Shown: positions 1-53,291 of the stretch, piece by piece
How positions within the stretch are numbered: the first letter of the stretch is position 1
Layout: each line of letters begins with the position of its first letter
Assembly (NCBI GenBank): GCA_001778495.1
Contig: MFHE01000010.1
Location: 1 to 53,291 of the forward strand
DNA: 53,291 bases
Reading direction: 5' to 3'
From: Candidatus Giovannonibacteria bacterium RIFCSPHIGHO2_01_FULL_45_24
Lineage (GTDB): Bacteria; Patescibacteriota; Minisyncoccia; UBA11713; 2-01-FULL-45-33
The notes under the pieces: generated by a model
Database searches by the model: none
What the model was told of the DNA's origin: nothing
What the model saw: the letters and a program-made list of their open reading frames with translations, nothing else
Position numbers and translations under genes: made by a program

Positions 1-91
1 CTTGCGGTTACTTGTGCCAACATTCTCACTTCCAAACGCTCCACTCCGGCTCGCGCCGTGAGCTTCACTGCGATTGGAACGCTCTCCTACC

Positions 92-437
92 AATTGGTGC
101 TTGAATTTTGGAGGGGAACTTTTTTAAGGCTCCCCAAATTACTCCTTTCGTTGCTAATTAATGAAGAAGGCATACGACACAACCTTCCGGGTCACTACAT
201 CCGCCACACCATCGTCGTTTTTTTCCATCGAAGTTTCGTTCGAAAGCGTACGGATTGCCGCTGTTCAACTCTTCACTTTTGCGCATGTGTTCCACGGCCC
301 ACTTCTCGCCTTTTTCCAGAGCTTTCGCAAAATCCCGGTTGAAACGTATCAGGTTCGGAACATCAACAATTTTCTTGGCCATGACTGTTCTCCTTTCCAA
401 AGAACTAAATTTTAAATCCAAAATTCAAGCACCAATT
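92..437 (-). other. Intervening sequence in 23S helix 45: 310-nt insert (110-419) closed by an 18-bp perfect inverted repeat
   Basis: aattggtgcttgaatttt (92-109) is the exact reverse complement of aaaattcaagcaccaatt (420-437). Conserved 23S sequence resumes on both sides. E. coli has only a short hairpin at this position (recalled). Confidence 0.75.
158..382 (-). CDS. 74-aa ORF inside the 23S insertion; C-terminal CxxC-x5-CxxC (WCGGCSDPEGCVVC); no family recognised
   Basis: Track ORF 158..421 trimmed to the ATG at 382, which has AAGGAG (complement of 390-395) 7 nt upstream. Same strand as the rRNA. Confidence 0.45.
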   Translation of the reverse strand: MAKKIVDVPNLIRFNRDFAKALEKGEKWAVEHMRKSEELNSGNPYAFERNFDGKKRRWCGGCSDPEGCVVCLLH

Positions 438-1929
438 CCTCACCTTCGGTACTCTGCTTAGCCCCGATAATTTTCGGCGCGAAGTCTCTTGACGAGTGAG
501 CTGTTACGCACTCTTTAAAGGATGGCTGCTTCTAAGCCAACCTCCTCGCTGTTTAAGAAACTCCACCACCTTCTTTGCACTTAGCAGAAATTTAGGGACC
601 TTAGATTGAGATCTGGGCTGTTTCCCTTTTGACCAATGGAGCTTAGCCCCCATAGTCTGACTAGCCCGTATATACAACTGGCATTCGGAGTTTAGTAGGA
701 TCGTCGAGCTTTCGCCCTATACGAACCTTCTAGTAGCTCTACCTCCAGTATTTTACGGGCCGCTAGCCCTAAAGCTATTTCGGAGAGAACCAGCTATTAC
801 CGAATTCGATTAGCTTTTCACTCCTTGCCACAGCTCATCCGATAGTATTGAACGGCTAAACGGTTCGGGCCTCCCCCCGCCTTTCGGCGGGGTTCACCCT
901 GGCCATGGCAAGCTCATCCGGCTTCGGGTCTATCCAGCACCTTTTTTGATAAATGAATATCAAATTCGCCATTTTAAGACTTGGTTTCCCTTTGCCTCCG
1001 GGCTAGACGCCCTTAGACAAAAGATGCTGGATAAGTCGTTGGCTCATTCTTCAATAGGCACGCCGTCATCCCGCGCCTTTGTAAAAAGGCGCGGGACTCC
1101 GACTCCTTGTAAGCATATGGTTTCAGGTACTATTTCATCGCCCTCACCGGGCTGCTTTTCAACTTTCCCTCACGGTACTGGTTCACTATCGATGATAAAA
1201 GGTATTTAGCCTTACCGGCTCGTGCCGGCAGTTTCCCCCGAACATCACGTTTTTCGGGGTACTCAAGTAAGGTCCAGAGAGTCAAAGGTGACTTTCGCTT
1301 ACGGGGCTATTACCCTCTTTGGCCGGCCTTTCCAGGGCCGTTCTGCTAGACAGACCTTTTTTGATTCAACTCTCCACGAGGATTAACCCTCATACGGACC
1401 AAACTTACTACTGCTCAATTTTCCTAATTAATAAATTAATCAAGAAAAAAGAACTCTGGGCTTTTCCCTTTTCGCTCGCCGCTACTTGGGGAATATACTA
1501 TTGTTTTCTTTTCCTCCGCTTACTGAAATGTTTTACTTCAGCGGGTTCGCCGCTCCGACGCAAGGTCGGAGCTCGTTTTGCTTTCGCAAAACGAGGTTTC
1601 CCCATTCGGAAATCTTGGGATCAAAGGTTGCTAGACACCTCCCCCAAGCTTAACGCAGTCACGCCACGCCCTTCGTCGCCCATTTTATCTCGAGCCATCC
1701 GCCATACGCCCTTTTACCCCCGCTAAGCGGGGGCGTAACCTGCCCCGATGCAAGATCGGGGCCGTCTTGTTAGAAAATGCGCTTACAAATTACACTATCT
1801 TGTCAAGGTGCGCACACGCTATAAACAAAAAATCCGCTCATCAGGAGCGGGGAAACACGCAAAAAACGAGAATCACCCACTTGTTGTTCCTAATGGATTA
1901 AAAATCTTATTCATAGATTATGTAAACCC

Positions 1930-1957
1930 ATTATAATCGCCCCGAAAAACAAGTCAA
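1930..1957 (-). promoter_or_regulatory. Sigma70-type promoter upstream of the 23S rRNA
   Basis: Minus strand reads TTGACT (1952-1957) - 16 nt - TATAAT (1930-1935), about 210 nt upstream of the inferred mature 23S 5' end. Confidence 0.6.
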
Positions 1958-1979
1958 GCCCCCCGCAAGCGGGGGGCTT
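1956..1979 (-). terminator. Intrinsic terminator after the 2005..2694 gene
   Basis: G/C stem gccccccg / cggggggc around a caag loop. On the minus strand it is followed by gacTTGTTTTT, 25 nt after the stop codon. Confidence 0.7.
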
Positions 1980-1987
1980 GTGGATAA
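1979..1987 (-). promoter_or_regulatory. Perfect DnaA-box 9-mer (TTATCCACA on minus strand)
   Basis: Plus strand tgtggataa, directly abutting the terminator hairpin. Confidence 0.35.
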
Positions 1988-2004
1988 TCCGAGATTCAAA
2001 ACAA

Positions 2005-2694
2005 TTACCTATTGTTAGAAATGTCCGAGCGAAGCTTTTCTATATAGCGAGCCGCAGCTTCCTTGCCGCCCAAGCCGAAAGCGAGGCCCCCGGCCAAAGC
2101 AAGCATGGCCACAACCGCCGTAAACAGCGTCTGGACAAACGGACCGGCAATGCCCAATTGGTAAAGCGCCGCCAAAATCGCGAAAATCCAGATAGCCCAT
2201 TTGGCAACCCCGCTCAAGAGTCTGGCGGAGGGCAAATGCGCCGCGCGCGCGCTCCCCTCAACAACATTGCTGACAGTTTCAGCTAGAAGCGCGGCCGCGA
2301 CTAAGATTAATGCGGCCACAATGACTTGCGGAATATAGGCAAGCACCACCGAGCGCAAAAATTCAGTCACCTGCGAAAGGCCGAGCACGTCAACGGCAGC
2401 CAACACAAACACCAGTATTACAAACCACCTCACCAATCCGCCCAAAAACGCTCCGGAGTCAAGCCGCATGCCCGCGCGGGAAACAACCTCGTCTGCCCCA
2501 ACGCTCTTTAGAGCCGTATCAATTTTTATGGCGCGGACAATCTGCTCAACTATCTTGCCCAAAGCTACGGCGATAACCCAGCCGACAATGAACACTATGA
2601 CGGCCACAACCAATTTCGGAACAAAGGCCACAACCCCTCCCCAAAGTTCCTGGAAAGACAGCACAAGGACATCGCCCCATGTTTGTACTAACAT
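2005..2694 (-). CDS. Integral membrane protein with repeated TM-helix modules (resembles the 'conserved TM helix' N-terminal region of MscS-type proteins)
   Basis: Track ORF, 229 aa, about 5 hydrophobic helices with internally similar segments. Confidence 0.7.
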   Translation of the reverse strand: MLVQTWGDVLVLSFQELWGGVVAFVPKLVVAVIVFIVGWVIAVALGKIVEQIVRAIKIDTALKSVGADEVVSRAGMRLDSGAFLGGLVRWFVILVFVLAAVDVLGLSQVTEFLRSVVLAYIPQVIVAALILVAAALLAETVSNVVEGSARAAHLPSARLLSGVAKWAIWIFAILAALYQLGIAGPFVQTLFTAVVAMLALAGGLAFGLGGKEAAARYIEKLRSDISNNR

Positions 2695-2701
2695 AATATT
2701 T

Positions 2702-2728
2702 TAATTTTTAATCTATAATTTTTAATCT
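2702..2728. repeat. 13-mer taatttttaatct repeated with a 14-nt period just upstream of the 2694 start
   Basis: Copies at 2702-2714 and 2716-2728; AT-rich, likely promoter region. Confidence 0.5.
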
Positions 2729-2875
2729 GATAACCCAACCAGGACCCTCGAGAAGCCCTCGTTGACGAGGCCAATAAGCGTTTGTATCGACCATATGCTT
2801 ATTCAAGCCGCATTTAGCTTTATAGCTTTATTTTAACATAAAACAGGCCTCCGCCAGCCGGCGGATTGGTGGGGG

Positions 2876-2884
2876 TGTGGATAA
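2876..2884 (-). promoter_or_regulatory. Perfect DnaA-box 9-mer
   Basis: Plus strand tgtggataa, 16 nt downstream (minus sense) of tRNA-Val. Confidence 0.35.
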
Positions 2885-2899
2885 AAATAAGCTCAATTT

Positions 2900-2971
2900 T
2901 GGGCGGCAGAGGATTCGAACCTCTAACCCCTGCAATGTGAATGCAGTGCTCTGCCATTGAGCTAGCCGCCC
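2900..2971 (-). tRNA. tRNA-Val (anticodon CAC), no encoded CCA
   Basis: Minus strand GGGCGGC-UA-GCUC-AAUGGCA-GAGC-A-CUGCA-UUCACAU-UGCAG-GGGUU-AGAGG-UUCGAAU-CCUCU-GCCGCCC-A folds as a canonical cloverleaf with a GGUUCGAAUCC T-arm. Confidence 0.93.
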
Positions 2972-2975
2972 AACC

Positions 2976-3614
2976 CTAGTCCACTCCCAATTTATTTATT
3001 AAAAATTCGTGCGGGTAGTCAAAGAGGTCGCGCAGAAGCTTGTCGTGCATGGCAAGCCGACGCTCAAATTCCGGAGCGCTCATCAAGGTCCAATTAAGCT
3101 CTTTGCCGACTTCAGCTTCAACCTTTTTTATAAATTTTTCCGCAGCGGCGCGCCTTACCTCTCCGATCACAAGCAAGTCCAGGTACTCCGCACCTTCCGG
3201 CCAGCCGTTTGAAAAACCTCCGGCGAATATTCCTCCGAGAGCAAGCAGTTTGATTTTGCCGCGGTTTTTAAAAAATTTAAGCATCCTTTCGCGAGACGCA
3301 GGCGAAGCGTCAACCAACAGATTTTTCAAAGCCAAAAGGCAAGGGAAGGTTTGCGAAAGCTGGACGCCTTTCACGCGCTTTTTTACGATTTTGGATTTCT
3401 TTCCGGCTTTTTTAATAAAAGCGTCCGTGCGGCTTGCCCTTTTCAAAAAGCCGACCGAGAGCAAAAATCTGGCTTCTTTTGCAGCCGCACCCGGAGAAAC
3501 GCGCAAAATCCTTGCCGCCTCCTTCGGTTCAAAAACTTTTTCCGGAGAAAGCAGGAAAAACCTTAAGAGTTTGAGTCTCGCCACGCCCCCAAAAAGTTTT
3601 TCTAAGATGTTCAT
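2976..3614 (-). CDS. Hypothetical protein, N-terminal winged-helix-like segment
   Basis: Track ORF, 212 aa. No catalytic motif recognised. Confidence 0.6.
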   Translation of the reverse strand: MNILEKLFGGVARLKLLRFFLLSPEKVFEPKEAARILRVSPGAAAKEARFLLSVGFLKRASRTDAFIKKAGKKSKIVKKRVKGVQLSQTFPCLLALKNLLVDASPASRERMLKFFKNRGKIKLLALGGIFAGGFSNGWPEGAEYLDLLVIGEVRRAAAEKFIKKVEAEVGKELNWTLMSAPEFERRLAMHDKLLRDLFDYPHEFLINKLGVD

Positions 3615-3623
3615 CGTTTTGAG

Positions 3624-3676
3624 AAAACTAAGTAATTTTTACGGTTGGCTTCTTTTAGTAAAAATTACTTAGTTTT
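3624..3676 (-). terminator. 19-bp perfect AT-rich inverted repeat between rplL and the next gene (terminator/attenuator-like)
   Basis: aaaactaagtaatttttac (3624-3642) pairs exactly with gtaaaaattacttagtttt (3658-3676), with a 15-nt loop. Confidence 0.55.
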
Positions 3677-3681
3677 TGAAA

Positions 3682-4056
3682 TTATTTCAATTCCACCGTC
3701 GCACCGGCTTCTTCCAGTTTCTTTTTAAGCTCCTCGGCTGCGGCCTTGTCCATCTCTTCTTTTACCACCTTAGGCGCTGCGTCCGCGGCCGCCTTGGCGT
3801 CAGCCAGGCCCATACCCAAAGCTTCGCGCAAAACCTTGATTACCGCAATCTTCGTGCCTCCGGCTGATTTCAACTCCACATTGAAAGTGGATTTCTCCTC
3901 TTTGGCTTCCTCACCCGCTCCCGCGCTGGCTGAAGCCGCCATAACTGGCATCGCGGCAGAAACCCCGAATTTTTCCTCAATCTTTTTGACCAAATCGGAA
4001 AGTTCAAGCGCAGAAAGCCTTGAAACTTCTTCCACTATTTTTTCTAAATCTGCCAT
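3682..4056 (-). CDS. rplL: Ribosomal protein L7/L12
   Basis: 124 aa with an Ala-rich hinge and a conserved C-terminal domain (KIAVIKVLREALGMGLADAK...). Confidence 0.97.
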   Translation of the reverse strand: MADLEKIVEEVSRLSALELSDLVKKIEEKFGVSAAMPVMAASASAGAGEEAKEEKSTFNVELKSAGGTKIAVIKVLREALGMGLADAKAAADAAPKVVKEEMDKAAAEELKKKLEEAGATVELK

Positions 4057-4058
4057 AT

Positions 4059-4090
4059 TACTAATTACTAATTTTTACTAATATACTAAT
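4059..4090. repeat. Heptamer TACTAAT x4 filling the rplJ-rplL spacer
   Basis: Copies at 4059-4065, 4066-4072, 4076-4082 and 4084-4090. mRNA sense is AUUAGUA x4, ending 2 nt before the rplL ATG. Confidence 0.8.
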
Positions 4091-4097
4091 CGACCGT

Positions 4098-4592
4098 TTA
4101 CTTTTGTTTTTTACCAATTTCATTTAACGCTCTGGCGAAACTCGCCATTGGCTGACTAAGCACAAACGCAAGCTGGGTAAGCAAAACCTCGCGCGTTGGG
4201 ATCGCCGCTAATCTTTTGATCTCATCGGCGCCGATCCATACTTTTTTCCAAAATCCCCCGATAATCTTCAACATCTCTTTATTTTTTCTGGCGAAATTCA
4301 CAACTTCCTTTGAGGATGCCAGCGCCTCGTCTTCGCCTTCGGCAAAAACCGCCCCGATCTCGCCTTCCAACTTCTCACGGCTCATTTCCAACCCCGCTTC
4401 CTTGGCCGCAACTCCCAAGAGTGTCTTTTTTGAAACCAAATAATCTCCGCCAGCTTTTTTGAGCGCCCGTCTCAATTCCTGCGCCTTTGCCACCGAAAGC
4501 CCGTGAAAGTTTAACAAAGCAATAAAACCAGAAACGCTCAATTTCTCTTTGAGCTTTTTAACCGCCTCTTCTTTTTGTTTTCTTGTAATCAT
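4098..4592 (-). CDS. rplJ: Ribosomal protein L10
   Basis: 164 aa, immediately upstream of rplL, with L10-like sequence. Confidence 0.93.
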   Translation of the reverse strand: MITRKQKEEAVKKLKEKLSVSGFIALLNFHGLSVAKAQELRRALKKAGGDYLVSKKTLLGVAAKEAGLEMSREKLEGEIGAVFAEGEDEALASSKEVVNFARKNKEMLKIIGGFWKKVWIGADEIKRLAAIPTREVLLTQLAFVLSQPMASFARALNEIGKKQK

Positions 4593-4707
4593 AAAACAAT
4601 TTTAGCGGCCCAAAAGCCGCTTTCGCACCTAGTGAGGTCTTAAAGTATCCCCGCCCCACTTCTACGGCAATGAACCGAGCATAGCAAACCCCAGAATCTA
4701 TGCAATA

Positions 4708-4736
4708 TTGACAAATAAAGTATAACATGCTAACAT
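4708..4736 (+). promoter_or_regulatory. Promoter: TTGACA - 17 nt (ending TGC) - TAACAT
   Basis: TTGACA 4708-4713 and TAACAT 4731-4736. Same architecture as the promoters at 9085 and 14849. Confidence 0.55.
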
Positions 4737-4772
4737 TATAAGCGGGGCGAATTTAAGCACAGGAGGTGCTCC

Positions 4773-5156
4773 TTGGCAAAAATAGTGAAATTGAGCGCGC
4801 TTACTCCAGAGGCGATAAGGCAGATCGTAAACATTTACCACAATACCTTGGGTGGAGAAATGGGGAAACTATACCACGAAAAATATCTGCTGGAAGGAAT
4901 CAAAAGAGATCTTCAGCATATCTCTACTTCAAAGTGGAGATTTGGATCTAGATTCTCTGAGCATTCCAAATTACTGGTGCAAAAGGTTTACGATTCCCCA
5001 TTCAGCAATTTCGAAAATCCGGTCGTGAAATTCGAATTTTACGCAGGAGAACGTAATCGCGAAGGCCGACTTATTGATTCAGATGCAGAAAGGTTTAGCG
5101 AGGCTTTTGAAAACGCAGTGGATCAATACCTGACAAACATTGGTCTCGCGCTTTAA
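4773..5156 (+). CDS. Hypothetical protein (127 aa), TTG start
   Basis: AGGAGG at 4761-4766, 6 nt before the TTG at 4773. Confidence 0.7.
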   Translation: MAKIVKLSALTPEAIRQIVNIYHNTLGGEMGKLYHEKYLLEGIKRDLQHISTSKWRFGSRFSEHSKLLVQKVYDSPFSNFENPVVKFEFYAGERNREGRLIDSDAERFSEAFENAVDQYLTNIGLAL

Positions 5157-5172
5157 AAACAAGGCCTAAAAT

Positions 5173-5225
5173 AGCGGTGAGGGATAACCACGTAAAACGT
5201 GTCCGTCCCAATACCCGCTTTTTTA
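5173..5225 (+). terminator. Imperfect hairpin followed by a T6 run
   Basis: agcgg..ggga / tccc..ccgct arms, then tttttt at 5219-5224. Confidence 0.4.
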
Positions 5226-5270
5226 TTTTCCAACGCCAATTAAAACCCATCACAATTCTATACTATATTC

Positions 5271-5312
5271 TATACTATCTATCACCAACGATCGTTGAAT
5301 ATAGATACTATG
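5271..5312. promoter_or_regulatory. 42-bp imperfect palindrome with a perfect 12-bp core CAACGATCGTTG (5286-5297), overlapping the stop of the PaaX-like gene
   Basis: Arms tatactatctat / atagatactatg match 10 of 12. The left arm is tandemly duplicated (attctatactat x2, 5256-5279). Confidence 0.6.
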
Positions 5313-5967
5313 CATGTTTGCGCAAAATATCTTTAAAATAATATAATACTTTCCCGCTCTTTAAATCGTTTGTCGTAAAAATCTCAACGAAAGGATGGAT
5401 ATTAAATATATCGCACAAAAATTTAATTTCGTGCTCGCATGGAAAAGGGTGAACCCATACGCTTCTCTGAAGCGGATAGAATCCTAAATTTTTTAGCTGA
5501 TTCCATAATGCATACCTGGATTTTTTAAATTTTTCCGGGATGTCAAAAATTACAACTCGCCATTTTTTATCCCATTTTGCCGGAGATTTTATTTCCAATG
5601 TTTCAAGTAATAATGTTTTAGTCAGTGCGCGCCCCTTGTCAGTAAATCTATAAACCAATCCGCCATCCTTGCTTTCGCCTACACATTCAAACACATTGCG
5701 CTTTTTTAAAGCGTGAAATCTTGCCCAAAGTTTTTGATACCGCTCCTGTTTGTCTTTCTTGGCTCTAGCCAAACCCTTACCAGCAATGGCGGCAATACCA
5801 GGCGCTACAACGGCAACGGTAAGTACCCCACCTAAAATGGCCGTGGCAAACAATGCCTTAATTGTCGATGAAGCAATTGGATGTTTAGCAACAAATTCTT
5901 TTACGCGATCTTTAATTTCGTCCGATATTTTCGGATCAGCAAAGTAAATTGGCTTATGTTTTGGCAT
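5308..5967 (-). CDS. PaaX-like (Cas2-fold C-terminal domain) putative regulator with an N-terminal TM segment
   Basis: 219 aa. WRVVIFDIPEKFKKSRYALWNQLKNLGFYPLQRSVWVHP matches the recalled PaaX-type signature. Confidence 0.6.
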   Translation of the reverse strand: MPKHKPIYFADPKISDEIKDRVKEFVAKHPIASSTIKALFATAILGGVLTVAVVAPGIAAIAGKGLARAKKDKQERYQKLWARFHALKKRNVFECVGESKDGGLVYRFTDKGRALTKTLLLETLEIKSPAKWDKKWRVVIFDIPEKFKKSRYALWNQLKNLGFYPLQRSVWVHPFPCEHEIKFLCDIFNIHPFVEIFTTNDLKSGKVLYYFKDILRKHA

Positions 5968-5970
5968 AAT

Positions 5971-6018
5971 CTATATACTATCTTTAAACAACGATCGTTG
6001 TAAATACATAGTATAGAG
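5971..6018. promoter_or_regulatory. 48-bp imperfect palindrome with the same core CAACGATCGTTG (5989-6000), 4-51 nt upstream of the PaaX-like start
   Basis: Shares tatactatct-N5-caacgatcgttg exactly with the 5271 site. Minus strand gives TTTACA-18-TAGTAT, then 7 nt to the ATG. Confidence 0.6.
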
Positions 6019-6031
6019 CACGGTAAGAAAG

Positions 6032-6739
6032 TTATCCCCAGAGCAGGGTGTATGCCGCAACGACGGAGGCGGTTTCGGAGCGCAATGTCAGACGACCCAA
6101 GGATATAATTTCAAAATTTGCGCGCCCTGCGGCGAAAATTTCGCGCTCTTCCCAGCCGCCTTCCGGGCCAACAAAAAGATTCATCTGCCTGTCACCCGCG
6201 CCGCGCATCATATTTTCTTTCTCGGAAACTGCTGCAAAATAAGTTTTTGCTCCCGAGAGCCCCGCTTGACCTACCGCCCGCTCAAAAAAAACAACCGGAT
6301 GCAATTTTGGGATTACCGCCCGCCCCGACTGCTCCGCGGCTTCTTTTAAAATCGCGGCACACCGCTCCGTATTTAAGCTTTTCTTTTCGGATCTGGCGGA
6401 TATTACCGGCGCGATCTCCGAAACCCCAATTTCTGTGGCTTTCTCCAAAACCCATTCAAACTTATCTTTTTTAACCAGCGATTGGTATAGAATCAATTTC
6501 TTTGATGGTTCACGGGTGTTTTCAAGTTTTTCCCTAAGCATAAGAGCTGCGGAGCCGGCTTCAATATTTTTGAGCTCAAAGACAAAATCAAAGCCGAGAT
6601 ACTCCGGAGCGCCGCTGAAAAACACGGCTTGTTCTCCTTTTCGAATTTTTAAAACGTCTCTAATCTGGTGAATTACCGAGCGGTCTCTCACCACCAAAAT
6701 TTCTTTATTTAATTCTTGCGGCAGATAAAACCTGTGCAT
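6032..6739 (-). CDS. rsmE: 16S rRNA (uracil1498-N3)-methyltransferase
   Basis: 235 aa, MHRFYLP... N-terminus and C-terminal GPEGGW..E motif. Confidence 0.88.
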   Translation of the reverse strand: MHRFYLPQELNKEILVVRDRSVIHQIRDVLKIRKGEQAVFFSGAPEYLGFDFVFELKNIEAGSAALMLREKLENTREPSKKLILYQSLVKKDKFEWVLEKATEIGVSEIAPVISARSEKKSLNTERCAAILKEAAEQSGRAVIPKLHPVVFFERAVGQAGLSGAKTYFAAVSEKENMMRGAGDRQMNLFVGPEGGWEEREIFAAGRANFEIISLGRLTLRSETASVVAAYTLLWG

Positions 6740-7419
6740 TATTTCGTATCAATAATTATAGTAAATTCTCCTCTTTGGCGCTCGCCCGTGAAGTGTTTTT
6801 GGGCTTCGGATAATTTGCCCCTGAAAATTTCTTCGTGAAGCTTTGTCAGCTCCCTGCCGATGTTTACATATCTATCGCCATTGGCCACTTCCAGCTCACG
6901 CAGAGTTTTTTGTACGCGGTGGGGCGACTCAAAAATAATTACCGGCATATTTATCTTGGCAACACGCCCGAAAAATGTCTGCCGGCCTTTTTTGCGCGGA
7001 GGGAAACCCAAAAAAATAAAATTACTTAAATCGATGTCGCTGGCGGACACTATAGCTGAAAGCGCCGAGGGCCCCGGGATCGGTATCACGGAAGCCGAGC
7101 TTCCACTTGGAAGTTCGGCTTCCAAGTAAGCGATGAGTTTGCGGCCCGGGTCGGAAATGCCCGGAGTTCCTGCGTCAGTGACTAGCGCCAAATTTTTGTT
7201 TTCTTTGATTAAATTTAGAATTTTTTCTAAAATTTTTGGAGATGAATGCTCTCGAAAAGAAATCGTCGGCTTGGAAATCCCGAGATGCGCCAGCAATTTT
7301 CTGGTTACTCTTGTGTCTTCAGCTAAAACAACATCAACTGATTTTAACGTTTCTATCGCGCGGAGCGTGACGTCTTTTAAATTCCCGATGGGCGTGGCTA
7401 CGATAAAGAGCTTTGGCAT
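6739..7419 (-). CDS. rsmI: 16S rRNA 2'-O-ribose C1402 methyltransferase (tetrapyrrole-methylase fold)
   Basis: Track ORF 6739..7539 trimmed to MPKLFIVATPIGNLKDVTLRA (ATG at 7419). DAGTPGISDPG and PGPSA motifs present. Confidence 0.88.
   Translation of the reverse strand: MPKLFIVATPIGNLKDVTLRAIETLKSVDVVLAEDTRVTRKLLAHLGISKPTISFREHSSPKILEKILNLIKENKNLALVTDAGTPGISDPGRKLIAYLEAELPSGSSASVIPIPGPSALSAIVSASDIDLSNFIFLGFPPRKKGRQTFFGRVAKINMPVIIFESPHRVQKTLRELEVANGDRYVNIGRELTKLHEEIFRGKLSEAQKHFTGERQRGEFTIIIDTK
7090..7127. repeat. REP-like palindromic element, about 1.5 copies, in-frame inside rsmI
   Basis: GGAAGCCGAGCTTCC (7090-7104) plus ACTTGGAAG-TTCGG-CTTCCAAGT (7105-7127). Translated in rsmI as LEAELPSGSSAS. 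Confidence 0.8.
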
Positions 7420-7450
7420 AAAAACATAGTAAACAAAAAACGCGGGTTTG

Positions 7451-8299
7451 TTAAGCACCGCGTTCGCGGAAGTAGTTGTCGCTGTATTTCCAAAAGAGCT
7501 TCTGAAGTTTTGAGGTAAGGGTATCCGGCCCGACCTCAAACGCGCGATAGATGATTTGCTTTATAGGCGTGATACCGCGAGTAGTGGAGGTAAAAAATGC
7601 CTCCCGGCAAAGTTTCAGAAGATCAATGCCAATTTCATACTCGGAGACTCTTTTGAAAAGTTCCGACCGCTGCGCCAAATCCAGAACAATTTTGCGCGTC
7701 ACACCTGCAAGCGCCCTGTTATGAGTATATGGCGTGATCAACCAATCGTCGGTAGTAATAAAAAACACGTTCTCATACGGCCCTTCCAAAATTCCGTCTA
7801 TGTGGTCGTAATAAAGAAAACTATCGTATCCCATCCCCTGTATTCTTTGTATATTTCTGTTAACCGTCCCGTAGTCGCATGCCAGTTTCAAATTCGGAAC
7901 CTTGCGTCGCTCCACTACAGTCATCAGACGCAGAGGTTTGGATTCGCTCTCTGTGAGCGGCCTGACATCCAAGGAAAGCTTGGGCGAGCCCGAGGGAGTT
8001 TTCATGTCATCCGAGTCCCCCGGCGTGACGAGTATACGAACCACCGAACGGTCATTGCCGTCTTTTTTCAAAAGGCACTCCGCTTTCGCCTTTATCTCCT
8101 GCCCGGAAGGCAGTTTCTCCCGCGGAATATATCCGTCGCAGCCCGCCATCAGGCGGCTCCAATGGTCATACCAATGGAAGAGAACCGCGCCCCGAGCGGC
8201 TAAAACTTCTATGACTCCGTCCGCCCGTTGCAGCCCCAAGTCATTCTGCCAAGAAATTTTTTCCCGCCAATCCCCTTCGCACCAGATAAGATTCTGCAT
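7451..8299 (-). CDS. Class IV (branched-chain/D-amino-acid/ADC-lyase type) aminotransferase
   Basis: Track ORF trimmed to MQNLIW (ATG at 8299), preceded by AAGGAGG 5 nt upstream. Confidence 0.78.
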   Translation of the reverse strand: MQNLIWCEGDWREKISWQNDLGLQRADGVIEVLAARGAVLFHWYDHWSRLMAGCDGYIPREKLPSGQEIKAKAECLLKKDGNDRSVVRILVTPGDSDDMKTPSGSPKLSLDVRPLTESESKPLRLMTVVERRKVPNLKLACDYGTVNRNIQRIQGMGYDSFLYYDHIDGILEGPYENVFFITTDDWLITPYTHNRALAGVTRKIVLDLAQRSELFKRVSEYEIGIDLLKLCREAFFTSTTRGITPIKQIIYRAFEVGPDTLTSKLQKLFWKYSDNYFRERGA

Positions 8300-8362
8300 C
8301 TCTGCCTCCTTTTCTCTCAAAAGAGCATAGCACAGGATATTAAATTGGGGAAGCAGGCCCGC

Positions 8363-9043
8363 CTAGACCGGCGAGGTCGGGCAGATGTCCAAAAGATGAA
8401 TTTTAGATTTGGCTTTCTCGCGGTTTTGTCGGCTTCTCATTTCTCGATTAAAATCAATTATTTTGTAAGTTAGCCCGAACCAATCTTTTTTGGAAAACCA
8501 CTTCATTAAATCCTGCTCAATTTTTTTGGGGTCGTGCTCAAACGAAAGCGCGCAGTAATTGGCGAACTGGCGCACGTGCGTGTCCACCGCGATACCCTCA
8601 ACGACGCCGTAGACGTTGCCCAAAACAATGTTCGCGGTTTTGCGCGCGACTCCGCGGAGCTTCAGCATATCGGCCATAGTGCGCGGCAATTTTCCGCCAA
8701 AATCTTTTTTGATAATTTTAGCGGAAGTGATAACGCTTTTGGCCTTGGCGCGGTAAAATCCGGTTGATTTTATTTCCTGTTCAAATGTTTTTAAATTCGC
8801 GTTCGCGAAATCATCAACGCTTCTGTATTTCCTGAAAAGTTTTTCCGTCACTTCGTTTACTTTTTTATCCGTGCATTGAGCGGACAAAATCACCGCGACC
8901 AAAAGCTGGATATTGTTTCCGTATTTGAGAGCAATATTTGCTTTGGGATACGCCTTTCTTAAGCGCCTCAAAATCTCCGCCGCCCTTTTCTGGCGCGCTT
9001 CAAAACTCTCTTTTTTGGCATCCTCCATAGTAAAACTCCGCAT
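8363..9043 (-). CDS. nth: Endonuclease III-family HhH-GPD DNA glycosylase lacking the C-terminal Cys cluster
   Basis: LRGVARKTANIVLG (Lys) and AVDTHV (Asp) are present. No C-x6-C-x2-C-x5-C. Alternative start at 9028 (MEDAKK) has a GGAG upstream. Confidence 0.82.
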   Translation of the reverse strand: MRSFTMEDAKKESFEARQKRAAEILRRLRKAYPKANIALKYGNNIQLLVAVILSAQCTDKKVNEVTEKLFRKYRSVDDFANANLKTFEQEIKSTGFYRAKAKSVITSAKIIKKDFGGKLPRTMADMLKLRGVARKTANIVLGNVYGVVEGIAVDTHVRQFANYCALSFEHDPKKIEQDLMKWFSKKDWFGLTYKIIDFNREMRSRQNREKAKSKIHLLDICPTSPV

Positions 9044-9084
9044 TAGACATATTTTAAGCTAAATTTGTTTAATTAAAATAGTGC

Positions 9085-9113
9085 TTGACAAAAATTTAAA
9101 ATTATGCTAGCTT
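9085..9113 (+). promoter_or_regulatory. Promoter: TTGACA - 17 nt (ending TGC) - TAGCTT
   Basis: TTGACA 9085-9090 and TAGCTT 9108-9113. AGGAGG SD follows at 9121-9126. Confidence 0.55.
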
Positions 9114-9131
9114 CGCATCAGGAGGTGTGAA

Positions 9132-9875
9132 ATGAAGAAAACCGCATCGGTTCTGATAGCACTTTTATTGCTGATTGGTTCTGTTGCTTCGGCTGCGGAG
9201 GCCGGAGATTTTGAGACATCTATCAATTTTACTTGGTATTCGCAGTATGTCGGGGGTGGTGGGTTTCGGCCGCACAAGCATCCCGTCCTGCAGGAAGAGG
9301 CCCTGGTTCGACACTTGCCGACCGGGTACTACGCCGGCATCTGGCTCTCGCAGAGTCCGAACGGCAGAATCGATTTTGGCGAGGAGGAAAACTACTATTT
9401 CGGTAAGGTTTTCCGCATCCATAAAGTAGAGTTTGACCTCCAAGCCAATTTTATAGAGGTCTCCAAGCTCGGCGATCTGATCGATTTCACCGTGCGAATT
9501 TCCGCGCCGGAGGTGACGCCCTTATATTGGAAAACCGAATACCTCGTTGGGACCTCCAAAAGAAGCCCGGAGGGCGGGTTTTTCCATAAACTGGGCGCCG
9601 CAAAGACATATTCCCTACCGTTCGGATTCCACGAGCAACCCGTGGTTCTTGACGCTTTCATTGGCGCCACTAATGGCGCCGTGGGAATAAACCATGGCAT
9701 AACCCATACTGCCGTAAGCGCTGCGTTCCCGATTGAGCTTGGGAAGGGCATATCCCTGACCCCGAAGTTCACTTACCAGTACACATTCGGGGGATTCAAT
9801 GATGGGAAAGCCGGACACCTCAACAACCAGCCCCATATGAAGTGGGGCGGGGTAACTCTAACATACCGTTTTTGA
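9132..9875 (+). CDS. Secreted protein with outer-membrane beta-barrel-like features
   Basis: Signal peptide MKKTASVLIALLLLIGSVASA, alternating hydrophobic pattern, C-terminal ...GVTLTYRF. Confidence 0.6.
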   Translation: MKKTASVLIALLLLIGSVASAAEAGDFETSINFTWYSQYVGGGGFRPHKHPVLQEEALVRHLPTGYYAGIWLSQSPNGRIDFGEEENYYFGKVFRIHKVEFDLQANFIEVSKLGDLIDFTVRISAPEVTPLYWKTEYLVGTSKRSPEGGFFHKLGAAKTYSLPFGFHEQPVVLDAFIGATNGAVGINHGITHTAVSAAFPIELGKGISLTPKFTYQYTFGGFNDGKAGHLNNQPHMKWGGVTLTYRF

Positions 9876-9888
9876 CCCCGGCAAGTTC

Positions 9889-9918
9889 TCGGGCTGTCCT
9901 CTGGCAGCCCGATTTTTT
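9889..9918 (+). terminator. Intrinsic terminator
   Basis: tcgggctg / cagcccga stem (9889-9912) followed by tttttt (9913-9918). Confidence 0.8.
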
Positions 9919-9930
9919 ATCTTTTAGGGT

Positions 9931-10158
9931 TTACTGCGCGAGTTCTTTTTCTATGTCCGAAAGCTCGGCGTCAAGGTTATTCAAATCAGTGGCGTTGAGG
10001 TCCGCCTCTATGGATTGGGTCGTGTCCGACGGCGGAAAAATTCCGTAATCGCCTGTTTCCACAGGAGCGTAGCTTAAGTAGTAAACCAAAAACGCGGCGA
10101 CAACCAAAACTGCTATGATTCCCGCTACCCACCAGCCCAAATGTCTATTTTCTTCCAT
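9931..10158 (-). CDS. Small membrane-anchored acidic protein (75 aa)
   Basis: Track ORF with one TM helix (WWVAGIIAVLVVAAFLVYYL). Confidence 0.6.
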   Translation of the reverse strand: MEENRHLGWWVAGIIAVLVVAAFLVYYLSYAPVETGDYGIFPPSDTTQSIEADLNATDLNNLDAELSDIEKELAQ

Positions 10159-10170
10159 ATGCTTTAAATT

Positions 10171-10788
10171 TTATCTTGAAGAAGTTGAAGTGGCCTCGTT
10201 GCCGAGCCGCAATCCTTTAATTGAATTTACCACGCCAACCAACGCCCGGTGCGCTTCTTTTATTTTTTGCGCCACGCCCTGCACTAAAGTTTTTACTTGC
10301 CTGAACGATTCTTTGGGGTTTTGGCTGTTAGTCATCTCTTTAAACTTCGCTTTCGCGTCGCTTAACGCCGTTTCAGCGGCGGAGATTTTATCCCGCGCGG
10401 ATTTCAACTGGTCTTTTATTTTGGAAACATCGTGGCCCGCCTCTTCCGATTTTTGGAGGCGCGACTCAATTCGGTCAGCCAAGCCGTTTAGGCGGTCAAT
10501 GGCGTTTTCAAACTTCCGAACCATCTGATTGAAAAATTGCTCAATCCTTTTTGCTCTTTCCTCGCCGACTCTTTTTTTCAGGGCGTTTATTCTTTGCTCT
10601 GCTTCTTTTTTGAAAGTTTCGCGCTTTGTTTTGGCCTCAAGCATCTGGGTCTGCCGCTTTTGTTGGGCTTCCTGCTTAATATTTTGGCGCTCCACGCGCA
10701 CATTTGCGTTTTCTTCCGCAAAAACCAAAATTGGCGCTATCAGCATAGCCCCGGTTATTAAAACGTGTTTTAAGTGCGGTTTAGCCAT
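10171..10788 (-). CDS. Secreted coiled-coil protein (205 aa)
   Basis: N-terminal signal/TM segment, then Lys/Glu/Gln-rich heptad-like sequence. Confidence 0.7.
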   Translation of the reverse strand: MAKPHLKHVLITGAMLIAPILVFAEENANVRVERQNIKQEAQQKRQTQMLEAKTKRETFKKEAEQRINALKKRVGEERAKRIEQFFNQMVRKFENAIDRLNGLADRIESRLQKSEEAGHDVSKIKDQLKSARDKISAAETALSDAKAKFKEMTNSQNPKESFRQVKTLVQGVAQKIKEAHRALVGVVNSIKGLRLGNEATSTSSR

Positions 10789-10806
10789 ATTTTGAGTGGT
10801 CTATTA

Positions 10807-10815
10807 ATTATAGCA
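10807..10815 (-). promoter_or_regulatory. Extended -10 (TGCTATAAT) 18 nt upstream of the 10788 start
   Basis: Plus strand attatagca at 10807-10815. Confidence 0.5.
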
Positions 10816-10855
10816 TATCTTTAAAAAATAAAAGGGGGCATCTGTGGAAAACCAC

Positions 10856-12073
10856 TTATTCATACCTCAATGCTTCTATCGGATTAAGCGAGGCGGCGCG
10901 GCGAGCGGGGTAATATCCGAAAATAATTCCGATGGCCGCCGACACCCCAAAGGCCAAAACGATTGATGAAAAAGAAACTTGCGTGACAATCCCGGCGAAT
11001 TGCGAAACGGCCAAAGCAATAAGCCACCCGAGAACGACTCCGAAAAAACCTCCCAAAAAAGTCAATGCGACCGCCTCGGCTAAAAATTGCATGTTGATAT
11101 CGCGCGACTTCGCGCCTATGGCTTTTCGGAGCCCGATTTCCCGCGTCCGCTCGGTAACCGTAGTCAGCATCATATTCATAATGCCGATACCGCCGACGAC
11201 CAAAGAAATCCCAGCGATGGAAGCCAGAAAAATAGTGAAAGTGTCCGTAACCTCCGTGAGCGCGCCCAAAATATCCGCCTGCGAAACGATTGAAAAATCC
11301 GGCGCCTCGGGGTCCACTCTGTGCTTCAGAGAAAGCCGATAGGCCGCTTCGTCCTGCGCCTGCTGCATTTCGTCTTTATTCCTGACGCTTACCGCGATGG
11401 TGGAAAGGTAATCCACACCGGCGAGAATTTTTTGCATGGTGGAAAGCGGAACGAATATAGTATCGTCGGGGTTGAAAAACCCGGCGCTGCCCTTCGTTTC
11501 TAAAACCCCAATAACGCGGAAGTTGGCTTTGTTCACGCGGATCGGCTTGCCAACGGGGTCTTCTTCCCCGAAAAGGTCTTTAGCCACCGTCGGACCAAGC
11601 GCGGCCACGCGCCCGAGGTTTCTTAACTGCGCTTCGGTTATAAACGAGCCGCTCCGGAGCGCGATGTTTCGAACAACTAGATATTCCGGAGTCGTGCCGA
11701 TGACGGTGGAGTTGGTATTGTTTCCGGAGGGCGAGGTTATCTGGAATCTTCTGTTAAACTCCGGCGCGACCTCGGCGACGCCCGGCATTTCCCGCAATAC
11801 TTCAATGTCTTCGTTTTTTAAAGTCTGCGCCGCGCCCCGGCCGGAGGAAACTATGCCGCGCCCCGGCTGGATGAAACCCGGAATTATGGTGAGCAGGTTG
11901 GAACCCAAGCCCTCAATGCTCGTTTGAATCGTCCCCTGCGCACCCTGGCCGATAGAAACCATGGCGATAACCGAACCGATTCCTATGACAATCCCAAGCA
12001 TAGTGAGCCCGGACCTCGCTTTGTTCGCGGAAAGCGCCGTGTATGTTTCCTGGAATAAATCTTTGGCGGTCAT
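10856..12073 (-). CDS. MacB/FtsX-family ABC transporter permease
   Basis: 405 aa with an N-terminal TM, a large extracytoplasmic domain and a C-terminal FtsX-type 3-TM bundle. Confidence 0.88.
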   Translation of the reverse strand: MTAKDLFQETYTALSANKARSGLTMLGIVIGIGSVIAMVSIGQGAQGTIQTSIEGLGSNLLTIIPGFIQPGRGIVSSGRGAAQTLKNEDIEVLREMPGVAEVAPEFNRRFQITSPSGNNTNSTVIGTTPEYLVVRNIALRSGSFITEAQLRNLGRVAALGPTVAKDLFGEEDPVGKPIRVNKANFRVIGVLETKGSAGFFNPDDTIFVPLSTMQKILAGVDYLSTIAVSVRNKDEMQQAQDEAAYRLSLKHRVDPEAPDFSIVSQADILGALTEVTDTFTIFLASIAGISLVVGGIGIMNMMLTTVTERTREIGLRKAIGAKSRDINMQFLAEAVALTFLGGFFGVVLGWLIALAVSQFAGIVTQVSFSSIVLAFGVSAAIGIIFGYYPARRAASLNPIEALRYE

Positions 12074-12798
12074 TGGGAAATGGCGCTGCTAACAATGCGG
12101 CGATTGCTATTTTCGCTGTCTGAAACCACCTCGCCGTCTTTAATGCTGATAATCCGCCCGGCGTGCTCGGCAACGTATGATTCGTGGGTGATAAGAATTA
12201 TCGTGCGGCCCTCTCCGGAATACAGTTTTTGAAAAGTTGCCAGAATAATTTCGCCGGTTTTAGTGTCAAGATTGCCGGTCGGCTCATCCGCCAAAATAAG
12301 CGAGGGGTTATTTACAAGCGCCCGTGCGATGGCCACTCTTTGCATCATTCCGCCGGAAAGCTGGTTGGAACGGTGCTGCCAGAAACTTTCAGGAAAAGCG
12401 GCGGCCAAAAGCGCCTCCTTGGCGCGGCTTTCCCTTTCGGCCTTTTTCACCCCGGCGTAAACAAGAGGCAGAGAAACGTTTCTTAAAACGGTCGCCCTGG
12501 GGAGCAAATTAAACGCTTGGAAAACAAAGCCAATTTTCTCCCGCCTAATATCGGCAAGTTCGTTGTCCGACAATTCCGAGATATCTTTCTGGTCCAAAAA
12601 ATATTTTCCGTCGGAAGGAGTATCCAAACAGCCAATAATATGCATCAAAGTGGATTTGCCGGAACCGGAAGGGCCGGTAATCGCGACAAACTCTCCGTCT
12701 TTTATGGAAAACGAAATATTTTTCAGCGCTTCTGTTTCCGCTCCGCCGACAAGCGGGCCGCTTTTGTAGATTTTACTGATATTTTTAAGCTCAATCAT
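12070..12798 (-). CDS. ABC transporter ATP-binding protein (MacB/LolD type)
   Basis: Walker [10 protein letters not shown], signature [15 protein letters not shown], Walker [16 protein letters not shown] overlap with the permease gene. Confidence 0.95.
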
Positions 12799-12799
12799 A

Positions 12800-14485
12800 T
12801 CAGCGCTGAATACGGACGCCGCCTCCTCCCTGGCCCGGGAGGCCGGGGATACGGAAACTGGAATTTTGCCTTGCGGTTTCCGTTTCTGAAACGCCGGACG
12901 TTACTACGCGCGTCACAACGGCGTCGCTATCGTTCAGTCCGCTTATTATTTCCGTATCGCTGTCGTTTGAGAGTCCCACCTCAACATTTTGCCGCCGCGG
13001 CGCTGCTGCTCCCCAGGACATAATTTCAACATACGACGCTCCGCCCTCCTGTTTGACGGCTGAATTTGGGACAATAAGCGCGCCTGATTTAACATCGGTG
13101 ATAATCGCCGCGGACACGCTCATTGACGGCTTAATTCTTTCGTCCCCGCCCGCCGGACGGGCAGGCTCGCCGTCAAAAGCGATTTTTACCATATAGGTAA
13201 CAACGCCCTGCGAAATTTCGCCCACGGAATCAATGGACGCGACCTCGCCGGCGATGGCCAGCCCCGGAACGGCGTCAAAAGTCAGCGTCGCTTTCTGGCC
13301 GACTTTGATTTTCGCCATGTCAACCTCGTTTAAAGAAATCTCTGCAACTTTCTGGCGCGTAATCAAAGTTGCCGCAACGAGCGAAGGCGAGACAGCATCG
13401 CCTTTTTTAACATTGACCTTGGCGACAAGTCCCGCAAACGGCGCGCTGACAAAATAGTCCGAAAGTTTTTCCTTGGCGTCCAGCAAAGCGTTTTCGCGCT
13501 GCCTGACCGCGAGTTCCTGCGTTTTTACGTCCAAATCGGCGTTTGACACAGCGTCTTTGTAATTTTTTATCTGGTTTTTTATGTTAAGCAGAGCTGCTAT
13601 GTGGGTATTGGTTTTATCGGTGTAGGCGTCCAGTTGCGAGAGATGCGTGTCCGCCAAAGAATTGGGCTTTAAGTCTCTTTCAGTAAGCCGGTCTTTGTAA
13701 AATTGAATAAAGTTGTTGGCAAATTTTACGGCGTCCGATAAATTAATCGCCGCGCCGTAAGTCTCGTCTATCAGCGTCTCAATTTCCGCCCGCTTCGCTT
13801 CGCGGCCGGACACGCGGTAATCGTCAAAATTTTTGTCGTAGGCGGCTCTGGCTTTTTGGTAGCTGGCGTTGGCTGAATCCTTGTAATCCAGCGAGCGCAA
13901 ATCGTAATTTTTTACCGCGTCGGCGTAGTAGTTCATGTTACTCTGGCTGCCTGAAAAATGCATTCCGAAAAGGACTTCTTTAAGGCCGGTTATCGCGGCC
14001 GGCAAATCCAAAAAGGCGTTAGACACGGCCGTAAAGCCATCGTCATACGCTTTTTTCAGGTCATCCTCGGCGTTTTGCTTGTTCCGCGGCACAGCCGCGC
14101 CGGCGGGGCCGCGCAGTTTTTCCAAGGCGATTCTCGCGCTCTCTAAATTAACTCCGGCGTCGCGCACGGCTTTTTCGGCATCTCTTGCGTCAAGTTGTAT
14201 AATCAGCGCGCTCGCGCCAATCTCCCTCCCTTCAACCGGCGCGACGTAAACCGCATCCCCCGAAACTTTTGATTTCACATCCAACTGATTGGAAGCGGAA
14301 ACCTGCCCGGAGCCGCTGACGGAGACGGTAATCATCCCGCGCTTTACTGCCTCCGTCACATAAGCAGTTTCGCCTCCGCCGCCGGAAAAATACCGATAGC
14401 CAAAATAGCCCGCAACCATCAGTGCGAGCGCGGCGATGCCAGCCCAAAGTTTTCTCTTTGCGATTTTTTTAAAAAAATTTCGCAT
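12800..14485 (-). CDS. HlyD/MacA-type membrane-fusion (periplasmic adaptor) protein with a long helical insert
   Basis: Track ORF trimmed to MRNFFKKIAKRK (ATG at 14485). Has an N-terminal TM, coiled-coil region and C-terminal beta-barrel-like segments. Confidence 0.82.
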   Translation of the reverse strand: MRNFFKKIAKRKLWAGIAALALMVAGYFGYRYFSGGGGETAYVTEAVKRGMITVSVSGSGQVSASNQLDVKSKVSGDAVYVAPVEGREIGASALIIQLDARDAEKAVRDAGVNLESARIALEKLRGPAGAAVPRNKQNAEDDLKKAYDDGFTAVSNAFLDLPAAITGLKEVLFGMHFSGSQSNMNYYADAVKNYDLRSLDYKDSANASYQKARAAYDKNFDDYRVSGREAKRAEIETLIDETYGAAINLSDAVKFANNFIQFYKDRLTERDLKPNSLADTHLSQLDAYTDKTNTHIAALLNIKNQIKNYKDAVSNADLDVKTQELAVRQRENALLDAKEKLSDYFVSAPFAGLVAKVNVKKGDAVSPSLVAATLITRQKVAEISLNEVDMAKIKVGQKATLTFDAVPGLAIAGEVASIDSVGEISQGVVTYMVKIAFDGEPARPAGGDERIKPSMSVSAAIITDVKSGALIVPNSAVKQEGGASYVEIMSWGAAAPRRQNVEVGLSNDSDTEIISGLNDSDAVVTRVVTSGVSETETARQNSSFRIPGLPGQGGGGVRIQR

Positions 14486-14518
14486 AATGCTCCGTTCAGC
14501 ATAGCCCAAGCCGGTTTT

Positions 14519-14845
14519 TTATTCAAATCTCCGCCATTCGGTTTTCTTGCCCCGGCGCAGGTCATCAGCCATCGCAAGCTCGTCATAAATCCCGTCAATC
14601 AGCGCGTAATTTTTTGCTTCTTCTAAACTTACCCACGCAAATTCATCACATTCTGTTTCTTGAAGCTTAACCTCGCCGGATTTCCAATCCGCCATACAGG
14701 AAATCACAAGCCTGCCGCCCGGAACCGTCCATAAGTTCGGCCAGCGCTTTTTATTCGGAGAGCGTTTGGTAATCAGATATTTCCCGTTTTTCACGATGAT
14801 CGCGGTGATTGCAACTTCATGAAGATATTGGTTTTGTGAGTCCAT
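14519..14845 (-). CDS. NUDIX-fold remnant lacking the Nudix box
   Basis: 108 aa. N-terminal ...KRSPNKKRWPNLWTVPGGRL joins directly to C-terminal-type sequence (SGEVKLQETECDEFAWVSLEEA). No GX5EX7REUXEEXGU motif. Confidence 0.55.
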   Translation of the reverse strand: MDSQNQYLHEVAITAIIVKNGKYLITKRSPNKKRWPNLWTVPGGRLVISCMADWKSGEVKLQETECDEFAWVSLEEAKNYALIDGIYDELAMADDLRRGKKTEWRRFE

Positions 14846-14848
14846 ATA

Positions 14849-14877
14849 TTGACATTATATCAAATAATTGCTAGCAT
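14849..14877 (+). promoter_or_regulatory. Promoter: TTGACA - 17 nt (ending TGC) - TAGCAT
   Basis: TTGACA 14849-14854 and TAGCAT 14872-14877. Overlaps a divergent minus-strand TATAAT (14854-14859). Confidence 0.55.
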
Positions 14878-14911
14878 CAGAATAGTCTAGTTTTTGAGGA
14901 GGGAACAAAAA

Positions 14912-15097
14912 ATGGCAGGATGTGACGTAGATCCGTACGGCATTGTTGGCGCGCAGCGAAAAAGTGAACATTGCTCGGACGGGACTGAAACCGCTATAGG
15001 GCACAATCTCCCAAAATCAATAAAATGGGAATGCAGTTGCGGCAAGATTATAGAAGAAGAAATTAATAAGCCCCCAGATTTACCACCGGCCGCCTAG
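14912..15097 (+). CDS. Small Cys-containing protein (61 aa)
   Basis: Track ORF trimmed to the ATG at 14912, 8 nt after GAGGAGGG (14896-14903). Confidence 0.55.
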   Translation: MAGCDVDPYGIVGAQRKSEHCSDGTETAIGHNLPKSIKWECSCGKIIEEEINKPPDLPPAA

Positions 15098-15120
15098 ACC
15101 AACCTAGAGCGGTTTTTTTA

Positions 15121-15138
15121 TTTCCCATGACACTTTTT
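15121..15138 (-). repeat. Conserved 3'-flank motif, copy 1 (minus sense AAAAGUGUCAUGGGAAA)
   Basis: Plus strand tttcccatgacacttttt, overlapping the stop codon of 15137..15472. Confidence 0.6.
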
Positions 15139-15472
15139 ATATTTTCATTCGGGAGGCGGAGGCGAATTGTAGGAAGTATTTTTCCAAATCCTCAAGCGAA
15201 CTTTTGTATTCCCGACCGCCCGAGATCGCGTCGCAAAAAACTTCTCTAGCCCGGGCAATTTCTATAAGCCGGCCGCGCCAGCGTTTATCCTCCAGCGTTA
15301 AATCAAAAAGCTCAAGCGCCCGTTCCACTGCACCATCATACAATTTTTTATCTTTTGCCTGCCAATTGTCCGCCCGCGACACCTCGCTGCCGATATTTCC
15401 CAGCTGCTCCGCGAGCGAAAACCGCGACCATCCGCCGCTCGCGAGTTCTTTATGATAAATAAAATTTCTCAT
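15137..15472 (-). CDS. Hypothetical all-helical protein (111 aa)
   Basis: Track ORF with ATGA overlap to the upstream gene. Weak resemblance to MazG-like 4-helix proteins without the acidic motifs. Confidence 0.6.
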   Translation of the reverse strand: MRNFIYHKELASGGWSRFSLAEQLGNIGSEVSRADNWQAKDKKLYDGAVERALELFDLTLEDKRWRGRLIEIARAREVFCDAISGGREYKSSLEDLEKYFLQFASASRMKI

Positions 15473-15819
15473 GGCTTAATCAATTTATGCACAATCGTCG
15501 TGATTTGCTCCCGAACGGCCAGATTCTCAACTTCCCGGGAGCGGTTCCCGAAAGCCGGCTTTATATTAACCATGGAGTTAAACTCAATAAACTCATCGCC
15601 GGATTTTTCCGTGTATAAGTTTATTCCCCAAGTGTTTTCGCGCTCCGAACCCTCATGCTCTACGAGCGATACTTCTTCGTCCGCGTGCAGCTCTCCGCCG
15701 ACTGCCATGACTCCAAACCGAATATCAACCACTGCTTTCACAACATTTCCGAACCCCGCTTTGGCAATTTCTCTAAGCTCGTCCTTGTTTATTGGTTCTT
15801 TAACTATCTTTATATCCAT
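15469..15819 (-). CDS. Hypothetical protein, DUF5674-like (116 aa)
   Basis: Track ORF; family assignment from memory only. Confidence 0.6.
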   Translation of the reverse strand: MDIKIVKEPINKDELREIAKAGFGNVVKAVVDIRFGVMAVGGELHADEEVSLVEHEGSERENTWGINLYTEKSGDEFIEFNSMVNIKPAFGNRSREVENLAVREQITTIVHKLIKP

Positions 15820-15843
15820 AATTTTAAATTATAACAAAATTCA

Positions 15844-15860
15844 CTTCCCATGGCATTTTT
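15844..15860 (-). repeat. Conserved 3'-flank motif, copy 2
   Basis: Plus strand cttcccatggcattttt, 7 nt after the stop of 15867..16421. Confidence 0.6.
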
Positions 15861-15866
15861 TATACT

Positions 15867-16421
15867 TTATTCACTAGCCCACGGGGCTATTTTCAATTTC
15901 GGCCATTTTTCCAGCCACTTCTTATACTTCACCCTTTCCTTCACCTTACTAATATCAGCAAATTTCGGACTGGGGCGGATAATTAAATTAACCAAATCAC
16001 TAATGCCATAAGGGGCAACCAACTTTAACTTTCCATTCTTTAATCTAACCCCGATAGCTGTAACTGTTTCCGGCCACTGGGATAGTGCGTCCTCGGTAGA
16101 TTTGTATGGGGGTAAATTATTCCATTTATGCGCATAGGCCTCATTCACTACTTCCCATTCAATCCCAGTTTCTTTCTTTAGCCTTTCTGACAATTCCTCA
16201 TCTGCTTTTTGATCGTTACCATTTGGGTCGTAATAAACTAAATCTATATCGGCCGTATCAACTTTCGGTTTATTATATCCGTGCAAATGATCCCAAACCT
16301 TATTCCTTACAAATCCCGCACCCACGATCCAATCCGGCAAATCAAGCTTTTTGGCAATATACAGAATTTTCATCATCCATTTATCCTTGCTTATTAGGTT
16401 AAGAATGTCTTGCTCGGTCAT
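15867..16421 (-). CDS. Nucleotidyltransferase-family protein (NTP_transf_6/DUF925-like)
   Basis: 184 aa. GAGFVRNKVWD...DIDLVYYD resembles the minimal NTase G-x-G/DxD pattern. Confidence 0.7.
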   Translation of the reverse strand: MTEQDILNLISKDKWMMKILYIAKKLDLPDWIVGAGFVRNKVWDHLHGYNKPKVDTADIDLVYYDPNGNDQKADEELSERLKKETGIEWEVVNEAYAHKWNNLPPYKSTEDALSQWPETVTAIGVRLKNGKLKLVAPYGISDLVNLIIRPSPKFADISKVKERVKYKKWLEKWPKLKIAPWASE

Positions 16422-16435
16422 ATAATTTTGCCTTC

Positions 16436-16454
16436 ATTGCCCATGACACCTTTT
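16436..16454 (-). repeat. Conserved 3'-flank motif, copy 3
   Basis: Plus strand attgcccatgacacctttt, 7 nt after the stop of 16461..16883. Confidence 0.6.
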
Positions 16455-16460
16455 GATGCG

Positions 16461-16883
16461 CTATATAAATAGGAAAGCCGTGATTAATCCAATAATAGCC
16501 CCTGTAGCAATTTCAAAAAGAGTATGACCACTGAATTCATAAAGTTTTCGATCAATTACTATTTTTCTTAACTCATCGTCTTTGCTTTTAATTATGTATG
16601 ATTCCCATACTCCTTGCCGTTTTTTATCTTCCAAAAGACCATAAACTAAAATCAACGAAACAATAAATGCAAAGCCAAAAATTGCATTAAATCCGCTATT
16701 CAGCCATACAAGATACAACGAGCTCGCAATAAGAGCGCTATGACTACTGGGAAATTTTGCTACCCAAAAACCTTCCCATAAAATACTGCCCTTCGCCAAT
16801 TTTCCGCCATGCCAAAAATAAATGATAAATTTTATTACTTGGCACACCGCAACGGATAGTAATGGAATTAAAACAAACTTCAT
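16461..16883 (-). CDS. Divergent PAP2-family membrane protein (DUF212-like)
   Basis: 140 aa with FPSSHSA and SGHT motifs and 3-4 TM helices. Confidence 0.72.
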   Translation of the reverse strand: MKFVLIPLLSVAVCQVIKFIIYFWHGGKLAKGSILWEGFWVAKFPSSHSALIASSLYLVWLNSGFNAIFGFAFIVSLILVYGLLEDKKRQGVWESYIIKSKDDELRKIVIDRKLYEFSGHTLFEIATGAIIGLITAFLFI

Positions 16884-16884
16884 T

Positions 16885-19536
16885 TTATTTCTTCTCTAAA
16901 TTTTTGCGGTGCTCCCCCGTTCCTAACAAGCCACAACGTTTATACTTCTTTCCAGAACCGCACCAGCAGGGGTCATTGCGGCCCAGTTCGTCCTTTTTGT
17001 CAAAAGTTGAACTTCTGACATTTTGTTTAAATTCATTCGCAGGAGCGGGGCCGATTTTAAAAATCAAATTAGCGATGTAGGCGTTGATATGCCCTTCCAG
17101 CTGCTGGAACATTTTTGCGCCCTCGTTTTTGTATTCTACCAAAGCAACCCTTTGGCCGTAAACGCGAAGTTGTACGCTGGAACGCATGTATTCCATCGCC
17201 TCCAGATGCTCCATCCAAAGAGCGTCAATCGCCTGGAGCATGATTACGCGAAGCGCGTCGGCAAACCCCGCAACCTCCTTTTTTTGCTTGACGAATGCCG
17301 TTTCAATTTCTTTCTCCGCGAGCTCGGCCAGCTCTTCCATGCTTTCCATTTTCCCAACTCGCTCGCGGATATTAGAGAAATCTCCGCCGCCCAAAATGCT
17401 CGCCAAATTCTCCCCAATCTCTTTTTTGTTCCATTCTTCCGGCGAGCCCATGGTGTGTGCCTGGATAATCCTGCTCGCCACTTCTTTAAGCAAAGCCAAC
17501 GCCTCCTCCTCTATTTCTTCGGGCTTCGCGAAAAGCAGTTTTTTTCTCCGTGAATAAATCGCCGCCCTCTGCTTATTCATCACGTCGTCATACTCCAAAA
17601 CATGCTTTCTAGTGTCAAAGTTAAATCCCTCAATTTTCCCCTGCGCGGACTCAATCGCCCCCGACACCATTTTGTTTTCCACTGGCTCGTCTTCCGGAAT
17701 GCCGAGCTTGCCCATTAAATTTTTCACCCTCTCCGGCGCGAAAATTCGCATAAGGTCATCCTCCAAAGAAACAAAAAATTGCGTCCCGCCCGGGTCGCCC
17801 TGCCTGCCGGCTCTGCCCCGAAGCTGGTCGTCTATGCGGCGCGCTTCGTGCCGCTCCGTGCCGATGACAAGCAATCCGCCCACACTCCTGACTCTCTCGG
17901 CGTCTTCGGAAACCGCCGGGTTTCCTCCGAGAATTATGTCCACTCCCCGGCCGGCCATGTTGGTCGCGACGGTCACGGCCCTGAATCTCCCCGCCTGCGC
18001 GATAATCGCTCCTTCCTCCTCGTGATTTTTAGCGTTCAGCACTTTGTGTTCTACGCCTTCGCGCGAGAGGAGCGCGGAAAGTTTTTCATTTTTTTCAATT
18101 GAAACAGTGCCAATAAGCACGGGCTGGCCTTTTTCGTTTCTTGCTTTTATTTCGCGCGAGAGAGCTTGCCATTTCCCTTTTTCCGTCTGGAAAACTTTGT
18201 CCGGCAAATCGTTTCTTACCATGGGCTTATTCGTCGGGATCTCGGTGACATCCAAATTATATACTTTGTGGAATTCCTCGGCGGAAGTTTGCGCCGTGCC
18301 CGTCATCCCGGCCAGCTTTTTATACATCCTGAAATAATTTTGGAAAGTAATTGTCGCAAGCGTGCGGGATTCCTGCTGGACCCGCGCGCCTTCTTTGGCC
18401 TCAATGGCCTGGTGGAGCCCGTCCGACCACCTTCGCCCGGGCATCAAGCGACCGGTAAATTCATCAACAATGGTTACTTCCCCATTTTTTACGACATAAT
18501 CTTTGTCGCGCTGAAAAAGAGCGTGGGCGCGAAGCGCCTGCTCCAGATGATGCACATATCTCATCCCGCGCTCGGTGTAGATGTCTTTAAGCCCGAGCAT
18601 CTGCTCCACTTTTTCAATTCCGGATTCGGTCACGAGCGCCGTTTTCATTTTCTCATCAATATTATAATCCTCGTTTTCTTTAAGCCGCAGGACGATTCTT
18701 GAAAAAACTTTGTAAAGCTCGGCGGATTCGGCATCAGGAGTTGAGATAATCAACGGCGTCCGCGCTTCATCAATTAAAATTGAATCAACCTCGTCAACAA
18801 TCGCGAAATTGTGGCCGCGCTGGGCCATCTGGCTCGGAGCGTAAACCATATTGTCGCGCAGATAATCAAACCCGTACTCGTTGTTCGTCCCATAAGTGAC
18901 GTCGGCGGCGTATGCTTCGCGCCGGGGGCAGGGACGCAAAAATTCGTGAACAACTTTAAAAGCGCCCAATGTGTCGCGGGCTTGGTCTTTGGCGGTTAAA
19001 CCGCCATTTGGCGGTTTAACCGCCAAGTTCGCATCATATAAGTAACTTGCTTCATGATTCAAAACCCCCACGGATAACCCCAGCGCATTATATATCTGCC
19101 CCATCCAAACGGCGTCCCTCCGCGACAGATAGTCGTTGACCGTCACAATATGAACGCCTCCACCAGCTGGCGGGGCCGGAAGCGCGTTGATATAAGCCGG
19201 CAAAGTCGCAACTAAAGTTTTCCCTTCTCCGGTCTTCATCTCCGCGATTCCTCCTCTGTGGAGCACAATCCCGCCCATAAGCTGGGCGTCAAAATGCCTC
19301 TGGCCCAAAGTTCTTTTGGCGGCATCTCTTACGACGGCAAATGCTTCGGGAAGAATTTCATCAAGCCACGCGCCGTCCTCCAACCGTTTTCTGAATTCCG
19401 CTGTTTTATTTTTTAGTTCCTCATCAGAAAGTTTTTGGACTCCATTTTCCAGATTGTTTATTTCTTCAACAATCGGCCGGAGCTCGTCTACGGCTCTTTC
19501 ATTTGAGCCCCCAAAAATTTTCCCAAAAAATGACAT
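16885..19536 (-). CDS. secA: Preprotein translocase ATPase SecA
   Basis: 883 aa. MKTGEGKTLV Walker A, VDEVDSILIDEARTPLIIS DEAD-like motif, C-terminal zinc motif CWCGSGKKYKRC. Confidence 0.98.
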   Translation of the reverse strand: MSFFGKIFGGSNERAVDELRPIVEEINNLENGVQKLSDEELKNKTAEFRKRLEDGAWLDEILPEAFAVVRDAAKRTLGQRHFDAQLMGGIVLHRGGIAEMKTGEGKTLVATLPAYINALPAPPAGGGVHIVTVNDYLSRRDAVWMGQIYNALGLSVGVLNHEASYLYDANLAVKPPNGGLTAKDQARDTLGAFKVVHEFLRPCPRREAYAADVTYGTNNEYGFDYLRDNMVYAPSQMAQRGHNFAIVDEVDSILIDEARTPLIISTPDAESAELYKVFSRIVLRLKENEDYNIDEKMKTALVTESGIEKVEQMLGLKDIYTERGMRYVHHLEQALRAHALFQRDKDYVVKNGEVTIVDEFTGRLMPGRRWSDGLHQAIEAKEGARVQQESRTLATITFQNYFRMYKKLAGMTGTAQTSAEEFHKVYNLDVTEIPTNKPMVRNDLPDKVFQTEKGKWQALSREIKARNEKGQPVLIGTVSIEKNEKLSALLSREGVEHKVLNAKNHEEEGAIIAQAGRFRAVTVATNMAGRGVDIILGGNPAVSEDAERVRSVGGLLVIGTERHEARRIDDQLRGRAGRQGDPGGTQFFVSLEDDLMRIFAPERVKNLMGKLGIPEDEPVENKMVSGAIESAQGKIEGFNFDTRKHVLEYDDVMNKQRAAIYSRRKKLLFAKPEEIEEEALALLKEVASRIIQAHTMGSPEEWNKKEIGENLASILGGGDFSNIRERVGKMESMEELAELAEKEIETAFVKQKKEVAGFADALRVIMLQAIDALWMEHLEAMEYMRSSVQLRVYGQRVALVEYKNEGAKMFQQLEGHINAYIANLIFKIGPAPANEFKQNVRSSTFDKKDELGRNDPCWCGSGKKYKRCGLLGTGEHRKNLEKK
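18989..19026. repeat. 38-bp nested palindrome inside secA
   Basis: ttggcggttaaaccgcca-tt-tggcggtttaaccgccaa gives 18 perfect mirror pairs. Each half also contains GGCGG-N5-CCGCC. Translated as LAVKPPNGGLTAK. Confidence 0.85.
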
Positions 19537-19609
19537 TGCCTTATTTTAATCCAAAAACCGCGAAAAGTCACTATGCTCACTTTCGTCCGATCGTGAGATT
19601 TTGAGTATA

Positions 19610-19960
19610 CTATTCTCTTTTGAGTTTGCGGGCGCCCTTGAGCATCAAGGAACGTTTACGTTCTTTGAATTTTTTGATTTCGCGCTCAAGCTCTTCTTCC
19701 AGCAAATCAATCGCCTCGTTTAAGGTTTCGCCCAAGGCGTCGGCGCGGAGAAGTTTTTTGCCGACGGATAAATTCGCCTCCGCCCTAAAATACGGCCCGG
19801 TTTTGTGGTGCTTTGTTGTTTTGCCGACTTCTATATCCAAGCCGATTGACTCGCCGTCCCGCGCAAGAAACTTTTCGGTCATTTTTACCAGCTTTCTATC
19901 CACATATTCGCGCGTGGATGCCAACAAAGCCAAATTCGTGCCTTTTAGCGAAACTCTCAT
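19610..19960 (-). CDS. hpf: Ribosome hibernation promoting factor (short HPF/RaiA type)
   Basis: 116 aa with sigma54-modulation/S30EA-like sequence (REYVDRKL..., ...[15 protein letters not shown]). Confidence 0.88.
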
Positions 19961-20532
19961 GCTGTTTTTGGCTCTACATTATTATCATGGTCTTCCGCGA
20001 ACACGGCAGCCGCAAAAACCGTCGTCCAAAGGCCGTCTTTGTTGCCAATAGCCGATTGGGTGACGTTTGAGGTGCGCACAATCTTGCCGGACATTTTAAA
20101 AAGCTGCTCTCTCTCGTCCCAGGCGGTGTCTGAATTAAACTCAATGCCCAAAGTCGTGGCCAGCATGCTTGCCGCCAAATCCTCGGCGTATTCTCCGGCT
20201 TTCTCTTCGGTCTCTCCGTAAGCGTGGTGCTCGGAAAGATAGCCGTGCTGTTCTGGGTCTGCCGGAATAGCCAACCCCACGGAGGCCGCGATTAGTCGGT
20301 TGGGCTCATTGGTGGACTCGCGGTCGTAGACGCAAAAAACTATCTCGCCAGGCCTTATTGATTTTACCCCTTCTTCCTTGGAAATTTTTTTGACTCCGGG
20401 AGGATAGATACTGGAAACTAAAATCAAATTGCAGTGGGCAATGCCGGCGTCGCGCAAAGCAAGCTCAAAAGACGCCAGTTTTTCTTTGTGCACGCCGACT
20501 CCTTTCGTAAAAAATATTTTCTTGGGAACCAT
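19957..20532 (-). CDS. pdaD: Pyruvoyl-dependent arginine decarboxylase
   Basis: Track ORF trimmed to [31 protein letters not shown]...[11 protein letters not shown] (ATG at 20532). ATGA overlap with hpf. Confidence 0.88.
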
Positions 20533-20542
20533 CCGTAATTTA

Positions 20543-20570
20543 ATATTAAGCGATACGGTGCTAATATCAA
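20543..20570 (-). promoter_or_regulatory. Promoter TTGATA-16-TAATAT, 10 nt upstream of the pdaD ATG
   Basis: Complements of tatcaa (20565-20570) and atatta (20543-20548). Confidence 0.5.
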
Positions 20571-20572
20571 TA

Positions 20573-20581
20573 TGTGGATAA
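20573..20581 (-). promoter_or_regulatory. Perfect DnaA-box 9-mer, 2 nt upstream of the pdaD -35
   Basis: Plus strand tgtggataa. Confidence 0.4.
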
Positions 20582-20590
20582 TCGGCTTTT

Positions 20591-20669
20591 GCGCTTTTGG
20601 GGGTTACGGAGCCGGCACTCACATAAATGACATAGAAGGAGTACAACCCTCCGTAGCCCCCTCAAGCGC
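20591..20669 (-). other. 79-nt long hairpin (21-position stem: 18 WC, 1 GU, 2 mismatches; 37-nt loop)
   Basis: gcgcttttgggggttacggag (20591-20611) pairs with ctccgtagccccctcaagcgc (20649-20669). Confidence 0.6.
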
Positions 20670-20751
20670 AAAACAACACAAAGCCCTGGAAATTCCAGGG
20701 CTTTGTGCAGACATAGATTGCAGTCCCGCCGAGGCGGGACAACACTCACAT
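20668..20751 (-). ncRNA. Candidate ~85-nt sRNA or attenuator leader: two hairpins, the second terminator-like
   Basis: Hairpin gtcccgcc-gag-gcgggac (20723-20740). Hairpin aaagccctggaa/ttccagggcttt (20680-20704) is followed on the minus strand by GUGUUGUUUU. Sits directly downstream of the 20758-20785 promoter. Confidence 0.4.
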
Positions 20752-20757
20752 GCGCCT

Positions 20758-20785
20758 ATCTTAGCAAATCCATTACATTTGTCAA
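20758..20785 (-). promoter_or_regulatory. Promoter TTGACA-16 (ending TGC)-TAAGAT immediately after the epimerase stop
   Basis: Complements of tgtcaa (20780-20785) and atctta (20758-20763). Confidence 0.5.
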
Positions 20786-20786
20786 G

Positions 20787-21794
20787 TTATTTATCCACAA
20801 AGCGGCTGTAGTAGCCCCTGTCCGCTTTAAGCGCCTCGCGGCCGGTGTATTGGTACTTAAATCCATAGTTTGTAATTTTTGAGCCGTCAACGATAATCGG
20901 GTAAGTGTAAGAATTGATGCCCGCCGGGACCGTTGGAATCCTCCCCCGCGAAAGGTGCCACAGCGCGCCGAAACAGAGTTTCCCCAGCCGCATCGGCACT
21001 CTTATTGAGAGCTTGCCGATTTCTTTCGCCATATCTTTCAGCAAAAAGAAGTCGGCTGGGGCGATGTTGAATATCTCGTATTTTGAAGATGCACCTCCGC
21101 CGGCCATAAACCGGACGGCATCCCAAATATCGTCTTCGTGAACAAACTGCCTCGCGGAATCCGGCCCGGTGACGGGCACAACCGGGAGGCCGAATTTCAT
21201 CGCACGCAGAAGCCCGAAGCGCTTGAACGCAAACTGACCCCGTGGACCCGTGATGGCGCAGGGGCGGAACACCAAAACCTGCGTCGCGGAAAACGCATAA
21301 AACGCGGCTTTTAGTTTTTCTTCAATTATTTTCTTATCCACGCCGTAAAGATACTTCTCCTCGCGGAAAGAGTCTGATTCTTTGAATTTATAGTTCGTGG
21401 AATTCTCGGGAAGCGCGCCATAAGAAGCAACGGTTGAAAAATGTATGAGCCGCGGTATTTTGTTTTTTGAAACAAAATCAAAAACCCTCTCCGCCGCCGT
21501 AACATTAGATTTTATCTGCCATGCCCTTTTTTTGCCGTAGCCCTCGCGGATGACATAAGCGCAGTGTATCACCAAATCCGGCCTGCCCTCGGCCAAAACT
21601 TTTTCTTCCCAGCCGGGGTCGCCAAGATTGTGCTGTACAAAAGCAATCCGATTGCTACTTAGCAATCGGATTGCTAAGTTGGATGGAGCCTTCATATCCA
21701 AAGCGATTATTTTTTCAACTTCCGGATTTTCATCAAAGCGGTCAGCGAGCATCCCGCCTATGTATCCCGACGTTCCGGTTATAAAAATTTTCAT
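20787..21794 (-). CDS. NAD-dependent epimerase/dehydratase (SDR) family protein
   Basis: 335 aa with MKIFITGTSGYIGG Rossmann motif. Confidence 0.85.
   Translation of the reverse strand: MKIFITGTSGYIGGMLADRFDENPEVEKIIALDMKAPSNLAIRLLSSNRIAFVQHNLGDPGWEEKVLAEGRPDLVIHCAYVIREGYGKKRAWQIKSNVTAAERVFDFVSKNKIPRLIHFSTVASYGALPENSTNYKFKESDSFREEKYLYGVDKKIIEEKLKAAFYAFSATQVLVFRPCAITGPRGQFAFKRFGLLRAMKFGLPVVPVTGPDSARQFVHEDDIWDAVRFMAGGGASSKYEIFNIAPADFFLLKDMAKEIGKLSIRVPMRLGKLCFGALWHLSRGRIPTVPAGINSYTYPIIVDGSKITNYGFKYQYTGREALKADRGYYSRFVDK
20791..20799 (+). promoter_or_regulatory. Perfect DnaA-box 9-mer (TTATCCACA on plus strand) within the last codons of the epimerase gene
   Basis: Read directly from the sequence. 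Confidence 0.3.
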
Positions 21795-21804
21795 GATTAC
21801 GATT

Positions 21805-23217
21805 TTACTTGAAAAATCCTATTCTGGACAAGACCAGATGGAGTGTCTTTAAAATTATCGCCAAATCCAAAAGAAACGACCTGTTTTTGATGTAGTAAAG
21901 GTCATACGCCAGACGCTCCTTGGTTTCTTCCACCGAGCTGGGGTTCTCTCCTTTGACTTTTTGGGAAACCTGCGCCCAACCGGTAAGCCCGGGCTTAATC
22001 AGCGTGCGCACTTTGTAGTAAGGAATTTTTTGTTCCAGCTCCCGCGCGAAATCCGCCACGTCCGGCCGCGGGCCCACCAAGCTTATGTCGCCCAAAAAAA
22101 CGTTCCAAAGCTGGGGCAGCTCGTCCAAAGACGTCTTCCGCAAAAATCTGCCCGCGCGGGTGACCCGGGGGTCATCTTTTTCAAACCAGCTCACGGGCGC
22201 CCCCACTTTCATTGTGCGAAATTTAAAGGGCCTGAACTTCCTGCCGTTCTGTCCGATCCTCTCCGGCACGTAAAAAACCGGCCCGCCGTCGTCCAGTTTT
22301 ATGACCAAAATTATAAACGGATAAAATATCAAAGAAATCATTCCGGCGGACAATGAAATAATTATGTCAACAAACCTCTTCGCCAAATCATAAATAGCGC
22401 TGGAGGGAGAAGATATATTTTCCAAAAGCCACGCCTCGTCAACCAAAGACGCCGGGGCCTTGTGGAAAACGGATTCATAAAATTTCTGAAAACTGAAAAA
22501 CTGCACGCCCCTAAATATCGGCTCGTAAAACTTTCTTACAATGGCTTCGTTATGTTGATAGGGCGCTCCGATGGAGGTCGGCGAAACCACGGCTGCGAAC
22601 CCGCCGACGGAGGCGGCGCGCTCAAGCGCGGAAAGATCTATATCCGAGGCAGATTTTATTTCTTCGGCGCGCTTCGCGCCGACCACCCTTATGTTGCTAT
22701 AATAAGGATTATGCGAAAAGGCCGCAACGAGCTCCCGGAGCTCCGGTCCCGGCCCGATAAAATACAGAGCGCCGCCGCCGAAAGCGTTTTTTAAAAATGG
22801 CATATTCCACGCTCTCCATAAAAACAAAAGCGCGAAAGAAAAAATAAGGTATAAGATTAAATTCGCTTTCGGCGCCAGAAAAAAATACGGCAGGAAAACA
22901 TAAAAGAAAACAACCGCTATCACGCTGTTTATAATATGGACCCTGACCAGGGCCTGCGCCAGAGAAAGCCGATAGCCGATGACGAGAGTGCTGTAAAACC
23001 CCGCGAGATACAAGACCAAAATCCACATCAAAAATATCAAGCTGAATGGCAATAAGTGGTCTTCCAAAAAAACTCTGTATGACCAAAGATAGCTCCCATA
23101 CGGCAGAAAAAAAAAGCGGACTGTTAAGGACGCCCAAAGGGCCAAGATAAAAGACAGCAAATCACCCAAAAGCAGGACTAGGACAAGAAACTTTGATTTG
23201 ACGTTCCAATTATACAT
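21805..23217 (-). CDS. Polyprenyl-phosphate sugar-phosphate transferase (WbaP/bacterial sugar transferase family), glycan-priming enzyme
   Basis: C-terminal domain ...PRVTRAGRFLRKTSLDELPQLWNVFLGDISLVGPRP. Track start is a TTG at 23262; the ATG at 23217 (MYNWNV) is preferred, alternative retained. Confidence 0.88.
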   Translation of the reverse strand: MYNWNVKSKFLVLVLLLGDLLSFILALWASLTVRFFFLPYGSYLWSYRVFLEDHLLPFSLIFLMWILVLYLAGFYSTLVIGYRLSLAQALVRVHIINSVIAVVFFYVFLPYFFLAPKANLILYLIFSFALLFLWRAWNMPFLKNAFGGGALYFIGPGPELRELVAAFSHNPYYSNIRVVGAKRAEEIKSASDIDLSALERAASVGGFAAVVSPTSIGAPYQHNEAIVRKFYEPIFRGVQFFSFQKFYESVFHKAPASLVDEAWLLENISSPSSAIYDLAKRFVDIIISLSAGMISLIFYPFIILVIKLDDGGPVFYVPERIGQNGRKFRPFKFRTMKVGAPVSWFEKDDPRVTRAGRFLRKTSLDELPQLWNVFLGDISLVGPRPDVADFARELEQKIPYYKVRTLIKPGLTGWAQVSQKVKGENPSSVEETKERLAYDLYYIKNRSFLLDLAIILKTLHLVLSRIGFFK

Positions 23218-24388
23218 GCCTGATTTAAATAAAAAGACGAAAATTTTATACGTAATTACCAAGTCAAACTGGGGCGGAGCCCAAAGATACGTTTATGATA
23301 TCGCAACCTCTCTGAATAAAGAAATGTTTGGCGTTGCGGTTGCCGCCGGCGGAGAGGGCATTTTAGCGGAAAAATTGAACCGAGCTGGCATACGCACCAT
23401 GCCGATTCCCTTTTTGCAGCGCGACGTCAGCGTCATAAAAGAATTTTTATCCCTATTTGCGCTGGTTAAAATTTTCAACCGCGAGCGCCCGGACATCATA
23501 CATTTAAACAGCAGCAAAACGGGTGGTCTCGGGGCAGTAGCCGCAAGAATCTCGTCACTCGTCACTCGTCGCTCGTCACTCATAGTTTTCACCGCCCACG
23601 GCTGGGGGTTTAACGAAGATAGGCCCTATGTCGCGCGGCTTATTATTTTCCTTGCGCAATGGATTACGGTTATCTTCTGCCACAAAATCATTACGCTTTC
23701 CAAAGCCGTGCACAGCCAAGCGATGTACTTCCCGTTCTCCAGAAAAAAAATTTTTTTTACTGAACAGGGGCTGCAGCCCATAGAATTGCTGCCGAGGGAA
23801 GAAGCCAAAAAAGAACTTATAAGCGTTTTCAATAAAACAAACCCGAGTCATAAAGAGTTTCCGGGCTTGTGGGTCGGATGCGTCGCGGAGCTCACTAAAA
23901 ATAAGGGGGTTATTTATTTAGTTGAAGCCGCAAGCAAATTGACCGGTTGCGATTCCCGGCTTTTAATTCTTGGCGATGGCGAAGACCGAGACAAACTTGA
24001 ACTTCAGATATCTAGACTCGGCCTCCAAAACAAAGTTTTTCTTTCGGGCTTCGTGCCGGACGCGGCCAAGTATTTTAAATCCTTTGATATTTTTGTTTTG
24101 CCGTCTGTCACCGAAGCGCTCGGATACGCGCTGATTGAAGCCGGGCAAGCCGGCCTTCCGGTCGTCGCGACCAAAGTCGGCGGGATACCGTGGATAATCA
24201 AAGACGGCGAATCAGGTATTTTAGTTCCGCCAAAAAACCCGGAAGCGCTTGCCGGGGCCCTAAAAAAACTCTTAGACGACAATGGTCTCCGCCAACAAAT
24301 GGGGCGGAAAAATTACGAACTCATTTCCCAAAAATTCTCATTTGAGAAGATGTTGAAAGAGACTATTGACATTTATAATAAGGCGTGA
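23216..24388 (+). CDS. Family 4 (GT-B) glycosyltransferase
   Basis: EX7E-type C-terminal region (PSVTEALGYALIEAGQAGLPVVATKVGG). Track start is a TTG at 23198; ATG at 23216. Confidence 0.88.
   Translation: MPDLNKKTKILYVITKSNWGGAQRYVYDIATSLNKEMFGVAVAAGGEGILAEKLNRAGIRTMPIPFLQRDVSVIKEFLSLFALVKIFNRERPDIIHLNSSKTGGLGAVAARISSLVTRRSSLIVFTAHGWGFNEDRPYVARLIIFLAQWITVIFCHKIITLSKAVHSQAMYFPFSRKKIFFTEQGLQPIELLPREEAKKELISVFNKTNPSHKEFPGLWVGCVAELTKNKGVIYLVEAASKLTGCDSRLLILGDGEDRDKLELQISRLGLQNKVFLSGFVPDAAKYFKSFDIFVLPSVTEALGYALIEAGQAGLPVVATKVGGIPWIIKDGESGILVPPKNPEALAGALKKLLDDNGLRQQMGRKNYELISQKFSFEKMLKETIDIYNKA
23551..23581 (+). repeat. Heptanucleotide tandem repeat CTCGTCA x4 (third unit CTCGTCG) plus a partial unit, inside the GT4 gene
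   Basis: Units at 23551-57, 58-64, 65-71 and 72-78, then ctc. Translated as SSLVTRRSSL. Confidence 0.85.
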
Positions 24389-24478
24389 TAAGCTGGGAGT
24401 AGAAGGAGGTGTTGCTATTTGCAATATCAAGATTCTGTTAAACCCCGCCCCGCCGGTTACAATTATTTTCATAATAAC

Positions 24479-24506
24479 AAAACCACCCCGCTCGCTGGGT
24501 GGTTTT
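24479..24506. terminator. Bidirectional terminator between convergent genes
   Basis: aaaaccaccc-cgctcgct-gggtggtttt: 10-bp stem with A/T runs on both sides. Confidence 0.75.
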
Positions 24507-24522
24507 GAAAATCAGTTTCGGA

Positions 24523-25650
24523 TTATCGGGGTTTTGGAGCGGACTGCAGCTGCAGGAACCATGGGACTTCGTCTGAAGAGGTCGTCGGAGCTGGCGCGGG
24601 CGTAGGAGCTGGGGCAGGAGTCGGAGCAGGAGCTGGTGCCGGTGTTGCTCCGCTCATAAGTTCCTGAAGCTTCTTGAGGGTTGCCGGGCCCACGCGGCCG
24701 ACTTGCGAGATGCCATATTTGGCCTGAAAACGTTTGACTGCGGCTGTAGTTAAAGGCCCGTAATAACCCGTTACCGAACCATCGGGATAAACATCTTTAT
24801 CTTTTGCCAAAAATTCCTGAAGCGCCATAACATCGTCGCTTCTTGCGCCGGGGTCGAGTTCCCTTGTAAAGCCAGGTGCTGAAGGCGCGGCCGGAGTTGG
24901 CGCGGCCGCTGACGGAGCTCCGGCTCCGAATACCTCAGCCAGTTTCGCGCGCGTTGCCGGACCGACCCTGCCGACTTGTGAAATGTCGTATTTTGCTTGG
25001 AAGCGTTTTACGGCCTGCGCAGTCAAACTCCCAAAATAACCGCTCACGGTCCCTTCAGGGTAAATACTTTTATCTTGAGCCAGTAATTGCTGGAGTCGCG
25101 TCACGTCACTGCCCCTTGAGCCGAGAGCCAAGTCGCTGTTAAAAACCGGACTGACGGCTTGGGCCGCTGCGGATGGTTGGGCGACTGTTGCGGCCGGAAC
25201 CTGCGACACAACTGGAACAGTTGGCGCGTAAGAGCCTCCGCCGCCACCGCCGCCTCCGCCTCCGCCTCCGCCTCCGCCGGTGCTGCAAGTAGTGGTGTTA
25301 CCGGTAACGGAAAAGGTTGCGGTTACGCCGCCGGATGGATTGGTTATTGTGTAAGTGCTATCTGAAGAAGTACAAGCCAAGCTGGATTGTATTGAGGCAG
25401 TTTCTGGAACAGTTAGAGTCACTCTGTCTGTAGAATTCAGCTTGATGGTCTGGCCTGCGGACATAGTCACGGAAAAATCGGCCTCGTTGACCGTTATAGA
25501 ATCCACAACAAACGCGTTTCCTGAAACAGTCCAATTTTTGCCATTTAAAGTAATTACGACGCCCGGGTGCAGAGTTGCGTCTCCCACAGCCGAGGCAAAA
25601 GCAAAAGGAACTGACATTAAGATGGCGAAAATTTTAAAGTAAATTTTCAT
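24523..25650 (-). CDS. Secreted protein with two peptidoglycan-binding (PG_binding_1-like) repeats, a Gly15 tract and a Pro/Ala-rich tail
   Basis: Signal peptide, and two copies of ...GSRGSDV..LQ..LA.DK..YP.G.V.GY.G.LT..AVKRFQAKY.ISQVGRVGPAT. Confidence 0.8.
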   Translation of the reverse strand: MKIYFKIFAILMSVPFAFASAVGDATLHPGVVITLNGKNWTVSGNAFVVDSITVNEADFSVTMSAGQTIKLNSTDRVTLTVPETASIQSSLACTSSDSTYTITNPSGGVTATFSVTGNTTTCSTGGGGGGGGGGGGGGGSYAPTVPVVSQVPAATVAQPSAAAQAVSPVFNSDLALGSRGSDVTRLQQLLAQDKSIYPEGTVSGYFGSLTAQAVKRFQAKYDISQVGRVGPATRAKLAEVFGAGAPSAAAPTPAAPSAPGFTRELDPGARSDDVMALQEFLAKDKDVYPDGSVTGYYGPLTTAAVKRFQAKYGISQVGRVGPATLKKLQELMSGATPAPAPAPTPAPAPTPAPAPTTSSDEVPWFLQLQSAPKPR

Positions 25651-25682
25651 AAGTAATTTTTGTAATTATTTACTTGTCAAAT

Positions 25683-26525
25683 TTACTTGCAAGAGCCGGC
25701 CTCAACCTGCAAAACCGTTGTGTTAAAGTTATTTAACGTTGTCGTGCCGACATAAAGTCTAAATACAGTGCCATCTGTTGACCGCACAAGCTCAATACAA
25801 CTACCCTTTTTTGTTCCGCTAGTATCTAGATATAAGGTTGTGGTAGCGGCACTAGTGGCGGATAATTCAGCCGCCGGAGTAGATGTCCCGCCCGCGCCGA
25901 TGAATCCTTGTGTCGCGAATTGGCCGGAGGACCCCGTAGTTGTAGCCGTGCCGGACACCATAAGAGAGTTGGCTCCGGTTGAAATAGAAATGCCGGATGA
26001 GGAAGCAAAACCGAGAGTAGTGAGACCGGTCACTCCTAAAGTGCTGCTTAGGGTAGTTGCGCCTGTTACCGCAAGCGTGCCGGTAGCAGTGATATTGGAA
26101 ACATTCACCAAAGCGCCGGAAATGTAAGCGCTGCCCTGAACCGCCAAACTATTTCCAACCAAAGCAAAGGGAGTGGAAGTTGAAACTCCCAAAGTGCTGC
26201 CCGTAGTTATGGCTCCGGTCAATGTTGAGGCGCCTGTGACTGAAAGCGTTCCTGTTGCGGTGATATTGGAAACATTCATCAAATTGCCTGCGATATAAAC
26301 ATTGCCCTGGACTGAAATCATGGCGGTGTCAGACGGCGTGGAAGACGCGACCGCAACGGCTCCCGTAAGAGTGGACGCGCCGGAAACCGTGAGCGTCCCT
26401 CCGGTGTTTACATTAGTGCTAATAGTGGTTGCGGAATAAACAATCCCCGCGACCATTAGTACAGAAACAAGTCCAGACGCCGCCACGGTGATGGACTGTT
26501 TCTTTGAGAGAAGAAAATTCTTCAT
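25683..26525 (-). CDS. Secreted/anchored Thr-Gly-Ser-rich repeat protein with a C-terminal Cys pair
   Basis: N-terminal TM. 57-aa tandem repeat (NVSNITATGTL.VTGA.TL...). C-terminus GSCIEL...EAGSCK. Confidence 0.7.
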   Translation of the reverse strand: MKNFLLSKKQSITVAASGLVSVLMVAGIVYSATTISTNVNTGGTLTVSGASTLTGAVAVASSTPSDTAMISVQGNVYIAGNLMNVSNITATGTLSVTGASTLTGAITTGSTLGVSTSTPFALVGNSLAVQGSAYISGALVNVSNITATGTLAVTGATTLSSTLGVTGLTTLGFASSSGISISTGANSLMVSGTATTTGSSGQFATQGFIGAGGTSTPAAELSATSAATTTLYLDTSGTKKGSCIELVRSTDGTVFRLYVGTTTLNNFNTTVLQVEAGSCK

Positions 26526-26583
26526 AAAAATTTTAATGCTAATAAAAACGAATAATTAAAGTTCGACGCTTTAAGCTGTTTTT

Positions 26584-26592
26584 ATTATAGCA
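26584..26592 (-). promoter_or_regulatory. Extended -10 (TGCTATAAT) upstream of 25683..26525
   Basis: Plus strand attatagca. Confidence 0.45.
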
Positions 26593-26612
26593 TTATGCAC
26601 CAATAGGCCGGT

Positions 26613-26621
26613 TGTGGATAA
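26613..26621 (-). promoter_or_regulatory. Perfect DnaA-box 9-mer, 1 nt after the stop of 26623..28881
   Basis: Plus strand tgtggataa. Confidence 0.35.
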
Positions 26622-26622
26622 C

Positions 26623-28881
26623 TTATCGAGGATTTCTCCCCGCCCTTACTTCCTCTATAAAATACTCCCCTTGCTCCTTAAATTGAGGATTGAGCTCTAT
26701 GGCCTTTTGAAGCTCTTTTATGGCATTTTGACGCTCTCCCAGCTGCATATAAGTTGCCGCCAGATTCACGCGGTATTGGGCGTTTCCGGGTTCCTGTTTT
26801 ATATAAAGCAGCCAGATATCGCGTACTTTTTTATAGTTCCCCACTCTGGCGTAAGCGGTAAGCAGGTTTTGGTCGGCGACTATCCCGTTTTTAAAAACTT
26901 TAGATAAAATTTCTTCAGCGTATCCTTCGTTTTTATTGAGTATGGCAACCAAAGCCAGGTTTTTCACGGATTCCCCGTAAGTCGGGTCAAGGTCGTAGGC
27001 CTCCTGCAAAATTTCCAGCGCTTTGTTGTTGTCCCCTTTCGTGATATTCGCGTCAGCCAGTAAAAAATAAATTTGCTGTTTTTGGGGCGACAATTCACGC
27101 GCCTTTGTGAGGGTTTTCAGCGCGTCGTCAATCCGCCCGATTTTCAAATAAAGCGCCGAAAGAAAAAGATGTGCTCTTGCGTCTTTTGGATTCTCCGCGG
27201 CCTGACGCTCCATTTCAACAATGGCTTTCTGCGCCGCCTTAACTTTGAGCTCCATCGGGACGTTAAATCCTGCGATTTTGTTTGCGTAGCCGGCGAGCTG
27301 TTCTCTGGCTTCCCCGTTGCCAAAAGTCTTAAGCTCAAACACCCTGTCAAAATCCGCTAAAACTTTGTCAACGTTTCCGGAATCCGTCGCCATGCCCTTC
27401 AGCGCATCAAGCAACCTTTGGTTTGCAAAAAGCGGTTTAAAATTCAGGAAGTAGAGAGAAAACAAAACCGCGATAAAAATAAAAATTACGGCGACGTATT
27501 TAGCAAAAAAAACTTCCGCGCCTGAACGGTTGCCCAGCTCTTTGAAACCGGGTTTTGAGACTTCCAAAAAACCCGGTTTCTTGCCGCTGGGCGAAGCCAA
27601 AAATTGGACGAACCCCAAAACGGAGAAAAAAATGAAATAGGAAGTAAGGTTGTCAAAAACAAAAAGATTGTGAAAAAAATAAGCGGCGAAAAGCGAGGTG
27701 AAAGCGGCTGTGGCAAATTTATCCGATTGATTTTTCCAAAGCGTGTAAATCGCCGCGGCGAAAATCCCCAGATAAGCAATCAGCCCAAGCGCCCCGCCCT
27801 GCGCCAGCCAGTCAAAAAATACGTTGTGGGCTCTGTCAAACCACGGCTCCTGTGGCCACAACCTGGCCTTATAGTACTTATTGAAGACAAGATTAAAATT
27901 TTCAAGTCCTACTCCCAAAACAGGATGTTCCTTGAACCCATCCAGCGCCATACCCCAGATGGTAAGGCGCGATTTCACGGTCTGCTCCTGGGGGGAGATG
28001 TCTGCAAATCTCTTAAGCACGTAGTTTTTGTCTACAAAACTTGTATTTTTGAGGGCAAAAAACACGCCCGCCAAAATCACAACGACCCCGATTACGCCAA
28101 ACGCTAAAATTTTTGATTTGCGGCTTCTTTCAATAAAAGCCAATAAAAGACCGAAGAGCGCCGTGCCTCCCATAAGGCCGATGATTGCCCCGCGCGTAGC
28201 GGTTAAAAATACGATTGGCACTTCCATAATAAGCACGAACGCCAAAATGCTCCGTATCCAAATTCTTTCTTCCCCGAAAAAGTAATAGGCGAGCAGAAAA
28301 AGATGAAATACTAGGTAAATGGCAAGATAAGTAGAATTGCCGAGCGTCGCGTCCAGCCGGACATCGGATTGGTGGATTTCCAATCTCCCCATAAACTGCA
28401 GGTATGAATAAGCCGTGATTATGAAACTCACCGCGATGCCCGAATAAAAAAATCTCCGCCAGTCCGTTTGCGATTTAAAAACGCCGATGAGCATTATAAA
28501 ATACGCAAAAAGGTGAAGATGCCCCAGAAGCCCTTCCATGCGCTCGTAGTTTGACCAAAAGCTGCGGTAAGGATTTGCTCCCAAAACCGTGGACAAAATC
28601 AAAACGGACATAGTAGCCGCAACCGCCCAAAAAATTGGAGATGGCCTGGGGCGATATTTTTTATCAAAAATGGCCGCAGTTGCCCAAAGGGCGAATAAAA
28701 TCTCAACCGCCATTCTGAAAAAAAAGTTTTTTCCGGTGATGAACGGGAAAAATAAATCACCGACTCCAGGAAGCAAAACATTGGCAAAAAAATTTCCGCC
28801 CACAATCAGCGTAGCTGCCGGCAAAACGCAAAGCCCGACTTTGATTATTCTAACAATGATGTCTATTGTTTTTTGCGACAT
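26623..28881 (-). CDS. O-antigen ligase/polymerase-like (Wzy_C) membrane protein fused to C-terminal TPR repeats
   Basis: 752 aa, about 12 TM helices, then about 7 TPR-like repeats (...ALELNPQF...). Confidence 0.78.
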   Translation of the reverse strand: MSQKTIDIIVRIIKVGLCVLPAATLIVGGNFFANVLLPGVGDLFFPFITGKNFFFRMAVEILFALWATAAIFDKKYRPRPSPIFWAVAATMSVLILSTVLGANPYRSFWSNYERMEGLLGHLHLFAYFIMLIGVFKSQTDWRRFFYSGIAVSFIITAYSYLQFMGRLEIHQSDVRLDATLGNSTYLAIYLVFHLFLLAYYFFGEERIWIRSILAFVLIMEVPIVFLTATRGAIIGLMGGTALFGLLLAFIERSRKSKILAFGVIGVVVILAGVFFALKNTSFVDKNYVLKRFADISPQEQTVKSRLTIWGMALDGFKEHPVLGVGLENFNLVFNKYYKARLWPQEPWFDRAHNVFFDWLAQGGALGLIAYLGIFAAAIYTLWKNQSDKFATAAFTSLFAAYFFHNLFVFDNLTSYFIFFSVLGFVQFLASPSGKKPGFLEVSKPGFKELGNRSGAEVFFAKYVAVIFIFIAVLFSLYFLNFKPLFANQRLLDALKGMATDSGNVDKVLADFDRVFELKTFGNGEAREQLAGYANKIAGFNVPMELKVKAAQKAIVEMERQAAENPKDARAHLFLSALYLKIGRIDDALKTLTKARELSPQKQQIYFLLADANITKGDNNKALEILQEAYDLDPTYGESVKNLALVAILNKNEGYAEEILSKVFKNGIVADQNLLTAYARVGNYKKVRDIWLLYIKQEPGNAQYRVNLAATYMQLGERQNAIKELQKAIELNPQFKEQGEYFIEEVRAGRNPR

Positions 28882-29049
28882 GGTTTAAATAATAACAAAA
28901 GCAAAACCCAAGGCAAGGGAAAAGAAAAAGGCCCGGGGTTGAGAGATTCGTCGCGTAGTTAGTCCGTCTGTCCAGCTTGGATCTGGTTTTTCTGTTTTTG
29001 CTGGCTCCTCGATTTTTGTCAAGCGCGCGTGGTAATGCTCTGCCCGGCA

Positions 29050-29076
29050 GCACTTGGAAGCCGGACTTCCAAGTGC
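29050..29076 (+). repeat. REP-like perfect hairpin, left flank
   Basis: GCACTTGGAAG-CCGGA-CTTCCAAGTGC: 11-bp arms and a 5-nt loop. Confidence 0.9.
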
Positions 29077-29088
29077 TAATATGGCAAT

Positions 29089-29733
29089 ATGAGAAAAGAA
29101 GTATTTGCCGTTGGCAAATTTTATCATATCTACAACCGCGGGACTGATAAGCGAAAGATTTTCCTAGATAAATACGACTTTGAGCGATTCCTGCAAAGCA
29201 TGCAAGAATTTAATACGCTAGAACCAATAGGTAGTATTTATGAAAATTCTTTCGTAAAAGATCAACTTGGGAGTTCGGCTTCCAAGCAACGCAAATTAGT
29301 AAATTGCGTGGCTTATTGCCTTAATCCAAATCACTATCATTTTATTCTTCAGCAAACCAAAGAAAGAGGCGTAGAAAAATTTATGCAAAGACTCGGCACT
29401 GGTTTTACAAACTATTTTAATAATAAATACCACCGCAGTGGAGTATTGTTTCAGGGCAAATTTAAATCTCGCCATATTGACTCCAATGAGTATCTTTTAC
29501 ATATAAGCGCTTATGTAAATTTAAACGACCGCATCCACCGATTTGGGAGTTCGGCTTCCAAGTCGAGTTGGATAGAGTATGTAGAAAAACAAAAAGGGAT
29601 TTGTGAGAAAAAAATAATCCTAGATCAATTTGGAAACGTTGCGGAGTATAAAGCTTTTGCGGAAAGCTCGCTCAAAGACATATTGGCACGCAAACAACTT
29701 TACAAAGAGCTGGAAATATTACTGTTTGATTAA
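29089..29733 (+). CDS. HUH/Y1 single-strand DNA transposase, IS200-like / REP-associated (RAYT-like)
   Basis: 214 aa. N-terminal FYHIYNRG, HUH motif NPNHYHFIL, C-terminal Tyr region (EYLLHISAYVNLN). Confidence 0.78.
   Translation: MRKEVFAVGKFYHIYNRGTDKRKIFLDKYDFERFLQSMQEFNTLEPIGSIYENSFVKDQLGSSASKQRKLVNCVAYCLNPNHYHFILQQTKERGVEKFMQRLGTGFTNYFNNKYHRSGVLFQGKFKSRHIDSNEYLLHISAYVNLNDRIHRFGSSASKSSWIEYVEKQKGICEKKIILDQFGNVAEYKAFAESSLKDILARKQLYKELEILLFD
29266..29286 (+). repeat. REP-like hairpin copy inside the transposase ORF (internal copy 1)
   Basis: CTTGGGAG-TTCGG-CTTCCAAG, translated as LGSSASK. Confidence 0.85.
29543..29563 (+). repeat. REP-like hairpin copy inside the transposase ORF (internal copy 2)
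   Basis: TTGGGAG-TTCGG-CTTCCAAGT; 29542-29562 matches copy 1 at 20 of 21 positions. Translated as FGSSASK. Confidence 0.85.
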
Positions 29734-29772
29734 CTTGGAAGCCGGACTTCCAAGTGCATCTTCCAAGTGCAT
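29733..29772 (+). repeat. REP-like hairpin, right flank, plus a 13-nt tandem duplication
   Basis: ACTTGGAAG-CCGGA-CTTCCAAGTGC (29733-29757) starts in the TAA stop codon. CTTCCAAGTGCAT occurs twice (29747-29759, 29760-29772). Confidence 0.9.
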
Positions 29773-31520
29773 TATAGTTCGTATTCTATGACAATCGTAT
29801 CGTTTTGCTTCGGATGAAAGACACGAGTTTTTTTGCCGAGTCCCATCCCAACCCACGCAAGACAGCGGGGAGGCCGCTTAACCCCCACTTGATCGCGGAC
29901 GGAAACTGTATCTTCTCCGAACGTGTATTTTCTTTTCAAAATAAAATCGTCGCGCCGTTCTCCGTCGCGCGCCGCCGGCGCTACTTTGTAGGATGCCTCG
30001 CGCGGAGAAACGTCGGCGGTCACTTCCCCGCTCCACTCCGTGGAAATCAGAGGCGAAAACGCAGACAAAATGCGCCTTAAAAAATGCCCCGCGAAGAGAT
30101 GCCAAAACGCCCGAATATTTCCGGCGCGAAGTTCAACAAGCATGTAAAACACATGGCTTTTCAGTTCTTGCCGCTCATTTCTAAGAATCCTCAACGCGCG
30201 CCTAACTCGCATCAAAAACGAATGTGACAGCGGCACAGCCACCCAGCTGCCGTAGCCCATGCCGCTTTCTACCTCCCCATGGCGCGCGGGGAGTTGATTG
30301 GCGAATCCTTGCGATTTTTTGCCAAAATAAAGTATATTGCCTCCGCCGTATCCGGAGCCCCAGCTCATTGTCGGCGCGGACGTTTTCCCGCGCAGAGTTA
30401 CAAGATATGATGGCTTCCCAACGCGCAGAATGTCGGCGTTGGGGAAGTAAGCGTATTCGTCTTGCGGCATATTTGTTTTTTGCGGAACAAGATTCCGCAC
30501 GCGCGCAAGCCAGGCAACTTGGCAGGTCCAGAAAATTTTACATTGAAAATTTTCTCCGGTCTTGGAAGCGGTAATCCAGCCTCCCTCTTTCTGCTCACTC
30601 TCCAAGCGCTCCCACATAAGCCGCGCGTATTGCGTTGCTAATTCATCTCCGGCGCGTTCGCCCCACGCCAAAAGAGCGTAGAGGTCAAAAGAATAGCTGG
30701 CCACTTCGTAGAAAGAGTGCCAATACCAGCGTTTTGTTTCCGCCCGGATGCTTTTTAGCCCGTCTCTGCCGATTAGCGCGATCAGCGCCCGAATCCCCTT
30801 GCTTAAATTTGCTTCGTGCGAGCGCCAATCAACTCCAAGCCGGTCAAGAGAATATAATATAAAACCGATGTGCCGGGAATGATAAAAAGAAGTGATGTCG
30901 CGCGCGGAGCCCGGCATGCACGACTTCTCCGGAGAAGGATGGTACGAAAAAAACCCGTCCGCCAACTGCTCCCGAAAAGCGCGCTCAATTCCTTTTAAAA
31001 CGGCGTCTTTCCATTTTTTTTCATGAAATAAAGCGTAGGCGGCGGCGAGCCCGGTCCCCGCCCACAATCTCTGGTTGGTAATCGGCTTTTCTGACGCCGC
31101 TTCCGCAAGATAACTGGAAGAAACTTTCCATACGGCGTCGCGATATTTTTTTATTGTTTCCTCCGAAAGGCCGCTCTCTGGATGAAGCAGAAGAGAGGAA
31201 AGCGCGTCAATTCCGGAGCCCGCGTCCAAACTTGAATTGGACATATTGTATCTTGAGTAATTTCCGGGCCACACTATCCAATATTTTCCCGAGGGGTCCG
31301 GTTTTATTTTAGAATACACGAACTCCGCGTAGAGCTTCGCGCGTTCCAAATATTCAGCTCCCCCGGTCGCGTCAAAAAGCTCCAAATTCAATATCGCCGC
31401 GTAGGCGATTTTTCCGGTATGTTCAACTCTGTGTTTCGCGCAAAAAATATTTCCGTTCCTCTCCGAAGCGCCCAAAAGCGCGCCGGACGCTTTTTTAAGA
31501 AATTCCAGAGGGGCGTCCAT
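29772..31520 (-). CDS. Hypothetical protein, possibly (alpha/alpha)-toroid polysaccharide lyase/epimerase-like
   Basis: 582 aa with a helical-repeat N-terminal half. Assignment is weak. Confidence 0.5.
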   Translation of the reverse strand: MDAPLEFLKKASGALLGASERNGNIFCAKHRVEHTGKIAYAAILNLELFDATGGAEYLERAKLYAEFVYSKIKPDPSGKYWIVWPGNYSRYNMSNSSLDAGSGIDALSSLLLHPESGLSEETIKKYRDAVWKVSSSYLAEAASEKPITNQRLWAGTGLAAAYALFHEKKWKDAVLKGIERAFREQLADGFFSYHPSPEKSCMPGSARDITSFYHSRHIGFILYSLDRLGVDWRSHEANLSKGIRALIALIGRDGLKSIRAETKRWYWHSFYEVASYSFDLYALLAWGERAGDELATQYARLMWERLESEQKEGGWITASKTGENFQCKIFWTCQVAWLARVRNLVPQKTNMPQDEYAYFPNADILRVGKPSYLVTLRGKTSAPTMSWGSGYGGGNILYFGKKSQGFANQLPARHGEVESGMGYGSWVAVPLSHSFLMRVRRALRILRNERQELKSHVFYMLVELRAGNIRAFWHLFAGHFLRRILSAFSPLISTEWSGEVTADVSPREASYKVAPAARDGERRDDFILKRKYTFGEDTVSVRDQVGVKRPPRCLAWVGMGLGKKTRVFHPKQNDTIVIEYEL

Positions 31521-32847
31521 TTTCTTCCTTTCTCAAGAAAAATAATTGTATCTTCGCGTATTTTCTCCAAATTAGCCGCGGCATCACTTTAGAAAACAGC
31601 TTTGTAGCTTTGACGAACAATATAAAAAATAGCGGCGGGGACTTGCTGTAATAAGGCGTCAGCTCCTCAATGGCCGGGAAAAGAAACAAGCATTCCCGCA
31701 CTTTTAAACTGAACCCGGATTTTTTTAATATACCCAAAGCCCACTCCGGGTCAACAGGATTGAAAGGCGCCACCATCTGCGGCGTCATCACCGGAAAACG
31801 AATTTCTTTTTTGCGGCGCGCCTTGAAACGATGCAAGGGCAAAAAATAAGAAAATTTGTTGCAAATTCCTAAAATCAGCGTTCCGCCCGGTTTTACCAAA
31901 GACGACAAATCTTCCAGCATTTTTTCATGCAAATTTGTTGGATACGCCTCCAAACGAAAAAGACAGGAAACCGCATCGGCTTTACCCTCCGCGCCCGCGA
32001 AATTGTAATTGGCATAACCAATAGAGTTTTCCGGCTTGCCCACGCCGCCGACTCTTTCTATTGAAAAACGCGCCAGTTGGTCCGCGATTTCCAAAATTTT
32101 AAATCTGGCGCGCGGAAAAAGCTTGACCAAGCCCTCCAAATACGCGCCCGTTGACGGCAAAAAATCAATCCATTCCTTCGCGTCCCGCGGCGCGTGAGTT
32201 TTGATTGAATTAAGAACCGCGGCGAATTCTTCGTTAAGATACGGGCGGTATTTCGCGCCGCTCCAGACCCGGAATTCCTGAAATGCCTTTAACTGCTCAA
32301 TCGGCCAATCATCCGGATCCCCGGAAAGCGGCAGGTCGCGGCTGCCGTCGTAGAAATTATTATGCACAAACTCCGCGGGCGATCTGCGCCTGGGAGGAGG
32401 CGGTTTTTTGTCCGGCCAGCCGAACATAACCAAAGCAAGAATCTCGCGCCTTTCCGGTATCTTAAAAATGCTCCGCACAATTTTTTCTTTCCCAACGCTC
32501 GCCGCCCAATAAGCCCCGAGACCGAGACTTTCCGCCGCAAGGACCATATTTTGAATCGCCGCCGCGCCGGATTGGATGTTGGAATGGTATTCCTGGCTGA
32601 ATCGTTTATCGTAAGTAGCCACAAAAAGCACCGGGGCTCTCGCGGCCTCGCCGGCGGATTTGGCCTCATAAACAAGCTTTTGGCGGAGCGCGTGGTCGGT
32701 TACGCGAATCAGCCCCAGAAGCTGCATATTGCAGGAGCTCGGCGCCCAGCTGGCGGCTTCAAGAATTTTTTCAACATATTCCTCCGGCACGGGCTTATCG
32801 GAAAAATGCCGCTGGGTGCGCCGCGATTTAATAATGTCCAAAATCAT
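31495..32847 (-). CDS. Nitroreductase-domain / class I methyltransferase-like fusion protein
   Basis: N-terminus: SRRTQRHFSDKPVP...APSSCNMQ (nitroreductase family). C-terminal half has methyltransferase-like spacing (…KILEIAD…, …GGTLILG…). Confidence 0.65.
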   Translation of the reverse strand: MILDIIKSRRTQRHFSDKPVPEEYVEKILEAASWAPSSCNMQLLGLIRVTDHALRQKLVYEAKSAGEAARAPVLFVATYDKRFSQEYHSNIQSGAAAIQNMVLAAESLGLGAYWAASVGKEKIVRSIFKIPERREILALVMFGWPDKKPPPPRRRSPAEFVHNNFYDGSRDLPLSGDPDDWPIEQLKAFQEFRVWSGAKYRPYLNEEFAAVLNSIKTHAPRDAKEWIDFLPSTGAYLEGLVKLFPRARFKILEIADQLARFSIERVGGVGKPENSIGYANYNFAGAEGKADAVSCLFRLEAYPTNLHEKMLEDLSSLVKPGGTLILGICNKFSYFLPLHRFKARRKKEIRFPVMTPQMVAPFNPVDPEWALGILKKSGFSLKVRECLFLFPAIEELTPYYSKSPPLFFILFVKATKLFSKVMPRLIWRKYAKIQLFFLRKEENGRPSGIS

Positions 32848-34439
32848 TTTAATTTAGAATAGATGTCGTTTCTTAAAAAAAGCAGTTGGTGGTTGATTGC
32901 CGGATAACGGTAAGCAAACGGCGATGGGTACTTTCGGGCAAGCGCGTAGCCCCGAAAGCGCGGGTCACCGGCAATCGCCATGGCCTCTTTGTCAGACTCC
33001 ACCCTCTCTAAAGAAGAACTGGTAATAAAAATCGCCGCCGGATTTTTAGAGTAAAAATAATCTATGCGCTCTTTGGACGATAGCTTGCCGCGCGCCAAAA
33101 CAGGGTCGTTTAGCGCGCCGAAATCAACGGCTTTTATTTTAGAAAAATACGGCACCGCGCCCGCATCCAAATAAATCACCACCCAATCTGTCGGTAATAG
33201 ATTTTTTTGAAGAAACTCGCCAGCTAAATAATGCTGACTCTCTTTTTCGGTTTTTTCATCATTGGCAAAAGTTATTTCATTTTTCAGTTTCGCCGCATTG
33301 AACAAAATTTGATATGAACTTAAGACAAAGAACAAAAATATTGCCAACTTATAACCAAGTTTTTTATTGACTTTAATATAATTAAGAACCGTAAAACCAA
33401 AATTAAATGCGAAAACCAATCCCAGCCACATTGCCGGCATCAGCGAAGTATAAAAACGCTCGGAGAAATTCGTAGTAAGGTGAGAGCGCGCATAAAACAG
33501 CATAAGTAAAGCCGCGAAAGCCGCAATGGGCAGAAAAACGTATAAAATATTGGATTCCCAAAATCCGCCCTCGCGCCTTTTTAGGCGCGCGGAAAACCAG
33601 TCTATTTCCGGCAATACAAGCGCTATGCCTGCCAAAATTGGGAGCGCAAAGTTTCCGCGCAGAAACCTGAACATATCAATTAAAATGTCCACGCTAAACC
33701 CGACGTCGCTTTTTGCGTAATAAGTATTCGGCAAGAAGGCATGATAATAATTTAATCGCCACAAAAAATACACGAGTGCCAGCAGAAAATAAAAAACAGC
33801 GAAACTGCCTATAAAACTTTTTAAGTTCTCGCGCCGCTGTTTAAATTCATAAAGCGCCGCGGCAACTGTAAAAAATCCGGCAAGCGCAACACCCTCCGGC
33901 CGCACCAAACTTGTAAAAAGCAGGGATAAAAACAAAGGCGCGCCTCCCCCGCGCAATAAAAACCGCAATAAGAAATACGACGACGCTAAAATAGAAGCGA
34001 CAAAGAGCATTGTTTCCAGCCCAGAAGAAGCGTGAGTAAATAAAATCGGCGCCGTGCTGTAAAGCAGCAATATAATGCCGAAGACAAATTTGTCAGATTT
34101 CAGCAGTTTCAGCGATAAAAAAAGCATAAGCCACCCTAAAAAGAAAGAAAAAACGCCGATGGCGCGGCTTACATTTATCGGGTCAAAACCGAATCTCATA
34201 AAAACAGCGAGCGCCGCAGGCAAAAATACTCCCGTATATCCCTCAATCGGCGGCTCGCCCACATTCCAGGTAAATTCACTGAACTTCGCTAAATTTTCTG
34301 CGTACCTGAAAGTGATGAAAGCGTCGTCTATGACCCATTTTGGAAAAATCACGAAAACAAAAATCGGGTAAACAACCGAAGCCAGTATTAGAAACGAGGA
34401 AACGACCCTGATAAGCCGGTTCATATTATAACTGTTCAT
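32844..34439 (-). CDS. GT-C-type polytopic membrane glycosyltransferase
   Basis: 531 aa, about 12 TM helices, N-terminal DDAFITFRYAENL motif in the first loop. Confidence 0.68.
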   Translation of the reverse strand: MNSYNMNRLIRVVSSFLILASVVYPIFVFVIFPKWVIDDAFITFRYAENLAKFSEFTWNVGEPPIEGYTGVFLPAALAVFMRFGFDPINVSRAIGVFSFFLGWLMLFLSLKLLKSDKFVFGIILLLYSTAPILFTHASSGLETMLFVASILASSYFLLRFLLRGGGAPLFLSLLFTSLVRPEGVALAGFFTVAAALYEFKQRRENLKSFIGSFAVFYFLLALVYFLWRLNYYHAFLPNTYYAKSDVGFSVDILIDMFRFLRGNFALPILAGIALVLPEIDWFSARLKRREGGFWESNILYVFLPIAAFAALLMLFYARSHLTTNFSERFYTSLMPAMWLGLVFAFNFGFTVLNYIKVNKKLGYKLAIFLFFVLSSYQILFNAAKLKNEITFANDEKTEKESQHYLAGEFLQKNLLPTDWVVIYLDAGAVPYFSKIKAVDFGALNDPVLARGKLSSKERIDYFYSKNPAAIFITSSSLERVESDKEAMAIAGDPRFRGYALARKYPSPFAYRYPAINHQLLFLRNDIYSKLK

Positions 34440-35880
34440 ATATGACGCGCAAAAAATTACTTATATTGTCTTCTCTGCTCAAATCGCTGCATGCTGCGTA
34501 TTCCTGGTCAGTATAACCGCGAAAACTGGCTTTATCAAAGGCAACTAAAAACTTGATTAATTCAGTTTCATCAAATCCGCGCCAAGCTTCAATTTCAGCA
34601 AAAGCCCGGCGGCAAGATTCAGCGCTATCCACCCGGAAAACCCCTGGGCTATTTTGGAACCAAACATGCCCGAAAAGCAAAGCAGGTTTTGACCTCATTA
34701 CTGCTTCCCACGCGGCGGTTCCGGTAACTGCGGCCACCGTTTTAGCATAATGAATCAGCTCAAACGTGTTCGTTCCAATCGGCATTATTCTAGCGTTTTT
34801 CAGGGCAACAATAGATTTATAATAACCCCGCGGGCGATCGTTAAAAAATGCCGGGCCGCGCGGCAACCACTGAAAGGGGTGTTCCTTGACATAAATTAGC
34901 CAATCTTTCGGCAAAGCAGCCGCTAAAATTTCCAGCATTAAAAGCTGGTCTACAAAAACGTCTCCCTGGGTGACAGTGTTCTGCTCTGGTTGTGTGTGAA
35001 GCGGAACATAAACAAAATTCCTGCTGAAATCCGGAGAAGACTGAACTGATAAATATTCTTTTTTCATGTTGGGGCCAATCCTGTTGATAAAAAAACTTAT
35101 GGCTTTTTTGGGCAAAGAAAGGTCTTTGGCGCTACTTGCAATCAGCCGCATCCGTTCTCTAAAAGTATGGGCGGCGCTAAATCTTCCTTCCAAAAAAACA
35201 TTAATTTCCTTATATGTTGCTTCTCTAAAATCCGAAATGTCCTCGGGGCCTTGAGACAACTTTCTGTGTTTAGAATAGTAATCCCGCAAGTCCTCGCTTA
35301 AATTCGCAACACTAAATTTACCCGATTGGTTTTTCCAAGCCTGCGGTTTAAGCAACGGATGTCCCTCTTTAAAATCTTCATAGAGCAGCAGCCGGTCGTT
35401 TACTACCGAAACCTCGACTACCAGCGTTTTAACGTTTCTGCTTTTAGCCAGCGCGTAAATAACGTAATCATAAATGGCGTGCGGCGCGGAAAGAAAAAGA
35501 ATCGCATCCGGGTTATATTTGTCAAATACTCCGCGCCAATACTGCACAATATGATAATATAAATGTTTCCTCTCGTTGATCGCCAAATGGCCGAGCCGCT
35601 TGTTCATCATAGTTAAAACAACCGACTCGGTGCCGTAAAATTGCTGGATTACATCACGTCCGACCGAAGGAAATTCTTCGGCATTAACGCCATGAGCCGG
35701 CTTGCCCGCTATTGCTTCGTAGTGATCGTGAAAAATCGTGCCGGGAAAAGTTTTATAATCCGCTTCTTTGCCAAAATCACAAACCCAATAAACTATCTCG
35801 TGGCCGCTTTCCTGAAGCCGCTTTGCGATTTCTATCATCCCGATTTCCTTACCTGACCATGATATTAAAAATAAACGCAT
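34426..35880 (-). CDS. Capsule-biosynthesis (KpsS/KpsC-like) or sialyltransferase-like GT-B protein; candidate nonulosonate transferase
   Basis: 484 aa with VYVPLHTQPE and VKEHP motifs. Family call is tentative. Confidence 0.5.
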   Translation of the reverse strand: MRLFLISWSGKEIGMIEIAKRLQESGHEIVYWVCDFGKEADYKTFPGTIFHDHYEAIAGKPAHGVNAEEFPSVGRDVIQQFYGTESVVLTMMNKRLGHLAINERKHLYYHIVQYWRGVFDKYNPDAILFLSAPHAIYDYVIYALAKSRNVKTLVVEVSVVNDRLLLYEDFKEGHPLLKPQAWKNQSGKFSVANLSEDLRDYYSKHRKLSQGPEDISDFREATYKEINVFLEGRFSAAHTFRERMRLIASSAKDLSLPKKAISFFINRIGPNMKKEYLSVQSSPDFSRNFVYVPLHTQPEQNTVTQGDVFVDQLLMLEILAAALPKDWLIYVKEHPFQWLPRGPAFFNDRPRGYYKSIVALKNARIMPIGTNTFELIHYAKTVAAVTGTAAWEAVMRSKPALLFGHVWFQNSPGVFRVDSAESCRRAFAEIEAWRGFDETELIKFLVAFDKASFRGYTDQEYAACSDLSREDNISNFLRVIYEQL

Positions 35881-35884
35881 ACCG

Positions 35885-37687
35885 TTATTTTTTAGCGTGA
35901 TAAACTCTAAAAAAATAAGAATTCTGATTCGCTAAAAGCTCGCGGGGGCTCCCCTCTTCCAAAATCCTGCCATTATCTAAAACTATAAGCCTATCGGCTG
36001 AAACAACTGTAGAGAGTCTGTGGGCTATAGTAAAAACCGTAACCCGCCCCCGCAAATTTTCAATGGCCTTTTGAATTAAAATTTCGGACTCGTTATCTAA
36101 AGAACTGGTAGCCTCATCCAAGAGTAAAATTTCAGGATGCCTAGCCAAAACTCTGGCCAAAACTACGCGCTGACGCTGACCCACCGAAAGCTGAATGCCA
36201 CGCTCGCCCACCAATGTTTTGAACTTTTCTGGCAAAGACTCAATAAAATCAAAAATATTGGCCATGCGAGCGGCTTCTATCATATCGGCATCAGTCACGC
36301 TCTCGCCGTAAAATTTTATATTATTTTCAATAGTGCCATTCATTAAAAAAATGTCTTGGGAAACATAGCCAATATTGGTTCGCCATTCCCTAAGCTTAAT
36401 GTTATAAATATCAACTCCGTCCAAAGTAATCGTGCCTCTTTGCGGGTCCAGAAGGCGCAACATAAGGTCAACAATAGTTGTTTTGCCAACGCCCGAAGGT
36501 CCGATAAGCCCCGTCGTCTCCCCTTTTTTAATGAAAAAATTGACTCTCTTAAGTACTGGTCCGTAAGAGGCGCCGTAAGCAAAATGCACATTGTTAAACC
36601 GCAAACAATCCCGGAAATTAAAATTGCGCTTGCCTAAATCCTTTTCTTTGCGCCCCAATATTTCATTCTCATATTGCATCGCCCCCCGCAAATAAGGTTC
36701 GTAAGAAATTACGGAGTGAAAAAAAGATTGCCCCTGCTGCGCTTGGGTAAAAATTTTATTAATAGCATAGACAATGACCGCAAACGAAGCCATATTAAAA
36801 CTTTGATCCGATCTGTAAAAATAAAGGAACGCTGCCATTATAAAAAAAAGACCAATGGGCTGAATAAGCGTATTGGTTAATATAGACGCCAAAGTAATTC
36901 TCACATTAAGCTCTTTCAGCCGATCGAAGTAGCTGTTGGCGCGCTCTACAATTTTATCTTTGACTTCAATGGATTTAATTGTTTTGACGCCCAAAAGGCT
37001 CTCGTTTACAAAATGCGCCACATCCTTAAAAACCACGCTCATCTCTGAAGATGCGGCTTCATTTTTTTTAAAAAAGGGCTTAAAAACATAAAAAGACGAT
37101 AGTGCCAAAACAAATGCCGCAAAAGCAATAATGGCGGATATATTGACAGCCAAAATAATGTAAATCAAAAGATTAGCGGTCACAATAATCAAACTGCTGA
37201 CATGAGAGAAAAGAGCGGAGCTGTTATTGATATAAGTTGTTAAAATCTGATCCAAGTAACCCAGTTTATGTTTCGTAAGATACGGCCAGTCTGCAAAAAA
37301 AGTTTGACTAAAAAGTAAGTTGCGCTTTCTGCGGGCAAATTCCGAGACTGTTTTTGCCGCAATGAAACTGGCCATGAAAAAAACGATGGTTTTTATCACA
37401 AAAATTGTTATAATAAACAAAATCAAATACTGCAAATTAAACGGCAGAATAAAATAATTAAAAAATTTCTCAATCATTCGTGAAACAATATCGGCGCCCT
37501 GTGCTCCATTTTTAAGAAAAGAAAAAAGAGGAATAACGGCATTTATGCCGATGCCCTCCAAAACACTGCTTAAAAAACTCAAAAGCGTGAAAGCGACAAC
37601 AGCCCACTTAAATTCGCCGAAGGCTTCGCCGAATAATCTGAATAAACCGAAAATCTTTTTACCGGCACTTTGCATTACAACCATCAA
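35885..37687 (-). CDS. ABC exporter, fused TMD-NBD (MsbA/lipid or glycan flippase type)
   Basis: 600 aa. Six-TM domain, Walker A GPSGVGKTT, signature LSVGQRQRVVLAR, Walker B LLLDEATSSLD. Confidence 0.9.
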   Translation of the reverse strand: MMVVMQSAGKKIFGLFRLFGEAFGEFKWAVVAFTLLSFLSSVLEGIGINAVIPLFSFLKNGAQGADIVSRMIEKFFNYFILPFNLQYLILFIITIFVIKTIVFFMASFIAAKTVSEFARRKRNLLFSQTFFADWPYLTKHKLGYLDQILTTYINNSSALFSHVSSLIIVTANLLIYIILAVNISAIIAFAAFVLALSSFYVFKPFFKKNEAASSEMSVVFKDVAHFVNESLLGVKTIKSIEVKDKIVERANSYFDRLKELNVRITLASILTNTLIQPIGLFFIMAAFLYFYRSDQSFNMASFAVIVYAINKIFTQAQQGQSFFHSVISYEPYLRGAMQYENEILGRKEKDLGKRNFNFRDCLRFNNVHFAYGASYGPVLKRVNFFIKKGETTGLIGPSGVGKTTIVDLMLRLLDPQRGTITLDGVDIYNIKLREWRTNIGYVSQDIFLMNGTIENNIKFYGESVTDADMIEAARMANIFDFIESLPEKFKTLVGERGIQLSVGQRQRVVLARVLARHPEILLLDEATSSLDNESEILIQKAIENLRGRVTVFTIAHRLSTVVSADRLIVLDNGRILEEGSPRELLANQNSYFFRVYHAKK

Positions 37688-38727
37688 ATTTGGTGTGAAT
37701 CTGCTTCTTTGATCAGCGCCGAAAGGCGATCCTCGGAAAGTTTGGGCGCAAATTCCGAAGAAAAACTTTTATTCCCTGCGGCTATCAACTTTGCCGGATA
37801 CTTTTCTTTGTATTCTTCCCCCACAACCTTTTCGTGCGGAGTCAAAATATACATATCCTTGGTCTCAAACGCCCGCGGCAGTTCATGGTCGGCCAGCAAT
37901 TTTTCATGTATTTTCTCGCCGGCTCTTCTGCCGACTATTTTAATTTTAATTTCCGAAGATTTTTTCCCGAACATGGGCGCGTAATGCTTCACGGCAGCTT
38001 TTGCCAAATCGGCCAAGCGCACAGCTGGCATCTTTAAAACAAAAACTTCCTGCCCGCGCATTAGGTTCGTCGCGGAGAGCACCAAGCTTGCCGCCTGCGG
38101 TATGGTCATCACAAACCTTGTCATTTTAGGATTAGTAATAGAAACGGCGCCGTTATTTTTAATCTGTTTTTTAAAAAGCGGCAAGATGCTCCCCCGGCTG
38201 CCCAAAACGTTGCCGAAGCGCACGCAAGCAAATTTTGTTTTCCGGTCACCTTTGTAATAAAAAGAGGATAAAAATAATTTCTCCGCCATAAGTTTGGAAA
38301 CGCCCAGGATGCCTTCCGGCTCGGCAACTTTGTCGGTGGAAATGCCGACCACTTTTCCTATATTTAAGTCCCGCGCGACGTCTATGACGTTCTGCGTGCC
38401 CACGATGTTCGTTTTCACGACTTCAAAAGGGTTGTATTCGCACATCTCAACCTGCTTGAGCGCGGCGGCGTGAAAAACAATGTCCACTCCTTCCATGGCC
38501 ATGCGCAAGCGGTCTTTATCGCGAATATCTCCGATAACGAATCTTAAGTGGTCGTTTTCGTGGTTGTACCCCAGATCATTCATTAAAGTGTAATGCCTGT
38601 CTTCGTGGCGCGCGAAAACGCGGATGCTTCTCGGGCTGAAATTCAAAAGCTGGCGGACGATTTCTGAACCAATTGAGCCTGTGCCGCCCGTGACCAAAAT
38701 ATTTTTATTTTTAAATTCGCTCTGCAT
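37684..38727 (-). CDS. UDP-GlcNAc 4,6-dehydratase family (PseB/LegB/CapD, Polysacc_synt_2)
   Basis: VTGGTGSIGSE, ISTDKVAEPEGILGVSKLMAEK, RFGNVLGSRGSILPLF. Confidence 0.85.
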   Translation of the reverse strand: MQSEFKNKNILVTGGTGSIGSEIVRQLLNFSPRSIRVFARHEDRHYTLMNDLGYNHENDHLRFVIGDIRDKDRLRMAMEGVDIVFHAAALKQVEMCEYNPFEVVKTNIVGTQNVIDVARDLNIGKVVGISTDKVAEPEGILGVSKLMAEKLFLSSFYYKGDRKTKFACVRFGNVLGSRGSILPLFKKQIKNNGAVSITNPKMTRFVMTIPQAASLVLSATNLMRGQEVFVLKMPAVRLADLAKAAVKHYAPMFGKKSSEIKIKIVGRRAGEKIHEKLLADHELPRAFETKDMYILTPHEKVVGEEYKEKYPAKLIAAGNKSFSSEFAPKLSEDRLSALIKEADSHQI

Positions 38728-39670
38728 TTTTTAAATATTGGCCATTAGAATAAATGGCGTTTTTTGGGTCGCGAACCCTGCCGGCCGTGATAAGCTGGTA
38801 AATTTCCCGCACGCCGTCTTCCAAACTATATCGCGGCTTCCATCCGTATGACATAAACTTTGCCGAAGAAACTTTATAATTTCTCAAGTCTTCAAATGTG
38901 ACATTATCGTGTTCAACTTTTGCATCGGGGATTATCTTTTTTATTGTATCCGCGATTTCAGAAACCTTGTAGTTCTTAGCGCTTAAATTAAATAGGCCGT
39001 TCAGGTTATTTTTTATTCCAAACAATATTCCATCCGCAGCGTCTTTGACGTGCATGAGCGGCCTCCATTGCTCGCCGCCGAAAACCGTCAAAATCTCATT
39101 AGCGGCAGCTCTTTGGGTCAGCAGATTAACGGCGAGATCAAATCTCAACCGCGCGTGCCTGTCTCCTGCGCCAAAAAGAGTGCCGAGCCGGAATATGAGA
39201 TAGTCGTTCGAACGTGCCATAATTTCTTTTTCTGCTTTCAGCTTGGTTACAGCGTAATGCGACAATGGCTTGACCTCCGACGATTCATCCAGTAAGCCGT
39301 CGTTTTTCCCGTAAACAGAGCAGGTAGAAGTATAAACTATTTTGCCCTTATAATTTCTGGTAAACCACTGAACGGCGGAGAGATTAATTTCTCTGGCAGC
39401 AGTAGGATTAATTGCGCACGCCTCATCCCCGACTATCGCCGCCAGCCAAATGACAATGTCAAAGTTGTTTATAATCCGGCCCAATTTTTCTTTATCGCGG
39501 ATATCGCCATAAATAAAATTTATATTTTTTAAGTAGCGATCTTCGTAGATAAGATTATCATAAATGGCAACGTCGCATCCTTTTTCCATAAGCAAATCGG
39601 CGAGATGTCCGCCAACATAGCCCGCACCACCGCAAATCAGCACTTTAGTTGTATTTTTTGACGGCATCAA
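38711..39670 (-). CDS. NAD-dependent sugar epimerase/dehydratase (SDR)
   Basis: VLICGGAGYVGGHL Rossmann motif and YAVTKLKAE catalytic YxxxK. Confidence 0.82.
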   Translation of the reverse strand: MMPSKNTTKVLICGGAGYVGGHLADLLMEKGCDVAIYDNLIYEDRYLKNINFIYGDIRDKEKLGRIINNFDIVIWLAAIVGDEACAINPTAAREINLSAVQWFTRNYKGKIVYTSTCSVYGKNDGLLDESSEVKPLSHYAVTKLKAEKEIMARSNDYLIFRLGTLFGAGDRHARLRFDLAVNLLTQRAAANEILTVFGGEQWRPLMHVKDAADGILFGIKNNLNGLFNLSAKNYKVSEIADTIKKIIPDAKVEHDNVTFEDLRNYKVSSAKFMSYGWKPRYSLEDGVREIYQLITAGRVRDPKNAIYSNGQYLKNAERI

Positions 39671-40763
39671 TAACTTTATTAGATATATATTTAATGTCCG
39701 GCCTCTTAAGCCCGACGTAAAACGGCAGGGCCAGCGTGCTTGCGCTCACGGTTTCAGAGATCGGATAGTCGCCGGGTTTAAATCCAAACCTGCTTCTGTA
39801 AAAACTGAAAAGGTGGATTGAAGGCAGATACGGCTTTGTCGCGATGCCCTGTTTTTGAAGGTCAAGCATGACTCTGTCGCGGTTGATATTTCTATTTTTG
39901 ATGCGGACAACGTAAACCTGCCATGTGTGGGTGTTGTGCGGATGAGTTTGAGGAGTTTGAATCAAATCTCCGTGCGGAGCCAAAAATTCATGATACCAGT
40001 CGGCAATGCTGCGCTCGCGCAAAAGAAAATCAATATTTTCAATCTGCGCAAGGCCGACGGCCGCGCTCATCTCATCCATCCGGTAGTTATAACCAAGGCG
40101 ATTATGGTCCAGCCACTGCATATTTTCGGCTCTGCCCTGATTGCGCAAACTCCTGCAAAGCCCGTAAATCCTTTTATTGCTGGTCACGATAACTCCGCCT
40201 TCGCCGGTAGTCATCTGCTTGTTCGCGTAAAAAGCGAAAACCGCCGACTCGCCGAATGTGCCCGCCATGCGGCCTTTATAGGTCGCACCCAGCGATTCGC
40301 AGGCGTCTTCTATTATTTTCAAATTGTATTTTCTGGCGATTTTTAAAATAGGAGCCATTTCCGCCGGCTGGCCGAAGATATGCACGACCAAAATCGCCTT
40401 TGTTCTTTTGGTTATCGCGCGCTCAATTTTTTGGGGGTCAATATTGTAAGTTAAAGGGTCAATATCTGCAAAAATCGGTTTTGCGCCGACATACAAAATC
40501 GCGTTAGCGGAAGCCACAAAGGAAAACGGCGTGGTTATCACTTCGTCGCCAGGGCCAATGCCAGCCGCAATCATAGCGAGATGCAGCCCCGCCGTGCCGG
40601 AGGAAACCGCGCAGGCGTATTTCGCTCCGATAAACTTCGCAAACTTATTTTCAAAGCGCTCCTGCTTTTTGCCCAAGCTTAAAATGCCGGAATTTAAAAC
40701 TTCCAGCACGTATTTCTTCTCCCGATCCGTAATATAAGGCTTGGCGCTAGGATAGCGTTTCAC
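39645..40763 (-). CDS. DegT/DnrJ/EryC1-type PLP sugar aminotransferase (PseC/LegC-like)
   Basis: 372 aa with ...FYANKQMTTGEGG... Lys motif. Confidence 0.9.
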   Translation of the reverse strand: MKRYPSAKPYITDREKKYVLEVLNSGILSLGKKQERFENKFAKFIGAKYACAVSSGTAGLHLAMIAAGIGPGDEVITTPFSFVASANAILYVGAKPIFADIDPLTYNIDPQKIERAITKRTKAILVVHIFGQPAEMAPILKIARKYNLKIIEDACESLGATYKGRMAGTFGESAVFAFYANKQMTTGEGGVIVTSNKRIYGLCRSLRNQGRAENMQWLDHNRLGYNYRMDEMSAAVGLAQIENIDFLLRERSIADWYHEFLAPHGDLIQTPQTHPHNTHTWQVYVVRIKNRNINRDRVMLDLQKQGIATKPYLPSIHLFSFYRSRFGFKPGDYPISETVSASTLALPFYVGLKRPDIKYISNKVIDAVKKYN

Positions 40764-40782
40764 TAAATATAAAACCCCCAGG

Positions 40783-41205
40783 TTAGTCTCGGGGTTTCTT
40801 GGGCAATTTTCTCAAAACCCTTGCGGGAACGCCGGCGGCAATTACATTGGACGGCAAGTTCTTATTTACAAAGCTGTGCGCGCCGACAATGGTATTTTCT
40901 CCGATTGTCACTCCGGGCATCACGGAGCTGTGGGTTCCGATGCGGCAGTTTTTTTTAAGAACGATTTTCCCTTTTTTATTGTCAATCGTAGAGTAAGAAT
41001 ACAAAGAGCAATGCGACCCTATCTGTACTTCATCTTCTATTTCCACGCCGTGCTTTGCCACTATTAAAGTGTACGCGCCGATGTCAGTGTTTTTGCCGAG
41101 TTTCAAACCTTCCGGATAGAGCACATTCCAATTATATTTAGTGGGCTTCCCGTGCACAATTTTCGGCGCCTTCCAATTTTTGAATCTTGCTTTAGTTCTA
41201 GACAT
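40783..41205 (-). CDS. Left-handed beta-helix (hexapeptide) acetyltransferase
   Basis: 140 aa with hexapeptide repeats (IGSHCSL..., IGTHSSV..., IGENTIVGAHSFV). Confidence 0.8.
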   Translation of the reverse strand: MSRTKARFKNWKAPKIVHGKPTKYNWNVLYPEGLKLGKNTDIGAYTLIVAKHGVEIEDEVQIGSHCSLYSYSTIDNKKGKIVLKKNCRIGTHSSVMPGVTIGENTIVGAHSFVNKNLPSNVIAAGVPARVLRKLPKKPRD

Positions 41206-41225
41206 ATCGTCCTCATTAGCTAACC

Positions 41226-42281
41226 CTAGTTAGAAAACATTTCCTCGCTAATCAGAGTTTCGGCTGGGATGTCTGACTTAGCCGTTTTGCCGATAATTTT
41301 ATTGAGATATTTTGGCAGCATGCCGGTTCCCGGGCGCTTGATGTCCAGATTTTCGCTGGTGAATTTTTCGCCCTTTTTAATGTCACGGGCGGCCACAATG
41401 CTTTTTCTCGCAACCGTCACGTATTGGCGCTCGGCCGGAAGAAGCTCTTTTGTGCCGCTGCCCATCATTAGCGGCACCTGCTTTACCATCGCAACCATTT
41501 CTTTAAATTCTTTTGGTTCAGTGGAGGCAATATGGTCAGGCCCATTCATTTTTCTATCCAAAGTAAAGTGCTTTTCTATCATGCAGGCGCCAAGGGCAAC
41601 TGCCGCAATGGCGGCTTGCGGCCCTACGGTATGGTCGGAATACCCCACAAGCGCGCCGAGTTCTTTCATCAAGGTCTGCATCGCGCTCAAGTTTACATTC
41701 TCCGGCGCAAGCGGATAATCGGTCGTGCAATGAAAAACCAATATCTGGTCGTTGCCTGCGCCTTTTATCGTCTCAACTGCTTCTTTTGTTTCCTCTAAAT
41801 TGGACATACCGGTTGATATAAGCATTGGTTTCCCGAACTTCGCCGCGTATTCCAAAAGCGGCAAATTGGTGAGGTCGCCCGAGCCGAATTTAAACGCGGG
41901 GACGTTGTAGGACTGAAGCAAGTCAACGGATTCCTTGCCGCCGTGCGGCGTGGAAATAAAAATTATATTTTTTTCTTTGGCCAGTTTAATCAGCGCCTGG
42001 TACCAGTCCTCTTTTAACTCCAATTTCCTCAACATCTCCAGCTGGCTTTCTTCGGCGCCAATGTTCTTTTTCTGATAATCAGCCATCTTGCCCGCTCCAG
42101 TCACAACCTGCTCGGCGCGGAAAGTCTGGAATTTCACCGCGTCCGCGCCCGCGTTTGACGCGGCGTCAATCAGCTTTATCGCCAAATCAAAATCGCCGCT
42201 GTGATTTACTCCGGCTTCGGCGATAACAAACGGCGGATTGCCGTAATTTACTTTATAGCCGCCGATAACCAGGTCTTTCAT
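41226..42281 (-). CDS. neuB: Nonulosonic acid synthase (NeuB/LegI/PseI family) with C-terminal SAF domain
   Basis: 351 aa. PPFVIAEAGVNHSGD, ADAVKFQTF, MISTGMS, HCTTDYP. Confidence 0.9.
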   Translation of the reverse strand: MKDLVIGGYKVNYGNPPFVIAEAGVNHSGDFDLAIKLIDAASNAGADAVKFQTFRAEQVVTGAGKMADYQKKNIGAEESQLEMLRKLELKEDWYQALIKLAKEKNIIFISTPHGGKESVDLLQSYNVPAFKFGSGDLTNLPLLEYAAKFGKPMLISTGMSNLEETKEAVETIKGAGNDQILVFHCTTDYPLAPENVNLSAMQTLMKELGALVGYSDHTVGPQAAIAAVALGACMIEKHFTLDRKMNGPDHIASTEPKEFKEMVAMVKQVPLMMGSGTKELLPAERQYVTVARKSIVAARDIKKGEKFTSENLDIKRPGTGMLPKYLNKIIGKTAKSDIPAETLISEEMFSN

Positions 42282-42283
42282 TT

Positions 42284-43426
42284 TTAGTAAGCGATTTGCT
42301 TAGTCAATAATTTCTGGTTAATTTCCAAATCCTCCAAAATCTTGGCGACTCGCTGGCCGGTTTTGCCGTCTCCCCAAGGGTTTTTTATTTTTTTAAACCC
42401 GGCAAGATACTTTTTATCGTACAAAGATTTTGCTATTGCTTTTTTGATTTCAGCGCGGCTGTAGCCAACATCTATAACATTGCCCCCGCGCTGGCGGCCC
42501 CGTTGTCGCGCGCCTATATTTACCACCGGCGTCTTAAAAGAAGATGACTCGATCATTGCGGCGCTTGAATTCCCAACCCAGACCGCAGCTTCCCGCTCCA
42601 GCGCCAGAAAATCTTTATGCCCCAAGCCTTTAAATATCCTGAATAGCGGATTTTTCCTTTCTTTCTCAATGACTTTAATAATTTCTCTGCCGCCGGGGTC
42701 GGCATTCGGGTAAATCGCCACAACGGACAACCCGAAAGATTTTACCGCGGCCAGAGTTTCTTTTATCTGCCTGCCAGCGTCATTAAACTCCTCGTTAACC
42801 GAGTACTGGGTTATCAAAATAATTTTTTCTTCAGGATTAAGCCCCAGCTTTTTAAAAAGTTCCGCGCGGGTCGGCAATTTCTCGTTTAAAATCACGTCCA
42901 GCGCCGGAGCGCCGACAATATGTGTTCTACATGGCTCCTCACCCATTTTTCTGATTCGCTCCGCTGATTCTTTTGTGGCCGCAAAATGTATATGCGCAAT
43001 TTTGGTAATAGCATGCCTCGCGACTTCGTCCACAGTTAAAGTTTTTTCTCCGCCGTGGATATGAGCTACTGGAACGCCGAGATAAAGCGCCGCGGCTGCC
43101 GTAAGCAGCATCTCAACCCTGTCTCCCAAAATCAAAACGATGTCGGGCATCCGTTTTTCAAAAATCGCCGCGATTTTCTTTAAAAAATCTCCGGCAAATC
43201 GTGCCATGCCAGTTCGGTCGTCTGAACTGAAAATCGCCGGAACGGCGAGCGCGGCCGGAAATTGTTTTTTGACTTCGTCAAAAGTCCTGCCGAATCTCGG
43301 CATCAAATGCATGCCGGTTGCGTAGAGCTCCAGCTTCAATTTTCTGCTTTTTTGAATGGCGCGCAAAACCGGCGTCATCAGCCCGAAGTCCGCCCGCGTC
43401 CCGGAAACATAGGCGATTTTTCTCAT
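42284..43426 (-). CDS. neuC: Hydrolysing UDP-N-acetylhexosamine 2-epimerase (NeuC/LegG family)
   Basis: 380 aa. MRKIAYVSGTRADFGLM, VLILGDRVE, AHIHGGE. Confidence 0.88.
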   Translation of the reverse strand: MRKIAYVSGTRADFGLMTPVLRAIQKSRKLKLELYATGMHLMPRFGRTFDEVKKQFPAALAVPAIFSSDDRTGMARFAGDFLKKIAAIFEKRMPDIVLILGDRVEMLLTAAAALYLGVPVAHIHGGEKTLTVDEVARHAITKIAHIHFAATKESAERIRKMGEEPCRTHIVGAPALDVILNEKLPTRAELFKKLGLNPEEKIILITQYSVNEEFNDAGRQIKETLAAVKSFGLSVVAIYPNADPGGREIIKVIEKERKNPLFRIFKGLGHKDFLALEREAAVWVGNSSAAMIESSSFKTPVVNIGARQRGRQRGGNVIDVGYSRAEIKKAIAKSLYDKKYLAGFKKIKNPWGDGKTGQRVAKILEDLEINQKLLTKQIAY

Positions 43427-43485
43427 TAATATTTAAACGAACGGCGCTTGCATTAAGTTTTCTGTGCATTTATAATAATTGAGAA

Positions 43486-44280
43486 ATGAAAATAACCGTA
43501 TTCACAAGCAATCAAGCGCGCCACATCTCCTTAATAGAAGATTTGGCGAAAATTGCCGACGAGGTTTACGCAGTAATAGAGTCCTTTACCGTTTTCACAG
43601 GCGAGGTAGCCGATTTTTATAATAAAACGGAAATAATGCAAAAATATTTTAGGAGTGCGGTTATTGAACCGGAAAGGCAAATTTTCGACGCGCCAAGGTT
43701 TTTACCAAAAAATGTGCGGGCGATGGTTCTCAAAGCCAGTGATTTAAGTTTATTGCCAATGGAGTTTTTGAAAGATGCACTGTATTCGGACAGATATATT
43801 GTCTTTGGATCAAGCTACATAAAAGGTCCGCTGGTTGAGTTTTTAGTCAAAAACAGAACGTACAATATACACATTGGAACCTCGCCTTATTACCGAGGAA
43901 ACTCCTGCAATTTTTGGGCTGCATATCATGGAAACTTTGATTACGTTGGCGCAACAATTCATCTTTTAAGCCGTGGCTTAGACTCGGGGGATATGCTTTT
44001 TCACGCATTCCCGGAGCAGATCGGCGATCCTCTTTTGCTCGGCATGAAAGCGGTAAAAGCCGCCCACAAAGGTTTAATTGAAAACATCAAAAACGGCAAG
44101 ATTGATAAAATGACACCCGTGCCGCAGGATAAATCTTCGCAGATAAAATATTCAAGAGGCGCGGATTTCACCGATGAGGTGGCGCGGGACTATCTGGAGA
44201 ATTTGCCCGCGCCAGAAACGGTTTTGGAAAAATTAAAAAACCGCGACCTCTCCAAATTTTTAAATCCGTATATTGGATAA
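43486..44280 (+). CDS. Formyltransferase-family protein (PurN/Fmt N-terminal-domain type)
   Basis: 264 aa. YNIHIGTSPYYRGNS (N-x-H...RG) and LDSGDMLF (Asp). Confidence 0.6.
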   Translation: MKITVFTSNQARHISLIEDLAKIADEVYAVIESFTVFTGEVADFYNKTEIMQKYFRSAVIEPERQIFDAPRFLPKNVRAMVLKASDLSLLPMEFLKDALYSDRYIVFGSSYIKGPLVEFLVKNRTYNIHIGTSPYYRGNSCNFWAAYHGNFDYVGATIHLLSRGLDSGDMLFHAFPEQIGDPLLLGMKAVKAAHKGLIENIKNGKIDKMTPVPQDKSSQIKYSRGADFTDEVARDYLENLPAPETVLEKLKNRDLSKFLNPYIG

Positions 44281-44284
44281 AAAT

Positions 44285-44308
44285 AGCGCAGTAATGAGTT
44301 ACTGCGCT
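44285..44308. terminator. Perfect 10-bp hairpin between convergent genes
   Basis: agcgcagtaa-tgag-ttactgcgct. No clear U-run. Confidence 0.5.
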
Positions 44309-44493
44309 TGCACTAAGGCCATATCTAAAATATTTTTTGCCGAATTAAAATCCGGAGCAAGACGCGGCTTGGCCTGCGACCGCGTCACAAAATCGGCTAA
44401 AATATCCCCCAAACTCACCGGCGTATCGGCTATGGTAAAAGGGAGCGCGCCGGATTTGAAAATTAAATTCTTTGAAACGCTGGCGCTCCCAAA

Positions 44494-45438
44494 TCACATT
44501 TCCATCATCTTTACAATATTGGCGTGGTCTTCTCTAGCCATTTCAAAAGCGTTGGCGTTAATCGCCCCCATTTTTGTTTTTGGAAACATATTTGAACGAA
44601 AACCGCAAATAACCCCGAGCTTTCTCAAAATCTTCAACGTGTTCTTATTATAAGAATTCACCGGATGCGCTACGGCAGCCGGGTTTTGGCCGGTGGCTCG
44701 TTTTATATGCGAGTAATTTTTTTTATACTCGTCAAATTGCTCTTTAAAAGACAAATCCGCAAGCGACGTTGGATGAGAATAAGAATGCAGCCCTATAACG
44801 TGTCCGCTGTCGTTAAGATATTTTAAATCTTTATTGGACATCCATAAGCTCTTTGACATCTCTTTTTTATTCAGACCACGGTCCTTTAAAATGGCATCCA
44901 TTATTTTTTCATAATTATCTTTCCTTAAGACCTTATCGCGCAAAAAACGGAATCGGACATCGTTTGCGGAATAAAACGGGAAGTCTGCCAGCATTTTCTT
45001 CTCAACTTCCGGGTCTGCCTCCGTGGCAATTCCGAATTCAGAAACTTTTTTAAAAAATAATTGATAAAAATCATCTATGTTATCAAAATATTTTACCCGG
45101 AAAAATCTATAGAGCTCCAAATTCTCCAGTCTTCCTTCAAAAACGCCGGAGTAGACAAACCAGAAAGCTTTAAGGCCGTATTTCTCCAGCACAGGCAAAG
45201 CGATCTCTGTTTGGCATAAAAGCGCGTCGTCGAAAGTCAGGCAAACATCCCCGTTCTTTAATTTATTTTCTTTCAACCTTTTTAACCACTCGAGCGGCGG
45301 CAAAATTCTTTCGAGACCGATGTAATGCAATAGATCATTGAGGTCGTCGGCGGAAATGGCGCCTTGCCCCCATGGATGCGCTTCATTGTAAAAGTGATGG
45401 AACATAATTCCATGCGGAATTTTTTTTGGATACGCCAT
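44494..45438 (-). CDS. Polysaccharide deacetylase (NodB-homology) family protein
   Basis: Track ORF trimmed to MAYPKKIP (ATG at 45438). CLTFDDAL and GLHSYSHP motifs present. Confidence 0.8.
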   Translation of the reverse strand: MAYPKKIPHGIMFHHFYNEAHPWGQGAISADDLNDLLHYIGLERILPPLEWLKRLKENKLKNGDVCLTFDDALLCQTEIALPVLEKYGLKAFWFVYSGVFEGRLENLELYRFFRVKYFDNIDDFYQLFFKKVSEFGIATEADPEVEKKMLADFPFYSANDVRFRFLRDKVLRKDNYEKIMDAILKDRGLNKKEMSKSLWMSNKDLKYLNDSGHVIGLHSYSHPTSLADLSFKEQFDEYKKNYSHIKRATGQNPAAVAHPVNSYNKNTLKILRKLGVICGFRSNMFPKTKMGAINANAFEMAREDHANIVKMMEM

Positions 45439-45443
45439 AGATT

Positions 45444-46577
45444 TTAACCAAAATAGCTTTCCAGCTTGCTTTCTCTGACCGTGTCCAGTGTGCTGCAATG
45501 GATGCCGCCCATGTAATAAGAATGCCTGAATCGAATAGGGACCGGGGTAATTTTATGTTTTTTTAAAAGATTAATTAAAGGAACCTGCCACTCATCAACA
45601 ATTACCGTATTCAGATCCACCGAAAGTATGTTCATGCCAATCCAATCCGATGCCATAGAATCAAGACTAGATTGAATGCCCAGAGACGCAAGCTCTTTGT
45701 GAACCTTTTTGCGAACGTCTTTGTGAAATTTTACGGTTGATTCCGGCGCAGGAACAATATCCGTGAAATAAATTTTCTCCCATGAATTTAAAACCGAGGG
45801 ACAAGTCTCCGGCGACACCCTTGTTGCATTAAGCAAAACCAGCCCAGGGCGAAGAGCCAAAACGGTTGAGTCAATATGGCTTGAGCGGTAAATTTTTTCA
45901 GTCGTATGAACCCGATATTCATTGCCCAGAACGCTTTGAAGCCATTTTGCGCCGAGATTATTGCCGGATCTGGATACAAGATAAAGCAAATCTTTGCCCA
46001 TTCTCACTGTATTGGCGGCCTCAAAAAGGATTTCGTCTTCGGTTAATTTTATAAATTTCTGCCCGTCTTCATACTCATTTTTTTCGCCATCATAGTAAAT
46101 AATCATGTGATTACCGGCAAGTCTCGGCTTCGGCCCGGCAATCCAGCGAAACCCTTCTTTGAAATATTCATACCAAATATCATACAGACCAAAAGCCTCA
46201 AAATATCTGTGCTTTTCTTGAGACGGCGACTCAATAACGGTATTTCCGACCACAAGATGAAGATCTCTCATATTGTAACAATAGTCGCCCGCAGCCCGGA
46301 AATAAGGCGTGGCAAAAAAACTGTTTACATGCGATGTTTCCGGCCGATATACTTTTATACCAAATGATTTGAGCGTGTTGCTCAACCCCTCTAAATCTTC
46401 ATTTATTTCATCAATCAACCATTTAGGCGACGCTTCGCGCGCCAAGCGGTTTGCTTTTTTCAAGAGATCCTCCGAAATCTGTCCGGGCGCCGTAAACAAA
46501 AGCGGCGCTTGTCCCTCCCCGCGGCCCACAACAATTTCCCGAAGCTTGTCCCATTCATTATGGCTGTTAATTTTCAT
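45444..46577 (-). CDS. Amidinotransferase-family protein (glycine/inosamine amidinotransferase-like)
   Basis: Track ORF trimmed to MKINSHNEWDKLREIVVG (ATG at 46577). SSHIDST and C-terminal GGIHCSTLD catalytic-Cys motif present. Confidence 0.75.
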   Translation of the reverse strand: MKINSHNEWDKLREIVVGRGEGQAPLLFTAPGQISEDLLKKANRLAREASPKWLIDEINEDLEGLSNTLKSFGIKVYRPETSHVNSFFATPYFRAAGDYCYNMRDLHLVVGNTVIESPSQEKHRYFEAFGLYDIWYEYFKEGFRWIAGPKPRLAGNHMIIYYDGEKNEYEDGQKFIKLTEDEILFEAANTVRMGKDLLYLVSRSGNNLGAKWLQSVLGNEYRVHTTEKIYRSSHIDSTVLALRPGLVLLNATRVSPETCPSVLNSWEKIYFTDIVPAPESTVKFHKDVRKKVHKELASLGIQSSLDSMASDWIGMNILSVDLNTVIVDEWQVPLINLLKKHKITPVPIRFRHSYYMGGIHCSTLDTVRESKLESYFG

Positions 46578-46585
46578 ATTATTTT

Positions 46586-47818
46586 TTAACGATTCTCTAT
46601 TGGTTTGTAAGCGATGAAATCCGCGTGGCGCACGCCGCAAGCGCCCTTAAAAAGAACTTCTGTTTTTTCGATAAACTTGCGCAGTTTCTTCAAGTCAGAT
46701 GTATAAACCAAGCTAACAAATTCGTCGGCTTCCCCAAGAGCTCGCAGGAGTTTCTCGCGAAGGGGCTGGAGAAAATTCAGCGCGTCGGACGACTTTGCCA
46801 ACGCGCGCGATAATTCTTGAAAACGGCCGGCATCGAGCTTGGTATTTTTATTGAAGTTCGCCACATATGATGTAATGTTTGCAAGCGCCGCCGCAAGCGG
46901 ATTCAGCCCGCTCATGAATTTGGGGAAGGCCTTGCTATCCGATTCTGTCTGCAACATCCATACCAATTCAGTAAGCGCGCCAAGATTAGCCAGATTAGAT
47001 ACCGATGCCGCATCAAACTTTGGCTGGTGATGCTGCGAATCCCCGCGAAGCGGCACGGCAAATAGAGGATATGACGAATACAAGCGCAAACCGCCACTCT
47101 TCATCCAACCCACAACTTCCGCAACCGAAGAGTCGTCCTGGGATTGAATCACCCATCTGTCAAAAATGATGGCGCGGCGCGTGCGAGGAATAAACTTCTC
47201 ACTGCGGTCAATGTCTTCTTTAAAAAGAAATTCGCAAACTTTCACCATTTCGTCTGGTGTTGAAGCAAAATGATAGACGGCGAAACGCTGCAGCATGTTC
47301 TGGAATCCCCCAGCTTTATTCGGGTCTCCGAAAATCAAAAATCCGCCCGGTTTGACCATCCTCGCGATTTTTTGGAAAGCAGCTTCCTTTGCCGCGGTAT
47401 GCGAGAGAACAGCCCTGCAATGAACAATGTCGTACAGCTTGCCGCTCTCCGGGCTATAATCAAAGATTGATGAACAAATAAAAGTGTGGTCGTCAAAATT
47501 CCGCGCGTATTTTTTAAACACCTCTTTTGAGATGCTCTGCGCTTTGGGATTCATTTCAACAAGCGTGCATTTGGCGCCCCAGCTTGCAAGATACACGGTA
47601 TTTTCCCCCGTTCCCGCCCCGAAGTCTATGAGTTCCGCGCCGCGAAACATTTGCGGAGGGAATTTGAACAGCTCTCTGTAAACAAATTCGGCGTTCCTTA
47701 CATAATCCCTATACGCGGCTTTATTTTTGTGGGAAAAGTATTGCGAAGGAATTTCTTCCTGAAAAGTCTTGAGGGTCTCGCTTTCTGTTTTCTTAATCTT
47801 GCCTTTATTGAGAATCAT
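46586..47818 (-). CDS. Class I SAM-dependent methyltransferase with a long C-terminal helical extension
   Basis: LIDFGAGTGENT motif I. Confidence 0.75.
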   Translation of the reverse strand: MILNKGKIKKTESETLKTFQEEIPSQYFSHKNKAAYRDYVRNAEFVYRELFKFPPQMFRGAELIDFGAGTGENTVYLASWGAKCTLVEMNPKAQSISKEVFKKYARNFDDHTFICSSIFDYSPESGKLYDIVHCRAVLSHTAAKEAAFQKIARMVKPGGFLIFGDPNKAGGFQNMLQRFAVYHFASTPDEMVKVCEFLFKEDIDRSEKFIPRTRRAIIFDRWVIQSQDDSSVAEVVGWMKSGGLRLYSSYPLFAVPLRGDSQHHQPKFDAASVSNLANLGALTELVWMLQTESDSKAFPKFMSGLNPLAAALANITSYVANFNKNTKLDAGRFQELSRALAKSSDALNFLQPLREKLLRALGEADEFVSLVYTSDLKKLRKFIEKTEVLFKGACGVRHADFIAYKPIENR

Positions 47819-48555
47819 TTTTGGCCGGGAGTAATCTCTAAAAAGTAGAACTGGTGGAGTATTTGCGTTCCGTTGATGATGGCGCGTTCGCCGTTTTCAA
47901 GCTTAAAAGTCCATGATCGCAGGGGGTCGTCCTTATGCCGCGGAATATCGATTCCTATAACGAAGCGATGAAAGGCGCCCTTCGCGCCTCGTTTGCGCAA
48001 ATGTTCAAGTACTGTTTTCTGCGAAAACACATTCCATCCGCGCTGATAGCGCGAACCGGGCTTTGCATAACGCACGCGCATAACCACATCAACATCCTCG
48101 GGATTGAAAAGCCCATCGACAAATATATGGCCATTGGGTTTTACCAATCGAAGTAAATTATCTAACCAAGAGCCAACATCATCAAATATGCTATGCACAG
48201 CCAGAAGAAATACCGCGTCAAATTTACTTTTTGGCAGTCCTTTCCCCGTATAAATATCGCCGCGTATATAACTTGCCTGCAGCACCTCGCGTTTTGCCAG
48301 TTTCAAAAGCGCGGGCACAACATCCAATCCGGTAAGCGAGGCATTTGGATAGAGCGCGCGCAGATAGTGGAGAAAGTCGCCGGACGCGCAGCCGACATCC
48401 AATATTTCGGGGCGCGTAAGTGTCCGCAAATGACGATCCGCAATCCGCATTATTGACTTAAACTTCTCCTTAACTTTAAGCTTGCGATTTTCGCTTAAAT
48501 ATAATTTATCGTGCTCTCGAACAACTTTTTTAGTAAACGGGTTTCGCGTACTCAT
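47815..48555 (-). CDS. Class I SAM-dependent methyltransferase
   Basis: ILDVGCASGDF motif I. ATGA-type overlap with the downstream gene. Confidence 0.8.
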   Translation of the reverse strand: MSTRNPFTKKVVREHDKLYLSENRKLKVKEKFKSIMRIADRHLRTLTRPEILDVGCASGDFLHYLRALYPNASLTGLDVVPALLKLAKREVLQASYIRGDIYTGKGLPKSKFDAVFLLAVHSIFDDVGSWLDNLLRLVKPNGHIFVDGLFNPEDVDVVMRVRYAKPGSRYQRGWNVFSQKTVLEHLRKRGAKGAFHRFVIGIDIPRHKDDPLRSWTFKLENGERAIINGTQILHQFYFLEITPGQK

Positions 48556-48557
48556 AT

Positions 48558-49550
48558 TTATTTCTCAAGTTTATATAGAGCCCGTAAATTTTGCAAGTCT
48601 TCTTTAAAGGTGTAGGGATACGGCGCGCGGCCGTAAATTGCGTCAACAAACGCTTTTATTTCATCGTTATACATCTCCTCGGCGGCTAAATAGCCGGTCT
48701 CCGGATTTCCTTTCGGAACCTCAATGGTCTCCGTCTGCTTTGTTTTTGCGTCATAAATTTTAATCCAATTTTCCAGCCACTCCCACTCCAATACACCATC
48801 GCTTCCTAAAATACGCAGCGTCCGGAAGGGCTTGCGCGAAATTATATCAATCAAGAGACTGCCTAAAATTTTATTTTGATATTTTAAGTAAGCCCAAGTA
48901 ATATCTTTGGCGCCAATCTCTAACTCCAGGTCTGAAATTTTATCCGTAAAACCGAAAACGACGTCGGCCTGACGCCCGAAAAGCCAATTCAGCCAGCTAA
49001 GTTCAAATAAAAACATTGTGCGGAAAGCGCCGGTTTCTTTTTTGGCGAAATAAATTTGGCGATAGTCCTCCCACGAGTGCCATTCCGGCAGATATTGGCC
49101 TGCATGATGATGAAAAGCCAAAACTTTTCCAATACGCCCATCTCCAATATATTTTTTCATCATTTTAATCGGCAGAAAAAAACGAAACGAGCAGGACGGC
49201 GCCATTACGATGCCTAAATTTTTATCCGCCAGCCGGCGGATTTCTTCATAACCGTCGTCTGTCGTCGCGAGCTCAACAAAAAAATGTTTTTTATTGGCAA
49301 GCGCCCAGCGGATATAATCGCCGTGCTTGTCTGGGGGCGTGGAGATGCTCACAGCGTCAATATCTTCCGCGCCAAGTGCATCTAAATTATCAATCGTTCG
49401 TATATTGTATTTTTCTTCGGCCTCGTGTCTGCGTTCAGCGGAAAAGTCCATGCCAATGACATTATTTTCGCCGCAAGCCGCCAAATTACGGATTCGGCGC
49501 TTGCCCATTGACCCCAAGCCGATTTGCAAAAATTTAAGTTTATCCGCCAT
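48558..49550 (-). CDS. Gfo/Idh/MocA-family NAD(P)-dependent oxidoreductase
   Basis: LKFLQIGLGSMGKRR Rossmann N-terminus. Confidence 0.8.
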   Translation of the reverse strand: MADKLKFLQIGLGSMGKRRIRNLAACGENNVIGMDFSAERRHEAEEKYNIRTIDNLDALGAEDIDAVSISTPPDKHGDYIRWALANKKHFFVELATTDDGYEEIRRLADKNLGIVMAPSCSFRFFLPIKMMKKYIGDGRIGKVLAFHHHAGQYLPEWHSWEDYRQIYFAKKETGAFRTMFLFELSWLNWLFGRQADVVFGFTDKISDLELEIGAKDITWAYLKYQNKILGSLLIDIISRKPFRTLRILGSDGVLEWEWLENWIKIYDAKTKQTETIEVPKGNPETGYLAAEEMYNDEIKAFVDAIYGRAPYPYTFKEDLQNLRALYKLEK

Positions 49551-50433
49551 ATTTTTTCAAATACTCTATATTTCTAACATCCCGAACGGCTTCATCCCAA
49601 TTAGAAAAATACTTGCCGCTTCTTATTAAACCGACGAAAAAATTAATTTCTCTGTGATACATCCTGCCGCGGTCTTCGGCGTCTGAAGAATCCCAGATTA
49701 AACTGCCTTCAGAACCCATGATTTCCAGAAACCTTCTGCTGGGAATTCTTAAATAATCTTGGTGCACGGATACAATGGCTCCGGTTTTTTTGCCGACAAA
49801 AATGCTTTCAGCAAAGTCTTCTGTATCTATTTTAAGATTAGATAGTTTTCTGACATACGATCGCTGCGGCATCAAAGCATCATCCAAAAGCCAAGCCGGA
49901 TAATTAATATCGTGCACCAAATCCAGCAAGACCCCTCCGCCCATCTTATTTTTGGCGGAATAAATTTTTCTATAATCTCGCCCCGGGCGCCACTCTCGTA
50001 AATCTTGGCCAACGGAAACGCGCATATAGTAGATTCTGCCGAATTTGCCGCTTTTTATATTTTTTTTAATTTTAATAAATGGGGCAAAAAAATGAAAATT
50101 GTATCCAACCCAAACGCTGATTTTTTTTCGTTTTAACGTTCTGCCAAGCGCTATTAAGCCACGAGAACTGTGGGCCAGCGGCTTTTCTACAAAAATAACT
50201 TTCGGTCTTAACGCAATACATTTTTTGATCGTTGCCGCATGCTTATACGTTTCATTCGCGACAACGATGCCTTCATAAGGACCGCCGTTGGCAAAATCGC
50301 GCCAATGTTTAACTTGGCGCGACAAATCAACGTCGTCTCTTTTAGAAAACACTACGACATTTTTTTTATATTTATTCAAATTTTTATAATGTCTTTGGCC
50401 TATTGAGCCAAAGCCGATTATGCCAATTTTCAT
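49540..50433 (-). CDS. Gfo/Idh/MocA-family oxidoreductase
   Basis: MKIGIIGFGSIGQRH, and ...VFVEKPLA. Confidence 0.8.
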   Translation of the reverse strand: MKIGIIGFGSIGQRHYKNLNKYKKNVVVFSKRDDVDLSRQVKHWRDFANGGPYEGIVVANETYKHAATIKKCIALRPKVIFVEKPLAHSSRGLIALGRTLKRKKISVWVGYNFHFFAPFIKIKKNIKSGKFGRIYYMRVSVGQDLREWRPGRDYRKIYSAKNKMGGGVLLDLVHDINYPAWLLDDALMPQRSYVRKLSNLKIDTEDFAESIFVGKKTGAIVSVHQDYLRIPSRRFLEIMGSEGSLIWDSSDAEDRGRMYHREINFFVGLIRSGKYFSNWDEAVRDVRNIEYLKKYGG

Positions 50434-51638
50434 TGTTTTATTATAAAAGTAACTTCGCCAGAAAGTAAATATTTGCCGTTCTCCGGTTGATGATTCGCGG
50501 AGAGTTTAATGTTTTTTAAAATTGCCTTGTTTTCGCCCCAACGATCAGCCAAAACCGCGAACTTCTCGTCTTTAAATCTCCGATAATCACGTTCCCGAAT
50601 ACCAAAATAGATTGAATTAGCCGGACCAATTTTAGTCAGAGTATTATCATCAACTCTTATGAATTTCAGTCCGGCGGCTTCGGCATTAAAAAATAATCTG
50701 CCGATATAAGGATTTTCGGGCCTCAAAACAAAATCAACGTATGCCTTGATAACTTTTTTAGCTGTGTATTTAAATAAGTTGTTTATAGGGGCGAGGACTG
50801 GTTTTAGATAAAACATTTTTTTAAATCTTGCGAAGCAATATTCTCCAATAGAACTTCTTGCGGAATTTATAGAAGAATTGTAGTTAAAATACTCGCACCC
50901 CGGAGCAATAGCTTTCATAATTTCTTGCTTGTAGGGACTTTTTGTAAAAAGTTTCCGCACAGGATAATAGTTATCGTCTTTAGCTCCGGGAATCTTAACT
51001 GCCCGCTCAAAATAGGCAGAGTCGTTTATGCCCAAAAAGTTAAACATCTTGGAGATAGAATTTCCGGCATCGTAAACGATATTTTCGTACCGGGTTAGAG
51101 TCCAATTCTCGTTTTTATATTTTAAATAAAGATCAATGCACTCCTTCCAAGAATGTGCCGCACGTAGCAGTAGATCGTCCGGCAGCGAAAGGACTGTCTT
51201 TGTAAACAAAAGATATGTCTCGGTGCCGCCCAAAGTCATAGATTGAAAATTGTGCCAAGGATTGCGCACAATAAACACAAAAAGCGCATCAGGAAACATT
51301 TCTTTAAAAAACGGCACGCGAGCGATATGATCTGGCGACTTAATAACCAATCGCTTGCCGCCCGCCAACGAGAGATAGATGCGTCTTACGCGCTCTATGG
51401 CATTTTTATCAAAAATCGGAACTGCGAGTTGCGGATCGCCTTTTGCATCCCATTTTTCAAAATCAAAATTATCCCACCAGATTTGCGTGTCAGTGGTATT
51501 TGATTTATCTTCAGGCACAACCCCGCCTTTAACCTTATGATCAGTAATTAAAAAGTGGCCGTTCTTGCCCCCAAGAATCCTAGCCAACATGCTTGTCCCA
51601 GAATTGGCGCAACCCAAGATAATGATGGGCGGCTTCAT
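50430..51638 (-). CDS. Sulfotransferase-family protein
   Basis: 5'-PSB-like IIILGCANSGTSML and 3'-PB-like VRNPWHNFQS. Confidence 0.62.
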   Translation of the reverse strand: MKPPIIILGCANSGTSMLARILGGKNGHFLITDHKVKGGVVPEDKSNTTDTQIWWDNFDFEKWDAKGDPQLAVPIFDKNAIERVRRIYLSLAGGKRLVIKSPDHIARVPFFKEMFPDALFVFIVRNPWHNFQSMTLGGTETYLLFTKTVLSLPDDLLLRAAHSWKECIDLYLKYKNENWTLTRYENIVYDAGNSISKMFNFLGINDSAYFERAVKIPGAKDDNYYPVRKLFTKSPYKQEIMKAIAPGCEYFNYNSSINSARSSIGEYCFARFKKMFYLKPVLAPINNLFKYTAKKVIKAYVDFVLRPENPYIGRLFFNAEAAGLKFIRVDDNTLTKIGPANSIYFGIRERDYRRFKDEKFAVLADRWGENKAILKNIKLSANHQPENGKYLLSGEVTFIIKQ

Positions 51639-52364
51639 TTATTTAAAACTTTTGATTTCTTTAGTCAGTTTGTCTTTGTGTTTATAAAGATATTCTGCCA
51701 AAACCCAGTCTTCCGGAGTATCTAAATCAACCGACCGCCACTTGTCGCAAATCACGGCTCTTGTATCGCTGGTAAAAATGTCTTTTTCTTTAAGCAACGC
51801 GGACGTTTTTACAATATATACGAAACAGCCGTTTAAAATGTACGCCTTGCGCCATTGCTGGACGTTAGACGGCAACTTGCCTCCGGGACTGTTAGCCAAA
51901 ATGATTTTATTCTGCGCGTCCAGATAATAAAGGCGCGGATGCGTAGAACACACGGTAAGAACGGTCGTGGCGCCGCTTTCTTTTATAAATTCCCAGCATT
52001 CATTAATGTCCTTTTGTTCGCGGAGCGGCGAGGTTGTGTGTAAAAATATTACGTATTCCGGTTCGCATCCTTCTTCTTTTTTTAATCTCTTTAAAAAATA
52101 AACGGCCGAATCATTCACGCTGGCTTTGTCCGCAGCCAAACGCTTGGGGCGCAAAAATGGCGCTTCCGCTCCGTATTTTTTCGCAATCGCCGCAATTTTA
52201 GGGGAATCCGTGTCCACAACCACTCTGTCAATAAAAGAATTTTCTTTTGCCTGCAAAATCGTATGCGCAATCAAAGGTTTGCCAAAAAAATTCCTGATGT
52301 TTTTATTGGGAATGCGTTTAGACCCCCCCCTCGCGGGAATAATAGCCAAGAGTTTTTCTTTCAC
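51639..52364 (-). CDS. neuA: CMP-nonulosonic acid synthetase (acylneuraminate cytidylyltransferase family)
   Basis: LAIIPARGGSKRIPNKNI N-terminal motif. Confidence 0.9.
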   Translation of the reverse strand: MKEKLLAIIPARGGSKRIPNKNIRNFFGKPLIAHTILQAKENSFIDRVVVDTDSPKIAAIAKKYGAEAPFLRPKRLAADKASVNDSAVYFLKRLKKEEGCEPEYVIFLHTTSPLREQKDINECWEFIKESGATTVLTVCSTHPRLYYLDAQNKIILANSPGGKLPSNVQQWRKAYILNGCFVYIVKTSALLKEKDIFTSDTRAVICDKWRSVDLDTPEDWVLAEYLYKHKDKLTKEIKSFK

Positions 52365-52379
52365 GCTTTTAAAACTTTT

Positions 52380-53291
52380 TTAACTGACTTGATGTTTCAA
52401 TTTCCACTCTCCGTCCGGCAGACGCTTCCATAAATGCGGCGACTTAAATTCGTCGGCTAATTTCATAAAATATTCTCTGTTCATCACAGGGTAATCAAAC
52501 ATTTTAACGACCTTTGGCGAAAAATCCTTTTCCGTAATGCTTAAATACCGAAAAAGTTCGTCCTCAAATCTTGCGGGATATTCTCCGTCAAATCTTCTCA
52601 CAAGCGATACCCCCTCATCACGCGTTATATCGCCAGATCTTATTTCCTGCGCCGCATCCCAAGTCGCGCGTCCTATGCCAAATTTTATGAACATTGTGTA
52701 AAAATTCAAGTCGTCCATTTTATCATCAATGCTGGTATATTTTCCGTATGTTCCCGGGCTTCGTTCCGGGGCAGCCTGAAAGCCGCCGTGTTCTACCGCG
52801 TAATAATAACAGGATTGCGGATGCCACTTTAAATAATATCCCAGATAATGCACCTCCAAAGCGATTTTTTCCATTCTTGCCGGATCGGCTGGAAAATACG
52901 GCTGAAGATCGTTATCTGAAATATCATAGCGCTGTTTAAAATCTGCTACGGATACGCCGCCTAAATAAATTTTAGATTGATCTTTTGCCGTGAAATAAGA
53001 TCGGTCGCGTTTGGCAGTGGACATATCTGCAATTGGATTGCCGTATTCAGCTTCGTTCTCGCCGTAAAAAACCAAGGGGATATTAAAAGATACGGCTAAT
53101 TTTGGCGGGAGGGATTTTTGGCCCAAAATAAAAGGCTGAAACGGATGAAACAGTTTTTCAAGAGCCAAACGGGTAAGCAGGCGATGCGCGCGGCCGTTTG
53201 GAGTATGCAGATAATTGTCAAAACCGGCGTGGAGCCATGCTTGAAAATTTTTCCATCCCCAATCGGTATAAAGATGCGGCGCCCAAGTTAC
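52380..53291 (-). CDS. N-acetyl sugar amidotransferase (WbpG/PseA/PtmG family), 5'-truncated by the window end
   Basis: The frame stays open from 53168 to 53291 (…VTWAPHLYTDWGWKNFQAWLHAGF…). C-terminal region HYLGYYLKWHPQ…IDDKMDDLNFYT…GDITRDEG is family-typical (recalled). Confidence 0.78.
   Translation of the reverse strand, partial: VTWAPHLYTDWGWKNFQAWLHAGFDNYLHTPNGRAHRLLTRLALEKLFHPFQPFILGQKSLPPKLAVSFNIPLVFYGENEAEYGNPIADMSTAKRDRSYFTAKDQSKIYLGGVSVADFKQRYDISDNDLQPYFPADPARMEKIALEVHYLGYYLKWHPQSCYYYAVEHGGFQAAPERSPGTYGKYTSIDDKMDDLNFYTMFIKFGIGRATWDAAQEIRSGDITRDEGVSLVRRFDGEYPARFEDELFRYLSITEKDFSPKVVKMFDYPVMNREYFMKLADEFKSPHLWKRLPDGEWKLKHQVS

What the first reader, a model, noticed from the sequence alone, without database searches (positions are those of the whole stretch)
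92..437. 310-nt insertion in 23S rRNA helix 45 closed by an 18-bp perfect stem
Conserved 23S sequence stops at 109 and resumes at 420. The junctions are exact reverse complements over 18 nt (92-109 and 420-437). This extends the helix-45 hairpin into a long duplex, which is the classic RNase III substrate of 23S intervening sequences.

Helix 45 is one of the known IVS sites in Salmonella, Leptospira and Coxiella. If the insert is excised without religation, the mature 23S would be fragmented.

rRNA insertions are a reported CPR trait. Those I recall are mostly intron or homing-endonuclease types, not short helix-45 IVSs.
Basis: partly seen in the sequence, partly recalled or inferred. Interest (0 to 1): 0.55.

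Follow-up and report, generated by a model that had tools for sequence, protein, structure and literature searches.

The report
Protein-coding insert in 23S rRNA helix 45
The 23S ribosomal RNA gene of this tiny-genome (Giovannonibacteria-like) bacterium carries a stem-closed insert at a classic "intervening sequence" site that holds a conserved small protein gene, and it belongs to a family of such inserts that swap small genes and sometimes live outside the rRNA.

Summary
Observation confirmed. The 23S rRNA lies on the minus strand (window 1-1725). A covariance alignment puts about 310 extra nt in the loop of the hairpin homologous to E. coli 1164-1185, which is helix 45. The closing inverted repeat is 21 nt perfect (92-112 / 417-437), not 18.

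The helix-45 intervening sequence (IVS) reading is supported:
- A same-genus genome has an empty 37-nt helix 45.
- No intron model matches.
- The genome encodes an intact RNase III.

This finding's text does not mention that the insert carries a sense-strand 74-aa ORF (382..158). The ORF has a Shine-Dalgarno (SD) site, remote homologues and dN/dS 0.23. It is not the S23p/PF05635 protein of the Leptospira and Coxiella IVSs.

The same 21-bp arms, an A/U-rich leader with SD, and a GC-rich hairpin abutting the 3' arm enclose 1-4 unrelated small ORFs. This holds in helix 45 of six other units (7 of 401 class genomes have paired arms) and in 14 metagenome loci. Three units are free-standing, two of them with terminators. 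Arm changes are compensatory, or wobble pairs valid only in the sense RNA.

Helix-45 IVSs in CPR (Candidate Phyla Radiation) bacteria were already suggested in print (PMC11270868). This scan had also found the free-standing units on other DNA (e1-4945419).

Verdict: new variant of a known kind.

The parts
1..1725 (-). 5' part of the 23S rRNA gene (Rfam LSU model 1-1316). It is cut by the contig end, and the 3' 1.6 kb is not in the assembly.
417..437 (-). 5' arm of the closing stem in the RNA. 430-437 is the helix-45 base AAUUGGUG. 417-429 is the insert-borne extension CUUGAAUUUUGGA, identical in every unit found except G046, where one pair changes on both sides.
92..112 (-). 3' arm of the closing stem (UCCAAAAUUCAAG + CACCAAUU). 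It is followed by the conserved GGUAGGAGAGCG of the 23S.
383..416 (-). A/U-rich leader with a Shine-Dalgarno site (AGGAGA at 389-394, 6 nt before the ATG). It is a hybrid of the family's first-ORF leader (UAGUUCUUUGGA) and its internal-ORF junction (AAGGAGAACAGUC).
158..382 (-). ORF of 74 aa (P0001), stop TAA at 158-160. It has three N-terminal helices and a C-terminal C-x2-C-x6-C-x2-C knuckle. It belongs to an unnamed small-protein family.
136..157 (-). 3' untranslated remnant of the family's inter-ORF junction (AACGAAAGGAG...). Together with the hairpin and 3' arm it is 94% identical over 63 nt to the 3' end of free-standing unit G017a.
113..135 (-). GC-rich hairpin (GGGGAGCC...GUUCCCC) stacked directly on the 3' arm. 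A hairpin at this position, with unrelated sequences, is present in all 15 units examined.

Best explanation
This is an intervening sequence (IVS) that replaces the helix-45 hairpin of the 23S rRNA. It doubles as an expression cassette for a small protein gene.

Shown:
- The insert sits in helix 45.
- It is closed by a 21-bp perfect stem whose pairing is kept by compensatory and sense-strand-only wobble changes across relatives.
- It is present or absent among close relatives.
- It carries, on the rRNA-sense strand, an SD-preceded 74-aa ORF under purifying selection.
- It shares its arms, leader and 3' hairpin design with helix-45 inserts of other Giovannonibacteria-like genomes, which hold 1-4 different small ORFs, and with free-standing units.

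Inferred:
- The insert is transcribed from the rRNA promoter as part of pre-23S.
- The genome's RNase III cuts the 21-bp stem without religation.
- This leaves a 23S of about 1.3 kb plus a 3' fragment, and releases an RNA of about 300 nt.
- The ends of that RNA are protected by the residual stem and the abutting hairpin, and it serves as mRNA for the 74-aa zinc-knuckle protein.
- New cargo arrives and is shuffled by homologous recombination, through the 23S flanks and arms and through the conserved inter-ORF junction AACGAAAGGAGAACNGYC-AUG.

The window's single-ORF unit looks like a deletion derivative of a multi-ORF array like G017a. The biochemical role of the protein is unknown.
For: Site:
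- The covariance alignment places the insert in the helix-45 loop, and the E. coli anchors agree.

Stem:
- The repeat is 21/21 perfect.
- All 22 units listed keep 21 of 21 pairs.
- G036, G160 and G203 carry G-C to A-U changes on both sides. G046 carries several double changes.
- The three single changes (G017a, G017b, G046) give G-U pairs only in the sense RNA.

IVS behaviour:
- G001 (same genus) has a 37-nt helix 45. Other relatives have 32-37 nt, or ORF-less hairpins of 116-174 nt.
- Metagenome locus L202 has a 3' 23S flank 118/118 identical to the window but a different cargo ORF.
- No Rfam family matches the insert.
- RNase III scores 249.9 bits against a cut-off of 166, with an open frame of 236 aa.

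Coding:
- SD AGGAGA lies 6 nt before the ATG.
- There are 23 phmmer hits, down to 1.8e-18 apart from near-identical copies.
- The alignment shows conserved GExWA...FDG...WC..C...GC..C.L.
- dN/dS is 0.23 against the G017a copy.
- Cargo family A has dN/dS 0.04-0.08.

Family:
- Paired arms occur in 7 of 401 genomes of the class. Those of G036, G182, G160 and G046 lie inside 23S at helix 45.
- 14 metagenome loci were found.
- Free-standing units G017a, G017b and L205 keep the arms. G017a and G017b have a TTGAC(A/G)-17-TATGAA promoter-like site upstream and a scored terminator right after GGUAG; L205 shares the same terminator-like 3' flank by sequence.
- A GC-rich hairpin lies 0-2 nt before the 3' arm in all 15 units, with at least 5 unrelated sequences.
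- The window's unit is mosaic relative to the G017 units.

Precedent:
- The Coxiella helix-45 IVS is excised by RNase III (PMC4990558).
Against: - There is no RNA evidence at all.
- 21 bp is near the lower end for efficient RNase III cleavage.
- In the best-studied ORF-bearing IVS (Coxiella) the ORF is not translated and the excised RNA is rapidly degraded (PMC4990558).
- In the window's minimum-free-energy fold, the SD is partly sequestered in a small local hairpin.
- The protein has no known family or fold.
- The protein was found in only 2 of 401 class genomes, and in none of a further 400 genomes of the phylum. It is therefore dispensable.
- No recombinase or nuclease that could explain mobility is encoded in any unit.
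Confidence: 0.6

Rival explanations
1. Retained expansion segment. The insert is not excised but stays in the mature 23S as a surface-exposed extension of helix 45, as in eukaryotic expansion segments. The ORF is translated, if at all, only from precursor or decay products.
For: Helix 45 is a surface helix that tolerates large additions. Many relatives carry 116-174-nt hairpins there. No RNA data exclude retention.
Against: - The same arms are kept, with sense-RNA-only wobble changes, in free-standing units that are not part of any ribosome. The stem therefore has a role independent of ribosome architecture.
- Units reach 1085 nt with four ORFs, which is hard to reconcile with a structural rRNA element.
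- An intact RNase III is present.
- Classical helix-45 IVSs with such stems are excised (PMC4990558).
Confidence: 0.13
2. Selfish IVS with a non-expressed or decaying ORF, as proposed for Coxiella S23p. The insert is excised and degraded, and the ORF is an evolutionary passenger without current function.
For: This is the Coxiella precedent (PMC4990558). The cargo is sporadic. One relative (G160) has a truncated 27-aa first ORF. The window's unit looks like a deletion remnant.
Against: - dN/dS is 0.23 for this ORF and 0.04-0.08 for cargo family A, with saturated synonymous sites.
- Every ORF has a canonical SD at proper spacing. Coxiella's ORF lacks a ribosome binding site.
- Free-standing units provide their own promoter-like site and terminator for the same ORFs.
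Confidence: 0.15
3. The arms are DNA-level recombination sites of a cassette system (integron-attC-like or hairpin-transposase-like), not RNA processing signals. Helix 45 is merely the preferred integration target.
For: The structure is cassette-like and modular, with invariant 13-nt terminal inverted repeats and varied cargo. This genome also hosts hairpin repeats linked to a transposase (earlier notes e1-4967920 and e1-4967922, not tested here).
Against: - No recombinase is encoded in or next to any unit.
- The whole helix-45 hairpin, including its basal 8 bp, is replaced. This is not an insertion with target duplication.
- Free-standing units carry 55 nt or more of foreign 23S flank, which is the signature of homologous recombination.
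- Arm substitutions are G-U wobbles valid only in the sense RNA.
Confidence: 0.08
4. Assembly chimera: the insert was joined to the 23S by metagenome misassembly.
For: The genome is a 14-contig MAG, and the contig ends inside the 23S.
Against: The identical protein is recorded on 12 contigs up to 154 kb, with near-identical variants on others. The same architecture is assembled independently in at least 7 genomes and 14 metagenome contigs.
Confidence: 0.02

Closest known systems
ORF-bearing helix-45 intervening sequences of 23S rRNA (Coxiella burnetii 428-444-nt IVS with S23p; Leptospira IVS) - PMC4990558
   Same: Both lie at the same site (helix 45) and replace the small hairpin with a long stem formed by terminal inverted repeats. 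Both carry an ORF in the loop on the rRNA-sense strand, are distributed sporadically, and were apparently acquired horizontally. The host encodes RNase III.
   Different: - The ORF here is not PF05635/S23p: no Pfam hit, and the model is three helices plus a Cys knuckle rather than a four-helix bundle.
- It has a canonical SD and is under purifying selection. Coxiella's ORF lacks an RBS, is decaying, and is not made in vivo.
- The stem is 21 bp and perfect (Coxiella's is 28 bp with a mismatch and a bulge) and has no heptamer repeats.
- Units hold 1-4 interchangeable ORFs joined by a conserved junction, and free-standing copies exist.
ORF-less helix-25/helix-45 IVSs of Salmonella, Yersinia, Campylobacter, Proteus (RNase III-excised, about 90-110 nt)
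   Same: Same site, with a long perfect stem as the presumed RNase III substrate. Filled and empty sites occur among close relatives. Relatives of this genome (G017, G008, G034, G035, G022) have exactly such ORF-less hairpins of 116-174 nt.
   Different: The window's unit is three times longer and protein-coding, with a leader, an SD and an end-protecting hairpin.
Non-intron insertions at sites 23IS2 and 23IS4 of CPR 23S rRNA genes (Tsurumaki et al. 2024, PMC11270868)
   Same: Same group of organisms, and the same class of site (known IVS sites). The authors already suggest these are RNase III-type IVSs.
   Different: That survey annotated only ORFs with Pfam domains (homing endonucleases, 23S_rRNA_IVP). 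It left 'long sequences (500-1,000 bp) of unknown function' undescribed. The conserved arms, small-ORF cargo families and free-standing copies are not described there.
Group I introns with LAGLIDADG/GIY-YIG homing endonucleases in CPR rRNA genes
   Same: Both are insertions in CPR rRNA genes that carry an ORF and spread horizontally.
   Different: There is no intron fold (no Rfam match at E <= 1) and no endonuclease domain. The insert is at a hairpin tip in the 5' half of the 23S, closed by a simple duplex. Fragmentation rather than splicing is expected.

Membership tests
Helix-45 intervening sequence (IVS) of bacterial 23S rRNA | Lies in the 23S gene and replaces the terminal hairpin of helix 45 (E. 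coli 1164-1185) | tested here: met
   The cmscan insertion falls in the loop of model helix 1205-1226, just before GGUAGGAGAGCG. The same anchors bracket E. coli nt 1158-1185.
Helix-45 intervening sequence (IVS) of bacterial 23S rRNA | Terminal inverted repeats form a long, nearly perfect stem | tested here: met
   The stem is 21 bp and perfect. Pairing is kept in all 22 units listed, by compensatory and wobble changes.
Helix-45 intervening sequence (IVS) of bacterial 23S rRNA | Sporadic presence among close relatives (filled and empty sites) | tested here: met
   G001 (same genus, flanks 95-98% identical) has a 37-nt helix 45. Lengths among relatives range from 32 to 632 nt.
Helix-45 intervening sequence (IVS) of bacterial 23S rRNA | Excised from pre-23S by RNase III without religation, giving a fragmented 23S | not testable with these tools
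Only the enzyme's gene could be shown (TIGR02191, 249.9 bits, intact).
S23p / 23S_rRNA_IVP (PF05635) ORF-bearing IVS | The ORF encodes a PF05635 four-helix-bundle protein | tested here: not met
   No Pfam family matches at E <= 10. The AlphaFold2 model (pLDDT 84.6) has three short helices plus a Cys knuckle.
Group I/II intron with homing endonuclease (CPR rRNA insertions) | Intron RNA fold recognisable by Rfam models | tested here: not met
   The window has no intron family at gathering score, and 80-450 has no match at E <= 1.
Group I/II intron with homing endonuclease (CPR rRNA insertions) | The ORF has a LAGLIDADG, GIY-YIG or HNH domain | tested here: not met
   No Pfam, NCBIfam or PADLOC hit; the only PHROGs row is one of unknown function at E = 0.26.
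Giovannonibacteria helix-45 small-gene cassette family (defined in this scan; e1-4945419) | 13-nt arm extension CUUGAAUUUUGGA / UCCAAAAUUCAAG on the helix-45 base | tested here: met
   The window's arms are identical to those of G017a/b, G182, L192-L205 and others.
Giovannonibacteria helix-45 small-gene cassette family (defined in this scan; e1-4945419) | A/U-rich leader with SD, sense-strand small ORF(s), and a GC-rich hairpin abutting the 3' arm | tested here: met
   The window's 3' end is 94% identical to that of G017a over 63 nt.
Giovannonibacteria helix-45 small-gene cassette family (defined in this scan; e1-4945419) | Cargo ORF shared with another unit of the family | tested here: met
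   P0001 and G017a ORF2 are 64% identical in protein and 73% in nucleotides, with dN/dS 0.23.

The most novel reading that the evidence does not exclude
Helix 45 of the 23S rRNA serves in Giovannonibacteria-like bacteria as an expression platform for a shuffling pool of small protein genes.

The rRNA promoter transcribes them. RNase III cutting of a conserved 21-bp stem releases them as end-protected mRNAs. The rRNA gene is therefore also a polycistronic protein-coding operon.

Cassettes move between lineages by recombination through the 23S flanks. They also move into 23S-mimicking 'docking' loci that have their own promoter and terminator.
Probability: 0.4. Interest if true: 0.75.

Novelty: new variant of a known kind. 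Interest (0 to 1): 0.6.

Why it matters
Classical 23S intervening sequences are regarded as selfish or neutral spacers. The only well-studied ORF-bearing one (Coxiella) appears not to be translated.

Here the inserts carry well-conserved small genes with Shine-Dalgarno sites, in an architecture that looks built for release and stabilisation of an mRNA. The architecture is an invariant stem, a leader, and an end hairpin.

If the inferences hold, they would have three consequences:
- Ribosomal RNA genes in reduced-genome bacteria can host and express exchangeable protein genes.
- Expression of these genes would be coupled to ribosome synthesis.
- Gene callers that mask rRNA would miss a whole class of small proteins.

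The case also gives a concrete, testable instance of how IVSs spread, namely by homologous replacement of the whole helix together with 23S flanks.

Tried and rejected
Tools unavailable:
The genomic context of the remote homologues P0003-P0024 could not be seen.
There was no RNA-seq test, and read laying went unused.

Searches that gave nothing useful:
- The search for related loci with the full alignment A1 failed, because no stretch was conserved enough.
- Sub-alignments A2 and A3 found no relatives in viral contigs.
- tblastn of P0001 and P0013 found nothing in phages or plasmids.
It was useful only for the names 'Candidatus Giovannonibacteria' on the G160 and G203 contigs.
- Pfam, NCBIfam, PHROGs and PADLOC gave nothing significant for P0001 or for the other cargo proteins scanned against Pfam or PADLOC.
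- Foldseek against PDB gave no match. VIA-align wide gave a best Z of 2.4.
- ESM Atlas scores were 0.78 or lower, which is noise level.
- The first attempt to get E. coli numbering hit a mislabelled 2.9-kb 'plasmid' that is a foreign 23S. MG1655 rrlH replaced it.

Readings considered and rejected:
- Intron: no RNA model and no endonuclease.
- S23p-type IVS: no PF05635.
- The antisense 84-aa ORF at 161-415 (+): no SD was examined for it and no homologues were seen, whereas the sense ORF has both.

Full report
**1. Observation**

The window begins inside a 23S rRNA gene on the minus strand. Rfam LSU_rRNA_bacteria matches window 1-1725 to model positions 1-1316 at 962 bits, cut by the contig end. 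A second run on 1-640 shows the alignment around the finding. Conserved sequence runs to the 5' strand of a model hairpin (positions 1205-1212). About 310 nt are then left as a single insertion, and conserved sequence resumes with the 3' strand (1219-1226), followed by GGUAGGAGAGCGUUCC.

In E. coli K-12 rrlH the same two anchors, CCGAAG and GGTAGGGGAGCG, bracket nt 1158-1185. The hairpin 1164-1185 is helix 45 in the standard numbering, which I take from established knowledge. The helix assignment is therefore right.

The repeat finder gives a 21-nt, 100% complementary inverted repeat at 92-112 / 417-437, and it is the only one in the first 700 nt. The sense RNA of 85-445 folds with this stem as the closing helix, at -108.5 kcal/mol and z = -3.2.

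**2. What this finding's text omitted**

On the rRNA-sense strand the insert contains an ORF, 382..158, of 74 aa (P0001). AGGAGA lies 6 nt upstream of the ATG.

It is a real gene, on three grounds:
- A full phmmer scan of 1.84 billion representatives gives 23 hits. They go down to 1.8e-18 apart from near-identical copies.
- The alignment shows a conserved pattern, GExWA ... FDG..(K/R)WC..C...GC..C.L.
- Against its homologue in genome G017 it is 64% identical in protein and 73% in nucleotides, with dN/dS = 0.23.

AlphaFold2 with this alignment gives pLDDT 84.6, with three short helices and a C-terminal C-x2-C-x6-C-x2-C knuckle.

Nothing in Pfam, NCBIfam or PADLOC matches, and the single PHROGs row (E = 0.26, unknown function) is not significant. 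No solved structure resembles the model. Two remote homologues carry the domain fused to a Clp protease domain (PF00574, 87 bits in P0004). This is a lead, not a function. The ORF is not the S23p/PF05635 protein of the Leptospira and Coxiella IVSs.

**3. Behaviour as an IVS**

I compared the region with 40 relatives and extracted the stretch between the two anchors.
- The same-genus complete genome G001 has flanks 95-98% identical and an ordinary 37-nt helix 45. Its stem sequence differs, so in the window the whole hairpin was replaced, including its basal 8 bp.
- Other relatives have 32-37 nt.
- Others have ORF-less, nearly perfect hairpins of 116-174 nt (G017's own 23S, G008, G034, G035, G022).
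- G036 has a 632-nt insert.

No intron or other Rfam family matches the insert, even at E <= 1. The genome encodes an intact RNase III: TIGR02191 at 249.9 bits against a cut-off of 166, with a 236-aa open frame.

**4. A family with constant packaging and variable cargo**

Distribution:
- The arm motif was sought in 401 genomes of the class. Exact paired arms occur in 7 of them: G000, G017 (two pairs), G036, G182, G160, G203 and G046. Single one-mismatch hits are about as frequent as the reversed-pattern control.
- cmscan shows that the pairs in G036, G182, G160 and G046 lie inside 23S genes. Their flanks are those of helix 45. The G203 pair, near a contig end, is bracketed by the same helix-45 flanks.
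- A 26-nt pattern (3' arm plus GGTAG) found 14 metagenome loci.

Anatomy. Across these units, of 291-1085 nt, the layout is constant:
- a 5' arm of 8 bp helix-45 base plus CUUGAAUUUUGGA;
- an A/U-rich spacer;
- UAGUUCNUUGGAGGUG-N-AUG for the first ORF;
- further ORFs, each preceded by AACGAAAGGAGAACNGYC-AUG;
- a GC-rich hairpin 0-2 nt before the 3' arm, in at least five unrelated sequences;
- the 3' arm.

Cargo. The cargo differs from unit to unit:
- family A, 77 aa (MxHRDDLD...GVMKDFP), with dN/dS 0.04-0.08;
- family B, which is P0001;
- family C, 60-76 aa;
- family D, 78-85 aa;
- several singletons.

None of the cargo proteins scanned against Pfam or PADLOC gave a significant hit. Family B was found in only G000 and G017 among 401 class genomes, and in none of a further 400 genomes of the phylum. 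Metagenome locus L202 has a 3' 23S flank 118/118 identical to the window, yet it carries a family D gene in a 327-nt unit. Cargo therefore differs at the same site between very close relatives.

**5. The stem is selected at the RNA level**

All units keep 21 of 21 pairs.
- G036, G160 and G203 changed a G-C pair to A-U on both sides.
- G046 changed several pairs on both sides.
- The three single-sided changes (G017a, G017b, G046) give G-U pairs in the rRNA-sense RNA and would be A-C mismatches in the antisense strand.

The count is small but consistent.

**6. Free-standing units**

In G017, two units lie between a membrane-protein gene and the 23S (L032 about 4400-5640 and 6020-6900). A third unit is in metagenome contig L205.

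In G017a and G017b the layout is:
- a TTGAC(A/G)-17-TATGAA promoter-like site, read from the sequence (the simple scanner did not score it);
- a stretch resembling the 23S just upstream of helix 45;
- the arms;
- 2-4 ORFs;
- the hairpin;
- the 3' arm and GGUAG;
- then, at once, a terminator-like hairpin with a T run.

L205 keeps the arms and has the same terminator-like 3' flank by sequence; its promoter was not examined.

The last 55 nt of the 23S-like leader of G017a are identical to the 23S of another family (G036, G182) and not to G017's own 23S. Further upstream, similarity falls off. This pattern fits recombination with foreign 23S-IVS DNA.

I reached these units independently. The scan had already reported them as e1-4945419, and my results agree with that report.

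The window's unit is a mosaic of these units:

| Part of the window's unit | Closest match | Identity |
|---|---|---|
| leader | G017b | 86% |
| SD junction | three G017 junctions | 92-100% |
| ORF | G017a ORF2 | 79% |
| 3' end | G017a | 94% |

The window's leader fuses the first-ORF leader to an internal junction at GGA. Its 3' UTR keeps an 'empty' junction. The simplest reading is a deletion derivative of a multi-ORF array, with recombination at the repeated SD junctions.

**7. Mechanism**

Shown: the site, the stem, its conservation, the coding capacity, the family, the filled and empty sites, and the RNase III gene.

Inferred:
- The insert is transcribed within pre-23S.
- RNase III cleaves the 21-bp stem without religation.
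- The 23S is fragmented into about 1.3 kb plus a 3' piece.
- An RNA of about 300 nt is released. Its residual stem and abutting hairpin protect its ends, and it is translated.

The inference rests on three things:
- precedent, since the Coxiella helix-45 IVS is excised by RNase III (PMC4990558);
- retention of the stem in units that are not part of a ribosome;
- an architecture that makes sense for an excised mRNA. A hairpin without a U tract would not terminate rRNA transcription but would block 3' exonucleases.

Against it:
- There are no RNA data.
- 21 bp is near the minimum for RNase III.
- In Coxiella the ORF is untranslated and the RNA is short-lived.

I put the full chain at about 0.6. 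The IVS identity alone is about 0.95, and translation of the ORF about 0.8.

**8. Comparison with what is known**

The closest known kinds are the ORF-bearing helix-45 IVSs of Coxiella and Leptospira and the ORF-less IVSs of enterobacteria. For CPR bacteria, Tsurumaki et al. 2024 (PMC11270868) found insertions in 82% of 23S genes. They noted many short non-intron insertions at the known IVS sites and suggested they are RNase III-type IVSs. That survey annotated only ORFs with Pfam domains.

In the library searched I found no description of the following:
- the conserved arms;
- the SD-equipped small-ORF cargo;
- the junction-mediated shuffling;
- the free-standing copies.

Hence the verdict is a new variant of a known kind, not a new kind. 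The bare observation handed to me, an IVS in helix 45, is of a known kind.

**9. Limits**

- Counts are from samples of species representatives, and rRNA genes are often unassembled in MAGs.
- The promoter calls for the free-standing units are by eye.

Noticed in passing
window 1060-1100 and 1370-1450: The 23S has further small insertions relative to the Rfam model: about 20 nt after model 283, about 28 nt after model 312, and about 14 nt after model 583. They are probably lineage-specific helix extensions.
   Followed up: no
window 1 (contig end): The contig ends inside the 23S at model position 1316, and no other LSU fragment exists in the 531-kb assembly. The 3' 1.6 kb of the gene is unassembled, possibly because of further insertions. 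The same-genus G001 23S spans 4246 nt for 2925 model positions.
   Followed up: partly
L004 1698-1826 (G017), L006 1693-1809 (G008), L010, L019, L018: Five relatives carry ORF-less, nearly perfect long hairpins of 116-174 nt in helix 45 (-39 to -72 kcal/mol), with unrelated sequences. These are classical-looking short IVSs. G017 has one in its 23S while also hosting two free-standing ORF units.
   Followed up: partly
L032 4400-5640 and 6020-6900; L205 8700-9400: These are free-standing helix-45-type units. In G017a and G017b the order is promoter-like TTGAC(A/G)-17-TATGAA, 23S-mimic leader, arms, 2-4 ORFs, GGUAG, terminator; L205 keeps the arms and the same terminator-like 3' flank. The leader of G017a is identical over 55 nt to the 23S of a different family. 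This scan reported them earlier as e1-4945419.
   Followed up: yes
P0004, P0014 (remote homologues of the window's ORF): In these two proteins the P0001-like domain is fused N-terminally to a Clp protease domain (PF00574, 87 bits in P0004). This may hint at a ClpP-linked role. The genomic context could not be retrieved.
   Followed up: partly
L069 2513-2593 (G160 unit): The first ORF of the G160 helix-45 unit is only 27 aa, and overlapping frames follow. It looks like decaying cargo.
   Followed up: no
L206 (NZ_AP027616.1): A 2911-bp record labelled as an E. coli plasmid consists only of a 23S rRNA that lacks the E. coli 5' end motif. It differs from rrlH around helix 45. It is probably contamination or misassembly in a RefSeq genome.
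   Followed up: no

Follow-up and report, generated by a model that had tools for sequence, protein, structure and literature searches.

A short in-frame palindromic repeat in rsmI of a Giovannonibacteria genome, from a hairpin family associated with a RAYT-like transposase gene

The rsmI gene on contig MFHE01000010.1 of Candidatus Giovannonibacteria bacterium RIFCSPHIGHO2_01_FULL_45_24 contains a 38-nt double hairpin at 7090-7127, translated as YLEAELPSGSSAS and followed by the IPIPGPSA motif (coordinates are those of the window, by which we mean the whole stretch of 53,291 nucleotides analysed). We think it likely that this segment represents one copy of a short REP/REPIN-type palindromic repeat, whose family is associated with the RAYT-like transposase gene at 29089-29733; the spread of the repeat in trans by that transposase is our inference. 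The features at rsmI are:

6739..7419, minus strand: rsmI, 16S rRNA C1402 2'-O-methyltransferase, 226 aa; the insert is at residues ~98-110
7090..7127, minus strand: rsmI palindromic doublet, in frame; the coding strand is ACTT-GGAAGCCGAACTTCC-AAGT-GGAAGCTCGGCTTCC, read (Y)LEAELPSGSSAS
7105..7127, no strand assigned: rsmI full hairpin, with a 9-bp stem ACTTGGAAG/CTTCCAAGT and a 5-nt loop
7090..7104, no strand assigned: rsmI 15-mer, which repeats the inner 15 nt of the full hairpin in inverted orientation, complementary at 14 of 15 positions

The rsmI reading frame runs on the minus strand from an ATG at 7419 to a stop at 6739. Its product matches the Pfam TP_methylase (PF00590, E 3.5e-28), and its nearest named relatives are 16S rRNA C1402 2'-O-methyltransferase RsmI proteins of Candidatus Giovannonibacteria. 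On the plus strand, GGAAGCCGAGCTTCC occupies 7090-7104 and ACTTGGAAGTTCGGCTTCCAAGT occupies 7105-7127, both within the rsmI frame; the coding strand at the element reads ...LIAYLEAELPSGSSASVIPIPGPSA. The preliminary description had taken these as a full copy and a half copy of the hairpin that flanks the transposase gene. The sequences are as it gave them, but they are not separate pieces: the full hairpin and the 15-mer form one unit, an inverted doublet resembling a REPIN. Two folds are possible for this 38-nt element, a pair of small hairpins or a single long one; in the latter case 7090-7123 can form a single 15-bp stem (dG -15.6 kcal/mol, z -6.2). No known RNA family in Rfam overlapped the hairpins.

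We scanned both strands of the window with the family pattern CTTGGRAG-N5-CTTCCAAG, allowing up to two mismatches, and compared the yield with that from 100 shuffles of the window. There were 12 strand-matches, against 0.04 in the shuffles, and 0 of 100 shuffles reached 12. The matches correspond to six sites, namely five family hairpins (7106-7126, 29053-29073, 29266-29286, 29542-29562 and 29734-29754) and one overlapping half-copy match. Apart from rsmI, all of them lie at one gene, 29089-29733. This excess upholds the original claim that the rsmI hairpin belongs to the family of the transposase hairpins. Two finer points of that claim were equally sound: the loop differs by one base from the reverse complement of the flanking hairpin (TTCGG vs TCCGG), and the full copy is read in different frames in the two genes (LEAELPS in rsmI, LGSSASK in the transposase), with GSSAS for the half copy.

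The transposase gene and its hairpins are laid out as follows:

29049..29077, no strand assigned: 5' flanking hairpin with a 12-bp stem, AGCACTTGGAAG-CCGGA-CTTCCAAGTGCT, ending 11 nt before the ATG
29089..29733, plus strand: RAYT-like Y1 (HUH) transposase, 214 aa; Y1_Tnp, predicted fold nearest 4ER8
29266..29286, plus strand: intragenic hairpin 1, codons 60-66, LGSSASK, in a loop of the model with pLDDT <50
29542..29562, plus strand: intragenic hairpin 2, codons 152-158, FGSSASK, in a loop of the model
29733..29755, no strand assigned: 3' flanking hairpin; the final base of the stop codon falls within it
29747..29772, plus strand: tandem duplication of a 13-nt unit, CTTCCAAGTGCAT x2 (the 3' arm plus 5 nt), at the 3' hairpin

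The protein is hit by the Pfam Y1_Tnp (PF01797) at 28.3 bits, above the cut-off of 23. Residues H82-Y83-H84 and Y142 fall at the positions expected for the HUH motif and the catalytic tyrosine, and H82, H84 and Y142 are invariant among 64 homologues. Searches of PDB sequences with the transposase, both as a single sequence and as a profile, gave no relevant match. The best Foldseek match to its AF2 model (pLDDT 82.4) was 4ER8 (E 1.5e-5, TM-score on target 0.58), with the TnpA proteins of IS608 and ISDra2 next; 4ER8 is E. coli TnpA_REP with a bound REP hairpin (PMC3479197). The 5' flanking hairpin is itself stable (dG -13.5, z -7.7).

The 53-kb window holds a single transposase cassette. The complete Giovannonibacteria genome CP066687.1 carries a 93%-identical transposase between the same two neighbour genes, without the tandem duplication; the two regions are syntenic, and the distance between rsmI and the transposase gene is 22 kb in both. 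The gene behaves like a resident RAYT rather than a hopping insertion sequence, and one cassette at a conserved syntenic position speaks against an active insertion sequence, with the reservation that the count covers the window only and not the genome. We also observed that protein identity between the window and CP066687.1 is 93% for the transposase and only 78% for RsmI, which points to unusual conservation for a transposase or to recent transfer.

The same arrangement is found more widely. Flanking hairpins occur on both sides at 12 of 13 other RAYT loci examined, and most Patescibacteria RAYT loci that we examined share one layout, with hairpins ~36 nt before the ATG, at codons ~60 and ~152, and at the stop. 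The two intragenic sites are conserved in the protein as well, as a L-G-x-x-x-S-K motif at both positions in nearly all of ~120 close transposase homologues. The three variable residues of this motif change together: sites 1 and 2 of one protein match at 1.87 of the 3, compared with 0.77 +/- 0.08 for shuffled pairings, and in 38 of 93 homologues they are identical. Many single differences between the two sites are what reverse-complementing the triloop would yield (S/R from TCG/CGA, F/E from TTC/GAA). Within one cassette the inner stems of the four hairpins may differ, and complementarity is full even inside the reading frame (for example CTTGGAGAC-TCA-GTCTCCAAG in the RAYT locus L086). The loop of site 2 is TTCGG in the window and CCGAG in CP066687.1 (L006, 10451-10477), the DNA being otherwise 92% identical; CCGAG is close to CCGAA, the reverse complement of TTCGG, and is also the loop of the rsmI 15-mer. 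We found no description of hairpins inside RAYT genes in the RAYT literature searched, a search that was incomplete and cannot prove absence.

Two further doublets lie in the window, both in frame:

18991..19028, minus strand: secA doublet, 38 nt; ACTT-GGCGGTTAAACCGCC-AAAT-GGCGGTTTAACCGCC, read NLAVKPPNGGLTA
21642..21679, minus strand: epimerase-like doublet, 38 nt; ACTT-AGCAATCCGATTGCT-AAGT-AGCAATCGGATTGCT, read NLAIRLLSSNRIA

The repeat unit can be written ACTT-U-AAGT-U', a 15-nt mini-palindrome present as an inverted doublet. When complete it is a 42-nt perfect palindrome, equal to 14 codons, of which the rsmI copy has 38 nt; the conserved stem, read directly, contains a stop codon in none of the six frames. 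All three dispersed copies in the window sit in reading frames, and the window has 7 family hairpin sites in its 53 kb, 4 of them in the transposase cassette. The host of the second new doublet is an NAD-dependent epimerase-like gene (20787-21794), whose orthologue in CP066687.1 has the doublet at the same site, with the differences in U mirrored in U'. The SecA of another Giovannonibacteria contig (L128) is 7 residues shorter at the point of the secA doublet.

We considered whether the dispersed copies always reproduce the transposase's own hairpins. This holds for rsmI and fails for the secA and epimerase doublets, whose inner stems are unlike those hairpins; therefore not all hairpins follow one recognition sequence. 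A strand bias was likewise rejected: the three window doublets share one orientation (G-rich strand), which hinted at a strand-specific mechanism, but non-redundant metagenome doublets occur in both orientations relative to the host gene (28 vs 22). No target motif or target duplication was conserved at the borders of nine doublets. In these nine, 98.5% of cells are paired, and 13 of 15 pairs show double changes; the set had been selected for pairing beforehand, and the unbiased test is the comparison of loops in metagenomes.

For that comparison we scanned metagenomes with ACTTGGAAG-N5-CTTCCAAGTGGAAG-N5-CTTCC, leaving both loops free. The second loop is the exact reverse complement of the first in 69 of the 72 matches. 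Taking non-redundant contexts only, the loops are complementary in 53 of 56, with 26 different loops represented, where chance would give 1 in 1024. About half of the doublets extend with AAGT into the 42-nt palindrome, read xLEAxLPSGSxASK or xLEAxLPLGSxASK. Reading frames of at least 150 aa contain 65 of the 72 (frame length serves here as a proxy for coding status, and some of the matches are redundant).

A scan for single hairpins, using one genome per species, gave at least 119 loci. Among the matches listed, hairpins of the type ACTTGGAAG...CTTCCAAGT come largely from Patescibacteria, the hosts including Paceibacterota, Saccharibacteria and Giovannoni-, Morani-, Nomura-, Campbell-, Vogel- and Kaiserbacteria. 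The 91 hairpins among the matches listed divide into 23 in RAYT cassettes, 31 in other frames of at least 200 aa, 8 ambiguous and 29 seemingly intergenic, so that 31 of 68 non-cassette hairpins lie in reading frames. The host genes named by NCBIfam among the matches listed include TopA, CCA-adding enzyme, ArgS (in four genomes), TsaD, FtsK, GyrB, AspRS, MiaA, MnmA, Pgk, transketolase, the PolI exonuclease domain and Elp3. Several genomes share some occupied homologous sites, and one site is occupied in different frames: an N-terminal loop of ArgS reads LGSSASK in one genome and LEAQLPS in another. Further copies, the lack of which was to have counted against the preliminary description, are present both in the window (the two additional in-frame doublets) and, in number, in other Patescibacteria. 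On REP, RAYT or palindromic elements in Patescibacteria/CPR, the literature searched held nothing relevant, again without proof of absence given an incomplete search.

Some hairpins seen in these scans deserve separate mention. The Mur ligase gene of L128 contains two family hairpins, CACTTGGTTGTC-G-GACAACCAAGTG at 7689-7713 and CCACTTGGGTG-CTGGA-CACCCAAGTGG at 7969-7995. The inner sequence GCGAAGC or its complement appears in many loci of the genome scan (e.g. L035, L052, L075, L084); d(GCGAAGC) is an exceptionally stable DNA mini-hairpin, and such an inner sequence would favour a role in single-stranded DNA. A second family of hairpins, built on the core CCCGA(C/T)-loop-(A/G)TCGGG, has many members in relatives' loci (L004 13350-16619; L129 6142-19687). 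Similar hairpins in the window, at 1552-1572 and 1742-1762, fall in or just beyond a match to 23S rRNA, so some members of this second family may be rRNA helices.

We turn to the rsmI site itself. Among 120 RsmI relatives, most have 15-16 residues in the loop from SDPG to PG, as E. coli RsmI does, compared with 21 in the window protein; aligned to the solved E. coli structure 5HW4, the window protein has 5 residues more, in agreement with the earlier estimate of a loop about 5 residues longer. Judged from these sequences, the window loop is 5-6 residues longer than what appears to be the basal state. In the AF2 model (pLDDT 81.8), residues 90-102 form a helix that includes YLEAE, 103-109 (LPSGSSA) a loop, and 110-114 the conserved strand; as modelled, the element supplies the helix end and the surface loop before the IPIPGPSA strand.

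Presence and absence among orthologues are directly observed. The preliminary description would have been refuted had close relatives that lack the transposase or hairpin family carried the identical rsmI segment. That is not what we found: CP066687.1, the closest complete relative, has an rsmI with a short loop and without the hairpin, yet has the transposase. The insert is not private to this genome, however, since two other relatives at 75-78% RsmI identity (P0002 and P0004) carry the segment. In P0002 both hairpins have changed from GGAAG/CTTCC to GGAAA/TTTCC with pairing kept, and the hairpins of a further RAYT cassette (L131) have this GGAAAC/GTTTCC stem type as well. In P0004 the pairing of the element has decayed. 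Filled and empty alleles differ by 14 residues in place of 8, which is no clean insertion, and no closer relative was available to give exact insertion borders, our protein collection containing no RsmI between 78% and 100% identity. We tried to date the insertion with a rough NJ tree of 115 RsmI proteins from which the loop had been taken out; filled and empty alleles were interleaved, and the tree was too weakly resolved to count gains or losses.

The same RsmI loop contains other inserts in other genomes. P0017 has a different palindromic insert, a hairpin with a 16-bp stem. Ten proteins (P0013, P0015, P0025, P0031, P0044, P0046, P0053, P0097, P0108, P0114) have a different 29-residue insert (YWLNSxIVKWLNSxKTTQPFNxxTIQL), scattered among short-loop alleles in the tree, the DNA of which in L130 is an imperfect long palindrome. 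P0021 and P0095 have inserts of 48-54 residues with a GGGTTTTTCG...CGAAAACCC hairpin.

By analogy with E. coli TnpA_REP and IS200/IS605 elements, we propose that the transposase would recognise the hairpin in single-stranded DNA and would cut and rejoin at its foot, so that copies could spread in trans; binding and cleavage are both inferred. A copy arriving in a gene would add a short peptide and leave the gene unbroken, because it comprises 14 codons and its stem is free of stops in all six frames. The RsmI site, a helix end plus surface loop in the model, may tolerate extra residues, and we infer a neutral or nearly neutral effect of the insert on RsmI. The link to a resident Y1 transposase drawn in the preliminary description stands as an association; mobilisation is inferred from that association only, and no transposition event was observed.

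The closest known counterparts are the REP/BIME sequences and RAYT (TnpA_REP) genes of E. coli and relatives (PMC3333891, PMC3479197). As there, the HUH Y1 gene is apparently single-copy, occupies a fixed chromosomal site and is flanked by a hairpin repeat that is also dispersed elsewhere, and the predicted fold is nearest 4ER8. Unlike there, sequence comparison detects no similarity between the transposase and solved RAYTs, the hairpins are perfect palindromes, and two copies lie inside the transposase reading frame. The GTAG/GTGG (or CGTC) foot tag of REPs is absent, the sequence adjacent to the hairpin being variable (CA/CC/TC/TT + ACTTGG), and the repeat departs from the extragenic location of REPs, most dispersed copies being in genes. 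REPINs, described for Pseudomonas fluorescens as REP doublets that form hairpins (PMC3116915), likewise are recurring inverted doublets able to form one long hairpin, and they are associated with a vertically inherited RAYT, as our repeat may be; the present unit differs in being much shorter (38-42 nt with a 4-nt spacer), in that each half is palindromic, and in being mostly intragenic. REP-RAYT and REPIN-RAYT associations are well described (PMC3116915, PMC5581495).

Intragenic GTAG/CGTC REPs are known from Opitutus terrae and others, and CGTC REPs are stated to have no dedicated transposase (PMC3733652). With these and with the Rickettsia palindromic elements (RPEs), our repeat shares in-frame palindromes in housekeeping genes, peptides that look tolerated, and small or streamlined genomes. 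The RPE comparison offered in the preliminary description is apt, as an analogy only, no RPE sequence having been compared. RPE-1-type elements are ~100-150 bp long; the repeat described here has 14 codons only, belongs to the family of a resident RAYT gene and has a Patescibacteria host. IS200/IS605 elements (IS608, ISDra2) also consist of a Y1 HUH gene bounded by hairpins, and their known mechanism (single-strand hairpin recognition without target duplication) is our model for this element; the difference is that here short hairpins are dispersed rather than the gene, and the whole cassette is not apparently multi-copy (one in the window). In-frame palindromic repeats and REP-RAYT pairing are thus already known. 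What appears to be new is that the repeat has spread across Patescibacteria, that it does not avoid coding DNA, and that the transposase gene has two conserved, co-varying hairpins. A very short, codon-multiple palindrome with a stop-free stem and no GTAG tag further sets the repeat apart from known systems.

A possible objection to the mobile-repeat interpretation is that the hairpins are host cis-elements under selection within genes, either binding sites of a domesticated transposase or DNA/RNA structures serving replication, transcription pausing or mRNA stability, and so no selfish copies that the genes merely tolerate. We regard this as unlikely, while recognizing that several observations suit it: pairing is kept by compensated changes in coding DNA (rsmI, the epimerase orthologues, the transposase gene), the two intragenic transposase hairpins hold fixed positions across the family, and the syntenic transposase, at 93% amino acid identity when RsmI has 78%, fits a domesticated gene. 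Against it, the copies are found in unrelated genes, in both orientations (28 vs 22) and in all three frames; their position relative to gene starts and ends is inconsistent, close orthologues are without copies, and the one orthologous copy in P0004 has decayed. Whether pairing is kept by selection or by copy-correction within the palindrome is not separated by our data.

An explanation we hold to be somewhat less likely again is that template switching during replication (quasi-palindrome correction) made and perfected the palindromes where they stand, with no transposition involved, the likeness among sites reflecting a shared mutational bias. Template switching would produce two observed features: the second unit repeats the first exactly in inverted orientation, down to the loops, and loops become, or nearly become, their reverse complement when close relatives, or the two sites of one gene, are compared. 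What it leaves unexplained is why unrelated sites, in many genes and genomes, have an identical 9-bp outer stem ACTTGGAAG/CTTCCAAGT, and why this is linked to the transposase cassette. Template switching may nevertheless be the source of the doublet shape and of the loop changes. It is scarcely credible that we are dealing with normal RsmI coding sequence, or with a peptide motif under selection, whose resemblance to the hairpins is due to coincidence or protein-level convergence: the LEAEL part does continue a native helix in the model, but chance is excluded by 12 pattern matches against 0.04, the reading frame of this DNA varies from gene to gene, compensation occurs in the DNA while the peptide changes, and most orthologues lack the segment.

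Returning to a mobile repeat associated with the transposase, a wider proposal can be made only tentatively, and we would not be surprised to see it fail: a phylum-wide, vertically inherited RAYT-REPIN partnership in the gene-dense, tiny genomes of Patescibacteria, in which a stop-free palindrome of 14 codons resides mainly in housekeeping proteins, pairing is actively maintained in reading frames, and the transposase gene contains two obligatory, co-changing target copies that could be an autoregulatory or self-templating device coupling the enzyme with its population of hairpins. Classical REP/REPIN elements avoid genes. The present repeat occurs in coding DNA at roughly the frequency expected without avoidance (65 of 72 doublets in long reading frames), and it can sit there because it is a whole number of codons with a stop-free conserved stem. 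If general, this would explain part of the lineage-specific short insertions in conserved Patescibacteria proteins, among them RsmI, SecA, ArgS, GyrB, FtsK and TsaD, would provide markers for strain tracking, and would add a large group of uncultured bacteria to those with a RAYT-REPIN association. The co-varying hairpins of the transposase gene give a handle on how enzyme and target sequence stay matched. Such palindromes can also confuse alignments, assemblies and gene-based phylogenies in these genomes.

Several other palindromic or inserted sequences were observed in the window. Positions 1-1725, on the minus strand, match Rfam LSU_rRNA_bacteria at 962 bits and are the 5' portion of a 23S rRNA gene; the match takes 1725 nt to cover model positions 1-1316, leaving ~400 nt extra, perhaps an insertion like those reported for rRNA genes in this group of bacteria. 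In or adjoining this gene are several strong hairpins, at 1069-1980. Two intergenic palindromes, at 5272-5311 and 5971-6018, share a common core, ATACTATC...CAACGATC/GATCGTTG; they have no relation to the transposase hairpins, are situated upstream of genes on the minus strand and could be operator or terminator sites. Finally, secA has a second short extra segment at ~19155-19178, PAPPAGG where a relative has TG, which coincides with an imperfect GC-rich palindrome.

Follow-up and report, generated by a model that had tools for sequence, protein, structure and literature searches.

The secA gene of Candidatus Giovannonibacteria bacterium RIFCSPHIGHO2_01_FULL_45_24 contains, in the 53,291-nt stretch of contig MFHE01000010.1 analysed here (the window), a perfect palindrome of 38 bp, raising the question of what such a sequence is and how it comes to be translated within an essential gene. 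The palindrome is a known kind of element in an unusual place, neither a product of chance nor unique. Very probably, it is an inverted doublet, with a REPIN/BIME-like architecture, of a REP-type hairpin from the GGCGG-TTWAA subfamily, within a superfamily that is Patescibacteria-wide. In the inverted-repeat listing of the window, positions 18989-19026 are given as TTGGCGGTTAAACCGCCA-TT-TGGCGGTTTAACCGCCAA, with 18-nt arms that are 100% complementary around a 2-nt spacer. The initial annotation had described 18 of 18 mirrored pairs around a 2-nt centre, and this is confirmed, either half being a hairpin in its own right. The gene and the parts of the element are as follows.

16885 to 19536, minus strand: secA, 883 aa, intact, with all SecA Pfam domains present.
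18988 to 19026, minus strand: codons for SecA residues 171-183, LAVKPPNGGLTAK, the frames being read straight from the sequence.
18989 to 19026, unstranded: 38-bp perfect palindrome, very probably two REP-type hairpin cores in inverted arrangement around one common middle foot (REPIN/BIME-like).
18987 to 18990, plus-strand reading: degenerate left foot CTTT.
18991 to 19005, unstranded: core A, GGCGG-TTAAA-CCGCC, GGCGGTTAAACCGCC, with a 5-bp stem and a 5-nt loop.
19006 to 19009, unstranded: middle foot ATTT, the canonical form being ACTT/AAGT.
19010 to 19024, unstranded: core B, GGCGG-TTTAA-CCGCC, GGCGGTTTAACCGCC, the reverse complement of core A.
19025 to 19028, unstranded: canonical outer foot AAGT, which on the coding strand is AACTT|GG; the conserved C|T dinucleotide adjoins the hairpin.

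As RNA, the palindrome folds at -34.1 kcal/mol (z = -7.3), and as DNA at -23.4 kcal/mol (z = -7.8), with 0 of 200 shuffles as stable in either case. By our own arithmetic (~53,000 positions x ~9 spacer lengths x 0.25^18), roughly 7e-6 (~1e-5) such palindromes are expected by chance. No Rfam family is matched at its gathering score, the best matches scoring 18 bits (cut-off 60) and 14 bits (cut-off 39).

The doublet offers a single stop-free frame, the remaining two running into TAA within the loops. It lies in a lineage-variable insertion of NBD1, with the GLSVG block on one side and the REAYAAD block on the other. It is thereby borne out that an essential gene contains a palindromic element in frame (secA, residues 171-183). 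The initial annotation is also right that this segment is much longer than in E. coli, as alignments with the E. coli and B. subtilis SecA structures break into two pieces on either side of it. Thermotoga maritima SecA (3DIN, 3JUX, 4YS0) carries an insertion at the same spot of NBD1, and the loop varies from 14 to 50 aa across 120 homologues. AlphaFold2 predicts coil, with pLDDT < 50, for residues 173-181 and 184-191. The segment occupied by the secA copy is hypervariable and, by prediction, disordered, and the palindrome is translated as 13 extra residues in this floppy loop.

A genome-wide search for further copies, which the initial annotation had recommended, identified the 15-nt core GGCGGTTWAACCGCC eight times at five loci of the 531-kb genome (G000), seven of the cores being identical over all 15 nt, while a reversed-pattern control gave 0 matches. 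Core A of secA has identical copies at C2:44142 and C14:59696. All five loci lie in frame within Pfam-confirmed housekeeping genes, namely secA, uvrC (twice), ksgA and a GT2 glycosyltransferase gene. REP elements are defined as extragenic, and their manner of spread is still unsettled; here, 5 of 5 loci of the subfamily are intragenic. The copy number of the GGCGG type in this genome is low, at eight cores, which counts against the preferred reading.

The canonical unit of the secA hairpin is ACTT-GGCGGTTWAACCGCC-AAGT, 23 nt in length. It shares with the GGAAG, GGACG, AGACG, AGCAAT and GCTGT hairpins of the same genome the feet ACTTRG...CYAAGT, the 23-nt length, the 5-nt loop and a doublet period of 19 nt. 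The initial annotation had held the palindrome to be unrelated to the CTTGGAAG hairpin family, which is wrong, since both are 23-nt hairpins of one superfamily, ACTTRG-N11-CYAAGT, in which the secA hairpin forms a subfamily. Its further suggestion of a second type of element is not supported: given the common feet, length, loop and period, together with a cognate transposase in relatives that is 55-56% identical to the GGAAG-associated RAYT of the window, the secA hairpin represents a separate subfamily that has an enzyme specificity of its own. About 31 sites in this genome have the feet, length and doublet period in common, ~22 of the 31 in ORFs of at least 140 aa, and several subfamilies, in several genomes, form period-19 doublets (core A, 4-nt foot, core B). 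The superfamily is present in 20 of 20 genomes of the family, with controls near zero, and in only a few other families of the class. In the order of cores within doublets, TTAAA comes before TTTAA in nearly all cases, and CCGGA before TCCGG in 6 of 6; locus L132 is an exception, an opposite case stands at position 289776 of the same-genus sister genome (G001), and the GGCGG type is constrained by stop codons. An IS608-like model, in which a mobile unit of 19 nt would insert 3' of ACTT, was rejected, as it predicts two canonical outer feet and only a minority of doublets have them. Two further doublets of the superfamily lie in the window.

7079 to 7134, unstranded: GGAAG-type doublet inside the ORF at 6739-7539 (minus strand), absent from the sister genome.
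21642 to 21679, unstranded: AGCAAT-type doublet in the 335-aa ORF at 20787-21794 (minus strand).

The site orthologous to the latter is occupied in the sister genome by a GGCAAC-type doublet of equal length. The cores at orthologous sites of the two genomes differ as wholes while remaining equal in length, with 16 compensated pairs against 6 one-sided changes. Additionally, hairpin sites have been gained and lost freely between the two genomes, a hairpin inside a RAYT gene is flipped between them, and the same loops are filled by different hairpin families in different genomes.

The link to a transposase is found in relatives. In G013, a 217-aa Y1_Tnp protein (PF01797, E = 1e-8) is encoded by a gene (L047) that is flanked on both sides by ACTTGGCGGTTTAACCGCCAAGT and also contains it in frame, and the orthologous RAYT gene of G009 has GGCGGTGSCACCGCC at all three places (L048). 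The in-frame hairpin peptide within this cognate RAYT is HQLGGLTAKL in G013 and HKLGGATAKL in G009. The exact 19-mer occurs in 83 stretches of species genomes, nearly all from Patescibacteria. Among the first 80 of these 83, which were examined, 11 contain the RAYT, whose gene typically has the hairpin on both flanks as well as internally, and the element is absent from secA in all 80. Of the exact units in other genomes, 43 of 99 lie within ORFs of at least 150 aa, and in 41 of these 43 the peptide is LAVKPP or GGLTAK; WR[LF]NRQ, from the remaining stop-free frame, is almost never used. Of the 20 family genomes, 19 encode a RAYT, and the one that does not is represented by an assembly only 79% complete. 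The cognate RAYT was not found in the 90%-complete G000 or in the complete sister genome; tblastn with the G013 enzyme returned five homologues in the former and six in the latter, 0 of them flanked by GGCGG-type hairpins. The GGCGG copies of this genome are therefore orphans, and this lack of a cognate enzyme in both genomes weighs against the present-day mobility of the GGCGG-TTWAA subfamily in G000, which is unproven. The window itself holds a paralogue.

29089 to 29733, plus strand: RAYT-like Y1 transposase, sharing 56% identity with the enzyme that is cognate to the secA hairpin in relatives.

GGAAG-type hairpins of the superfamily stand on either side of this gene, at 29049-29077 and 29733-29755. 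A sequence comparison of the RAYT with solved structures gave only spurious gasdermin matches, above E = 0.01.

The history of the secA copy was traced by aligning SecA from related genomes for an indel, as the initial annotation had advised, and the closest relative lacks residues 171-183 altogether. At this site, the same-genus sister, with its complete genome, has DPEHKELDQ, 27 nt shorter than G000, and its PEHKEL is the ancestral loop. The element was found in independently assembled SecA alleles. Insert-bearing relatives use the same palindromic codons, and further genomic copies exist, the reverse of what the annotation would have taken as the mark of a chance or ancestral sequence. Third-codon-position divergence from the relative P0003 is 45% across secA and 0 of 13 in the element (P = 4e-4), with 1 of 13 in P0004 and 2 of 13 in G009, so that the element DNA has been kept far more constant than neighbouring synonymous secA sites. 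In P0003 and P0004, the middle foot of the doublet is AAGT on the coding strand. The insert-bearing alleles are scattered on the SecA tree, where well-supported branches force at least three changes of insert state, and a single clade of them is rejected by the AU test (p = 1e-4). They replace host codons (EHKEL) and are not a pure addition, with a net gain of 27 nt for an element of 38-42 nt, the same net gain being seen at C7:47341; several alignments are therefore possible, none of them compelling. A clean empty secA site could not be reconstructed from alignments of G001/G002 against G000/P0003/P0004, and no target-site duplication is visible between filled and empty sites. In the G009 doublet, unit 1 has the loop TGGCA, that of G009's own RAYT-linked hairpin, and unit 2 keeps TTTAA.

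Under the preferred reading, that of a REP-type doublet, a RAYT would bind the folded hairpin ACTTGGCGGTTAAACCGCCAAGT on single-stranded DNA and thereby spread or renew units. By analogy with characterised enzymes, cleavage by this RAYT would fall at the conserved C|T within the AC|TT foot, and the strands would then be rejoined. In a genome that is ~90% coding, selection would keep only those copies that fall in permissive loops, in the stop-free frame and with a benign peptide (LAVKPP or GGLTAK), and the 13 extra loop residues would simply be tolerated by SecA. As G000 has no cognate RAYT, its secA copy would be either a stranded orphan or one served by paralogous RAYTs with the same feet.

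It is possible, although doubtful, that the doublet is an immobile fossil, a dead relic whose low divergence and patchiness stem only from homologous recombination of short secA segments among co-occurring Giovannonibacteria. The missing cognate RAYT of G000 and of the complete G001 is in keeping with this, as are the mosaic flanks of secA, in which G000 is closest to G001 upstream and to P0004 downstream, and the identical boundaries, EHKEL loss included, of the Giovannonibacteria insert alleles (P0001-P0004, G009 group). Recombination between lineages, instead of transposition, could account for the patchy distribution in secA. However, a relic sits poorly with the TGGCA loop in unit 1 of the G009 doublet, with the whole compensated cores that differ between G000 and G001 at other sites and with the flipped RAYT-gene hairpin. 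These three observations, together with the equal-length doublets of different subfamilies, underlie a tentative extension of the preferred reading, in which a resident RAYT might exchange or flip the 15-nt core between conserved AC|TT feet at occupied loops, rewriting them in place. Repeated independent insertion at the same hot spots, or palindrome-templated repair, would also fit this evidence. If rewriting does occur, the loop peptides of essential proteins (SecA, UvrC, KsgA and others) would change in concert genome-wide and would track the resident transposase, not the species tree.

It is improbable that the hairpins are kept by host selection, for the cell's own use as DNA sites or mRNA stem-loops. 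Reports on E. coli REP/BIME sites describe gyrase and IHF binding and effects on mRNA decay. Here, the element DNA is conserved beyond synonymous expectation, hairpin pairing is maintained through turnover, and identical units stand at orthologous sites in different genera, at ksgA site 2 (23 of 23 nt), the GT2 site and the uvrC C-terminal site, all of which such a role would explain. Against it stand the free gain and loss of sites between sister genomes, the different hairpin families in the same loops of different genomes and the scatter of copies over unrelated genes and varied positions, while the tight link to RAYT genes fits a selfish origin.

A regulatory hairpin or translational pause specific to secA, with a -34 kcal/mol mRNA stem and a PPN motif tuning SecA synthesis or folding, could draw on the strong RNA fold and on KPPN, a proline-rich motif of the kind able to slow ribosomes; it is rendered highly improbable by the identical sequence in uvrC, ksgA and the GT2 gene, by a same-genus SecA that lacks the element and by the absence of an Rfam match. 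Least probable of all, close to negligible, is an origin by chance or in situ, for instance by template-switch mutation of host sequence (a process that can generate palindromes, with nothing further in its favour), or an assembly artefact, in view of the identical 15-nt cores at five loci here and in dozens of independent assemblies, the independently assembled SecA alleles, the intact reading frame and the minute chance expectation.

The in vivo function of RAYTs is still debated, and gene-dense, ultra-small genomes are found here to hold a RAYT-linked hairpin family mainly inside essential genes, where it is translated. Its copies provide a natural record of insertion-tolerant protein loops, one of them in the SecA motor domain, of the peptide frames accepted by selection (LAVKPP and GGLTAK, almost never WRLNRQ) and of core turnover at fixed sites. 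For annotation, the hairpins explain the odd 'low-complexity' loop inserts of CPR housekeeping proteins. If cores are indeed exchanged in place by the transposase, short stretches of many proteins would be edited in concert by such a mechanism, which would also offer a tractable route to studying RAYT activity.

Compared with the known REP/BIME/REPIN elements and their RAYT (TnpA-REP) enzymes (Nunvar 2010, PMC2817692; Bertels & Rainey 2011, PMC3116915; Ton-Hoang 2012, PMC3333891; Corneloup 2021, PMC8266576), the secA element is likewise a short perfect hairpin repeat, 23 nt as in the group-3 REP of Stenotrophomonas, dispersed in several near-identical copies (8 cores, 5 loci) and arranged in inverted doublets. 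In relatives (G013, G009, 11 of 80 loci), though not in G000 or its sister for this subfamily, a Y1/HUH gene lies between copies of its hairpin, and the subfamilies differ in loop and upper stem, the reported recognition determinants of group-3 RAYTs. A conserved C|T adjoins the hairpin, as in E. coli, Stenotrophomonas and Marinomonas, where the RAYT binds the folded single strand and C|T is its cleavage site (PMC8266576); the conserved AC|TT foot is the counterpart seen here. The differences lie in the tag, the location, the number and the host: there is no GTAG (or CGTC), the feet ACTT[AG]G / C[CT]AAGT are palindromic on both sides, with TTAG/TTGG only loosely GTAG-like, most copies are intragenic and translated, the copy number is very low (8 subfamily cores, ~31 superfamily sites), G000 has no cognate RAYT, and the host is an ultra-small Patescibacteria genome. 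A literature search found no paper on RAYT or REP in Patescibacteria. A MITE was rejected, as the whole element is hairpin, with no non-palindromic body between terminal inverted repeats and no target-site duplication at secA.

Intragenic REPs, including copies in uvrA and uvrB, were described by Di Nocera et al. 2013 (PMC3733652); they resemble the present elements in being units and dimers translated within known genes, DNA repair genes among them (here uvrC twice). There, however, they are a minority of large extragenic families (PMC3733652), whereas here they form the majority and occupy orthologous hot spots with cores that differ between sister genomes. The RPE-1 type Rickettsia palindromic elements, as PMC3733652 summarises Ogata et al. 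2000, are ~100-150 bp long and have no known transposase. In that description, they share with the present elements the in-frame insertion of palindromic repeats into housekeeping genes of a reduced genome, adding loop peptides with function kept, whereas the unit here is 19-23 nt (38-42 nt as a doublet) and is RAYT-linked. Identity with the RPE families, which are marked by that length and by sequence relatedness to the Rickettsia elements, was rejected, as the element is 38 nt with a 23-nt unit and is confined, or very nearly so, to Patescibacteria. Finally, in TnpA-REP subclass 2.4, described from Cyanobacteria, Bacteroidetes and various other phyla, the tnpA-REP gene contains an inserted REP (Quentin et al. 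2018, PMC6006769); the cognate RAYT of the secA hairpin likewise carries one in-frame hairpin copy, the likeness being that of the in-gene copy alone.

The 38-bp palindrome within secA is an intragenic, translated REP/REPIN-like doublet, a reading carried by a repeat family in the genome, the link of that family to RAYTs (REP-associated Y1/HUH transposases, TnpA-REP) in relatives, a permissive site, absence from the sister genome, conservation at the DNA level, and compensated turnover. Its sequence, TTGGCGGTTAAACCGCCA-TT-TGGCGGTTTAACCGCCAA, is the nested perfect palindrome described in the initial annotation, and each half forms its own hairpin, GGCGG-N5-CCGCC:

16885-19536, minus strand, secA, 883 aa with the full set of SecA Pfam domains
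18989-19026, within secA, 38-bp palindrome (inverted repeat I5; arms of 18 nt, 100% complementary, centre of 2 nt)

The element encodes SecA residues 171-183 (LAVKPPNGGLTAK), and the remaining two frames hit TAA within the loops. Folded as RNA, it yields a single long stem of -34.1 kcal/mol (z = -7.3), and as DNA it reaches -23.4 kcal/mol (z = -7.8), with 0 of 200 shuffles as good in either case; by our own arithmetic, about 1e-5 such palindromes are expected by chance in the whole window. An AT-rich perfect inverted repeat of 19 nt (AAAACTAAGTAATTTTTAC / GTAAAAATTACTTAGTTTT), with 15 nt separating its arms, lies at 3624-3676.

A search of the full source genome G000 (531 kb, 14 contigs, the window being C10:1-53291), with the reversed pattern as control, returned eight copies of GGCGGTTWAACCGCC at five places versus 0 for the control, and the single-copy chance sequence considered earlier is thereby set aside. 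Pfam confirmed all four host genes of the GGCGG units (uvrC, ksgA/rsmA, GT2, and secA):

uvrC, GGCGG doublet, translated AVKPPLGGLTAK
uvrC, GGCGG single unit, translated LAVKPPSK
ksgA/rsmA, GGCGG doublet, translated AVKPPSGGLTAK
GT2 glycosyltransferase gene, GGCGG single unit, translated LGGLTAK
secA, GGCGG doublet, window 18989-19026

According to a census of perfect hairpins in G000, these units are members of a 23-nt palindrome superfamily, ACTT[AG]G-N11-C[CT]AAGT, with differing inner stems (GGAAG, GGACG, AGACG, AGCAAT, GCTGT, and GGCGG) and about 31 sites, about 22 of them within ORFs of 140 aa or more. Doublets of all subfamilies are built from a core, a 4-nt foot (ACTT or AAGT), and the inverted core, at a 19-nt period. 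Because this palindrome and doublet build are common to GGCGG and the other stems, the GGCGG hairpin, initially held to be unrelated to the CTTGGAAG family, is a subfamily of the same superfamily. A perfect 15+15 palindrome, CACAAAGCCCTGGAA-a-TTCCAGGGCTTTGTG, at 20677-20707 in a short spacer between two minus-strand ORFs, differs in type from the ACTTRG family; a similar hairpin (ACAAAGCC...GGCTTTGT) occurs at C12:2779, and the palindrome could be a terminator or belong to another repeat family.

Five Y1_Tnp (RAYT-like) genes are present in G000, including one in the window:

29089-29733, RAYT-like Y1_Tnp gene, GGAAG hairpins on both sides

GGCGG hairpins were not found flanking any of the five in this 90% complete assembly. 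The link appears in relatives: a 217-aa Y1_Tnp protein of genome G013 (PF01797, E = 1e-8) is encoded by a gene carrying ACTTGGCGGTTTAACCGCCAAGT at its left flank, in frame inside (HQLGGLTAKL), and at its right flank, and its ortholog in genome G009 carries GGCGGTGSCACCGCC in all three positions. With each species represented by one genome, a scan placed the exact 19-mer TTGGCGGTTWAACCGCCAA in 83 stretches, nearly all from Patescibacteria (Giovannoni-, Nomura-, Campbell-, Zambryski-, and Kaiserbacteria, and bins labelled Saccharibacteria), with about 4 non-CPR matches, near chance level. Among the first 80 of the 83, 11 contained the RAYT, typically with the hairpin at the left flank, within the gene, and at the right flank. 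The complete same-genus sister genome G001 contains GGCGG-type units, and no RAYT flanked by such units was found there; judged from these sequences, the subfamily is probably orphaned in the genus, one assembly being 90% complete and the other complete. A clear example of a hairpin subfamily becoming orphaned is the deletion in G000 of about 630 bp encoding an AGCAAT-type RAYT that G001 keeps (C6:29846-29945 versus G001 435950-436700); in G000 only the flanking hairpins remain.

The SecA segment between YLYD and RDxxGxF ranges from about 14 to 50 residues among 30 relatives and 120 database homologues; it is missing from the E. coli and B. subtilis structures, so that the greater length than in E. 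coli given in the initial annotation holds, and in T. maritima SecA this spot is occupied by an insertion. In an AlphaFold2 model (mean pLDDT 69), residues 173-181 and 184-191 are coil with pLDDT <50. Length variation, structural differences, and predicted coil together indicate that the site is permissive. Alignment also revealed the suspected indel at the element: SecA of G001 reads DPEHKELDQ and is 27 nt shorter there. Since PEHKELD[QK] is found in three lineages and the outgroups have a similar form, it represents the older state. Alleles with the insert (P0001-4, the G009 group, P0011, P0027, and P0034) are scattered on the SecA tree, where well-supported branches force at least 3 changes, and a single clade of them, defined after tree inspection, was rejected by the AU test (p = 1e-4). 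Inter-lineage recombination may be a partial source of this patchiness. In all of these alleles the DNA begins xAC TTG GCG in identical codon phase; reconstruction recovered neither a clean empty site nor a target duplication at the element.

In the same loop, secA of G013 (L008) has a hairpin unrelated to this one, GACCCTCGCCTTG-ttttg-CAAGGCGAGGGTC, with a 13-bp stem, and the same permissive spot is therefore used by different hairpin families. A second small insertion in secA, of 4 aa at 19155-19178, the imperfect palindrome CCGCCAGCTGGTGG encoding PAPPAGGG, occurs only in G000, G001, G011, and partly G038; the G011 version is a perfect CTCCGCCA-ac-TGGCGGAG. By sequence, the insertion resembles the middle part (CCGCCA-nn-TGGCGG, PPxGG) of a GGCGG-type doublet that has decayed.

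Constraint on the element is visible at the DNA level. Between G000 and allele P0003, 45% of secA third codon positions differ overall versus 0 of 13 in the element (P = 4e-4); relative to G000, 1 of 13 differ in P0004 and 2 of 13 in G009. The G009 element has seven differences, and three of them convert the unit 1 loop to TGGCA, the loop of that genome's own RAYT-linked hairpins, and unit 2 is still TTTAA. In P0011 both arms are altered, and a perfect long stem of 14 bp is kept. Reading frame is likewise biased: LAVKPP or GGLTAK is read in 41 of 43 exact units that fall, in other genomes (L109-L188), within ORFs of 150 aa or more, and the also stop-free WR[LF]NRQ frame in 2, counts that derive partly from orthologous sites and are not fully independent.

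Every hairpin site of G000 was aligned against the whole G001 genome. Some sites, of the GGAAG type, are identical in the two genomes, both of which have the GGAAG RAYT; hairpins at secA, rsmI, ksgA, and C7:47341 occur in G000 only. At several orthologous sites the hairpins match in length and differ in core:

uvrC N-terminal site, TTAAA/TTTAA in G000 versus CTAAG/CTTAG in G001
C2:60525, GGACG doublet in G000 versus GGCGG doublet in G001
C10:21659, AGCAAT in G000 versus GGCAAC in G001
Flanks of an orthologous RAYT, GGCTGT in G000 versus GGCAAC in G001

In the stems of ten such units, compensated changes number 16 and one-sided ones 6. The in-frame hairpin at 29543-29561, inside the window's RAYT gene, is GGGAG-TTCGG-CTTCC in G000 and GGAAG-CCGAG-CTTCC in G001, with opposite loop orientation between flanks >93% identical; the unit was apparently inverted, or exchanged for another, in situ. 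Two KsgA loops (ksgA at G000 C14:59249-60019; loci L057-L059) are hairpin hot spots, and the hairpin family in them differs between genomes: site 1 holds the GGCGG doublet in G000 and a CCCCTCCTT hairpin in G002, and site 2 holds an AGACG unit in G000 and G009 (23/23 nt identical despite diverged flanks) and CCCCTCTTA-type hairpins in G001 and G002. No difference separates the GT2 units of G000 and G009. In G001, GGCGG-type units at three dispersed positions (211005, 487517, and 572454) share a one-base loop variant, TGAAA rather than TTWAA, and include the GT2 site, which is TTTAA in G000 and G009; they represent a concerted change within a complete genome that has no cognate RAYT.

On the basis of published TnpA-REP enzyme behaviour, a RAYT would spread or renew units by cutting at the C|T that is conserved in the foot, and purifying selection would filter insertion site and reading frame (PMC8266576; PMC3333891).

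Two defining REP features, the GTAG tag and extragenic location, are both missing from these hairpins, and the family is therefore not a plain REP member; the searchable literature yielded no report of RAYT or REP in Patescibacteria. Rickettsia is the classic setting of palindromic elements inserted in frame, and the secA element is in frame like them. The intragenic units resemble the intragenic REPs of Di Nocera et al. 2013, among which are uvrA and uvrB copies (PMC3733652). Similarly, the in-frame copies in the Y1_Tnp genes of G013 and G009 recall subclass 2.4 of Quentin et al. 2018, which is defined by REP copies within the RAYT gene (PMC6006769).

Follow-up and report, generated by a model that had tools for sequence, protein, structure and literature searches.

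A Y1 HUH transposase-like gene and its cognate REP-like palindromes in Patescibacteria, a probable REPtron-type unit with in-frame hairpins

When a small transposase-like gene stands between two identical hairpins, the question is whether the whole is an insertion sequence that has recently arrived at its site, or an enzyme gene that resides there together with its palindromes. Such a gene lies in the window (the whole stretch of DNA analysed, 53,291 nt in length), where the ORF at 29089–29733 is the sole long one on the plus strand between ~26.6 and ~34.4 kb, which bears out the statement of the preliminary description that it is the only plus-strand gene for several kb. The ~720-bp unit is probably of the REPtron type, that is, an intact Y1 HUH nuclease/transposase gene with cognate REP-like palindromes, and its best reading is a domesticated or semi-autonomous HUH nuclease predicted to be active, accompanied by its cognate palindromes. 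The features of the locus are as follows.

29089–29733, plus strand: Y1 HUH transposase-like gene of 214 aa, assigned by PF01797, AlphaFold2, Foldseek and motifs
29050–29076, plus strand: upstream hairpin U, GCACTTGGAAG-CCGGA-CTTCCAAGTGC, 12 nt 5′ of the ATG
29266–29286, plus strand: internal hairpin I1, CTTGGGAGT-tcg-GCTTCCAAG, in frame, codons 60–66
29542–29562, plus strand: internal hairpin I2, TTTGGGAGT-tcg-GCTTCCAAG, in frame, codons 152–158
29733–29757, plus strand: downstream hairpin D, ACTTGGAAG-CCGGA-CTTCCAAGT(GC), overlapping the TAA stop codon
29747–29772, plus strand: 13-nt tandem duplication, CTTCCAAGTGCAT x2, made up of the right arm of D and 2 nt of flank

First of all, the 214-aa protein carries the motifs YHIYNRG, HUH (N81-H82-Y83-H84), LFQG and Tyr142 in YVNLN, and H82, H84 and Y142 are unchanged across 118 homologues; the hallmarks named earlier from the letters are real. 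It matches Pfam PF01797 (Y1_Tnp) over residues 67–144 with 28.3 bits (E = 2.1e-6), which exceeds the gathering score of 23, and most of its homologues carry the same precomputed Pfam assignment. The RAYT profile, proposed as a second check, gave a different outcome: with NF047646, the RAYT equivalog of NCBI, the protein reaches 33.7 bits where 80 are required, so that it is placed in a RAYT-like clade and not among the curated RAYTs. The AlphaFold2 model (pLDDT 82, pTM 0.82) puts the HUH motif on strand 82–89 and Tyr142 on helix 133–144. The top PDB match of this model in Foldseek is 4er8_A, TnpA-REP with its REP hairpin (E = 8e-6, probability 1.00), followed by the TnpA structures of IS608, ISDra2 and IS200 with probabilities of at least 0.98. 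When the PDB was searched with a sequence profile of the protein, no relevant solved relative was obtained, so the link to TnpA-REP comes from the fold comparison only. According to the TnpA-Y1 motif table used for the comparison of classes (PMC6006769), the class-2 Tyr motif Y---NP is not present, as Y142-V-N-L-N146 is followed by D/N-R, without Pro. Membership in the Y1 HUH superfamily is supported by the Pfam profile, the conserved motifs and the predicted TnpA fold. In the surroundings of the gene, no sigma-70-type promoter was found on the plus strand 5′ of it, which is uninformative for these organisms, and the locus gave zero PHROG or PADLOC matches in the comparison with phage and defence genes.

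The hairpins at the gene are all built in one way, that is, from a foot that does not change, (C)ACTTGG/CCAAGT(G), an inner stem of 4 bp that does, and a 3-nt loop. The canonical 5′ GT[AG]G REP tag, which the E. coli REPtron has, is not at the hairpin foot; here the foot is symmetrical, (C)ACTTGG facing its complement. The stem of U reaches 12 bp over 29049–29077 and as folded DNA has −13.5 kcal/mol (z = −7.5), and U is kept in the orthologous loci L081, L001 and L089. D begins at the final A of the TAA stop codon (29731–29733) and is identical in L081 and L001. For both flanking hairpins the sequences and coordinates given in the preliminary description, including the start of D in the TAA, were correct to the base; the two in-frame intragenic hairpins I1 and I2 had been overlooked there. 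I1 encodes L60-GSSAS-K66, a peptide located in the sole stretch of the AlphaFold2 model with pLDDT <50 (residues 58–66), while the stem of I2 extends over 29539–29565 and its peptide F152-GSSAS-K158 is also in a low-confidence stretch. The loops of I1 and I2 are inverted relative to those of U and D. A search of the 53,291-nt window with the 21-mer, allowing <=3 mismatches, returned 7 matches at 5 distinct sites, and as 100 shuffles returned 0, chance is excluded as the source of this recurrence.

The same arrangement is the rule in the family. In 80 related loci of CPR/Patescibacteria, the upstream, internal-1, internal-2 and downstream hairpins recur with the foot ACTTGG/CCAAGT common to all of them, whereas the 4 inner bp, like the 3-nt loop, are constant within one gene and variable among genes and paralogues; the association of gene and hairpin suggested from one locus thus holds in all 80, each gene with its specific variant. 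Among 76 genes the layouts U12D (31), U-2D (14), U1-D (13) and U--D (5) were counted, the upstream hairpin being present in ~68/76, the I1 homologue in 51/76, the I2 homologue in 56/76 and the downstream hairpin in ~67/76. Related loci totalling 1.23 Mb contain 395 sites with the foot motif, and the inner stem is perfect in 266 of them, against ~1.5 expected; the inner stem is identical in 89–96% of comparisons within a gene versus 28% between genes. Hairpin stems overall are ~97% Watson–Crick paired. In the I2 alignment 90.6% of the cells are paired, and 98 cells show double-sided compensatory changes, compared with 34.5 ± 4.5 in shuffled alignments (none of 500 shuffles reached 98). A chance or codon-driven origin of the internal repeats was considered and rejected: the LG-x-x-x-SK peptides vary between proteins and co-vary within them, and the Watson–Crick pairing of the DNA is kept through these double-sided changes. 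To look for shuffling of modules between hairpins, the identities over the N-terminal part, the core and the C-terminal part of the proteins were correlated between pairs; r was 0.08–0.18, a comparison with no power since nearly all pairs are ~60% identical.

The position of the hairpins also admits a role mainly in RNA: with U in the 5′ UTR, I1 and I2 as roadblocks to translation and D as a 3′ stabiliser or terminator, the expression of the transposase would be kept low, and the link to the gene would be one of regulation and not of enzyme and substrate. IS200 is repressed by a hairpin in its mRNA, and this precedent agrees with such a role, as do U at 12 nt before the ATG, D overlapping the stop codon where two genes converge, and the pairing of I1 and I2 on the sense strand, which in this window is kept only through G:T(U) wobble pairs. 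Across the family the wobble pairs do not bear this out, for the internal hairpins (I1 + I2) contain no excess of G:T over A:C, 18 versus 19. The orientation of the loop is random relative to the gene, the same hairpins occur in unrelated genes, whichever the strand, as well as between genes, D has no T-run terminator, and there is no Rfam match. A mainly regulatory role of this kind is very improbable, and a role in RNA only was rejected on 242 hairpins without G:T excess over A:C on the sense strand, the empty Rfam search and the absence of a terminator-like tail at D.

Away from the transposase gene, ~three sites with hairpins of this construction are found in the window, all in frame inside other genes.

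7090–7127, minus strand: doublet of the same variant as the transposase hairpins, GGAAGCCGAGCTTCC + ACTTGGAAGTTCGGCTTCCAAGT, in frame inside rsmI
18987–19028, minus strand: doublet of another variant, GGCGGT/tta, in frame inside secA
21642–21679, minus strand: third variant, AGCAAT/ccg, as a doublet within an NAD-dependent epimerase gene, in frame

The rsmI doublet, composed of a copy at 7105–7127 and a half copy at 7090–7104, encodes YLEAELPSGSSAS and as folded DNA has −15.6 kcal/mol (z = −5.4); the rsmI of CP066687, the closest complete genome, is without it. The secA doublet encodes NLAVKPPNGGLTAK and folds with −22 kcal/mol (z = −9.7), and the epimerase doublet encodes NLAIRLLSSNRIA. Copies of the hairpin are thus present at other places in the window, and they are present on public metagenome contigs as well, many of these from groundwater of Hainich and Rifle: 76 contigs hold 87 exact matches, of which 75 are not near any Y1 gene, and 65 of these 75 sampled copies are intragenic. 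As for the relation of gene and copy, an exact counterpart among the gene-linked hairpins of its own genome bin exists for 26 of 47 dispersed hairpins, while the figure for other bins is 1.7%. Judged from these sequence matches, the variable inner stem and loop act as a label common to the hairpins of a gene and to the dispersed copies in the same genome.

Upkeep of the hairpins without the enzyme, by processes such as template switching at replication, local gene conversion or the correction of a palindrome by itself, would explain some of these observations, with the Y1 protein having another role in ssDNA processing and its gene being merely a preferred location of hairpins. At the orthologous epimerase site of CP066687 all four arms and both loops have changed concertedly between the two genomes, within flanks that are ~95% identical; flipped loops are about as common as unflipped ones, the arms lengthen into the unique sequence beside them, giving stems of as much as 26 bp, and the hairpins substitute for local sequence and are not added to it, all of which fits such upkeep. 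The density of hairpins does not fit it, being ~100x higher at Y1 genes (~240 in ~61 kb versus 47 in ~1.17 Mb), and the catalytic residues are invariant. Moreover, copies lying kilobases off or on other contigs match the variant of a Y1 gene of the same genome exactly, which local conversion cannot explain, so upkeep of this kind is considered quite unlikely.

Two observations on the dispersed copies count against the REPtron reading itself. First, ~three sites in a 53-kb window stand against hundreds of copies in classical REP-rich genomes. Second, when alleles with and without a hairpin are compared (rsmI of the window with CP066687; L119 with L157; L138 and L103 with L164), the hairpin segment substitutes for unrelated sequence of different length and never adds to it, unlike the seamless "peel and paste" of IS608, and in these three sets neither a clean junction nor a target motif is readable.

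The history of the gene itself bears on whether the unit is mobile. The gene is found at the same site, in synteny, in CP066687, MFHO01 and MFHD01, and in syntenic relatives it is 93% and 87% identical, above the 86% and 79% of the neighbouring gene. It is inherited vertically under purifying selection, and its presence at one site in three genomes, together with conservation above that of its neighbour, makes it an old vertical resident and not a recent insertion. In the more distant relative L091, where the neighbouring gene is 61% identical, the two neighbour genes are adjacent with neither transposase gene nor hairpin between them. The earlier statement that the gene is inserted in a glycan locus is thus upheld as far as a gene-free site exists in L091, and falls insofar as a recent insertion was meant. 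There are several old paralogues per genome, each with its own hairpin variant, and they are <=78% and mostly ~60% identical, in genomes that are metagenome bins, where identical gene copies may be collapsed and a recent transposition of the gene thereby hidden. Every identified host genome of this large clade belongs to CPR/Patescibacteria, and within the limited literature searched no relevant report of RAYT or IS200 in CPR/Patescibacteria was found.

These data permit the weighing of an autonomous IS200-type insertion sequence, in which U and D would be the left and right ends, the 720-bp unit would move by "peel and paste", and the dispersed hairpins would be solo ends. The compactness of the unit, with a hairpin tight on each end of the ORF, the several copies per genome, and the adjacent neighbours in L091 without gene or hairpin all agree with it, and so does the protein, which is in Pfam Y1_Tnp and has the TnpA of IS608 and IS200 among its fold matches. 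IS200/IS605 elements (IS200, IS608 and ISDra2) are likewise small genes for a Y1 HUH TnpA with subterminal hairpins and no terminal inverted repeats. The unit differs from them in its inheritance, being at the same site in three genomes with conserved synteny and conserved above its neighbour, and in its copies, which are different within a genome and each have another hairpin, whereas IS200 copies within one genome are ~99% identical (PMC6006769, Table 1). Neither near-identical copies nor insertion polymorphism, by which IS200/IS605 would be recognised, was seen here, in bins that may hide identical repeats. The protein, with 214 aa and a C-terminal extension, is longer than the ~150-aa core-only TnpA of IS200, and its top fold match is TnpA-REP and not an IS TnpA. 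The hairpins are perfect, symmetrical and not bound to a single strand. In the window U and D have the same orientation, as the preliminary description noted; this has no particular significance, the loop orientation being near random across the family (22 same versus 21 flipped). No relatives of the protein were found on the viral contigs of IMG/VR. An autonomous IS200-type element is consequently unlikely, whereas the core of the earlier claim, a Y1/HUH transposase of RAYT/IS200 type with a cognate hairpin substrate, is supported and has survived the refutation tests proposed with it.

The REPtron-type reading is best appreciated by comparison with E. coli TnpA-REP (PDB 4ER8). The Y1 HUH fold is alike, this being the top structural match, and in both systems the gene is flanked by cognate palindromes that are also dispersed through the same genome. 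Low copy number of the gene, divergent copies with their own palindromes and mostly vertical inheritance, as read here from metagenome bins, form a RAYT-like population pattern, and several gene/palindrome pairs may coexist per genome in REPtrons, as they do here (PMC6006769). The differences from the E. coli system, besides the tag, are that the stems here are perfect and without bulges, that the sequences are not similar enough for the curated RAYT model or a PDB profile search to recognise them, that the Tyr motif is YVNLN without "NP", and that the copies are mostly intragenic and number tens per genome instead of hundreds. The low RAYT score, the profile search without a solved relative, the missing tag and the Tyr motif also count against the REPtron reading.

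A nearer precedent for the internal hairpins is subclass 2.4 of Cyanobacteria and Bacteroidetes, in which REPs are in frame within tnpA-REP, in peripheral loops (Quentin, Siguier, Chandler and Fichant 2018, PMC6006769), and in "double-foot" REPs the tag, together with its reverse complement, is found at both feet (PMC6006769). The unit resembles it in having palindromes in the transposase gene without a break of the frame and in its matching feet. The motifs of subclass 2.4 are NH[IFV]H, WQ and YIxNNP, against NHYH, FQ (in LFQG) and YVNLN here, and the inserts differ in position, for here one precedes the HuH motif, in the segment that links helix B to strand 2, and the other follows the Tyr helix; by both motifs and insert positions the 214-aa protein falls outside the subclass. 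The foot sequence and the host phyla also differ, and the two sites are conserved here clade-wide, one of them being used even in paralogues of 29–37% identity. Since in-frame and double-foot REPs were already described in 2018, the unit is not a new category. Short palindromes in frame in genes of functional proteins, often as dimers, are also known as Rickettsia palindromic elements (RPE) or intragenic REPs (Di Nocera et al. 2013, PMC3733652), and one gene may be struck at the same site in different lineages (PMC3733652). The hairpins described here are alike in being short, in frame and often dimeric; they differ in that the element is 21–39 nt, is tied to a specific transposase paralogue and is mostly intragenic.

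For the REPtron-type unit we infer enzyme binding, the position of cleavage, the strand used, the mode of copying and a preference for cis as follows. The enzyme would bind the folded hairpin in single-stranded DNA, for example in the lagging-strand template, nick it at the conserved foot by means of Tyr142 and an HUH-bound metal, and rejoin the DNA, with the result that hairpins may be copied, moved, replaced or flipped. Hairpins in or beside the transposase gene would be constantly renewed, and might stay identical because transposases work best near the site of their synthesis. Selection would retain only those copies that spare reading frames, which would lead to inserts of 7–13 residues in permissive loops, as in the transposase, RsmI, SecA and the epimerase. 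With four palindromes so closely spaced, homogenisation could also come from enzyme-free local gene conversion.

It is a speculative step further, and one to which we give a small chance, that the two in-frame hairpins are working cis-sites nicked by the enzyme, and that this clade drives the intragenic palindromes throughout Patescibacteria. If the former were true, flip-flop inversion and the growth of palindromes would proceed by nick-and-copy, as in the resolution of parvovirus hairpin termini by the HUH protein Rep; a self-limiting or autoregulatory circuit could follow, and gene and substrate would be re-labelled together whenever a new hairpin variant arises. If the clade were the engine, mostly intragenic palindromes would be rewriting the surface loops of SecA, RsmI and TatD-like proteins in very small genomes.

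REP/RAYT is among the few systems of mobile DNA that persist by vertical descent. The CPR clade is an unusually readable case of it, as the hairpin joins a constant foot to a label of 4 bp, genomes of ~0.65 Mb hold several gene/label pairs side by side, and the label is written four times per gene, so that specificity, turnover and flipping can be read from the comparison of sequences. In these very compact genomes the palindromes sit mostly in genes and add 7–13 residues to loops of essential proteins, which matters for annotation, for phylogenies built on alignments and for the question of how lineage-specific protein inserts arose in CPR.

A last observation concerns the right end of the unit, where the 13-nt tandem duplication reported earlier was confirmed, with copies of CTTCCAAGTGCAT at 29747–29759 and 29760–29772. 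It extends as far as the stop codon of the convergent 582-aa gene, and it is missing from L081 and L001, the two closest relatives, which makes it a recent, strain-private event.

The Y1 gene of the window and its four hairpins, designated U (upstream), I1 and I2 (first and second internal, in frame) and D (downstream), are arranged as follows.

29050-29076 (+): U hairpin, GCACTTGGAAG-CCGGA-CTTCCAAGTGC, ending 12 nt 5′ of the ATG
29089-29733 (+): Y1 ORF, 214 aa, from ORF calling
29266-29286: I1, CTTGGGAGT-tcg-GCTTCCAAG, in frame, codons 60-66, peptide LGSSASK
29542-29562: I2, TTTGGGAGT-tcg-GCTTCCAAG, in frame, codons 152-158, peptide FGSSASK
29733-29757 (+): D hairpin, ACTTGGAAG-CCGGA-CTTCCAAGTGC, starting on the final base of the TAA stop codon
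29747-29772 (+): 13-mer CTTCCAAGTGCAT, twice in tandem

The coordinates and sequences of the hairpins at both ORF ends and of the tandem 13-mer agree with the preliminary description, and its claim that this is the sole plus-strand gene for several kb holds as well: the long ORFs around it (~26.6-34.4 kb) are all on the minus strand. Apart from 2 or 3 differences, I1 and I2 each correspond to the flanking hairpin in reverse complement, and the left hairpin (29050-29076), folded as single-stranded DNA, reaches -13.5 kcal/mol (z = -7.5). The recurrence of the hairpin, which had been expected, was also found: with at most 3 mismatches, the 21-nt core has five distinct sites in the 53-kb window versus none in 100 shuffles, two of them in frame within the Y1 ORF (I1 and I2) and the fifth within rsmI, and the exact variant occurs in metagenome contigs. 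In addition, the convergent 582-aa gene has its stop codon (29772-29774) right at the end of the 13-nt duplication; minus this duplication, the D hairpin lies at most 2-3 nt from both convergent stop codons.

The design of the hairpin is (C)ACTTGG + 4 variable bp + 3-nt loop + 4 complementary bp + CCAAGT(G), in which the constant outer stem (ACTTGG/CCAAGT) is called the foot, and the variable inner stem with its loop the label. A perfect inner stem was present at 266 of the 395 foot-motif sites across 1.23 Mb (~1.5 expected), and it was identical in 89-96% of within-gene comparisons versus 28% between genes. Covariation was analysed in 54 aligned I2 hairpins, which share one position within coding sequence: 90.6% of the cells are paired, double-sided changes occur in 98 cells versus 34.5 ± 4.5 after shuffling (0/500 shuffles as high), and each of the four inner pairs shows the four standard pair types. 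This pairing and these double-sided changes show that the palindrome is selected as nucleic acid, the encoded peptides being by-products. A mainly RNA-level role of the hairpins would be very improbable, given that there is no bias of G:T over A:C and that orientation and strand are random.

The family to which the gene belongs is large: more than 3,700 homologues were retrieved, which database records assign to Giovannonibacteria, Moranbacteria, Portnoybacteria and further Patescibacteria under the name transposase or "RayT". A library search over 1.84 billion representatives gave 260 matching clusters with E <= 1e-30, or 4,276 with the threshold relaxed to 1e-10, and contigs of one genome per species gave 519 loci with a relative, the best 80 of which are all in CPR metagenome bins, several with 3-5 copies. 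Within a bin, the identity between copies never exceeds 78% and is usually ~60%. The viral contigs searched contained no relative, and neither PHROG nor PADLOC gave a match. In the protein alignment, the internal peptides vary among proteins and co-vary inside each (e.g., LGHRVSK/LGHRVSK, LGGQASK/LGGQASK and LRGSTSK/LRGSTSK), and at the DNA level nearly all genes of the family have as many as four hairpins, with U lying 10-40 nt upstream, I1 at codons ~57-62, I2 at codons ~146-157, and D on the stop codon or just 3′ of it. The full set is present in 31 of 76 genes, all but I1 in 14, all but I2 in 13, and just U and D in five. Paralogues at 29-37% identity have a hairpin at the U or I1 position with a differing foot. 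Two distant paralogues of the 35-37% identity class may be mentioned here: L070 (6393-7055) with the foot TGTCAAAC and hairpins upstream and at the I1 position, and L005 (8758-9444) with the foot TGATGGAAGT and a hairpin at the I1 position only.

As for the protein, the profile matches foreseen in the preliminary description were obtained in part: Pfam Y1_Tnp covers residues 67-144 with 28.3 bits (gathering score 23), whereas the NCBI curated RAYT model gives 33.7 bits, far under its cut-off of 80. With a profile of 118 homologues, no solved structure was matched by sequence. The AlphaFold2 model of the 214-aa protein (pLDDT 82, pTM 0.82) has as its best structural match 4er8_A (E = 8e-6), the E. 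coli REP-associated tyrosine transposase with a REP hairpin, followed by the IS608, ISDra2 and IS200 transposases. H82 and H84 (HUH) and Y142 are invariant in the 118 sequences. Only residues 58-66, i.e., the I1 peptide, have a pLDDT below 50, and the I2 peptide is also within a low-confidence stretch; both therefore look like permissive loops in the model, I1 before the HUH strands and I2 after the Tyr helix. By its key motifs (NHYH, LFQG, and YVNLN not followed by Pro), the protein falls into none of the 12 subclasses of TnpA-Y1 that Quentin et al. 2018 (PMC6006769) list; on the same criterion, subclass 2.1 comes nearest.

Away from the Y1 gene, the window contains hairpin doublets, all in frame.

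7090-7127 (-): full hairpin and adjoining inner half-hairpin with flipped loop, in rsmI (ORF 6739-7539), encoding YLEAELPSGSSAS
18987-19028 (-): doublet with another inner stem, GGCGGT/tta, in secA (ORF 16885-19536), encoding NLAVKPPNGGLTAK
21642-21679 (-): doublet with a third inner stem, in an NAD-dependent epimerase gene (ORF 20787-21794)

The secA variant is presumably cognate to a Y1 paralogue located beyond the window. The rsmI site is a hotspot: across lineages, the same protein position holds different hairpin variants or inserts of 40-50 residues, and in the closest complete genome nothing is there. In the fetched loci, hairpin density is ~100 times higher at Y1 genes than elsewhere, and 47 perfect hairpins lie outside genes of the family, 22 of them within open frames of at least 120 codons. 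The window's own variant has 87 exact matches in 76 metagenome contigs, 12 adjoining a Y1 gene and 75 elsewhere; 65 of these 75, many of them doublets, fall in frames that have no stop over 120 or more codons, and thus the "repetitive extragenic palindrome" of these genomes is mostly intragenic. Stem and loop are identical to a gene-linked hairpin of the same bin in 26 of the 47 dispersed hairpins, compared with 1.7% for other bins. Homogenisation of the hairpins independent of the enzyme is quite unlikely, since distant copies carry the variant that is linked to a Y1 gene in their own genome. This match, together with the fold match to 4er8_A, bears out the earlier proposal of a transposase with its cognate REP-type hairpin, and the best-supported reading, which is considered likely, is a REPtron-type system (a RAYT gene with its cognate REP palindromes), its enzymatic steps being taken from family and fold. 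The RAYT-like HUH nuclease would recognise the folded hairpin in single-stranded DNA, then nick and rejoin at the conserved foot, so that hairpins could be copied, replaced or flipped; copies within and beside the gene would be renewed most often, and selection would spare only frame-preserving copies in permissive loops.

The hairpins themselves are changeable. Pairs of equal-stemmed hairpins from one gene comprise 95 with identical loops, 86 in which one loop is the reverse complement of the other, and 22 with different loops, that is, the loop sequence is homogenised and its orientation random. Stems often run on, up to 26 bp, taking in unique sequence of the flank or the coding region, and such extensions are modestly over-represented at dispersed sites; in I2 of many genes, the added LVK codons mirror the conserved VHQ codons as their reverse complement. 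This arm extension looks like templated palindrome growth. In L077 U, L072 U, L056 D and L014 D, the arms reach 13-26 bp into unique sequence. At the epimerase site of the CP066687 orthologue (L081, ~1650-1690), all four arms and both loops differ concertedly from the window (GGCAAC/tcg versus AGCAAT/ccg), with flanks ~95% identical. Between alleles with and without a hairpin, the hairpin segment substitutes for unrelated sequence of another length, and no inserted unit or target site is definable from the comparable alleles; hairpin gain thus appears to be accompanied by local sequence replacement, not clean insertion. One such pair is L119 (~2000-2070) and L157 (~5965-5999), where a 59-nt segment with a doublet stands in place of an unrelated 29 nt between flanks ~97% identical.

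The gene adjoins the orthologue of the 582-aa gene at the same place in CP066687.1 (the closest complete genome, 651 kb), MFHO01 and MFHD01, with identities of 93%, 87% and 87%, respectively; for the neighbour, the values are 86% (CP066687.1) and 79% (MFHD01). The 13-nt duplication is not present in the two closest relatives. In the more distant CAYXFX01 (neighbour 61% identical), 46 nt separate the 580-aa gene from the Wzy_C gene after it, and neither a Y1 gene nor a hairpin lies there. The suggested insertion in the glycan locus therefore has its gene-free counterpart, but the shared place in three relatives speaks for an old, vertically inherited resident under purifying selection, gained or lost deeper in the tree. 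An autonomous IS200-type element is unlikely, being at odds with this synteny, the divergent copies, the best fold match and the random hairpin orientation.

Compared with known systems, REPs inserted in frame within tnpA-REP genes (subclass 2.4) as well as "double-foot" REPs have been described by Quentin et al. 2018 (PMC6006769), and intragenic REPs were catalogued, and Rickettsia palindromic elements noted, by Di Nocera et al. 2013 (PMC3733652); the principle is therefore already known. The present system differs in its Y1 clade and host phylum, in the foot ACTTGG instead of GT[AG]G, in the location of the two conserved insertion sites, neither of which is between HuH and Y, in the design of constant foot and variable label, of which one small genome has several, and in the predominance of intragenic copies. 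No description of the clade was found in the limited literature collection searched.

Some minor observations can be added. A GGAAG hairpin occupies the same ORF position in the metagenome contigs L096, L104, L111, L140 and L160, where manual translation of the flanking DNA gives ..LEILRLEAELPSGVMHFFTG.. (TatD-like), which suggests an old or recurrent insertion at a single protein site. In L033, one hairpin occurs twice, at 5678 and 7834, each time at the motif ENHHFGGETSK.. of a large ORF (721 and 739 aa), and a third ORF, of 1123 aa, has a related hairpin. In the window, a 280-aa ORF (25683-26525, minus strand) adjoining the Wzy_C-TPR gene has low-complexity T/S/G/A-rich repeats (..TGTLSVTGASTLTGA..) and may encode a surface or pilin-like protein.
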